The notes under the pieces are model-generated. The model was not told where the DNA came from. It did not search any database and was given only the letters and a program-made list of their open reading frames with translations. The translations under genes and the position numbers were made by a program. DNA of 64,000 nucleotides, from the NCBI RefSeq assembly GCF_009914755.1, contig NC_060933.1; one strand, given 5' to 3'. This DNA is from the human T2T-CHM13v2.0 reference genome, Homo sapiens. This document shows, piece after piece, positions 1-64,000 of this stretch (position 1 is its first letter; every line of letters starts with the position of its first letter).

Positions 1-723
1 ACATCTTACATTTCAGTAACTCTGAAGACAAGATCTGTTACATATTCCCCAGCACTTTCACCTTACAAGATTTATTCCTAAAAAAATATTCTGAATGAAT
101 TGAAAGCTCAGTGTTTGTGATGGGTTATTTTGAGATGAACAACAGTACTATCTTCTCTCAGACGTTTTTCAGCTCACAGCATTAGCTAGGTGACCCGCCA
201 CACACACAAACTAATTAGGCCCTCTGAGAATATTAAAACACAAACAAAACCCTCCAAACCTCCAACTGGGAAGGGGCCTAAGGGACTTTCTAAAGAAATG
301 GGAATGTTTTACATCATAATGGGGCTGACATTCCTGGGTTACATGGGTATAATCACTGGTCAAAATTGTATGGCTGCATTCATGTGATTCAATGTCTGTC
401 AATTTTACCCAAAACAACTATAATGAAGGTCATCATCATGAAGATGGGGTGAGGAACAGATGGCACAAGAATGATGTAATGCTGATAACAAAGCTGGGAG
501 AAGGGTACAGGGGGCTTCACTATACCACTGTGTTTCCTTCTTATATGTTGGCATTTTTCCATAACAAAAAGTTAAAAAACTCAAACCGTTTTCCTTCACC
601 TCCCAAAAAAAGGGGCAACCCTGTTCCCTCCTCACTCCCCACTGATGTATTATCGGATCAAGTAAAATTTGACTATGAGCTTGTCCAATGATGTTCCCAG
701 GTGGTGGGGTAGAGAGGTCTCCT

Positions 724-1010
724 TTTCTTTTTTTTGAGATGGAGTCTCACTGTCACCCAGGTGGGAGTGCAGTGGCGCCATCTCTGCTCGCTGCAACCTC
801 CGCCTCCAGGGTTCAAGCAATTCTCTGCCTCAGCCTCCCGAGTAGCTGGGATTACAGGCACCCGCCACCACGCTCAGCTGATTTTTGTATTTTTAGTAGA
901 GATGGGGTTTCACCATGTTGGCCAGGCTGGTCTTGAACTCCTGACCTCTTGATTACTGACCTCGGCCTCTCAAACTGCTGGGATTACAGCTTTGAGCCAC
1001 CACGCCCGGC
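724..1010 (-). mobile_element. AluS
   Basis: Antisense dimeric Alu with a poly(T) head. Confidence 0.92.
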
Positions 1011-3661
1011 AGAGATCTTTTCAAAAAACACACACCTTCACACACTCTGCTCAGAGCAAGTCACTAATAAATCTCCCACATGTATGAAACTGTACGTGGT
1101 TCAGGTGTGTGGGACTGCAAAAAATACTGAGATCCACAGATAGAGTTTGCCATTACCTTCTTACTCAGAGATCTCTTGCCTCTAAGTTTCTGCTCCAATG
1201 GACAATTAGAAATGATCAGAATTAGAAAGTATCAGAGCAATGCTTTAAGGGGTATTTTACAACCCACAGCAGTAGCACTAAAAAAAAAGTTTGTTGAGGA
1301 ATAAAAAGTACATATCACTGATGTTGCTCAATCATCTTTACTCTGTCAACTCACAACTGAAAGCTGGGGAGCTAGCAATATGTTAGAAGTGATGGATGAA
1401 GAGATGCCACCCTAATTTCTACACAGGGCATGCTACCTCTGCCTGTCTTTAAGGAAAAACATTTTCTTAGATTTAAAAATATTCAATGTAGGATTCTTGG
1501 GAAATGGAAAAGTACAAAAAACAATTAAATAAATCAGCTAATCATACCACACGGTGATAATTTTTGTCTTTCTTGTATAAACATATAAATTACTTTGTTC
1601 AGAATCAGGATTTTACTGTAGTTTTAGGACCTGATTTTAAAAACATTATGCTGTGAGCATTTCTAAATTATTTCGGATTACATGATTTTAATGGAGACGT
1701 TCTGCCTGTGAGTATACCATAAACTACTTATTTCCCTAATGTTGGATTTAGTTGTTTCCTTCATTTGCTTTTTCATATCACAATATGAATATCCTTCAAA
1801 ATGTGACATCATTTCTCGTAAGTTTTTAAAGACAGCACCACAGGAATGGGTCAAAGGGCATGGAATTACTTGGATCCTGGAATGTATCTGCCCATTTGCC
1901 TTCCAGAAAGGCAGTGCCAATTTAAACTCCTTCCAGTGTCATAGGAACACTCTTTGTCTCACCACATCTGTGTTAGCACTGACTATTACTATTAAAAACA
2001 TGCCCTAATTTAACAGGCAAAACTCCTAGCCTAATCTCCTTAATTATTAGTGAGGCCAGGCTATTTTTCACTTGTTCATAGTTATGTGTATTCCTTTTAT
2101 GAACTACTGTTCATATCCACTGACCATTATGGGAACCCTGTAGGAAAGGGGATAAAAAACAATTCATGAACCATGGCGCTTGGAAAATGGACAAAGAAAA
2201 CATTCAAAGTGTTAACGACCAGATTATTTATGTGAAAATGAAACTGAAAATGAATATTTCTAAAAACCAAAATGTAGAGTTACTTAGAAAGCCTGCTCTC
2301 AGCAAGAAAAATATAAATTAGTAAAAAAGTAAAAATTATAAAGTAGAAATAAGTTTCAAGATATTTAATTTTACTTCTTGTTGCTCATTTAAAAAAAAGT
2401 TCTATGGCTTACAGATCTTGTAGAAAAAGAGCACATACAAAACTTGAATCTGATGTTTTCCAAATTTATACAATACTAGGCAAAACAAATGGCAGCAGAC
2501 TGCAGTTCTAGTACTGAAAACAGACTAGCTTTCTATTACTGCATCATCATAAGAAACATCTTTTTATACTTTGTAAAAGAAATTAATCAGTGGAATGGGC
2601 TGTTTTCAGATTTTGCCTATAGATTTTTCTAAATTGTGTAAATGTGAAACGTTAGCCTAGAGCAGAGTTAGTATAAAATGGCAAGATCATGCATATTCAT
2701 CATGAGAATGTGTATATTCATGAAGTGATGCACTTAGGCTGACACCTAAACAAAGATGACAGAATCCTAAATGAATAATGCAAATATTTGGAAAATTGAA
2801 AATTAACACAAAATACACAAAATTAAGAAATGTGATGAGCATTTTTATCATTTATTCTAGTTATGACTGAGTTGCACTGGCAAAGTCCACTTGAAACTGT
2901 GTCTGAGATGAAGACACACATCATGGTGTCCTGCTCAGAACCACAGACCTGAGCTACTTTACTTACCCATGTCATCAGGGGAAAATAAATTGTAATTTTA
3001 ACAATGATGCTCTGAACACACTTCCTCTGTTTCACCCTAATCAGAACACCAAGGAGCTACTTCCAAACCACCATCACCTGGGTTATGTTAGGTTCTTGAG
3101 AGGAAACAGCTGAAAACAGGGCTGCAAGCTGGAAGGAGACCATGTTAGGGGCAGTCATTTCCCACAGGCAGTAGCTGCTCAGAGCAGGATACAGGTGGGG
3201 TGGGGAGAAAGGGCTTCACTTTGTTCATATATTAATATAATAAGCTTGCTGCCATTCTTTCCTCATGTAATTGATACATGATTTATTCTGGTATGAATAA
3301 GCCTATTCTGAATTCACTAGGTACATGTCATTAAAGGCCTAGTAAGTTTTGGTGTCATTATGCCCAGCTATGAGTAGACATCTCCCTGCCTCACTAAGCA
3401 CATGCTGTTTTTCAGCCTCTCTTGATCTCTCAGAAAGCTGCTTGGATTACCTCCCTCCAACTTGCTATATGTAATTACGGCAATGACAAGGCAATTACAA
3501 TCAGACTTGGCTCTCCAACACCAAGTACATTTAATAAGCAGGAACACCTTAATATCCAAATGTGATCCACAGGCAAGTTTTCATGACAAATTACCATTTC
3601 ATATATAATTTAGCTGGTTAGAAAGTACAAAAGAACTGTATAATTTTCTTCAAAAGAATCA

Positions 3662-3838
<177 letters not shown>

Positions 3839-5110
3839 TCAACATTCTCAAAAAGGAATGCTTGTTTTTGTAAGCTGACCAATCACTGATTGTTAACATG
3901 AGCATAGCAAATAAATAAAACATGTTTGAATATTTATACATCATTGTTTGCTCTTCATCCATGAGTCCTTTTCACATAACTACCATATTTAATCTATTCC
4001 AAGAAGCACACTCTCACTATATATTAATCTCTCTGAAATTAGCATGCATCTTACTATGGATGACATATCAGTTTATTCACATACTTTTCTCTTTCTAAGA
4101 AACATAAAATACTGGTGTGCCTCACCATCAGTGGCATCTCTGATATGACTGACACATTACTCTGCCATTATTTTGCCCTGAGAAGTAATACTGGCAGCCC
4201 AGCTAGACAGAAAACTTTTAGACAATGACTATTCTACTGTAGCCAAACACCACAGAAAAAAATGAGGGGTACCCAGCCCCATCTATGTCAGCAAAGGCTG
4301 AGAAGGGAACTTAGACTTTGACCCTCGAGAGGCTGTAACAAGGCGACACACCTCCTAGGGTGTTGTCAGGGAAGGCCAAGTAGGAAGCTGAGCCTTTTAT
4401 TCCTATCAGTTGGTAACAAGTGGACCCCCTCCACCCCCACTGTGGTGTCAGCAAAGAACACATGGAGAGCCCTAACTTCCACCTGCACTTGGGAGTAGTG
4501 GGCACCCTCCCCATCTCCTCCTGGGCAGTGTCACAGGAGGGCGAGTGGAGAGTCAGGACTATTAGCATCACCCAGCAGCAACAAAGAAACCCCCAACGAT
4601 GTCAATGGAGGCCGAGTAGGGCCCCTGAATTGTTCCTCCTCCTGGCAGTATGAGGCAGCAGTCCCCTAGCCCCTTCCCCTGTTGGAATCATGTCAGAGAA
4701 AGCCAAATAAAAGAGATGGCTTAAACTAGACATGGACTACAGCGGCACAATATGAAAGTGTCTAGGTTTCCATCAAATATCCCTTATATCAAGAACCAGA
4801 AGATATCAAGTAGAATGAAACAACAAATGCCAATAGTGAGATGACAGAGATATCAAGATTATCTTACAACAATTTTAGAGCAGCCACGATAAAAATATTT
4901 TAATGAGCCACCATGAAGACACCTGAAGCAAATGAAATAATAAAAAGCCTCAGTGATGAAATGGAAGATACAAAGAAGAGTCCTACAGAGATATCAGAAC
5001 TGAAAAACTAAATTACTAAAATAAGAAGCTTAGTGGATGGGCTCAGCAGCAGAATGGAGGCAGAGGAAGGATCAGTGAACTGAGACAAGCAATAGAAATT
5101 ATTCACTGAC

Positions 5111-5460
<350 letters not shown>

Positions 5461-6705
5461 CTAGAAAGAAATGAACAGAGTCTCAGGGACCCATGGGATT
5501 ATAATAAAAGACGTAACATTTGTGTCATTGGAATTCCAGAAGAAGAGAAAGAGGTGGGGAGCTAAAAAAGTATTCAAATAAATAATGGCTAAAAACTTCC
5601 CAAATTTGTCAAGTGGTTTAAATCTACAGATTAAAGAAGCTGAGCAAAATCCATACGGACTAATGCAAACAAATAGTTGCCAAGGCACATCATAGATGAC
5701 TTCTGAAAACAAATGACAAAAAAAATCTTGAAAGCAGCCAGAGAAAAATGACACCTTATACATAGAGAAAAACAATTTGAATGACGGGAGATTTTTCATC
5801 AGAAACCAGACACCAGAAAAAAAGCATCACAATGTGTTTCTAATGCCGAAAGAAAATAACTGTCAACCCAGAATCCTATAACCAGCAAAAATATCCTTTA
5901 GGAATGAAGGTGAAATCAAGACATTCTCAGTTAAGAAAAATGAAGAATATTTGTCACTAGCAGACCTACCCTAAAGAAATGGCCAAAGGAAGCCTTCTAA
6001 ATAGGAAAAAAGCCATAAAAGAATACTGTTAGATTATCAGGAAGGAGGAAGGAGCACAGTAAGTAAAAAATATGGGCAAATACACTAGGCTTTTTTTCTC
6101 CTCTGGAGTCTTCTAAATTATTTTGGACAGTTAAAGCAAAAATTAAAACACTGATGTGGTTCTCACTGTATGTACAGGAAATATTTAAAACAATTATAAT
6201 GTAAATGAGGCAAATAAAGGAATGTAAAGGAAGGTAAAAGTTTCTACACTTGAATTGGTACAATGACACCAGTAGTCTATTATAATATATGTGTAATGTA
6301 ACACTCAGAGTAATGACTAAAAAAAGCTATACAAAGAAAAAGTAAATTCTAAAAACATGTTCAATTAGCCCACAGAAAGGCAGAAAAGAGAAAATAGAGA
6401 AACACAAAGTAGAGTGAACAAACAAGAAACAAAAAGCAAAATGGCAGACTTTGTTTTAACAGACTTAAACTCTACTATGTCAATAATTACATTAAATGTA
6501 AATGTACAAATACATGATTTAAAGACAGGCAGGTAGAATAAATTAAATAACATGACCCAACTATATGCTGTCTGTAAGAAACTCACTACAAATATAATAA
6601 TATAGGTAGTAAAAAATACAGATTTATACACACAACTATGTAATATAAAAAATAATAAAAAGGGTATCTGACAAAGTAAACTTTGGAAGAAAGAAAATTA
6701 TCAGA

Positions 6706-6741
6706 GTGTTTGCTTTGGCAGCACATACACAAAAAGTGGAA
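6706..6741 (+). pseudogene. 3'-truncated (tailless) U6 snRNA retrocopy
   Basis: GTGTTTGCTTTGGCAGCACATACACAAAAAGTGGAA matches U6 nt 1-36 at 30/36 positions; TSD GAAAATTATCAGA at 6693-6705 and 6739-6751. Confidence 0.85.
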
Positions 6742-9700
6742 AATTATCAGAGACAGAGAAGAACATTATGAAACGCTAAAAGGGTCAATTCATCAAGAAA
6801 ACTTAGTAATCCTAAATATGAACTAAACAAAAAAGCTAAATTTGAGATGCAACCACTGATAAAACTGAAAGAAATAGACAAACCCACAATTACAGTTGGA
6901 AACTTCATTATCCTTCAACAACTGATAGAAGAACTAGACAGAAAATCACCAAGACAGAAGAACCCAAAAACACCATCAACCAAAAAGACTTGACATTTAT
7001 AGAACACTCCACCAAACAGCAGCAGAATACACATTTTTTAAGTGCCCATATAAGATATTCCAAAATAGACTACCGTATTAGCCATAAACCAAACTACAAC
7101 AAATTTAAAGTCCCCAAACACCTGAAAAGTAAACAATACACTTCTAAATAATCCATAGGTCAAAGGGAAAGTGTAAGCTGGGCATAGTGGTGTGTTTTTG
7201 TAGTCCCAACTACCCAGGAGGCTGAAGCAAAAGAATCCATTGAGCCCAGGAGTTCAAGGCCAACCAGAGCAAAATAATGACACCCTATTTCTTAAAACAA
7301 AACAAAAATGAACTAAATACAAATGAAAACACAACACATCAAAATTTGTGAGACACAACTAAAGTAGTGTTGAGAGGGCAATTCATTGCACTAAATGAAC
7401 ATTCAAGAAAAGAGAAAAAGTTTCAAATTAATAATTTAAGCTCTTACCTCCAAATCAAGAAAAAGAACAAAATAAACCAAACGTCAGCAGAAGGCAGGAA
7501 ATAATAGGAGAAATCAATCAATGGAACTGACAATAAAAATACAATAGAGAAAAACAATGAAACAAAGAGCTGATTCTTTCAAAAGATCAATAAAATTGAC
7601 AGACCTCTAACAAGACTGACAAAGAAAACAGGAGAAAAGGCACAAATTACCAATACCAGGAGTGAAACAAGGTATATAACTGTGGACTCTGCAGACATCA
7701 GAATAATACGGGAATACCATGAACAGCACCACACATGTACATCTGACAACTTTTAAGAAATGGACCAATTCCTTGAAAAACACAAACTACCTCAATTCAC
7801 TCAATATGACAGATAATTTGAATAGCCTGATAACTACTAAGGAAACTGAATTCAGAATTAAGATACTTGCAAAAAAGAAATCTCTCCAGGCCCAGATGGT
7901 TTCATGGGAGAATTCTACCAAACAATTAAATAATTAAAAGTAATTCTATACAAATAGCTCCACAAAATAGAAGATAGAACGCTTCCCAATTGATTCTGTG
8001 AAGTGTTATTCTGCTACCAAAACCAAAGTAAGTATCAAAAAAAGTGTATTATAGGACAATCTCCCTCATGAACACAGATTCAAAATCCTTAACAAAAGAC
8101 TGGCAAATCGAATTTAGCTTTTTATAAAAAAAAAATTATACCCCATAACCAAGTGGTATTTATTTCAGGTATGCAAGGCTGGTTCAATATTTGAAAATAA
8201 ATCAATGTTATCCACCACATTAAGAGACTAAAAAAGAAAAATCACATGATCATATCAACCAATACAGAAAAAGTAGTTGACCAACCAAATTCACATTGAT
8301 CTGCAATGAAAATGCTCAGAAAAAAAAGATGAGGTGCAGGAAAGTGAATGTAATAAAGAGCATCTGTAAGAAATCTGCACGTAACATTATACTTATTGGT
8401 GAAAGAGTAAACGCTTTCTAATATCAGGAATAGGGCAAGAATGTCTTCTCTTACTACTTTTAACACAGTCCTGGAAGTTCTTGCCAGTGCAATAAGGCAA
8501 TAAAAGGGAATAAAAAGTAAGTAGATTAGAAAATAAATAAAACTATTTACAGATGACATGACGACTGTCTACATGGAAAATCCTAAGCAATCTAGAAAAA
8601 CAGTTCCTAGAGCTAATTAAGTGAGTTTGGCAAGGTTGCAGGATACAAGCTCAGCACACAAAAAATCCACTTCATTTCTATATTTTAGCAATGAATACGT
8701 GGACATCAAAATTTGTATTTGCAAACCACATATCTGATAAAGAACTATGATCTAGAATGTATAAAGAACTCTCAAAACTCATTAGTATAAAAACAAATCA
8801 TACAACTAGAAAATGGACATGAAAAGACATTTCACTGAAGAGATGGCAAATATGCACATGAATGGATGTTCAACATCATTAGCCATCAGAAAAATATAAA
8901 TTTTTCTATACACCTATCAGACTGGCTAAAAAAGTAGTGATAACACCAAATGCTTCTGAAGATGTGGAGAACCTTGATCATTCATATCTTGCTGATGGGA
9001 ACATAAAATGGTATAGACACTTTGGAAAATAGTTTAGGAGTTCCTTTAAAAACTATGCAATACTATAAACATAGCAACTGCATTCCTTGGCATGTATTCC
9101 ACAGAAATAAAAACTTATGCTCACATAGCATGAATGTATATGAATGTTTAGAGCAGCTTTTTTTTTATAACAGCACAAAGCTGGCAACAACTCAGATGTC
9201 TTTAAAAGGTAACTTCAATAACAGTGGTACCTTCATGCCATGGAGTAATACTCATCAATCAAAAGGAACCAACTCTGGATACAAGCAACAACTTGGATGA
9301 ACCATCAGAGAATTACGCTAAATGAAAAAAGCCAACCCCAAAGTGTTGCCTACTGGATGATTCCATTTGTATAAAATTCTTAAAATAACAAAATTAACAA
9401 ACAGAACAGATTAGTGGTTGCCAGGAGTTAAGGAGTGGGCAGATGGGAGGAATGTGGATGTGGCAACATGAAGGATCCCTGTGGCGACAGAAATGTTCTG
9501 CATCTTGACAATGACAAAGTCAATATCCTGGCTGTGAAACTGTTCGTTTTGCAAGAGGTCCTCACTGGAAGAGACTTAGTAAAAAGTACAAAGGATTTCT
9601 ATATTATTTCTTACAAGTGCTTTTGAATCTACAATTATCTGAATGTAAAAAGTTTAATTTTAAAAAGATCTGTGAAGCAGCATGAACACATACTTAGTGG

Positions 9701-11223
9701 AGTGATAGGACAGACTTAAGTCCATGAATGACCACTGTGCTGAGCCCCACTATTGGCAAAGCATTAACACTGTTTACTGAAAGGAAGGAAATGAAGCATC
9801 ACACAGTGTCTATGCCTGACAAATTTATCAAAACCAATTTACCAAACACCATGTTTACCTCTAGCACTCCTACATTCAAACACATTTCAGGTAGAGTATT
9901 TAAAATTACGTAGCAGAATAAACAGGTTAGCAACTCACTGGAAATGGAAATTTTAAGACACTGGGCATAACACATGGAAGTGAATTTAGCCTATGTTTCC
10001 TAGCAGTTAAAAAAAAAAACACAATGTAGTATTTATCAAAGGAAGCATAGGAGTTCACCAGTAACCATCAACTTTTTCTGGACTTTAAAAGAATTTATAG
10101 TGGGGTGCTTGTGTATAAAGTGACACTGAATGACACTGCAGCTGTCTGTAACTCTGCTTTTACTAAAAACCTAGAAACACTGTTTAAGTCAATGGCGCTT
10201 CAGTTAGTGATGAGTCTTTCACATTATTTTTTAAACTATTTGCCAAAAATTAATAAAAATATTCATTTTTATGGTCACATTAGTATACTACTTAGACCCA
10301 GGACATTTGCTGTAGTGCTCCTAGACTGCTGTAGGGCTATAGTGAGGAATGGGTCACATGTACTGCAGAAGCCCCAGGTAGAGTCAGCTCTGTAGTAATT
10401 ATGATAGAAGGTTCTGTCGCTGCACAAGCGTTCCAACGGTGAGTGGTAAGCAAGAGGCCAGTGCAGGGCTTGAGGGATGCCAGGCTCTGCAACACAGTTA
10501 TCTGGCCCCTATTCTGAGCTCCAGCTTCCTTTCATTCATTTACTGAACTACTGTTTATTGACCATTACTAAATGATAAATACTATTCTAAGTAATGGGCT
10601 CCCAGCAAGAAACAGAAGCAAATAACCACACAGATATAAAATTATAAACTGTTACAAGCTCTACAAAAGAAAAGTACAGTAAGTATGAAGCAAATGAGCA
10701 GAGCAGGGTGCGTGTGAGAGAGTGTGTGTGTCTGTGTGTGGGAGGGAGGCTTGAGAAGCAGGGTGACCTTGACAGGCAGTTTGAGTGCTCGTGTGAGCAT
10801 GGATAAACAAGAACAATAAATTCTCTCTGGCTGTAAGATTTTGTCCACATGCAGCAGGGGTCTTGACCTGCTCTGAGGTGTGGGACGGCCTCCCTGCAGA
10901 GGTGACGTATGTGAAGGATGAGAAGGTTAAGTAGGAGAAGGGAGGAGGAACAGTGTTCTAGTCAGAAAGAGCATGTGCGTGGGCCCCAAGGTGAGAGGAC
11001 ACTAGCATACAGGGCTGGCAAGGCTACAGCTTAAACACCTCAGGGAAAATGGTACAAAATCAGCCTGAAAAAGTGATGCAGAGCTCACAAGATCATACAA
11101 AGGACTTGGGTCTTTATTTTAGGAACAATAGAAGCTCTAAATTGTATTAAATAAAATGTGACAAAATAGGATTTACATTTTAAAAAGATTACTCTGGCTG
11201 TGATGTTAAAAAGGAAAAGAGGA

Positions 11224-12019
<796 letters not shown>

Positions 12020-12451
12020 TCAAAGAAGTGTCCAAGTCACGGCTCCTCTATCCTTAATAAGGTAGGAAGCAAGATCAGCTGAGACCAGGTGACGGGGTGA
12101 ATGGGTGATGAGACATGGAGAGACTTTGCCGGGCAGTCTGACTGACAACGTGAGGTGGTGACCACAGACTAGGATACCACACAGCCACAGAGCTGCACAA
12201 AGAAGGCAGATAGCTGTCCTCATCTGGACATCAATAAATAATTACCATGGCAGATAAATGACTATAGACACCGTTAAGCATCTTTTAAGTGAAGGTTTCA
12301 CAAATTTTGAAACCTTTGGTGAGGTGACTATTTCTTGAAAAACAAAAAGCAGCATTATTTTATGCAGATAACTTCTAATGAAGTATTTCTCTAAGACAGT
12401 CAGTATTATTTCAAAGGAACTGCTATTAGAAAACTACGTAAAGTTTACTTA

Positions 12452-12637
<186 letters not shown>

Positions 12638-15437
12638 CTACTAAAGAACAAATAAAAGAACACAAGCAGTATAATTATCAATACTTTCACCTTATGGCCA
12701 AAATGGAATTGTTTTTAAATGATAGATTATACAAGATCTATTAAAATAATTCTAGGCCCATACAACTTCTAAAATACATGAACTAAATCAGCTACGCATC
12801 TATCTGCAAAATGTGTTACTGGGGCAGTTCCAACTTCTGGTTATGCTTTGATATCACTCTACTGTAAGACTTCAAGGCCTACCAAGTTTCCCTGCATTAA
12901 CTGTCCTTGACCAAAACCATTGAGGTCTCACCAATGTTTGATGTTAACTTATTAATGTCTGTTTGCATTTTAGCAAAAAGAACCCTGTATACTTTGCATC
13001 AAGAAGGTGACACTTACTAGAACTCCAGTAACCACTCCTCTAACAATCTGTGTCAGCATTTAGTAGTGGCACCTCCCATCACTTTCTGGGGCTGGGATTC
13101 TGTCTGAATTTCTTGTAAGTGTAATGAAGAATTCAAATTTATAGTACAAAAGGAAATATAGTCCTTTTATAGATGCACTGTAAGGAGGATGTTGACATAA
13201 TAGTGAGGATAAATTATAATTATTAGACTGACATGTTTTATTTTCCTCTTAAATCATGGCTCCTTACAGCCTTTTACCTCTCAGACTGAACCATGAGGCT
13301 TCATGCCCTCGGACGGAGGACCAGTGATGCTTAGAATAAATAGGCCACTGGCCAGCTTAGAATCTTAAAACTTTAAAACAGCCTTAAAATGAGACATTAT
13401 CAAGGAGGGAAAGGGATTTTAAAAAATTCCCTTAGCTCTTTTAACTATGGCAGGACCCAACCCTGGAGGACTAGATAACAGAGTTTCACCACAGGCCCTG
13501 TGTGGAGAGCGCTCGAAGAAGCCAGGCCCCTCCAGTCTTAGAGCGCTATGGGAGAAAGGAGGGAAATCAGAGGCCACAGAGTTGGATTTTGAGACCCAGG
13601 ATGAGTGAGCCGTGATGTGTCTACTGATGAGAACCCAAGCACAGGCAATGGCAGGCGGTCTGGGCATTCCTGAGCTAGGGGCAGCAGAGAGGGCTGACGG
13701 CCTGGCAGGAGGCAGCATATTTACAGACTTCCTAAAGAACGTTACAAAACTGTTAAAATGAACTATTAATTCCATTCCTATCAAATAGTGATAAAATATG
13801 AGGCATGCTTCTTCCTATTTGTACGTTAACACAGTCAATATCATTTGATTTCCATTACCAATTGGTTATAGTTATTTTATAAAAAGGACACTTTTCATTA
13901 CACCAACATTAAATAAACGTAGGACTTTACAACAACACACAGAGTTTAGAAGAACGTATCCCAGGTGATCTTCGAGTATAAGACCTCTGACACTACGATC
14001 ACATGAAATCCAAGGCCGTGATTCCCTGTATCTGACAGCCGCCCTCTAGGAGAGATGCTATCAGAAAAGGTTTCAGGCAAAATCTAGCAAGAAAGAGGAA
14101 AACAGCCAAGTAGCTGAGCATGGGTTACTCTTGGGTATGTCTTCCTTCTCATCCTCATTACTGTTCTCTGAGCGCCATCACTTTGCCACCTCTCACGTTC
14201 CCAGGTAGGAGGCCTCCTTCAAAGTATAATGGTGCTTCTAATTGAAAGTATCTGCCACAAACCTTCACAGTTCAGCCAGAAGGACAACTCAGGCAACAGT
14301 GGTTTGCTTTCATTTGGTATCTCCATTTCAAAAAGAAAAACATGCTATGTATACAAATTATTTTTGCTAACCACAAAAGGGATTTTAAATCATTCTGTAG
14401 ACTTCTTAGCTCTAAATGACTCCTTTCATCAATGAATGATGAGAATGTAAAACTGAGTATAACCCTGTTTCAGGACTTTAGAGTGAGTTACCCAGTTGAT
14501 GAAAATCAGCATGTTACAAATCTTCCCATCATTAGGTATACTCGTAACTGTTTATATACAGTTGCCATAAGTGGGAAGAAGAATCTCTCAACAATAAATC
14601 AATGACTTACTGGTTCTAGCATAGTCCCAAAAGTTCAAAAAGACTAGTCTTTTCCTTCTATCAGAAGACACTGGGTTTTAGCTGATGTCAGCCTTGCAAA
14701 GCAGGTTTTGTGACAGGTAAATATGGGTAACTGAAGAACTTGTTTCTCTTGATGCTCCTTTGTGCAACGAAGAAACTCTCAACCTAAGGGAGGAGAAGGC
14801 AGCAAGCAGGAAAACTACAAGGGCACTCACTTTTCTTCAACTTTTGATGTCCATATCTTCTGTGTGTATGATCCATTTCACTAACTGGAGCTGTAGATTT
14901 GCATGGAATAAAACTAAAGTACTATATTCTACAATTCACTGTTAGTATTAAACACGGCAGAGAAGTGACCATAGAGGGAGGTGTCCTAGAATGCCTCCGC
15001 ACACCTCACAGCCCTCAGCACTTTCTTGCACTTGCTTATCTGCCTGTCTGGCTCCCTCACCAGAACCTCAGGGACAGGAGGCCTCACTATCTCGGTCATC
15101 ACAGAGCTCAGATTGTAGTTAGGTCTGGGGGTTCAGCCCTGGGCAGCCTTGGTGCCTTCCTCTGTCAAATAGGGGGGATAGTCCTACCTTCCTCAAGGGT
15201 TAGTAGGATGACTGCACAAGTTAATGCTGATAAAACACTTAGAACACTGCCTGGCATGGAACAAGCAATATGCTATTTAAGAGTTTGTTTAATTACATTA
15301 ATACTTGTAGAATAAAAGAAAAGGTTTTATTTTAAAAGCAAAAACCTGGTCACACTTAGGCAATCTTCTAATAAAGCTATGTGAATTCTGAATTGTTAAG
15401 ACTATCTTCCAATAAGAGCCACTTGTTCAGCTTCTCA

Positions 15438-15965
<528 letters not shown>

Positions 15966-16151
15966 TTAGGTACTCACTGGAACATACAGAGCCAAATGTT
16001 TTTCATGTTTTCACATGCGGTATCTTATGTGATCCTTAGCAAAGTGTTCTAAAGCCATGCAAGCAATGATTGTTCCCACTTACACCTGAGAAAACCATGA
16101 TCCCATGACTGGTAAGAGGAAGTGGCAGATCTAGGAATTTTATGACCAAAT

Positions 16152-16619
16152 TGTAAGGTCCCCTGACCAAGCTGCGCCATGGTCAAGCCATCGTGACCCC
16201 TGTGACCCACACGTACACATCCAGAAGGTGTCCTGCAGCCAGAAAATCTGGGACAACAGGAAAACCACAAAAGAAGAAAAACGGCTAGTACCTGTCTTAG
16301 CTGATTAGCCAGCCTTGGGGCATTCTACCATTGTAACAGGCTCTACCCTAACTGATCAATCAACCTCATGACACATGACACTGTGCTCTGTAACCTTGTG
16401 ATAATGTACCTTGTGACATTCTTCCCCTACCTGCAAAATCCAGCCCCTAACTGTAACTTTCCATTGCCTACCCCTAACCTATAAAACCATCTCCAATCCC
16501 ACCACCCTCTGCTGACTCCCTTTTCATACTTAGCTCACTTGCACGCGAGTGAATAAACAGCCTTGTTGCTCACACTTAGCCTGTTCAGGTTGTCTCTTCA
16601 ATTGGACGCATGCATAACA
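16152..16619 (+). mobile_element. 5' LTR of a HERV-F/H-group provirus
   Basis: TG...CA termini; TATAAAA at about 16480-16486; AATAAA at 16552-16557; 5' end resembles LTR7/LTR21-type LTRs; followed by a PBS. Confidence 0.88.
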
Positions 16620-19600
16620 TTCGGTGCCGAAAGCCCGGGATAGGGGAACTCTCTCTGGGAGACCTCTCCCCTATCCTCCCCACGCTCTTCCATCAAAGAG
16701 ACTTCCCTCGACCTCAGGACCTCAGACCAGCCCCCGCGAACACTCCCACCTCTGTCTACGGATCGGGTAAGCTGCCTCGGTCTCTCCTCATCTCTCTCCC
16801 TCTTTTTCTCTCCTCAAAATTGAGACAAGGAACCTTCCTCTTATCCATGTTTCCAAAATCCAACGTTGGTCACGGACTCTTCTTGGGAAGACAGTCTTCC
16901 CTCAGTGTTTGGTGAATGCCAGGGATGCCAGCCTTGGCCATTCGCCAGCCACACAACCCGGGACCTCCATTGGGGATGCCCACTGAGGATGCTAGTGGTT
17001 GCTCTTTTCCTTGTCTCTTTCTTTCCCCTCAAACTTTCCCAGTTCTAACATGGGCAACCTCCCACCCTCCATCTTCCCCACTGGCTTCTGTCCTCAAAAA
17101 CCTCAAACCTCTTAGCTTTCACCCAATCTAAAGCCTAAACGTCTAATTTTTTTTTTCTGTAACACGGCCTGGCCCCAATATAAATTAGACAATGGCTCTC
17201 AGCGGACAGAAAACAGCACTTTCAATTTCTCTATTTTGCGGGACTTAGACAACTTCTGTTGCAAAATGGGCAAATGGTCTGAGGTACCCTACATCCAGGC
17301 ATTTTTTACTATGATCTCTCCCTAGTCTCTGCTCCCAATGTGGTCCATCCCAAATTTTCCTTATCTCCCTTCCATCTACCTCTCCTTCTTCCACTGGGGA
17401 TGCTGACTCCTCTTTACCTGTTAACCCCTTCAATCTTTCTCCCCCCCACCCACCTATCCGAACCTGGCCCTAATTCCCCCTCAGAACCGAGTTCTACCCA
17501 CAAGCCACCCCTTTATGTCCCTCCCATTACCATCCCTCCTCACACCTGCTCTGGCTTACAATTTGACCCTGAAGCCGACCCCCATGCCCCTGCCCAGCAA
17601 TTTCCCCTTTGAGAGGTGGCAGGAGCCGAAGGAAAAGTCCAGGTTCACATCCCTTTCTCTATATCTGACCTTTCCCAAATCAGTCAGCATTCAGGCTCTT
17701 TTCCGTCAGACCCTACTCAAATATATACAAGAATTCCAATACTTAACACAGTCCTATAATCCCACTTGGAATGACTTAAATGTCATCTTCACTTTGGACC
17801 CTAGCTCAATCTTATGCTGATGACTGCTGGCGCCTTGAGCCTGGCCTCCAAGGCCAGGCACTAGGGCAGTACCCGTGAAGGCCCCAAAGGACCTACCAGG
17901 CAGGGGCCCAAGGCATAGCCAGGCAGGACTACATGATCTCTTGTTTAGTTCAAGGGCTTCAGAAAGCTGCATATAAAGCCGTGAATTATGACAAACTAAA
18001 GGAGACCACTGAGAACAAAGGTGAAAACCCAGCTCAGTTTATGGCCCATCTAGCTGCCACCCTCAGGCGATATACAGCACCAAACCCTGAAGGGACAGAA
18101 GGCCGCCTTATTCTTAACATGCATTTTATTACCCAGTCAGCTCCTAATATTAGAAAGAAACTTCAAAAATTAGAGTCTGGCCCTCAAACCCTATAACAGG
18201 AATTAATCAACCCTGCCTTCAAGGTGTTCAATAATAGGGAAGAGGCTGCCAGGCGGCAGCGCGCCTTTCAGAATGACAAATGCTTGCCTCCACCTTAAAA
18301 CAAACCCCAGCAGCACCGCCTACCTGCAAAAACTTCAAGGCGTACAAACCGCAGCGTTTAACTGCCCCTCTGGGACCTTGCTTCAAATGTCAAAAACCTG
18401 GCCACTGGGCCAAGGAATGCCCACGGCCCGGGATTCCTTCTAAGCCATGCCCCTGTGTGGGCCCTCACTGGAAGTCAGACTGTCTGACTCTCATCACCAA
18501 TCCTGGAGCTCCTGGAGTACAAACCCGAAATGACCGACTCCTTCCCAGATCTCCTCGGCTTGGCGGCTGAAGACTGACGTTGCCCGAATATCTCGGAGGC
18601 CCCCTGGACCATCACAGACGCCAAGCTTCGGGTAACTCTTACAGTGGAGGGTAAGTCCGTCCCCTTCTTAATCGATACGGGGGCTACCCACTCCACGTTA
18701 CCTTCTTTTCAAGGGCCTGTTTCCCTTGCCCCCACAACTGTTGTGCATATTGACGGCCAAGCTTCTAAACCCCTTAAAACTCCCCAACTCTGGTACCAAA
18801 TCAGGCAACACTCCTTTATGCGCTCCTTCCTAGTTATCCCCACCTGCCCAGTCCCCTTATTAGACCAAGATATTTTAACTAAATTATCCTCCTCCCTGAC
18901 TATTCCTGGACTACAGCCACATCTCAGAGCTACCCTTTTATCCAATTCCAAACCTCCCTCGCAACCTCTCCTTTCATCTCCCCACCTTAACCCTAAAGTA
19001 TGGGATACCTCCACTCCTTCGCCTGCAACTGATCATTCACCCCTTATCATCCCATTGAAACATGGCCACCCTTATCCTGCTCAATGCCAATACCCCATCC
19101 CACAACAGACTTTAAGGGGCCTAAAGCCTGTTATTACCTGTCTACTACAGCATGGCCTCTTAGTCCCTACCAACTCCCCTTACAACTCTCCCATCCTACC
19201 TATTCAAAAACCAGATAAATCCTACAGGCTAGTCCAAGACCTTCGTTTCATCAATCAGATTGTCCTCCCCATTCATCCTGTCATGCCTAACCCTTATACT
19301 CTCCTATCCTCAATACCGCCTTCCACAACTCATTATTCTGTTATTGACCTCAAAGATGCCTTCTTTACCATCCCCTTACATCCCTCTTCCCAGCCCCTTT
19401 TTGCCTTTACTTGGACTGACCCTGACACCCACCAGTCCCAACAACTCACCTGGACCGTCCTGCCCTAAGGTTTCAGAGACAGCCCACACTACTTTAGCCA
19501 GGCCCTCTCCCGTGACCTGCTTTCTTTTCGTCCATTTGTTTCCCATCTCATTCAATATGTGGATGACCTTCTTCTTTGCAGCCCCTCTTACCAATCCTCC

Positions 19601-22600
19601 CAGCAAGACACTATCCTGCTTCTTCAACACCTCTACTCCAAGGGGTACAGAGTATCCCCCTCCAAAGCTCAAATTTCTACTTATCTTGGTATAATCCTCC
19701 ACCAACATAGGTGTGCACTTCCAGCAGACCGTATTCAGCTAATCTCCAAATTCCAATCCCCACCACCAAACAACTACTCCTCTCCTTCTTAGACGTTGTT
19801 GGATACTTCTGCCTTTGGATACCAGGTTTTGCCATCCTAACCAAACCACTCTATAAACTCACAAAAGGAAACTTAGCTGAACCCACAGATCCTAAATCCT
19901 TCCCTCGCCCCTCCTTTTACTCTAAAAAAGGCCCTAGAGGCAACCCCTACTCAAGCGCTTCCCGACTCCTCCCAACCCTCCTTCCTCTCCACACAGCAAA
20001 AACGCAGGGCTGCGCTGTAGGAATTCTTACTCAGGAACCAGGCCTGTGACCAGTAGCCTTTGTATTCAAACAGCTTAATCTTACAGTCCTGGGCTGGCCG
20101 TCATGCCTGCATGCCACAGCAGCCACAGCCCTTATACTCTTAGAGTCTCTCAAAATCACAGGCTATGCCCCACTCACCTTTTATAGCACTCACAACCTCC
20201 AAGACTTAGTTTCCTCTTCACATATAAAACATACTCTCGGCTCCCCACCTCCTCCAGCTCTATTCACTCTTTATTGAAAATCTCATGGGGACCATTGCCT
20301 TTGGACAGGACTTCAACCCGGCCTCTCACTTACTACCCACTACAAATCCTAATCCACACAACTGTATTTCCTTAATCCACATAGCCTCCTCTCCTTTTCC
20401 CCATATTTCCCTTTTTCCTGTCCCTGACCCAGACCACACTTGGTTTATTGATGGCAGTTCTTCAAAAACCAGTTGATTAACACCAGGAAAAGCTGGATAG
20501 GCCATTGTGTCTCACTCAGCTATCACTGAAACTGCTGCACTCTCCCCATTTACAACCTCTCAACAAGCTGAATTAATAGCACTAACTCATGCCCTAACTC
20601 TTGGCAAAGGACTGCATGTTAATATCTAATTGACTCTAAATACGCCCTTCACATCCTCCACCGCCACCCTGTCAACTGGGCAGAAAGAGGTTTTCTCACT
20701 ACACAAGGATCCTCTATTATCAATGCCCCCTTAATAAAGCCCTCCTTAAAGCTGCCCTCCTTCCAGCCAAAGCCAGAGTAATCCACTGCAAAGGACACCA
20801 AAAAACCTCTGATCCCATTGCCCAAGGAAACACCTATGCCAATAAAACAGCCAAAGAAACAGCAAACTCCCCAGTATCTGCTCCCAGTGGCCAATATTTC
20901 TCCTTCTCATCTATCACTCCTATTACTCTCCTTCTGAAACCTTAAACTACCAGTCACTTCCCACTCAAGGCAACTGGTTTTTAGATCATGGAAAGCTCCT
21001 TCTCCCTGCCTCTCAAGCTTACTCTATCCTCTCCTCCTTTGATGACCACTTCCATGTAGGATATAAATCTTTAACCCACCTTTTAGAACCTCTCATTTCT
21101 TTTCCAGCCTGGAAATCCATCCTCAAAACAATCACCTCTCAATGGGCTATAATGCCACTCTACTACCCCATCAAGGCTTTCTTAAACCTCCTCCTTTCCT
21201 TATGCATCAAGCACGACAATTTATCCCTGCTCAAGATTGGCAAATTGACTCTACTCTTATGCCCCGTGTCTGGAAACTCAAATACCTCCTGGTTTGGGTC
21301 GACACCTTCATCAGATGGGTTGAGGCTTTTCCCACGGGGTCTGAAGGCTGAAAAGGCCACTGCAGTTATTTCCTTCTTCTAACAGACATAATTCCCCGGT
21401 TTGGTCTCCCTACTTCCATACAGTCTGATAATGGGCTGGTCTTCATCAGCCAAATCACTCAAGCAGTTTCCCAAGCCCTCGGTATTCAATGGAATCTTCA
21501 TGCCCCATATCACCCTCAGTTCTCTGGAAAAGTAGAAAAAGCCAAGGACCTTTTAAAAACACACCTTACTAAACTTACCCTCCAGCTTAAAAAAGACTGG
21601 ACCACTCTCCTACCCCTTGCACTCCTCCGAATTCGAGCCACACCCTGGGAACCCACCGGGTACAGTCCATTTGAACTCTTACACGGCCGCACCTTTCTGC
21701 TGGGTCCCAACCTTATTTCAGACACCACCCCTCTTGGTGATTATCTTCCAGTCCTTCAACAGGCTAGACAGGAAATCCACTAAGCTGCCAATTTCCTTTT
21801 ACCTACTCCAGATACCCAGCCATATAAAGACACCCTAGCCAGACGGTCAGTTCTCGTTAAGAACCTGACCCCTCAAACTCTAGAACCTCAGTGGACAGGA
21901 CCTTACCTGGTCGTCTATAGTACCCCAACCACAGTCGTCTGCAGAATCCTCCCCACTGGGTTCATCGCTCCAGGATAAAACTGTGCCCATCAGACGACCA
22001 GCCTAGCTCCTCTGCCTCCTCCTGAAGTCGCAAGTACTCTCCCCCACTTCCCTTAAACTTACCCACATTCCTGAAAAAGAACAATAACCCTGTATACCTT
22101 TTATTTACAGTAGGCCTTTACACAGTCACCCCAGTATTTAAACTCTGTCTACTTATGTCCCTACTAACCATTCTCACGTACTTCTAAATGCCCTGCTTTT
22201 GTCTATACTACCAGTTCACGCTTTTACTCCAGACCATTGTAGCTGATATCTCGTGGTGTCACCCTCAAGCTGCCACCCTTAACTCTCTCAGAATGGACAG
22301 ATGACCTTCTGTGGCAAGGTACTCTCCAATTCTTCCACCCTGATGAAGTTCTTTTCTTTTATACTTACTCTTTGTCTCACTCCCATTCCCTTGCCACCCT
22401 CTACCCCTCCATCTAATTATCTCCAGCAAACCATCAACCTCACCCACTCCCTCCTCACCATCTCCAATCCTTCCTTAGCCAGAGATTGTTGGCTATGTAT
22501 TTCCTTCTCTTCCTCCTACTACACAGCTGTCCCTGCCCTGCCAGCTGACTCAGCAACCTCCCCCATCTCCCTACACCTCTGAACCTCTTTCAATGATCCC

Positions 22601-22710
22601 CACCTTTACCCTCCCAAACAACTTCTTTACTTCCTAGAAAAATACAGCAAAAACTCCCTGATATCTAATACCAACAAGCTGCTGCTCTCCTCCGTACCTA
22701 CCTACAAAAA
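16620..22710 (+). mobile_element. HERV-F-type (HERVFH21/HERV-H-related) internal region: defective gag-pro-pol-env, 3'-truncated, no 3' LTR
   Basis: Gag MGNLPPS (ATG 17050), MHR KGENPAQF, zinc knuckle CFKCQKPGHWAKEC; protease LIDTGA; RT DLKDAFF, LP*G and YVDD; RNase H WFIDGSS; integrase WQID and WVEAFP; env CWLC. Confidence 0.92.
16621..16641 (+). other. Primer-binding site complementary to tRNA-Phe
   Basis: TCGGTGCCGAAAGCCCGGGAT versus the expected TGGTGCCGAAACCCGGGAT. Confidence 0.8.
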
Positions 22711-23557
22711 CAATTCCTTTACCTCAGCAAGCAGTCACAGAAAGCTTTCATCAGATTACAATCAACAACCCCATAAAATGTGCCTTTTCTAGTTTTCTAA
22801 TACCTGCCAAGAAAATAATTCCCTACCAATCAAAAACCAAGCAAACAACCCATTTGCATTAGACTAGAGGAAAGTGGGAGGCTCTGATATGAGCTTATTT
22901 CTTCAAACTTGCCATCAAGAATGGAAGTCAGGATACTTGGTTTATATTATTATTATTACTATTTTTGAGATGGTCTCACTCTGTCATCCAGGCTGAATTG
23001 CAGTGGTGTGAACACGGCTCATTACAGCCTCAACCTCCTAGGATCAAGGGATCCTCCTGCCTCCGCCACCTGTGTAGCTGGGACTACAGGTTCACGCTAG
23101 TGCCAGGTTTATTTTTATTTCTTGTAAACACGGGGTCTCACTACATTGCCCAGGCTAGTCTCATATGCCTAGGCTCAAGCAATCCTCCCTTCTTGGCCTC
23201 CCAAAGTGTTAGGATTACAGGCATGAGCCACTAAACCTGGCCAATTTCTAATTTTAGGGTTAGAACTAAAGATTTTAAAGATCACTTCCAGCTGTAGGAT
23301 TCCTGGACACTACTTCTCCTTATCTGTTTCCAAGACAAATAATGTAATCACCAAACTAGCTTAGGGATAACATAAGGTGCTCCCTTACATTAAAAAATCA
23401 CAAAAGTAAAAAACTTAACTGTTAAAGTAAAAAAACACAAAAAGATCCAGAAATGGAAACAAGAATGGAAGATGGAAGATATTTCCCTTGCTCTACTTTC
23501 CCCACACTGTGTCATTTTATAAGCCAAAATGCTATTTCCAGCAATAAATTCATTTAA

Positions 23558-23782
<225 letters not shown>

Positions 23783-24049
23783 TGAACTCCTGACCTCAGG
23801 TGATCTGCCTGCCTCAGCCTTTGAAAGTGCTGGGATTACAGGCATGAGCCACCATGCCCGGCCTAAACAATTATTTAATAACATTTTCAGGAGCAAAGAA
23901 TATACACTTAATAAAAACAACCATAAAATGCCGGTCTTCTTTGATGACTCCCAGGGAATTCACTGTATTTGAAATCATACATTCATCAAATATTTAGTTG
24001 GCCTGTTCCCGGATTATCCATACACAAGGAAATCAATGATCCTTCATCT

Positions 24050-24054
24050 TCATT
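24050..24054 (-). CDS. SPTLC1: Coding start of an alternative terminal exon giving a truncated 143-aa SPTLC1 isoform (...GTFE-stop)
   Basis: Minus strand reads TTTTTTATCTTTCTAG|AATGA. The final G of exon 5 plus AA gives Glu, then TGA. Agrees with my recollection of a short annotated isoform. Confidence 0.7.
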
Positions 24055-24480
24055 CTAGAAAGATAAAAAACTACACTGTTTATCCCCCCTCCCTCCACCC
24101 CAGGCAATCTGCTCTCCACTTTCTTCCTAGAGCTGTTTCTCAGCCCCCTGCGTGGCTAGTCATGGCAGGGGTTCCGCTCTCATCAGTGGACTGTGGGCAG
24201 AAGTATGAGGCCATCTCCCCTGCATAAAGAGTACTGCTGCTCTGCACTCGTTCCTCACGCTGCAATCCCCACACATGCACACGAGGATGAGCCCACCATG
24301 CCCGGCTAATTTTATTATTTTTTGTAGAGACAGGGTCTCCCTATATTGCCCATGCTGGTATCAAATTCCTGGGCTCAAGGAATCCTCCCACCTCAGCCTC
24401 CCCAAAGTGCTGGGAGTACAGGTGTGAGCCACCATGCCCAGCCTAAAATTGAATCTTAACTATTGAAAGCAGTAGTCTCA

Positions 24481-24624
<144 letters not shown>

Positions 24625-25026
24625 TCAAAACAAACATTTCCTATTCTTTAACCCACAGAGCTCCTTCCTTCCTCCTCCAACTCTAACAGAATATAAAGAA
24701 GAGACAGGTGTAAAGACTGAGTATATGACTTAAAATATGGAAAAGTTATACTAGCCTGATTCTCAAAACCTGGTTAACTTTTCTGCATTTGTGGGCCAAG
24801 TCTTTCCTGGAAAATGCCTGTTAGCCCACAATCCCAATAGGAGAGAGAGCAATTTCCTAGACCCTTCTCCAACTATTCTCTAGGTCTGGCCTGTTCAGTT
24901 CTGTGGTTGCTGCCTAACACTGAGCCACATAAGAGACTCTTGCCTCTCTCTGTCTAGGTCCCGCTCACAACTCTGTCAGACAAAAAGTAATGGGAAAAAC
25001 TTGCATAGCGCTTTCCAATACTATGA

Positions 25027-25246
<220 letters not shown>

Positions 25247-25339
25247 TAAACTCCTGACCTGAAGTGATCCACCACGCCCAGCCTGCCTTTGTCTTTTATG
25301 TCTAGTTTCTTAAATCAGTAATGTTATCTGTCCACTTCA

Positions 25340-25477
<138 letters not shown>

Positions 25478-26944
25478 TCAATTACACATTCATGTTACAT
25501 GCTATCATATTACCTTGGTGGTAGGCACAACAACATAGTGTTGTCATCCTACCCTATTTGCATACTGGTCTTTGATTTCTTGTTTTTAAGAAGTAATATT
25601 AGAGCATGGTACATTAAAAATAAGATATTTTTCCATTAATTTTATTTTTAATAAAATACCTGTACTATGAAAATAAAAAAGAAAAATAAGCTAGAATTCC
25701 AAGATGAATGAATGGCAAATCTTAAATGCTTTGGTTTTAAAACTCGCTTAAGAATGAAGCTGCTAAATAAAGTATCTCAGAAAAATCTGGAATAAGCCAA
25801 ACAGGAAGAAAATATAAAATAAGATCAAAGGCAAGAATAGGCAGAGTGAGTTATGATCTTGCATAGTTAAACGGCTTAAAAAGAAATGTCATGTATAGGA
25901 AGCCACTAAAGAGTAAGTGGGATATGTTCCCAATGTCTAAAGTTAACGCTGGAATGCTGTTGAAGAGGAATCCTCACACTCCTGGGGAGCGGGGAGAATG
26001 TGGGTGGCAGCTACACTGGAGCCGGATATGAGCCCGGCTGGGACAGGAGAATGGGCTCCTGAAGGTACTTCCGTTAAGCCCTCTGCTGATCTATATTCGA
26101 GCCATGAGCCATGTTTCAAAATCATGGGCTCAAATTATGGGTTGCAAACTGTTAAAGGGCTGTGAGACCAAGTTAGTTGGTCACAATCAGCCTATTTTAA
26201 CCAGAGGAAACAGTAAAACAAAATAGAACGGAAAAGAAAATATCAGAACCATGGCACAGGGTGAGTGATGGGACTATGTATCTGTACTGGTCCATGTACT
26301 GGGTTGCTCTATAAAATGCACTGTAGCCAGAAAAAATGGAGAAACACTATTCTCATTGATACCTTTTAACAGCATTGGTCATCCTTGAGAAAACACAGAT
26401 GCTGGGAAACCAGGAAAAGAAAAGAATGACAACTTGAAGTAAATTCATGAAAGCGAACTAACTTATAAAAAAGGCAAGAAGACTCAGTGAAAAAACCATG
26501 GGTTATAGAGTCTGTCAGAGAGATCCCCTCTGTATTATGGCTATTGACGATTCAGAAGCTTAGGGACATCACTGACCTCTGTGATTCTCAGTTTCTTCAT
26601 CATTAAAGTAGGGGAGAGTCTACCTCTCAGGGAAATTGCTATTATGAAAGTGCCTGGCTCATAAGAGGTGCTCTCCAAATATTTTCTTTCTTCTTCCCTA
26701 AGGCTTCAAGGGCTTCTCTATTTTATTTTATTTTATTATTATTATACTCTAAGTTTTAGGGTACATGTGCACAATGTGCAGGTTAGTTACATATCTATAC
26801 ATGTGACATGCTGGTGTGCTGCACCCATTAACTTGTCATTTAGCATTAGGTATATCTCCTAATGCTATCCCTCCCCCTCCCCCCACCCCACAACAGTCCC
26901 CAGAGTGTGATGTTCCCCTTCCTGTGTCCATGTGTTCTCAGTGT

Positions 26945-30771
<3,827 letters not shown>

Positions 30772-30834
30772 TATGATGTTAGCTGGTTATTTTGCTCGTT
30801 AGTTGATGCAGTTTCTTCCTAGTCTGGATGGTCT

Positions 30835-31851
30835 TTACATTTTGGCATGATTTTGCAGTGACTGGTACCGGTTGTTCCTTTCCATGTTTAATGCTTCCTT
30901 CAGGAGCTCTTTTAGGGCAGGCCTGGTGGTGACAAAATCTCTCAGCATTTGCTTGTCTGTAAAGTATTTTATTTCTCCTTCACTTACGAAGCTTAGTTTG
31001 GCTGGATATGAAATTCTGGGTTGAAAATTCTTTTCTTTAAGAATGTTGAATATTGGTCCCCACTCTCTTCTGGCTTGTAGAGTTTCTGCTGAGAGATCAG
31101 CTGTTAGTCTGATGGGCTTCCCTTTGTGGGTAACCCAACCTTTCTCTCTGGCTGCCCTTAACATTTTTTCCTTCATTTCAACTTTGGTGAATCTGACAAT
31201 TATGTGTCTTGGAGTTGCTCTTCTCAAGGAGTATCTTTGTGGTGTTCTCTGTATTTCCTGAATCTGAATGTTGGCCTGCCTTGCTAGATTGGGGAAGTTC
31301 TCCTGGATAATATCCTGCAGAGTGTTTTCCAACTTGGTTCCATTCTCCCCGTCACTTTCAGGTGCACCAATCAGACGTAGATTTGGTCTTTTCACATAGT
31401 CCCATATTTCTTGGAGGCTTTGTTTGTTTCTTTTTATTCTTTTTTCTCTAAACTTCCCTTCTCACTTCATTTCATTCATTTCATCTTCCATCGCTGATAC
31501 CCTTTCTTCCAGTTGATCGCATCAGCTCCTGAGGCTTCTGCATTCTTCACATAGTTCTCGAGCCTTGGCTTTCAGCTCCATCAGCTCCTTTAAGCACTTC
31601 TCTGTATTGGTTATTCTAGTTATACATTCGTCTAAATTTTTTTCAAAGTTTTTAACTTCTTTGCCTTTGGTTTGAATTTCCTCCTGTAGCTCAGAGTAGT
31701 TTGATCGTCTGAAGCCTTCTTCTCTCAACTCGTCAAAGTCATTCTCCATCCAGCTTTGTTCCATTGCTTGTGAGGAACTGCGTTCCTTTGGAGGAGGAGA
31801 GGCTCTCTGCTTTTTAGAGTTTCCAGTTTTTCTGCTCTGTTTTTTCCCCAT
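30835..31851 (-). pseudogene. L1 ORF1p (RNA-binding chaperone) with a premature stop
   Basis: MGKKQSRKTGNSK...RNNRYQSLQNHAKM; in-frame TGA at 31524-31522. Confidence 0.93.
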
Positions 31852-32434
31852 CTTTGTGGTTTTATCTACTTTTGGTCTTTGATGATGGTGATGTACAGAT
31901 GGGTTTTTGGTGTGCATGTCCTTTCTGTTTGTTAGTTTTCCTTCTAACAGACAGGACCCTCAGCTGCAGGTCTGTTGGAGTTTGCTAGAGGTCCACTCCA
32001 GACCCTATTTGCCTGGCTATCAGCAGCAGTGGCTGCAGAACAGCGGATTTTCGTGAACCGCGAATGCTGCTGTCTGATCGTTCCTCTGGAAGTTTTGTCT
32101 CAGAGGAGTACCCAGCCGTGTGAGGTGTCAGTCTGCCCCTACTGGGGGGTGCCTCCCAGTTAGGCTGCTCAGGGGTCAGGGGTCAGGGACCCACTTGAGG
32201 AGGCAGTCTGCCCGTTCTCAGATCTCCAGCTGCGTGCTGGGAGAACCACTGCTCTCTTCAAAGCTGTTAGACAGGGACATTTAAGTCTGCAGAGGTTACT
32301 GCTGTCTTTTTGTTTGTCTGTGCCCTGCCCCCAGAGGTGGAGCCTACAGAGGCAGGCAGACCTCCTTGAGCTGTGGTGGGCTCCACCCAGTTCGAGCTTC
32401 CCGGCTGCTTTGTTTACCTAAGCAAGCCTGGGCA

Positions 32435-33001
32435 ATGGCGGGCGCCCCTCTCCCGGCCTCGCTGCCGCCTTGCAGTTTGATCTCAGATTGCTGTGCTAGC
32501 AATCAGCGAGACTGTGTGGGCGTAGGACCCTCCGAGCCAGGTGAGGGATATAATCTCCTGGTGGGCCGTTTTTTAAGCGTGTCGGAAAAGCGCAGTATTA
32601 GGGTGGGAGTGACCCAATTTTTCAGGTGCCGTCTGTCACCCCTTTCTTTGACTAGGAAAGGGAACTCCCTGACCCCTTGCGCTTCCCAAGTAAGGCAATG
32701 CCTCACCCTGCTTCAGCTCGCACATGGTGCGCTGCACCCACTGTCCTGCGCCCACTGTCTGGCACTCCCTAGTGAGATGAACCCAGTACCTCAGATGGAA
32801 ATGCAGAAATCACCCGTCTTCTGCGTCGCTCACGCTGGGAGCTGTAGACCGGAGCTGTTCCTATTCGGCTATCTTGGCTGCCCTCCGGGCTTCTCTTTCA
32901 AATCCAGTGCCACTCACCTCCTCAACTGTGATTCTGATTTTATCATGTTATTCAGGTTCTTACTTCTCAAGGTTTCCTTAAGTTTCCTAAGTCCTCCCTG
33001 A
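32435..33001 (+). CDS. L1 ORF0 (antisense 5' UTR ORF), open beyond the element
   Basis: MAGAPLPASLPPCSLISDCCASNQRD matches the ORF0 N-terminus; no stop until 33001. Confidence 0.5.
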   Translation: MAGAPLPASLPPCSLISDCCASNQRDCVGVGPSEPGEGYNLLVGRFLSVSEKRSIRVGVTQFFRCRLSPLSLTRKGNSLTPCASQVRQCLTLLQLAHGALHPLSCAHCLALPSEMNPVPQMEMQKSPVFCVAHAGSCRPELFLFGYLGCPPGFSFKSSATHLLNCDSDFIMLFRFLLLKVSLSFLSPP

Positions 33002-33600
33002 TTTCATAGTCAGGTATTGGCAGTCACAAAAAGATTAAAAACAAAAAACAAACAACAAACAAATACCGAGATAGACCACCCATGTACCAAAGGTGCCATA
33101 AACGTTGAGACCATTCTATAAAAACTGTAATACACAGAAAACAAATGATTAAGAACAAGTATATCCAAAACACTTAACCACAGCTCAAAAGCTATCAGAA
33201 GGCAGCATGATGTGATGTAGGGATACTATTTCTGTCCAGCACTTGGAGTAGCGAAGGAACAAACTTTCCGGTGAGAAATGGAAGTCTCAGACCTGTGCCC
33301 CATGCAGGCTAGCAGGAATAGGTCATAATGGGCACTTGATACAGGAATCCTGGAACCTAAAATCTTATAGGGTATGCTGCAGAAGCAAGTAAAACCAACC
33401 AGAAAGACATCTCCACAATCGAGACCTGAGAGGACTCAAAAGAGAGAAAACAACTTTCCCAATCAAAAACCACAACCCCACCATGAGTGAGAGTCAGGAT
33501 ACAAGACATGCAGAAGGGCCACTGCCCAAGAACGCGAGACGCTGGACACTAGAAAGTGCTCCCAAGAGCATAAACATAAGGAAAGGTTAAAAAGTTACTA

Positions 33601-33920
<320 letters not shown>

Positions 33921-34807
33921 GACAGGCTAACTTGCTAAATAGTCAAATATAACTTCCAGAAATAAAATCTAAGAGCCAATAAAATTAGAAATCTAAAAGA
34001 TAGATTAAATACCCCATCAGACACTGCAGAAAAATGAAAGACAGAGCTGAGATTACCAAGAGATGCAAAAATATGAAAGAGTACATACTGAACGTAGAGG
34101 ATATGAAGGTTAAAAGTACACTAAACATTAGCTCTACAGGGAAAAACTGGAGGAAAAAAGTGAGAGACAATGTTTGAACAGATAAAAGCTAAAAAATTCC
34201 CAGAATTCATGGGAGACAGAAATCCACAGACTGAAGTACAAAAATGAATCCCAAGTAGGATAAATATGAATAAATTACAAGAAGACACATGACAGTGAAA
34301 CTGTAGAATTTTAGAGAAAAATAATTGTGAAAGCCACTAGAAAAAACAGAAGATGAACAATAATTAGACTGACACAGTCTCCCCATAACACAGGCCAGGC
34401 CATGATGAAGAAATTCTCCAAGGCTGCAGGGCAAATAATGATCCACTTAGAACCTGTTACCCACTAACTGTCATCCAAGGAGGTAAAATAAAAACATTTC
34501 TCATTAAGAGATACAGATTACCTTCTCTGAATCTCTACATAACAATCTAATAGAGAATATATTTTAGAAAAAGAAATTTTAAGCGCAAAGAAGCTGCACG
34601 GATAAAGAAAGAAATACCTAAAGACTGGCAATAAGAAAGTGGTAAATAGGTAAAGAAGGTGATTCTCAAATATAATAATCCTGGAGGATACAAAATAAGT
34701 GGAGGTCAAATATCAGACATCAAGAAAGGGGGAGTGGGGATGGGGAACAACTGAAGTAGGAGTCTAGTAAGTCCCTGTACTGCTCAGTAAGGAAGAGAGG
34801 AAGATTA

Positions 34808-35134
<327 letters not shown>

Positions 35135-36888
35135 TTATGTTAAGCATGAGGAGAAGAAAAGAATAAGGGAAGTCTAATCAAGAAAACCTGATCAAGCAGA
35201 CTAAAGGCAAGGGAAAAAAAAAAGAAATGAAAAAATTAAGGCCACTGCCCTGGAACAAAAGACCACTTCTGTCAGCTGCTCCTGCAACTAGGTGTGGCCA
35301 GCATTGCCGTAACCAAGCTGACAGGCCCAGAAGGAGACTCTTTTCTGCCCATCTGCCTGACATCCTCCCTTAAGGTGACTTATGAATGGAAGTCACACAC
35401 CTCAAGGACAGAACACAGGATGGTAACCTGGGTCCCTAATCATCTGTGGCGCTAGCTACCTTGCTCCCCACTTGTGAGGGCAAATAAACTTCTACTTTCC
35501 CTAAGCCATCTAAGTTTGGGTTTCCTATTATATGCAGCTGTACCCACTACTAATTAGTTACAACTTCAACCAGAATGATCTCTAACAATGCTACCTTTAG
35601 GTGTTTTGAAGAAATCAGTTTGTTTTTTATAAAGGGAGGTAAAATAATTTGACACAGATATTGTACTTATTTCCCACACATAATACATATTCCTGGGAGC
35701 GGGACTTCACAATGAAACAGTATACAACCAAGTAAGCAAACCTTTTAAAGACCACAACAAAAAGCAACCCTGTAAGGGGTCAAGTGTAGAACCACAAATA
35801 CTGAATGAGACTTGGGTAAAATTTTGAGGGATAGCAACATACACAGATTCAAAAAGTTATGCATCCAAGTATTCAGACAGACGTGAAAATGACAGACTTT
35901 AAACATAAATTTTTCAATGCTTCTAATGATGAATATGGTATCCAAGATGCCTAGGAAGAATTAGAATAAAACTGCTGCATGGGGTAAAGGAAAGAGCAGT
36001 ATTTTTGAATATATTATTTGCACAATGACATTTTAAATATATATGTGCAATTACATTAATAAATCAAATAACATTATTTTTGGCCATTTCTTATACATCC
36101 CTTTAAATTTACATATCAAATTGGCCAAGAAACTCTTTTAAATGCTACTGGGAAAATTGTGAATCACCTCATATTTCAGCAGATATTAGTGTTTACTATA
36201 CAAATAAGTTAGTAATCAAAATAAATGTAAACAGATTAAACTCCTCAGTTAAAAAATGATACTAGGATTAAAATCCAATTATGTACAAAAGAACTACACA
36301 CAATGATACAGTAAAATTGAAAACAGAGTCCTATTAATCACAGAATAACTAAATGATAGCTGGTGTAGCTACACTGCTATCAGACAAATGGACTTTAAGG
36401 TAAAACATAATTTTTGTTAGAGATAAGGGACATTCAAAACGATGTAAAAATGCTGAGCCCACATACATTTCACACCTTCAAACTAAACAATTTAAAAACG
36501 AAACAGAGACAGAGAATGAATCCATACGGTGGGTAATACTGATCTTTATACTGTCTCTTTCTTTCTCATTCATTTACATACCAGACAGAAAACGGCTAAG
36601 ACTGTCAACTATTTGAATAATAATTAAAGTGCTTGATGTAATGGACACAAGACACCTTGAATAAAAGGAATATATAATATAAATTTTTGTGATAAAGCCG
36701 TGGAACATTTGCAAAATTTACGATAAAGTAAGACATAAAGCAAGTGTCAACAAGAGCAGCCAAATCATTCAGAAAAGCTATCATCCAGAACATGTTTTTT
36801 AATCACATAGCAATAAATTATAAATTACTGAGAAGACAAAAACTCAAGGAAAACATTATGCTTTAGTCAAAGAAAAAAAAGAAAATTA

Positions 36889-37245
<357 letters not shown>

Positions 37246-38734
37246 CTACAGCTGGAATAGTACTTAGAAGGGAATTTATAGGCTTAAACACAGAAAAGTT
37301 CATTATGCCTCACACTCAATTTTGAAAGTTTGCAGCAAGTTCATTCAGTAGCAAAACCTGTCCTAAACATATATGAAACTCTTTACTGCTTTTATTTACT
37401 CAATGGAATGAAACTATTCTGGGGATGCTGCCCTAGACTGCATGAGAGTGGTTCTGTAATAAGGAATACGTACTTTATTATCTTTCAAAACCTTTTTTTA
37501 AGCCTGAATCCTGAATTACACTCAGGGTGTTTTGTAAAGAGAATGTCAATCAATACTAGAAAAGATTAAAAATGTAAATTAAGTGTTCAACTAAGTTAGA
37601 AAAAGAACAGAGTACACCTAAGAGATATATTAATAGAAGTTAAATAAGAAGTAAAAATTTCAGAAAATACAACATAATAAAGAAAAGTCATGCAATGATC
37701 TTAGATGCAGAAATAACATTTGATGAAGTTCAACATCTATTTATAAAACTCTTAGAAACCTAGATCGGAGGAAATGGTCTCGAATTGATAAGACTATAAT
37801 ACCTAAAACCTACAGATATTAACTGGGAAACAAGAGAGCCATTACTTTTATGAATATGAACAAAACAAGGATGCTTGGTATCTTTTTACTATTCAGCATA
37901 TTACTAAAGGCCATACCAGTAAAACTGTAAGTCCAAAAATGTGAATAAACAAGTGTGCACACACACACACACGTCTGAGAAGAGTCACACTGTTATCAGC
38001 AGGTGATATGATCACCTTACATAAAAAACTCAACGAAATCAACAAACCATTGGAATTAATAGTAAATAAAGGTAACAAAATACAAAGTATTTACAGTATC
38101 AAGAAAAATATAAAGACAGTAATAAATGATAAGATATACGATGGTCAGCTGAAGGGATGGCTCAACATTTTAAAGATATTACATTTTGCCAAGATAAACT
38201 ACAAACTCAATGCAATCACAACTAAAATTCCACCAGGATTTCTAATGGAGCTCTATAAACTTCAATAATTACACAGAAGGATACAAGTTCAGGAATGGCT
38301 AACTGAATTTAGAAACCGGGAGGTGCTTTACCAGAAGGAAGCAAATACTGTAATATTTGCAGGTAGGCAGAGACCAATGAAAGAATCTAGAATTCATGAG
38401 AACTGTGTACATACAAATACCTGGAAAATGACAGCAGTTACCCCACAAACCACTAGGTTTCACACAAATTTTTCTCTACGGATAAAGTTGAACAGCCAGG
38501 TATAAAGTGAATTCCAGCCATATTAAAAATCTAAAAGGTATTTTAGAAAAGATAACAAAATGTGGAAGAATGTCTTTGGGACCTCAGGGTAGGAAATGAT
38601 TTCTTAACCAAGTCTTTAAGAATACAAACCGTAAGGCCAAGATGGATGCATCTGACCAAGTCAAAATTAAGAAATTTGGTTCAACGAAAGATACCAAAGA
38701 TAAAGTTAACAGACGGGTGATAGAGAAGAGGTTT

Positions 38735-39522
38735 ATTGTATTTCACTGAATCTAAGATGTCATCAATTGTATTTTATCCATCACTAAGGAAGAGAAACAG
38801 TGTCAATTAAAATACAATGATGTTTTCTTGTCATGTGCAGCTTTTTAGTTTATGCTTAATGCAAAGGTCTATTATACATTCTTAGACCCAGATTTTTGTT
38901 ACACTACATTTGTACTTATGAAAAGGAAAATGTAAGTCAAGACATTCCTAAAACCTCTTTAACTGAGTTCTGTCCCTCTCCTCTAAGTCACTGATACCAC
39001 AAGTTTTCATACCATGTTCTCCTTGCTCTTGGCAGTGTCTTGGCATTTCTTACCAGCATGCTCCACTATGATTTCTGAGATTATCTGACATGTTAACTGT
39101 CACCCATTCTCAAGTTCTGATGCTGCAACTTTCCTATTGAACTAACCTCATAGTTTTATCGTCCTTCCAATTAAATCACATGTTTCTAGAAAGTAAGCTG
39201 ATACTACCCAAAGGCAACAGGAAGTCTGACAAAGAGATCTTCAAAGCCTTTTGTCATCCTCTGCCTCTGCTCTGCAGGTCTGGCCATTTCTCCGGCTATC
39301 AGTTGCCTCATTGACCAGCAGGGCATACACTTCAACTGGAGTGCTGACAGTAAGCCCGCCACCACGAAGTTCACTGGTACATAAGCAATGACAACCATGT
39401 CACAAACTACCTTCCTGGCTGACAATGACTCATCAGTGACTCTCAGCAGCTTTAAGATTCATCCCCACTTCAAAGATTTTAAACTAGGGAAAAACAGTAT
39501 GTGTCTTAGAATCAATGTAACA
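38735..39522. mobile_element. Old TcMar-Tc2 (Kanga/MER104-like) DNA transposon remnant
   Basis: Degenerate inverted ends TGTATTTCACTGAATCTAAGATG / TGTCTTAGAATCAATGTAAC. Confidence 0.5.
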
Positions 39523-42507
39523 GAGTACTAACTCAAAAATTGACTAAGGATTAAAATCTACAAGGTATACAGAACCTTCGCTAATCAAAAGAAAGACTGG
39601 GAATCCAGTAAAAAAACAGGTAAAAGATATGAAGAGGCATTCAAAGAAGCAGAAGACTCCAGTAGCTAAAAAGTAGATGAAGTGATGCTCAAAGGCTCAA
39701 ACATTAAGAGAAATCCAAAGCAAACAGTATTGCTAAACAGAGATGTAGGGAAAACTTGAATTCCTATATACTATCTCAGGGGACCATAGATGACACAGAA
39801 AAGTCCTACAGGAAAATTAGGCAGGCATATATCAGTATCCTATTCCTGGTTCTATACCCCCAGAGAAATTCAAGGGAATATTAGGTTCATGAGGGAATAT
39901 TAATCAGAGGATTCTTTGCAGCAGTGGGAAATGGGGGCGGTTTAGGTGTCTATCATGAGGAAAATGGAGAAGTAAAATTTGGTGGCTGTATACACAGAAG
40001 AATATGTAGCAGTCAAAAGAAATGAACAAGAAATATATGCAGCAACTCTACCTCTCTTTACTGACCCTGCTTTGATATTTCTTCATACCACTTAATATCA
40101 GCTAACATTAAAAAACACCTCAACCCTTGATCTCTTCTGAAAGCACACTCAGAAAGCAAATGCAAAATGCCTACAAAGTTTAAAGGTCTAAACCCACCCA
40201 GACCAGAACAAGGAGAAAGGTGACAAAATGTGGGAAACTGGAAAGCAAATGGATAAGTTGTATTTGATAAGTCAAAGAGATCAAAGAGAAAGGCAAGCCT
40301 AGGCCAGCAGTGAAAAGCCAAGCAGCAACGCCTGAAACATGCTCCCAAACTGGGGCACCAGCTTCCATTAAACACTGGAAAACGGGAAAGGCCGACAACA
40401 GGAGGACTGGCTGGGTGCCTAGACAACAGGCAGTCACTCCCCTCCTCCACCCTGAAGAAGTGCTCTCTGGAGAGGCTGTGTATAAACTGGAAGTCCTAAG
40501 AATGAGTGAAGGCAGGGGTGCCGTTCTGAAGACAAAAATTAGGTGTGAGTTACATAATGAATGGTAAGACCCTGGGCCTCTTGCCTTCAACTCAGCTCCC
40601 AAATGGTGGAAAGCAGCTTTTTACCTGCAAAGTAATAGACTAGAGGACTCCTCTCCTGGGAAACACAAAGCCAAGAGAATAAAAACTATAAATACTAAGT
40701 TTGGGGGTCCCCTCAAATAAACGAACAGGTCCCTGTCTGATTATCCTAGTGCAAGCCCCTCAGTCAAAAAGCCCACCCCATCCTCACCCCTCTAAAACAC
40801 AAATGGTAACTAAATGTGGTGATGGATATGTTAATTTGATTGTGGTCATTATTTCACAATGTGTGTGTGTGTATATATATATAAATATAAAATCATCTTA
40901 TTATACATCTTGAATATATACAATTTTTATTTAGCAATTATACCTCAGTAAAACTGAAGAAAAAGCCAAGCCCATTTTAACAGGGCTCTCAATGACCATT
41001 TTCATGTGTCATTCTTGAAAATAGACCATCCTTACATTTATGGTCAACTGATTTTCAACAAGACAACTCAGAAGGGAAATAGTCTTTTCAACAAACGGTG
41101 CTAGGACAACTTGACATCCACCTGGAAAAAGATAAAGATAGGCCTCTACCTCACACCATATACAAAAATTAACTTGAATTACACACTAAATGTAAGGGCA
41201 AAAACTATAAACTGTTAGAAGACAGGAAAGAGTAAATCTTCATAACCTTAGATTAAGCCAAAGTTTTTACAGATGACAAAAAAGTACAAGCAACAAAAGG
41301 AAAAACAGGGAAGTCAGACATCATTAAAATAAACTTTTGAATTTCAAAGATCACTATCAAAGAAGTAAAATAAAATCCCACAGAATGAAAAAAAAAATCT
41401 GCAAATCATATATCTGACAAGGGACTAGGATTCAAAATATATAAAGAACTTTTACAGTTTTAATGATAGAAAGAACCCCCAATTGAAAACAGCTAAGTGA
41501 TTAAAGTAGACATTTCTCCAAAGAAAATATACAAATGGCCAATAAGCCGATGAAAAGGTGCTCAACATCATTAGTTATCTGGGAAATGCAAATTAAAACC
41601 ATAAGATCCCACTTCCCACCTACTAGGATGGCTACAATAAAATAGAAAATAATAAGCATTGCTAAGGATGTGAAGAAATTGTAAACCTCATATGTAGCTA
41701 GTGGGAATATAAAATGATGCAACCACTTTGGAAAACAGTTTGGGGGTTCCTCAAAATGTTAAACACAGAGTTATCACATGACACAGCAATCCTACTCCTA
41801 GGTATATATCCAAGAAAAATTAAAACATTATGCCCATGCAAAAATGTGTACACATTATTTCATAGCAGTTTTATTATTTTTTATTTTTTCATATACTCTT
41901 ACGAGGGAAAAAACCCAATTGTGCATCAACTGATTAATGTATAAACAAAATGTGTGTATCCATACACTGAAATATTATTTGGTGATAAAATGAAGTACGG
42001 ATACATGCTACAATGTGGATGAGTCCTGAAAACATTATGTTAAGTGAAAGAACCCAGAAACAAAGGCTAAGTATTGTTTATTCCTTTTAATGTGAAATGT
42101 CCAGAATAGGCAAGTCCATAAAGTAGATAAATGGTTGCTAAGGCCTGGGCAGAGGAAGGAGTGGGAAGTAACTGCTAATGGCTTTGGGATTTCTTTTGGG
42201 GTGATAAAAATATTTTGGAATTAGATGGTGGTGATAGTTGTATAACTCTGGGAATATGCTAAAAACCACTTAATTATACACTTCAAAATGACAGATTTTA
42301 TGGTATATAGATTACGTATCAATACAGCTGCTGTTTAAAGGAAAAAAACCTTACACTTCAAAATGGTAAATTTTATGGTAAATAGATTATATATCAATAA
42401 GGCTTCTGTCTAAAGGAAAAAAATCTAAGTTAATTCGCTTACTCTTGTGTCAACTCAGTATTGAATGTAAATAGGTATTGCATAAATTGAAGAAAAGTAA
42501 CACTGAA

Positions 42508-42973
42508 TGTAATCTGATTGGACTCCGGTGAAGACTCCAAGATGGCGATCGGTAACCATCTTGGCTACCCTGACTCAGCATTCCCGGATTCACCGGTTCC
42601 CGCCATCTCGGCAGCCATCTTGGCTACCCTGACTTGGCATTTTCGCTTATTCCCGCCATCCTGACAGCCACATCGGGTACCCTGACTCAGCATTTCCGGG
42701 TTCACCTTTCCTGTTCCCGCCACCCGGACCAACGCGCATGCCCACTAGGGCGTGTCACACTCAGAAGCACGAAACTCAACCTACCCCGCCCCTACCCCGC
42801 CCACTCCTCACCCAGCATCCATAAAAGCGCTCTGCACCTTTGGCACAGCGCGACTTCCCTGGCCCTCCCCCTGCGGACCAGTGAACCTCGCCCGAGAGCT
42901 CAGTAAAGATTTTTGCCCTCTTTGTCTCGCCCCTCAGCCTTATTGATCCACAGTGCCCTTCCATTGCCTTTCA
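42508..42973 (+). mobile_element. CpG-rich solo ERV LTR (LTR18-like; subfamily and left end uncertain)
   Basis: Internal ~55-60-bp repeats, GC boxes, CATAAAA at about 42820, AGTAAA at 42902-42907, ends ...GCCTTTCA; no clean TSD found. Confidence 0.7.
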
Positions 42974-43876
42974 CTATCAACAAAACAACCTTCAATTTTC
43001 TTGTAGTTTCTGCAAACAATTTACATAATGTTCTTGATGACAATAAAAATATTGTGCATATTGAAAAAAAAGAAGGGATGTTAACAATCACCAGATATTG
43101 AGCAAGTGTCTAACAGATCAATAAAACTGATAAAACAATCAGTACAGTGCAAAAGGGTAAAAATAAAAAATTTTAAGATGTGTAGGTTTCAAAAAAAAAA
43201 ATTCACCTTCCATGACCCTTCTCTGAAATCTATCTATAATCTACTGTAAACCAAGAGACAGGAAATAGCCAATGCAGAACAGAGAAAGGAAATTCTCAAG
43301 CTAATGGTGATGGGACACTCCAGGGCCACCCTGTGTAGCAGCTGCATATAACAACCAGTCAGGAGTGGAGCAGGAGAAAGAACAAAGAAAGTGAATCTAA
43401 TAGATAACTAACGTGTGAACATTCTGAATGGAGTTTTATGCTCCTAGAGGCAAACAACATAAAGACCACTGTAGAACCAATCAAGTAACCAAACAAAAAT
43501 GATTAACTCTGGGGAAAACAAAAGTATCCAATAAAGAAAATATAGCCTCATAACATTGGCCCAACTAATGAATAATACTAATGAAGTCATAAAAATATAA
43601 CCACTAAATTATCTAAGGACACATTATCCTATATCTGAACTCTGCCAGAAGAAAGGGCAGAGCAAGGTTGCTGCATGAGCTGGGGTCCTGTTAGGGGCAC
43701 CCAGGGATCGGCACCACAGCCCAAGGTCTGCACCAGGCTGCTGCACTTGCTGGAGGAAGAGTACCTTCCCCTAATCCACACAAAGGCATGACAGGAGCTA
43801 TTCCAGGCCTGGGCACAGTGAGTGTAGATGTGTTTTCAGAGAGCCAGTCTCAAATCGCCTACAATTAATGGATATA

Positions 43877-44537
<661 letters not shown>

Positions 44538-44738
44538 TAAGGAAACCTGGGGAAAAAAAAGTCAAGAAGAAAATAAAGAACAACATAAGCAAGTTTCTTA
44601 ACAAAAAAAAAAAAAAGGTAGGTCAGGTATGGGGGCTCACGCCTGTGATCCCAGCACTTTGGGAGGCCGAGGCGGGCAGATCACCAGAGGTCAGGAGTTT
44701 GAGACCAGCCTGACCAACATGGTGAAACCCCATCTCTA

Positions 44739-47360
<2,622 letters not shown>

Positions 47361-48559
47361 TTTTTCATACATGTTTCCCTAGTCCAGACACCCAAGAGTA
47401 TGTCCCTCTCTTGGGCATAAGAAAACCTAGAGTTATATTTAGGGCATCATGTGTGGTGAATAGTTGACCGAGCTGGCATGCTCACAATGACCAAATTATG
47501 TTTGTCATATTTTAATCCAATATATTGATCTACTATGAACTCGTAAATAATGTATTTGCTTTCTAGACACATTCCAGGAAGACCAGAGAAACTGACTTTT
47601 ATCCATATGGAATAATCCACTGGCAAATTTCTTTTAGGACAGACCAAAGCTGATCTAGAACATAATCTTTACATACGTGGATCCTTCCCATCAGACGAGA
47701 AAGAACATCTGGGGTGAAAGGCTCCATTAGAAGAGCAATGTGGGATGGTGCTGTGCTGACAACTGGTAGTTCCTGCCCTACATCTTTGTAGAAGACTGGA
47801 GCCCAGAGCATGCCATGGTCAACTTCTATGCTGAAGTGAAGACCTCCTTCGAGGTGTGCACGTGCTTATTACAGATATGCCACGGTGCTAAGTACCCCAG
47901 AACTACAGGAAAAAATAAGAATAGATGCTGTATCCATGATCATGAGGCACACAGGCCAGAACGCCAGCTGTGGAATCGCACAGCCCAGGTTCAAAGCCTG
48001 GCTGGGCCATGACCACCTGAATGACCTGAGGAATGGTCTCAGGCAAATTTGTAAAAAGCGGAGACCCTGCCTGCCAGGGAGGCATGTGGTAAGAGGCGCA
48101 TCCAGTCAGGTCAGGGCACCGCGTCCTCTCTTTGGAAACCTGCGAAGCAAGGCTGGTGGCCCTTGAGGCCACGGCAGCCATGGAGAAGGCGGGCCTTGCT
48201 CCAGGCGGCACAGAGGCACTGGAAAGGCCCCGGGGGAGCCTGGCGGGATCTGGCTGGTCCTGTGCTCTGCTTCCAGGTTCTGGCCCTGTAACCCGGGGGA
48301 CAGGGCCGTCCAAGACAGGGCCACTGGGTGCCAGCCAGCACCTGGGCCAGGCGCCATGGCTCTGGCGGATCAGCCCCGCACCCCCAACAGCCCCACAGGG
48401 GGGCCCATCCAGGGCCACACACCTGCCCCCAGGAGCAGGACGTCCCTGAGGCTAGAGTCCAGGGGGACTGGTGGAAGGGTCTCACCCTTTGCCCTTTGAC
48501 TCCTCTTGTAGGCACCCTCGCTGGGCTCCTAAGCACTCCTTCACACCCTGGCTCTGTCA

Positions 48560-48690
48560 CCAGCCCCATAGTGATGTCATAAACTCCCAGATGCCCAGTG
48601 TGCACCCGGCCACAGAGAAGTGGGTGACTTCGGAGTATCCTCTCCGCTTCTGACCCTTAGTTTCGTCTGTGCACAACTCGCTCAAAATGG
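48560..48690 (+). promoter_or_regulatory. Candidate promoter of the NPAP1-like copy
   Basis: CRE-like TGATGTCA (48572-48579) directly followed by TAAA, about 105 bp upstream of a strong-Kozak ATG (AAAATGG, 48687). Confidence 0.35.
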
Positions 48691-49002
48691 GCAACTCACT
48701 AAGCATATTTTGTTCCTGGTTCCACCGCAGGTCCTGGCCACGCCACCGGCAACCTGCTCGTCTTGTCCGTGAGGCCTTCCCAGCTGGCCGGGCTCACCCC
48801 GCGGCTCCTGCACCTGTGCCTGCCCCGGGAATCTGGGGCCGTTTCCCACTCCTCTTCAACCGTCAGCGACATCTTGGGCCTTCTTTTCCAGTCAGGTGGG
48901 ATGGCGCCCCTGTGAGGCTGTGTCTTATCCCTCGGAACACGGGCACCCCACAGAGGGTCCTGCCTCCTGTGGTCTGGAGCCCCCCCCTCAAGGAAGAAAC
49001 CC

Positions 49003-49910
49003 GTGCTGTCTGCTCGCAACTCCAGGATGTTTGGACACCTCAGCCCCGTGAGGATCTCTTGTCTCAGAGGCAAGTTTAACCTTCAACTTCCTTCATTAGA
49101 TGAGCAGGTGATCCCAGCCAGGCTCCCGAAGATGGAGGTGAGGGCAGAAGAGCCCAAAGAAGCAACGGAGGTGAAAGACCAGGTAGAGACCCAGGGGCAG
49201 GAGGACAATAAAAGGGGCCCCTGTAGCAATGGGGAAGCAGCTTCCACCTCTAGGCCCCTGGAGACTCAGGGAAACCTCACTTCCTCCTGGTACAATCCCA
49301 GGCCCTTGGAGGGAAATGTCCACCTCAAGAGCTTGACAGAAAACAACCAGACTGACAAGGCCCAGGTGCATGCAGTGAGTTTCTACTCCAAGGGCCATGG
49401 AGTCGCCAGTTCACACAGCCCTGTTGGAGGCATCCTTCCCTTTGGGAAGCCTGACCCACTTCCAACAGTGCTCCCTGCCCCAGTTCCGGGCTGCTCCCTG
49501 TGGCCAGAGAAGGCGGCCTTGAAGGTGCTGGGTAAAGACCACCTGCCCAGCTCTCCAGGCTTGCTGATGGTGGGGGAGGACATGCAGCCCAAGGATCCTG
49601 CAGCTCTTGGATCAAGTAGGTCTTCTCCACCCAGAGCTGCCGGCCACAGGTCCCGCAAAAGAAAACTGTCGAGGCCACCGCTGCAGCTGCAACCGACCCC
49701 TCCCCTGCAACTGAGGTGGGAGAGAGATGAGGGGCCCCCACCGGCTAAGCTTCCATGTCTATCTCCTGAGGCACTGTTGGTGGGTCAGGCTTCCCAAAGA
49801 GAAGGACGCCTCCAGCAGGGCAACATGCGTAAGAACATGAGGTTGTTAAGTAGAACATCAAAATTCAGGAGACTAAGAGAGCTGCTTAGGAGGAGAAAGA
49901 AGAGACAGCA

Positions 49911-49938
<28 letters not shown>
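49003..49938 (+). CDS. Open 311-codon UPF0607-type frame (first in-frame ATG at 49027); stop codon supplied by the Alu
   Basis: ORF track; the last codons GRRGGPRL* are Alu left-arm sequence (CACGCCTGTAA). No evidence of expression. Confidence 0.5.
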
Positions 49939-51088
<1,150 letters not shown>

Positions 51089-51956
51089 TTACTCTGACTC
51101 GGCCCACGTGCTGTTGGGCCCCTCATTTTGCCTGTCCCTCCACCTTCTCTCACACCAAGAATTGAGTAAAATTTGATATCCATAATTCCTAACTCTTCCC
51201 TGGCTCTTCCCACTGACCTTGCCCCCATTTTGGGGGTTCCACCTAATGAGAAAGGAGGCTGCTCTCATTCAGCTGCAGTTTCAGTGCCTCTGACCTCTGA
51301 CCCATGCCCCACACATCCTAGCCCCACATCTTTCTCCTTCCAGCCTCCCTTCAGAAGGGAGCCTCCTACACCCATATGTGTGCATTCCTCTCCTCCTCTT
51401 TCCTCCCCTCCTCCTCTTCCAGCAACTTTACTATAGAAAACAAAAGACCCAAGTATGCAAGCAATATATACCATGTAAATGGGTAGTGAGATTAAGTATC
51501 AGCAAGATACCAAGCCTCCTAAATTAATCCATAAATTCAACACACTTCTAATAAAAAACCCAAATGCATTTTTTTGGTTAAATATGATCACCTAAACCTA
51601 AACTCACAGTGAAGAAGGGTCAAGAATAGTCTAGACAATTTTGAAGAACACGGAGATAGAAAAACATTCTAATCAACGTTTATTATAAAGCTGTGGTATA
51701 CATGAATGAGTCTCTGGTATAAGGAGATACGAATATATCCAATGAATAAAAATAAAAGCCAGAAATAGACCCTTTAGAAGGGAATCTGGCTTACCAAAGA
51801 AGGGAAATTTCCAAGCAGTAGGTAAATACTGGATTATTCAACTAATAATGCTGAGACAACTGACCATCATATGGAAAACAATCAAATTAGACCTTTAGGG
51901 TAGGAAACGATTCCCTAAGACTTCAAAAGACCAAACTATAAAAGATTGGTAAATTT

Positions 51957-52339
<383 letters not shown>

Positions 52340-53225
52340 TCAGAATCAGAACAATACTACTCAGGAAAATATCTTGTATCACATTTTAAAATAAACCAAG
52401 TATTTTTATGGCAACAGGCATATATGGTAAAATTATAAATATAGGCAAAGAAAACACAATCACCAACTTCAAGACAGTAGTTATCCGTATGAGAGGCAAG
52501 AGTAAGTGATGGATGTGAAGGAATTTCTTAAGATGCATTTGTAATATTGTATTTACCTGTAAAAGTAAGTTTGAATTAAAAATAGCAAAATGTTAACACC
52601 AATTAATTCTGGGTGGTAGGTATATAGGTGTCTGATATCTATATCTATATCTGATAACTTTCTATATTCTTACTGTATTTCTTAATTAATGAAAATACAT
52701 ACAATATAGCAAAGATAGCCAAGAGAATGAAAAGTAAAAAATAGATGAGACACTGGAAGCAAGGAGGAAAGAGGCATAAGTGAGCGGAAGCTCCATAATT
52801 CATATTGTGGGGATCAACAGGTGTTGTCTGTAGTTGATGAATCAACAAATGGTAGTTAAGCATACTATACAGTATCTAGAATTATGAGGGTAACGTGCGA
52901 CAAATTTAAAATCAGAAAATAACCAGATGGGTAAAAAGCAGAAGTCTGTTGCTTTTCATTTTAAGTGTTCGACCATTGGAAATATTAACATGTGTGCATT
53001 CTTGGAAAAAAGGGCAAACATTAATGCTTAAATTGGAGATTTTAAAAAATGCCTGTATCATCCCTAGAATAAATTTTTTAAAATCAGGAGCTAAAGCTGT
53101 TACTCCTGGGAACTTCAAAATGTTTTGTTTCAGATAAAAAAAGGACTACTACATATAAAGCACTATAGACTGCAGGTTACTACAAGAAGCCAAATACAAG
53201 TACTTCAGGTAGCAAAATCAATTTA

Positions 53226-53321
<96 letters not shown>

Positions 53322-53347
53322 CTACAGGAGAAAAAGAATTAAAATAC

Positions 53348-53499
53348 AGTGCAGTGCTAATATTATCAATTATTAGTGTCTCTGCAACTTCAGTATTTCT
53401 TATTATTCTAATTCTACTAACTATTCTCAAGTTCGCTGTCACTCTTATTCAAGCTTATGTCTTCACACTATTAGTACGTCTTTGTTCGCATAATACATA

Positions 53500-53500
<1 letters not shown>
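53348..53500 (+). pseudogene. MT-ATP6 3' fragment (NUMT)
   Basis: Translates to ...LILLTILKFAVTLIQAYVFTLLVRLCSHNT*. Confidence 0.92.
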
Positions 53501-54586
<1,086 letters not shown>

Positions 54587-54654
54587 ACTCTTTTAGTATA
54601 AGCAGTACCACTGACTTCCAATCAACTAGTTTCGACAAAGTCTGAAAAAGAGTA
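54587..54654 (+). pseudogene. mt-tRNA-Gly (TCC) copy in NUMT
   Basis: Acceptor stem ACTCTTT/AAAGAGT; anticodon TCC at 54617-54619; expected position between COX3 and ND3. Confidence 0.88.
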
Positions 54655-54999
54655 ATTAACCTAGCACTAGCCCTAATAACTGACACTTTATTAACTCTAT
54701 TATTAGTAGTAATTACATTTTGACTTGCATAACTTAATACTTACATAGAAAAATCCAGCCTTTATGAATGTAGATTTGATCCATTAACCTCTACCCACCT
54801 CCTCTTCTCCATAAAATTCTTTCTAGTAGCCATCACATTTCTCCTATTCGATTAGAAATCGTCCTATTCCTACCCCTGCCATGAGCCCTTCAAACAAATA
54901 ACCTTATACTAATAATCAGTACAACCCTTCTACTAATTACCATTCTAATCCTAGGCCTAATTTATGAATGAACCCAAAAAGGATTAGATTGAGTTGAAC
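54655..54999 (+). pseudogene. MT-ND3 pseudogene (NUMT)
   Basis: GAAAAATCCAGC..TATGAATG..TTTGATCCA and TTCTCCATAAAATTCTTTCTAGTAGCCATCACATTT match ND3. Confidence 0.92.
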
Positions 55000-55061
55000 T
55001 GGTAAATAGTTTAAATTAAATGATTTCGACTCATTAGATTATGATAGACCATATTTACCAA
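55000..55061 (+). pseudogene. mt-tRNA-Arg (TCG) copy in NUMT
   Basis: TGGTAAATAGTTTAAA...TGATTTCGACTCA...TTTACCAA. Confidence 0.88.
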
Positions 55062-55358
55062 ATGCCATTTATTTATATTAACATTATATTAGCATATACC
55101 ATAGCACTGCTGGGAGTACTAATCTATCGATCCCACCTAATACCATCTCTATTATGCCTAGAAGGCATCATACTATCAATATTTATCATAAATACACTCA
55201 TAATTTTAAACATGCATTTCACTCTAGGATTCATAATACCCATTATCCTCTTAGTATTTGCTGCCTGCAAAGCCGCAGTAGGCCTTGCTTTCCTAGTCTC
55301 AATCTCCAACGCATAAGGCCTAGACTATGTACAAAATCTAAATTTACTCCAATGCCAA
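55062..55358 (+). pseudogene. MT-ND4L pseudogene (NUMT)
   Basis: [32 protein letters not shown]; premature TAA at 55314-55316. Confidence 0.93.
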
Positions 55359-56258
55359 AAATTATTATTCCAACAATTATACTGTTACAATATAACTCTC
55401 CAAAAACTCTATAGTCTGAATATAGCTACTCATAGCCTATTCATCAGCCTCATTACCCTATTATTTTTTAATCAACCAAACAATAATTCATCTAACTTCT
55501 CATTAACTTTTTCTTCTGACGCATTAACGTCACCTCTTCTAATCCAAACAGCCTGACTACTACCTCTTATAATCCTAGCAGGCCAACATCACCTATCTAA
55601 TGAATCACCCTTATGGAAAAAAACTCCGTATTTCCAAATTAATTTTCCTACAACTTTTTTAAATTACAGCATTTACAGCCACAGAACTAGTCATACTTTA
55701 CATTCTTTTCGAAGCTACACTCATCCCTACCCTAATCATTATTACCTGCTGAGGTAACCAACCAGAATGCCTAATGCAAGCTCATACTTATTTTACACAC
55801 TAGTAGGATCCCTTCCCTTACTTATTACACTCATCCACACCTGAAATAGCTCAGGTTCACTAAATATCCTAATAATAATGTTTACTAATCAAGAACTATT
55901 AAACTTCTGATCTAACAACCTTATATGACTAGCATGTATTATGGCTTTTATAGTAAAAATACCCCTATACGGACTTCACCTATGACTCCCTAAAGCCCAC
56001 ATAGAAGTCTCTATTGCCAGCTCAGTAGTTAGGAGGCTACGGTATCATATGACTTACCCTCATCCTCAGCCCCCTAATAGAATATATATCCTACCCCTTC
56101 CTCATACTATCCTTATGAGGAATAGTTATAACAAGCTCTATTTGTCTAAGACAAACTGATTTAAAATCACTTATCACTCATTCCTCCGTAAGCCACATAG
56201 CACTTGTTATTATAGCTATCCTTATTCAAACCCCCTGAAGCTTTTCAGGCGCAGTCAC
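55352..56258 (+). pseudogene. MT-ND4 5' part (NUMT)
   Basis: 7-nt overlap with ND4L; CTATACGGACTTCACCTATGACTCCCTAAAGCCCAC (LYGLHLWLPKAH in the mitochondrial code). Confidence 0.92.
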
Positions 56259-56932
56259 TTTACTTCAACTTCGGCAATATCAAAATTGTCTGCTGCAATG
56301 CAAAAGTCACAGTGAATACACTGCTAGAAATACCATGTCTCGTTGTGGCTAGAATAAAAACAATCACTTGTGAGTTTTGTGCACTAACCACCCTCGCCTC
56401 TTTCCTTATCACTAGAGCTAGAGGTTCTTTTCCATGTAGTTTTGTGGGTGACTTGACAATTTATGAAAATTTAACTTCTATGCTCAGAATTCTTTTTTGA
56501 TTTACCATACACATCAAAATTCAATTTGAGATGGGTATGAGTAGGATTCTTTTCTACTCTGACTCTCCTTTAAGAAGACCACAGGGGAATCTTTATCCCA
56601 TACTTCAGAAATAGTTGTGCTATTCTGCAGCAACTCACACAACACTTATGAATATTCAAACTCCAGTAGTTGCCCATGCTTCCCTCTAACCATCTATTTG
56701 CAAGACTGCTGTTTACTCCTAGCAAAGTATCCAAGACCATAATATGGTCTTCATTTGGGTACTGACTTTATTTCTAGATTTCCCCATATTTTGCCTACCC
56801 TAATAATTCATTCCCCTTGATTTCCTTACATTACAGAAAATGCTTTAACACACATAGTTGAGCCACCACAAATCCTTTCTGGAAAGACATAGCAACTATA
56901 ATCACATACCCAATAATTAAAACAGAGATTTA

Positions 56933-57049
<117 letters not shown>

Positions 57050-57260
57050 CTAAGAGTGAGTCAAAAACAAGTAAGATATGAAACATACACTTCTAACACC
57101 TGCACATAAAATTTACTACACCTGCATATACTGCCTCCTGTGACTTTTAGCCTATTCTTAACAATTTACTTTCGAAGCTCCCTTAATTTCTATTCATTCC
57201 TTTCCCCATTTCTAATAGCAGGCAATTTCTCCCTCACATGAAAAACCCCTAATATTTTTA

Positions 57261-59250
<1,990 letters not shown>

Positions 59251-59419
59251 AAAATCGACTAAACTAGTTGTATCTTTATAAGACAGAAAACTGATGTACG
59301 CAGAAGAATGACAAACTATTTTTTATTCACAAATCCTAAGTCACTTGATTTCTTTTCGACAAAAACAAACTCCAATTTATTACAATTTTATTCCCCAACG
59401 AACTGTACCGTAGTTCCAA

Positions 59420-60060
59420 AGAGCTGACTTCCTTAGGACCTTCCCAGACGAAGGTGTTCCACTCATTTTCACCACTCCGTTTTATCGTCCGTCTAAACTC
59501 TGGTTTTTGCAGACCTGTCTCCTGCGTCCCCTTACACGTGTTCCTTTCCGGAGCTTCCAGGGGACCCGGAGCATAAGAATTCAAACCGAGACCCTCAGTC
59601 CCAGCCCCCGCCCCCGCCCGTTCCTCCCTACACTCAACCGCTGGGACTAGAAGCTCCCGGCAGTCCTTCCAGCAAGAGGCACCGAGTCTGGGCGTGACCG
59701 AGCCAGTCCCGCCGAGGTCTCAGGCCACAAATCCACACGCGTCCTCCCACCCTCCCCGGGCCCGGGTGTGGTCGCGGACCGCTAATGGCGCGGAGCCCAC
59801 CTCGTAAAGCGCCTGTACCATCTCCACCAGAACCCACTGCTCCGTGGCGGTCGCCATAGTTAGCCGCTTCCTTCCGGAAGGCGGGTCACAAGCGCGTCCC
59901 AAAAGTGCGCGTCGCTGCTCAGTGTCGTTATCACCTCCGCAGAGGGCGGGGCGGCGGAGCGCTGGGCACCGCCTACTCGCACTTGCGCACTGGTTGACAG
60001 GAGGCTGGACGGGGTCAGGTGGGATGCCGCAGTTTTTCCAAGAATTGTTTACCTTGTGTC
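59420..60060 (-). promoter_or_regulatory. SPTLC1 CpG-island promoter and 5' UTR
   Basis: Dense CpGs around exon 1; GC box GGGCGGGGCGG at about 59944-59954; palindromic ETS-type CCTTCCGGAAGG at 59870-59881; no obvious TATA box. Confidence 0.85.
59801..59857 (-). CDS. SPTLC1: SPTLC1 coding exon 1 (MATATEQWVLVEMVQALYE)
   Basis: ATG at 59857-59855; 57 nt matching the known SPTLC1 N-terminus; GT donor at 59800-59799; lies in a CpG island. Confidence 0.98.
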
Positions 60061-60166
60061 CTATTACCCTCCCTGCTGGATTCAGGATGGAGAAAGTAGT
60101 AATGAACGGGCCTTACACTTGGTCATCAGCTGGGCGCAGAGAGTTAAAATGATTGCAATACGTTTA

Positions 60167-60466
<300 letters not shown>

Positions 60467-60639
60467 AATACGTTTACGTTTAGTAGCATAAGTAATCCAG
60501 CAATGCATTATCATTAAGAAATGCATAATTATACACAAAAATAGCCAACCCATATAGCACTTCCTGTTTTGTCAGACATAGGCCAAGGCTTTGCAGGTAT
60601 TAAATCATATAGCAGTTTGGTAAAGAACCTTTTAGAGCC

Positions 60640-61670
60640 TTCCAATGCATATGCAAACAGTATGCACGCGCACATACTTAATTGGATTGGATTTCTTAAA
60701 TATAATTGAGATCATAGGGACAAGACTTTTCTACAACTTTTTTTAAATTTTTTTTCTAGCATTTTTTTCCTAATATATCTCATATTTAATGGCTGAAGAC
60801 TTCCATGGAATAATTTATGTATATTCATCGTTCCATTTTATGTAAACGTTTCCCTATTGGTGAATACTTATGTTGTTCCCACCTTTCCCCTATTACAAAT
60901 AATGCTGCCATAACTGTCGATGTTCCTTGTGTGTATATCTTTCTGTGCATGTTGGAGTTTTTCTGACCAGTTTTTTCAACATGGGATATATCTGAAGACT
61001 ATGCACGTTATTAATTTTGATAAGTACTGCCAAAATGGCTCAACCAATTAAAATAATTTGGAAGTTTTTCTATGCTCTAGTCCATGATGGATATTATCAA
61101 TCTTTTAAAAAAATTTGCCAGTTTAATGGAGATAAAATGATACCTCACTATCCTTTATTATTGATGCTTCTGGTTACTCATGAGGTTGTGCAGCTTCTTA
61201 TATGTTTATTGGCATTTATAGACTGTATGAATCGCCAATTCATATTCTTAATCCATTTTTCTATTGGTTATTTTTGCCTTCTTATGGATTTGTAGGAACT
61301 CTATACATTCTGAATATCTTATATTTTTCTGTTTCATATGTGAAAAATATTTTTGCTCAGTTGCCGCCTAGTTGTTTCTGCTCTTTCATCATACTTTAAT
61401 TTTAAATTTTATGTAGTGCTTCAGTCTGTTTTTTGCCTCTGGATCTGCATATTGCTTAGAAAGGCCTTCTTCACCACATCTATGGTTTCCAACCATTCTT
61501 GCAGCAGTTTGTTGTTATTTGCAATTAGCTCTTTACTCTGGAAACTATATTTTTGGATAATGAGAGTTAAGGGACTTAATTATGTTTTTTTCTAAAGGAA
61601 TAACAATTTTTTGAGTGCCATTTATTTGAGTAACCCTGACTTTCCCCAGAATTCTGAAATGGTACCAGTG
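60640..61670 (-). mobile_element. Old L1M 3'-end fragment
   Basis: T-rich antisense L1 3' region (TTACAAATAATGCTGC, TATGTTTATTGGCATTT). Confidence 0.7.
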
Positions 61671-61674
61671 CTAT

Positions 61675-62305
61675 TGATACAGGAGCCAAAAAGAAATTAT
61701 TTAGGCAGATAGTGAAGGTAAGAGAGTCCTCAGCAGAGCTTCTTTCTGAACAAAAAGCAACCCCAAAATTATTTCTTTTTTGCAAAGAGCAGCCTGAAAA
61801 ATTGAGCTACAAACATAGATAAGCAAGCTGGCAGTGCACGGGAGAATGCTGGCAGTTGTGCCGATAGAAAAAGACTACCTGGAAGCCAGGTATGTTCAAT
61901 ATGGAGACTCCATCTTCCATTTTCTTTGTCACCACGTGTACAGTGAAGGAACAGGCAACATGGCATCAGTCAGGTAGAGAAGCCATCTGCAGAATAAAAT
62001 ATTAGGGTGGGAAGGCCAGCTTCTTCATGCACTATGCAAATGGCACACCTGGTCCAACCAGTCTTTCATTCCCTACGTAAATCAAACGCCACTTCCTCAA
62101 GCTCATCTATAAAACCCTGTGCGTTTCACCGCAGAACTGGCAACCCATTTTCTCTGGGACCCCTTTCTCTGCACAGATAGCTCTTCTCTTTCGTTTGCCT
62201 ATTAAACTTCTGCTCTTAACCTCACTGTGGTGTGTCGCGTCCTAGTTTTCCATGGCTGTGGGACAATGAACCTCAGGTATTACCCCAGATAATGATGCCG
62301 CTACA
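61675..62305 (+). mobile_element. ERV1 (MER4-group, LTR43-like) solo LTR
   Basis: TG...CA termini; exact 4-bp TSD CTAT (61671-61674 and 62306-62309); TATAAAA at about 62108; ATTAAA at 62201-62206. Confidence 0.85.
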
Positions 62306-62689
62306 CTATGTGCTACATTTCCACATAAGCTGGCGATATGGAGTCCGTGTCAGTGCTCTGCTCACAGTCCTGTGCTTGCGTGCATTTCCTCCCCCGGGTG
62401 CTTTCCTTCCAGCAGCCACGCCTGCATTTCTCAGAGGACCCCCTTGAAGGCTGCCATTCCCACGTTTCCTGCTCTCCTGGAGAGTTGGAAGTATCTGAGA
62501 ATGTATCTTCTCCTGGGCAGTACTTACCAGTGTGGATTACTGATGGTAGCTGGGATATAAATATTGCAGCTTCCTTGCCCTACTTAGCAAGACAACTCTG
62601 AGGGGTGAACTTCACCATACTCTCTGCAATTCTGAGTCAATGGTACTATCTGCAAATTCTTTTACACTCATCAAAAGGCATATCTTTGT

Positions 62690-64000
62690 GGCAGCTTCTA
62701 TAAGAGAATACAGCTGCCATGTAGAAAGATCATGTGAGAACCACATAGAAGGGGAAAGAGATGACTAAGGGGCCCCAGCTGCCCCAGTCCCTGGCTGTTT
62801 GAGTCTTACTAGTCCAGGTACCAGACGTGTGAGGGACGACACCTTCGAGGTGGCTCCAGTTCCAGCCACCATCTGGTTACCACCACTGAGAGACCCTGAG
62901 TGAGGTATGCCTAGCTAAGCCCAGATGACACCCAAATGTGTGGGCAAAAATAAACGATTGTTATTGTTCTAAGCCACTGTTTTGGGATTGTTATATTTTG
63001 GGATAACTGGAAGGAATACACCGTGGGACTTTGCTTGATTTGGAACTTTTGCTTGGCCTCTGTATCAGTTTCCTAGGGCTGCTGTAACACACGATCACAA
63101 ACTGGGTGCCTTGAAACAGCAGAAATTTATTCTGTCACATTTCTGGAGGCCAGATGTACAAAATTAAGGTGTTGACAGGGCTATACTCCCTCCAAAGGCT
63201 CTGGGGGGAGAAGACTTTTTTTGCCTCTTCCAGCGAGAGCCTTAACTTAGTTACATCTGTAAAGAACCTTTTTCCAAATAGGCCATGTTCCCAGGTTCTA
63301 TTCCCTGATTCGAATGTTAACATGTCTTTTTGGGCTCTACCATTTAACCTACTATAGTCCAACCTCTGGCCTTCCAAATTCACATCTGCCTCATGTGCAA
63401 AATACATTCATTCCGTCTCAACATCTCCAAAAGTCTTAACTCTCACCTAAATATCATAAAAATTAATTCAAAGAGTCTCAAATATTCACATATAAATAAT
63501 CAGGTGTAGGTGAGTCTATGGGTATGAGCTATGCAAGGGCAAAATTCCTCTGCATCTATTGACTAGTGAGACTAGAAAAGAAGTTACCTGCTTCGAAAAC
63601 ACAAAGGTGGGCCACGTATATGATAGACAATCTCACTGCAAAGCAGAGAAATTAGAAGGAATAAAAGGGTCATCAATCCCAAGCAAGTTAGAAATCCAAC
63701 AAGGCAAAGTCATTTGGTTTCAAGGTCTGGGAATAATCCTCTGTGGCTTGAAGCTGTGTCTTTTGGGCTCATGGCTTCATAGGCCTCTTTGCTCATGGCA
63801 ACTTGGTAGGTCTCTGCTCTTGAACATTCAGCCTCTACCCCTGTGCCCATGACCCTGTCCTCATAGTGATTCTTCCTTTTTCTTGAAGGGCAGCACATGC
63901 TGATACCTGAGTAGTTCTATCAGTCCTCTTCTTGCCTGAAGAATTGTGCATATCTGACAGCCTCTCTTTCACTTTGTCCTGTCTCAGCCCCTTCAGGCCA
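62690..64000. mobile_element. Cluster of MaLR (MLT1-type) LTR fragments
   Basis: TGTTCTAAGCCACTG..TTTGGG and TGTATCAGTTTCCTAGGGCTGCTGTAAC...CAGAAATTTATT are typical MLT1 ends. Confidence 0.7.

What the first reader, a model, noticed from the sequence alone, without database searches (positions are those of the whole stretch)
47490..47921. Cryptic minus-strand terminal exon in frame with SPTLC1 exon 3
Seen: an acceptor TTCTTATTTTTTCCTGTAG| with the exon starting at 47902, very like the real exon 3 acceptor, and an ATTAAA on the minus strand at 47516-47511. Joining exon 3 (phase 2) gives ...NIVSG-SGVLSTVAYL-TAA-TAA, a 97-aa product that keeps the transmembrane/ORMDL-contacting helix and has no catalytic domain. 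After the two stops the same frame stays open for about 88 codons (ARAHLEGGLHFSIEVDHGMLWAPVF...CQWIIPYG*); I cannot assign this sequence to a family. Inference: the SPTLC1 promoter may drive a short chimeric transcript into the inserted block, which could also be the template for short SPTLC1 processed pseudogenes.
Basis: partly seen in the sequence, partly recalled or inferred. Interest (0 to 1): 0.7.

Follow-up and report, generated by a model that had tools for sequence, protein, structure and literature searches.

The report
SPTLC1 short-isoform exon copied nine times
The flagged stretch is not an exon of its own but the untranslated tail of a much longer alternative last exon of SPTLC1 that starts in an Alu repeat, and nine retrocopies of that short transcript elsewhere in the genome show it was really made.

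Summary
None is beyond chance, and the frame is not coding. It is closed in all 6 older paralogues and shows no third-position bias.

Nine dispersed copies (96-98% identical) hold SPTLC1 exons 1, 2 and 3 without introns. In all nine, exon 3 is joined at ...TTTCAGG|ACGGAG to window 50956, an AG acceptor in an antisense Alu. The copies then run colinear with the genome through the flagged region to 47281. They end there in poly(A), downstream of ATTAAA at 47299-47294, and most have target-site duplications.

So SPTLC1 made an exon 1-3 transcript with a 3,676-base last exon (50956-47281), predicted to give a 122-aa protein. The flagged region is 3' UTR of that exon. No copy uses 47902 or ends near 47490.

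Probes from canonical exon 4, exon 7 and the 3' end have no other copy in the genome. The transcript carried the POM121-related UPF0607 gene, with its upstream region, in antisense. Present-day expression could not be tested.

The parts
47490..47921 (-). The flagged stretch. It is an internal, untranslated part of the long alternative last exon. It is also the antisense of the upstream flank of the UPF0607 gene.
   Evidence: It is colinear in 9 retrocopies, sdA, sdB and L020. It lies 0.8-1.2 kb upstream of the UPF0607 start codon, and its NPAP1 homologue lies 1.1-1.6 kb upstream of the NPAP1 ATG.
47903..47921 (-). No copy shows it in use.
   Evidence: among 19 of 1,896 AG sites of equal crude strength. 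No discontinuity at 47902 in any of the 13 copies at 88% identity or more.
47511..47516 (-). ATTAAA proposed as the poly(A) signal. No copy ends after it.
   Evidence: All 9 retrocopies and L020 continue through 47489-47281.
47599..47865 (-). 88-codon open frame, non-coding.
   Evidence: No Pfam match. Best match among solved structures has E 0.33. Closed in 6 of 6 older paralogues, 5 of them sharing a stop at codon 14, with no codon-position bias.
47281..50956 (-). Alternative last exon of SPTLC1, 3,676 bases, recorded by retrocopies. The coding part is 50956-50848 (stop TAG at 50850-50848); the rest is 3' UTR.
50957..50958 (-). AG of the acceptor (ttttttgag|ACGGAG) in the antisense right part of an Alu (50750-50980 on the plus strand).
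   Evidence: Junction ...TTTCAGG|ACGGAG in 9 of 9 retrocopies. Sequence read.
47294..47299 (-). ATTAAA poly(A) signal that was actually used. Cleavage is at 47281 in 7 copies, 47276 in L012 and 47271 in L015.
   Evidence: Poly(T)/(TTTA)n runs abut this boundary on the plus strand in 9 of 9 retrocopies and in L020.
53227..53321 (-). SPTLC1 exon 3, whose donor joins to 50956.
49994..50750 (+). VNTR-bearing retroelement (40-base units at 50013-50644, a unique tail, ATTAAA and an A-run) inserted into the Alu. It is flanked by a 12-base repeat, GAGATTGAGA(C/T)C.
   Evidence: Roughly 80% matches to many VNTR arrays elsewhere. The name 'SVA2-like' is recalled, not tested.
49912..49993 (+). Left part of the same Alu.
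   Evidence: Sequence read.
48654..49938 (+). UPF0607 (POM121-related) open frame, antisense to SPTLC1. It is broken by a frameshift in the window (141 + 340 codons).
   Evidence: Pfam PF15229, E 2e-22. A 427-codon frame is intact in 5 of 9 retrocopies. dN/dS is 1.07.
47292..47426 (-). RefSeq alternative exon inside the 3' end of the long exon. It is 135 bases long and stays in frame between exons 3 and 4.
   Evidence: Hub table. Its GT donor exists only in the window: A at 47290, where all 12 other copies have G.
48486..48512 (-). RefSeq alternative first exon. There is no AG before it and GTGAG follows it. It lies in the CpG-rich region upstream of UPF0607.
   Evidence: Hub table.

Best explanation
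The flagged 432 bases are 3' UTR inside a 3,676-base alternative last exon of SPTLC1 (window 50956 down to 47281, minus strand).

How it works:
- The exon 3 donor (53227) splices to the AG of an antisense Alu at 50958-50957.
- The reading frame runs 36 codons into the Alu and stops at 50850-50848. The predicted product is 122 aa: SPTLC1 residues 1-86 with the first transmembrane helix, then a junction glycine codon and a 35-residue Alu-coded tail.
- The RNA continues unspliced through the antisense VNTR, the antisense UPF0607 gene with its CpG-rich upstream region, and the flagged stretch.
- It is cleaved at about 47281, after ATTAAA at 47299-47294.

Shown: this RNA existed in the germ line, because L1 machinery copied it at least nine separate times.

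Inferred: the age, roughly 15-20 million years, from about 3.9% pairwise divergence and a recalled neutral rate.

Whether the isoform is still made today is not shown.
For: - Exon 3 has 11 genomic matches: the gene, one segmental duplicate and 9 dispersed copies. Exon 2 has 10: the gene plus the same 9.
- In 9 of 9 copies, exons 1 (from base 2-29), 2 and 3 are contiguous.
- In 9 of 9, the sequence after exon 3 is ACGGAGTC..., which is window 50956.
- All 9 are colinear with the window to 47280/47281 (L017 lacks the VNTR).
- Poly(A) tails abut that end in 9 of 9. Three cleavage points are seen, and the longer ones match the window's own downstream bases.
- Target-site duplications, read by eye, are clear in 6 of 9, weaker in 2 and not evident in 1.
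- Only the window has exons 1-3 with introns followed by this sequence. The duplicate sdA holds only window 43648-54267.
- The tree is a star, with end branches of 0.013-0.026. K2P distance from window to copies is 0.029-0.042.
- Against coding: the 88-codon frame is closed in 6 of 6 older paralogues, 5 of them sharing a stop at codon 14.
Against: - No transcript data could be consulted.
- The RefSeq table given by the hub lists no exon starting at 50956, so present-day use is unproven.
- The window now differs from the copies at several bases of this exon, for example T for C at the 14th base of the exon and A for G at 47290. These changes could have altered its use.
- The acceptor has G at -3, which is weak.
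- Retrocopies record only RNAs that were captured. Minor use of 47902 is not excluded.
Confidence: 0.85

Rival explanations
1. Exon 3 splices to 47902 and the RNA is cleaved near 47490, giving a 97-aa protein with only the first transmembrane helix.
For: The polypyrimidine tract and AG are strong, in the top 1% of AG sites in the intron (19 of 1,896). ATTAAA is in place. The stop would lie in the last exon, so the RNA would escape nonsense-mediated decay (inference).
Against: None of the 9 retrocopies uses this junction or this 3' end. Eighteen other sites in the intron look equally good. The RefSeq exons listed on either side (48486-48512 and 47292-47426) bypass it (hub table; their connection is inferred). 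The first exon base is T, and it is C in all other copies.
Confidence: 0.1
2. The 88-codon frame (47865-47599) encodes a protein or a domain of an unknown family.
For: The frame is open in the window and in 7 of 10 young copies.
Against: No Pfam match, and the best match among solved structures has E 0.33. The frame is closed in 6 of 6 older paralogues, 5 of them sharing a stop at codon 14. Substitutions are not concentrated at third positions. 105 frames this long occur in the window. There is no start context, because it follows two stops.
Confidence: 0.02
3. The dispersed copies arose by DNA-level duplication of a block, not by reverse transcription of an SPTLC1 RNA.
For: Two copies on chromosome 9 (sdA at 94.58 Mb and sdB at 100.01 Mb) do share flanks with the window and are segmental duplicates.
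Against: The other 9 lack all three introns, end in poly(A) at a poly(A) signal, start within exon 1, have different flanks and mostly have target-site duplications.
Confidence: 0.01

Closest known systems
Alu exonization through the antisense-Alu 3' splice site (mechanism recalled; no paper read here)
   Same: A poly(T) run from the antisense Alu tail serves as the polypyrimidine tract, and the AG of GAG just after it is the acceptor. The Alu supplies the coding tail and the stop.
   Different: Here the Alu starts a 3.7-kb last exon rather than a short cassette exon. The evidence for its use comes from retrocopies, not from transcripts.
Intronic polyadenylation isoforms, including the RefSeq short SPTLC1 form ending at 23549-24054 (hub table; its length of 143 aa is recalled)
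   Same: Premature termination inside an intron gives a protein with the N-terminal membrane part and no catalytic domain.
   Different: It ends two exons earlier (after exon 3 instead of exon 5), and it is not in the RefSeq table given.
SPTLC1P processed pseudogenes (names seen in gene lists only)
   Same: The copy at C6:23.72 Mb lies close to where one paper places SPTLC1P2 (chr6:23.8 Mb in that paper's own assembly coordinates, so the match is approximate). The nine copies are most likely these annotated pseudogenes.
   Different: I found no text stating that they derive from a chimeric exon 1-3 plus intron 3 transcript, or that they carry UPF0607.
UPF0607 / NPAP1 / NPAP1L family of POM121-derived retrogenes (Neumann et al. 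2014, PMC3942032; passages and Table S2 read)
   Same: The plus-strand frame at 48654-49938 matches Pfam POM121. Homology reaches NPAP1 on chromosome 15 and the two NPAP1L loci on chromosome 9.
   Different: The paper speaks of duplication of UPF0607 in some primates and does not mention SPTLC1 (0 occurrences). Here the young copies are shown to be antisense passengers of an SPTLC1 RNA.
PMCHL1/PMCHL2, born from retroposition of an antisense MCH-locus RNA (recalled)
   Same: Reverse transcription of an RNA antisense to a gene moves that gene's sequence to new loci.
   Different: Here the passenger was carried whole, with about 1.4 kb of its upstream region, nine times. The copies evolve neutrally (dN/dS 1.07).

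Membership tests
L1-mediated processed pseudogene (retrocopy) | Introns of the parent gene are removed precisely | tested here: met
   Exons 1-2-3 are contiguous, and exon 3 is joined to 50956, in 9 of 9 copies.
L1-mediated processed pseudogene (retrocopy) | Poly(A) tail at the 3' end, downstream of a poly(A) signal | tested here: met
   A-runs or (TAAA)n follow 47281/47276/47271 in 9 of 9 copies. ATTAAA lies 13 bases upstream.
L1-mediated processed pseudogene (retrocopy) | Target-site duplications flanking the insert | tested here: met
   Read by eye: clear (9-17 bases) in 6 of 9, weaker in 2, not evident in 1 (L016).
Alu-exonized alternative exon | The acceptor AG lies in an antisense Alu, after its poly(T) | tested here: met
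   ttttttttgag|ACGGAGTCTTGC at 50958-50956.
Alu-exonized alternative exon | Junction seen in present-day transcripts | not testable with these tools
   No RNA-seq or EST resource is available here. No exon starting at 50956 appears in the RefSeq table supplied.
   although 18 other sites in the intron look as good.
   0 of 9 retrocopies. All are colinear across both points.
Protein-coding sequence (88-codon frame) | The frame is kept open in relatives, substitutions are biased to third positions, or it matches a family | tested here: not met
POM121-related UPF0607 gene (plus strand) | Match to the POM121 family profile above its cut-off | tested here: met
   PF15229, 80.6 bits against a cut-off of 27.
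POM121-related UPF0607 gene (plus strand) | Purifying selection on the copies | tested here: not met
   Pooled dN/dS is 1.07 over 11 young copies. The frame is broken in the window, sdA and 4 of 9 retrocopies.

The most novel reading that the evidence does not exclude
SPTLC1 still makes, at least in testis or early embryo, a 122-aa protein that keeps only the first transmembrane helix and ends in an Alu-coded tail. That helix is the part that meets ORMDL and is hit by the ALS variants of exon 2. The short protein would compete for ORMDL or for the partner protomer and so adjust sphingolipid synthesis in apes. Its RNA was unusually prone to L1 capture: 9 full-length copies against none found for the normal mRNA. 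In that way it spread a whole antisense gene (UPF0607) with its promoter region.
Probability: 0.1. Interest if true: 0.75.

Novelty: new member of a known kind. Interest (0 to 1): 0.5.

Why it matters
- It replaces a guessed exon with a documented one. The genome itself records, nine times over, an SPTLC1 isoform that stops after exon 3 in an Alu-derived exon.
- It explains why SPTLC1 pseudogenes and UPF0607 pseudogenes sit together.
- It shows how the ape UPF0607 copies arose: as antisense passengers carried with their upstream region. This is an uncommon way to duplicate a gene together with its promoter.
- It gives exact junctions to look for in RNA data: 53227->50956, with a 3' end at 47281.
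- An isoform holding only the first transmembrane helix bears on the ORMDL-dependent control of serine palmitoyltransferase, which is disturbed in SPTLC1-linked childhood ALS.
- In practice, the nine near-identical copies of exons 1-3 can mislead read mapping and variant calling in exon 2.

Tried and rejected
- The 88-aa frame gave no Pfam family at E up to 1. Its best matches among solved structures have E 0.33-1.7 and are unrelated.
- Rfam at gathering thresholds over 46500-51000 gave nothing.
- My first reading was that the 3.7-kb unit was a plus-strand element, either an SVA-type 5' transduction or a UPF0607 retrocopy, because the VNTR, the Alu and the POM121-like frame are all on the plus strand. 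I dropped it when all nine copies showed poly(T) before 47281 on the plus strand and exon 3 at the other end.
- sdA as the source was rejected. It holds exon 3 but not exon 1 or 2 in the 60 kb examined.
- The older 5'-truncated copy L020 (chr8:36.6 Mb, K2P 0.118) has the same 3' end and poly(A) but no SPTLC1 exon, so its parent RNA is undetermined.
- Literature searches that found nothing on this structure:
  - 'SPTLC1' + 'retrocopies': 0 papers.
  - 'SPTLC1P': 14 papers seen as a listing; passages read in one; a gene-list name there.
  - 'SPTLC1' + 'processed pseudogene': 5 papers, passages read in one, unrelated.
  - 'SPTLC1' + 'exonization': 0 papers.
  - 'SPTLC1' + 'intronic polyadenylation': 0 papers.
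  - 'SPTLC1' or 'FLJ37424': none of the 8 top-ranked papers holds FLJ37424, and a paper with both terms would rank first.
  - 'SPTLC1' + 'truncated isoform': 2 papers, both unrelated by title.
- Table S1 of PMC3942032 was not opened.

Full report
**1. The observation**

On the minus strand the window reads ttcttattttttcctgtag|TTCTGGGGTACTTAGCACCGTGGCATATCTGTAATAAGC. The AG is at 47904-47903 and the first exon base at 47902. Exon 3 ends ...AACATCGTTTCAGG|gtaaat. Joining the two gives ...NIVSG SGVLSTVAYL, two stops, and a 97-aa product. ATTAAA is at 47516-47511. The 88-codon stop-to-stop frame is at 47865-47599.

**2. Is it more than chance?**

- By a crude count (pyrimidines at -20..-5, Y at -3, no AG within 14 bases upstream), 19 of the 1,896 AG sites of intron 3 on this strand are as good or better. 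The site looks strong, but it is not unique.
- AATAAA or ATTAAA occurs 38 times in the 27,775-base intron.
- Frames of at least 88 codons occur 105 times in the window, 27 times on this strand of intron 3.
- The 88-aa translation has no Pfam family, and its best matches among solved structures have E 0.33 or worse.

**3. What the stretch belongs to**

The 432 bases have 19 matches in the assembly:
- eleven at 96-100% identity;
- three at 88-90%;
- five pieces at 71-79%, which include the NPAP1 locus on chromosome 15 and two loci near 92 Mb on chromosome 9.

A 6.5-kb query showed that nine of the young copies share a sharp boundary at window 47280/47281 and run to about 50957.

On the plus strand the unit holds several elements:
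- a POM121-family frame (PF15229, E 2e-22), annotated as the UPF0607 pseudogene;
- an Alu, split into 49912-49993 and 50750-50980;
- a VNTR-bearing element inserted in that Alu (40-base units at 50013-50644; sequence read).

I first took the unit for a plus-strand element. That was wrong.

**4. Orientation and identity of the copies**

In plus orientation, all nine dispersed copies have a T-run or (TTTA)n run directly before 47281. The window, sdA (chr9:94.58 Mb) and sdB (chr9:100.01 Mb) instead continue with shared flank. Two copies extend 5 and 10 bases further, and those bases match the window's own flank. This is the scatter expected of a cleavage site. So the copied RNA was minus-strand, the strand of SPTLC1, and ended at about 47281, 13 bases after ATTAAA at 47299-47294.

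At the other end, all nine copies pass from window 50956 straight into the reverse complement of exon 3. Printed in the SPTLC1 sense, the junction is ...CATCGTTTCAGG|ACGGAGTCTTGC in 9 of 9 copies, allowing for scattered single-base differences. In the window, those bases are preceded by tttttttttgag, the tail of the antisense Alu.

Exons 1 (from base 2, 8, 19, 23, 26 or 29 of the RefSeq exon), 2 and 3 are contiguous in 9 of 9 copies. Target-site duplications, read by eye from the flanks, are clear in 6, weaker in 2 and not evident in 1. These are independent L1-type retrocopies of one spliced RNA: exons 1-2-3 plus a last exon running from 50956 to 47281.

**5. The source**

- Exon 3 has 11 matches: the gene, sdA and the nine copies.
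- Exon 2 has 10: the gene and the nine copies.
- sdA matches only window 43648-54267, at about 95%. It has exon 3 but not exon 1 or 2 in the 60 kb examined.
- sdB matches 44746-51422 at 87-91% and has no SPTLC1 exon.

Only the window locus has exons 1-3 with introns ahead of this sequence, so it is the source.

The tree of the 2.7-kb non-VNTR part is a star. It holds the window, sdA and the nine copies, with end branches of 0.013-0.026; sdB and L020 lie outside. K2P distance is 0.029-0.042 from window to copies, and the mean among copies is 0.0385. With a recalled hominoid neutral rate of about 1e-9 per site per year, this puts the burst at roughly 15-20 million years ago. That is an inference and could not be checked in other primates here.

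**6. Consequences for the finding**

The flagged region is 3' UTR of this 3,676-base exon. The frame from exon 3 runs [36 protein letters not shown] and stops at 50850-50848, giving 122 aa. The frame is intact in 3 of 9 retrocopies. Exon 2 encodes residues 20-55 of serine palmitoyltransferase 1 as found in solved complexes.

No copy is discontinuous at 47902, and none ends near 47490.

The 88-codon frame is closed in 6 of 6 older paralogues. Five of them (L019, L020, L021, L023, L024) share a stop at codon 14, and L022 is closed further on. It is also broken in 3 of 10 young copies. Variable sites fall 17:9:9 by codon position among young copies and 39:34:29 among old ones. It is not coding.

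Its NPAP1 homologue lies 1.1-1.6 kb upstream of the NPAP1 ATG. The stretch is therefore the upstream flank of the plus-strand UPF0607 gene, read backwards.

**7. What remains open**

Present-day use of either junction could not be tested. The RefSeq table lists no exon starting at 50956. It does list two minus-strand exons inside the unit, 48486-48512 and 47292-47426.

**8. Comparison with the literature**

Neumann et al. 2014 (PMC3942032; passages and Table S2 read) describe UPF0607, NPAP1 and NPAP1L as POM121-derived retrogenes. They note that UPF0607 duplicated in some primates. SPTLC1 is not mentioned.

SPTLC1P names occur only in gene lists in the one paper whose passages I read. One paper places SPTLC1P2 near chr6:23.8 Mb in its own assembly coordinates, close to the copy at C6:23.72 Mb in this assembly; the match is approximate. 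Seven further searches found no account of the chimeric origin.

The individual mechanisms are known kinds: Alu exonization, intronic polyadenylation, and retrocopies of an alternative transcript. I have not found this particular case, or its role in spreading UPF0607, in print.

**9. A striking asymmetry**

Three probes from the canonical mRNA each match only the gene itself: exon 4, exon 7 and the last 500 bases of the annotated gene. So the assembly holds nine full-length retrocopies of the short chimeric RNA and no detectable copy of the normal mRNA at these three probes. I have no tested explanation for this.

Noticed in passing
window 47292-47426 (minus), base 47290: The RefSeq alternative exon is 135 bases long and stays open in frame between exons 3 and 4, adding 45 residues. 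Its GT donor exists only in the window (A at 47290). All nine retrocopies, sdA, sdB and L020 have G, which gives GC. The exon therefore looks like a recent gain made from the end of the old last exon.
   Followed up: partly
whole genome; probes window 25358-25451, 3665-3794 and L032:121-620: No retrocopy of the canonical SPTLC1 mRNA is detectable. Exon 4, exon 7 and the last 500 bases of the gene each match only the gene. The short chimeric RNA has nine full-length copies.
   Followed up: yes
window 48654-49938 (+) and loci L009-L017: The UPF0607 frame is 427 codons and intact in 5 of 9 retrocopies, but frameshifted in the window. Pooled dN/dS over the 11 young copies is 1.07. The copies carry about 1.4 kb of the gene's upstream region because they were reverse-transcribed from the antisense RNA.
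   Followed up: yes
G000:C9:94576866-94587803 (sdA; loci L018, L027, L028): A segmental duplicate of window 43648-54267 at about 95% identity, inverted. It includes exon 3 at 100% identity and the first roughly 920 bases of the mitochondrial insert next to exon 3. That insert is therefore older than the duplication.
   Followed up: partly
window 49912-50980 (+): A VNTR element (about 16 units of 40 bases, a unique tail, ATTAAA and an A-run) sits inside an Alu between 12-base direct repeats. The VNTR units match SVA-type arrays at about 80% at many loci. Copy L017 lacks the VNTR altogether.
   Followed up: partly
window 47281-47365: The last 85 bases of the long exon match some ten unrelated loci at 76-82%. 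From memory they resemble the antisense of the start of L1 ORF2. The poly(A) site therefore seems to lie in an old L1 fragment.
   Followed up: no
L024 (G000:C9:92017000-92023000), positions 3810-4361: In this old NPAP1L-type paralogue, homology to the window breaks exactly at 47901/47903, and the next segment (47903-48052) is inverted. I have no explanation and take it for coincidence.
   Followed up: no
L020 (G000:C8:36595500-36600500): An older retrocopy (K2P 0.118) with the same 3' end at 47281 and a poly(A) tail. It is 5'-truncated in the VNTR and has no SPTLC1 exon. It shows that this poly(A) site was in use long before the burst.
   Followed up: partly
G000:C19:37357573-37357767: A 71% match to window 47715-47907 on chromosome 19, outside the known NPAP1/UPF0607 loci. 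Not examined.
   Followed up: no
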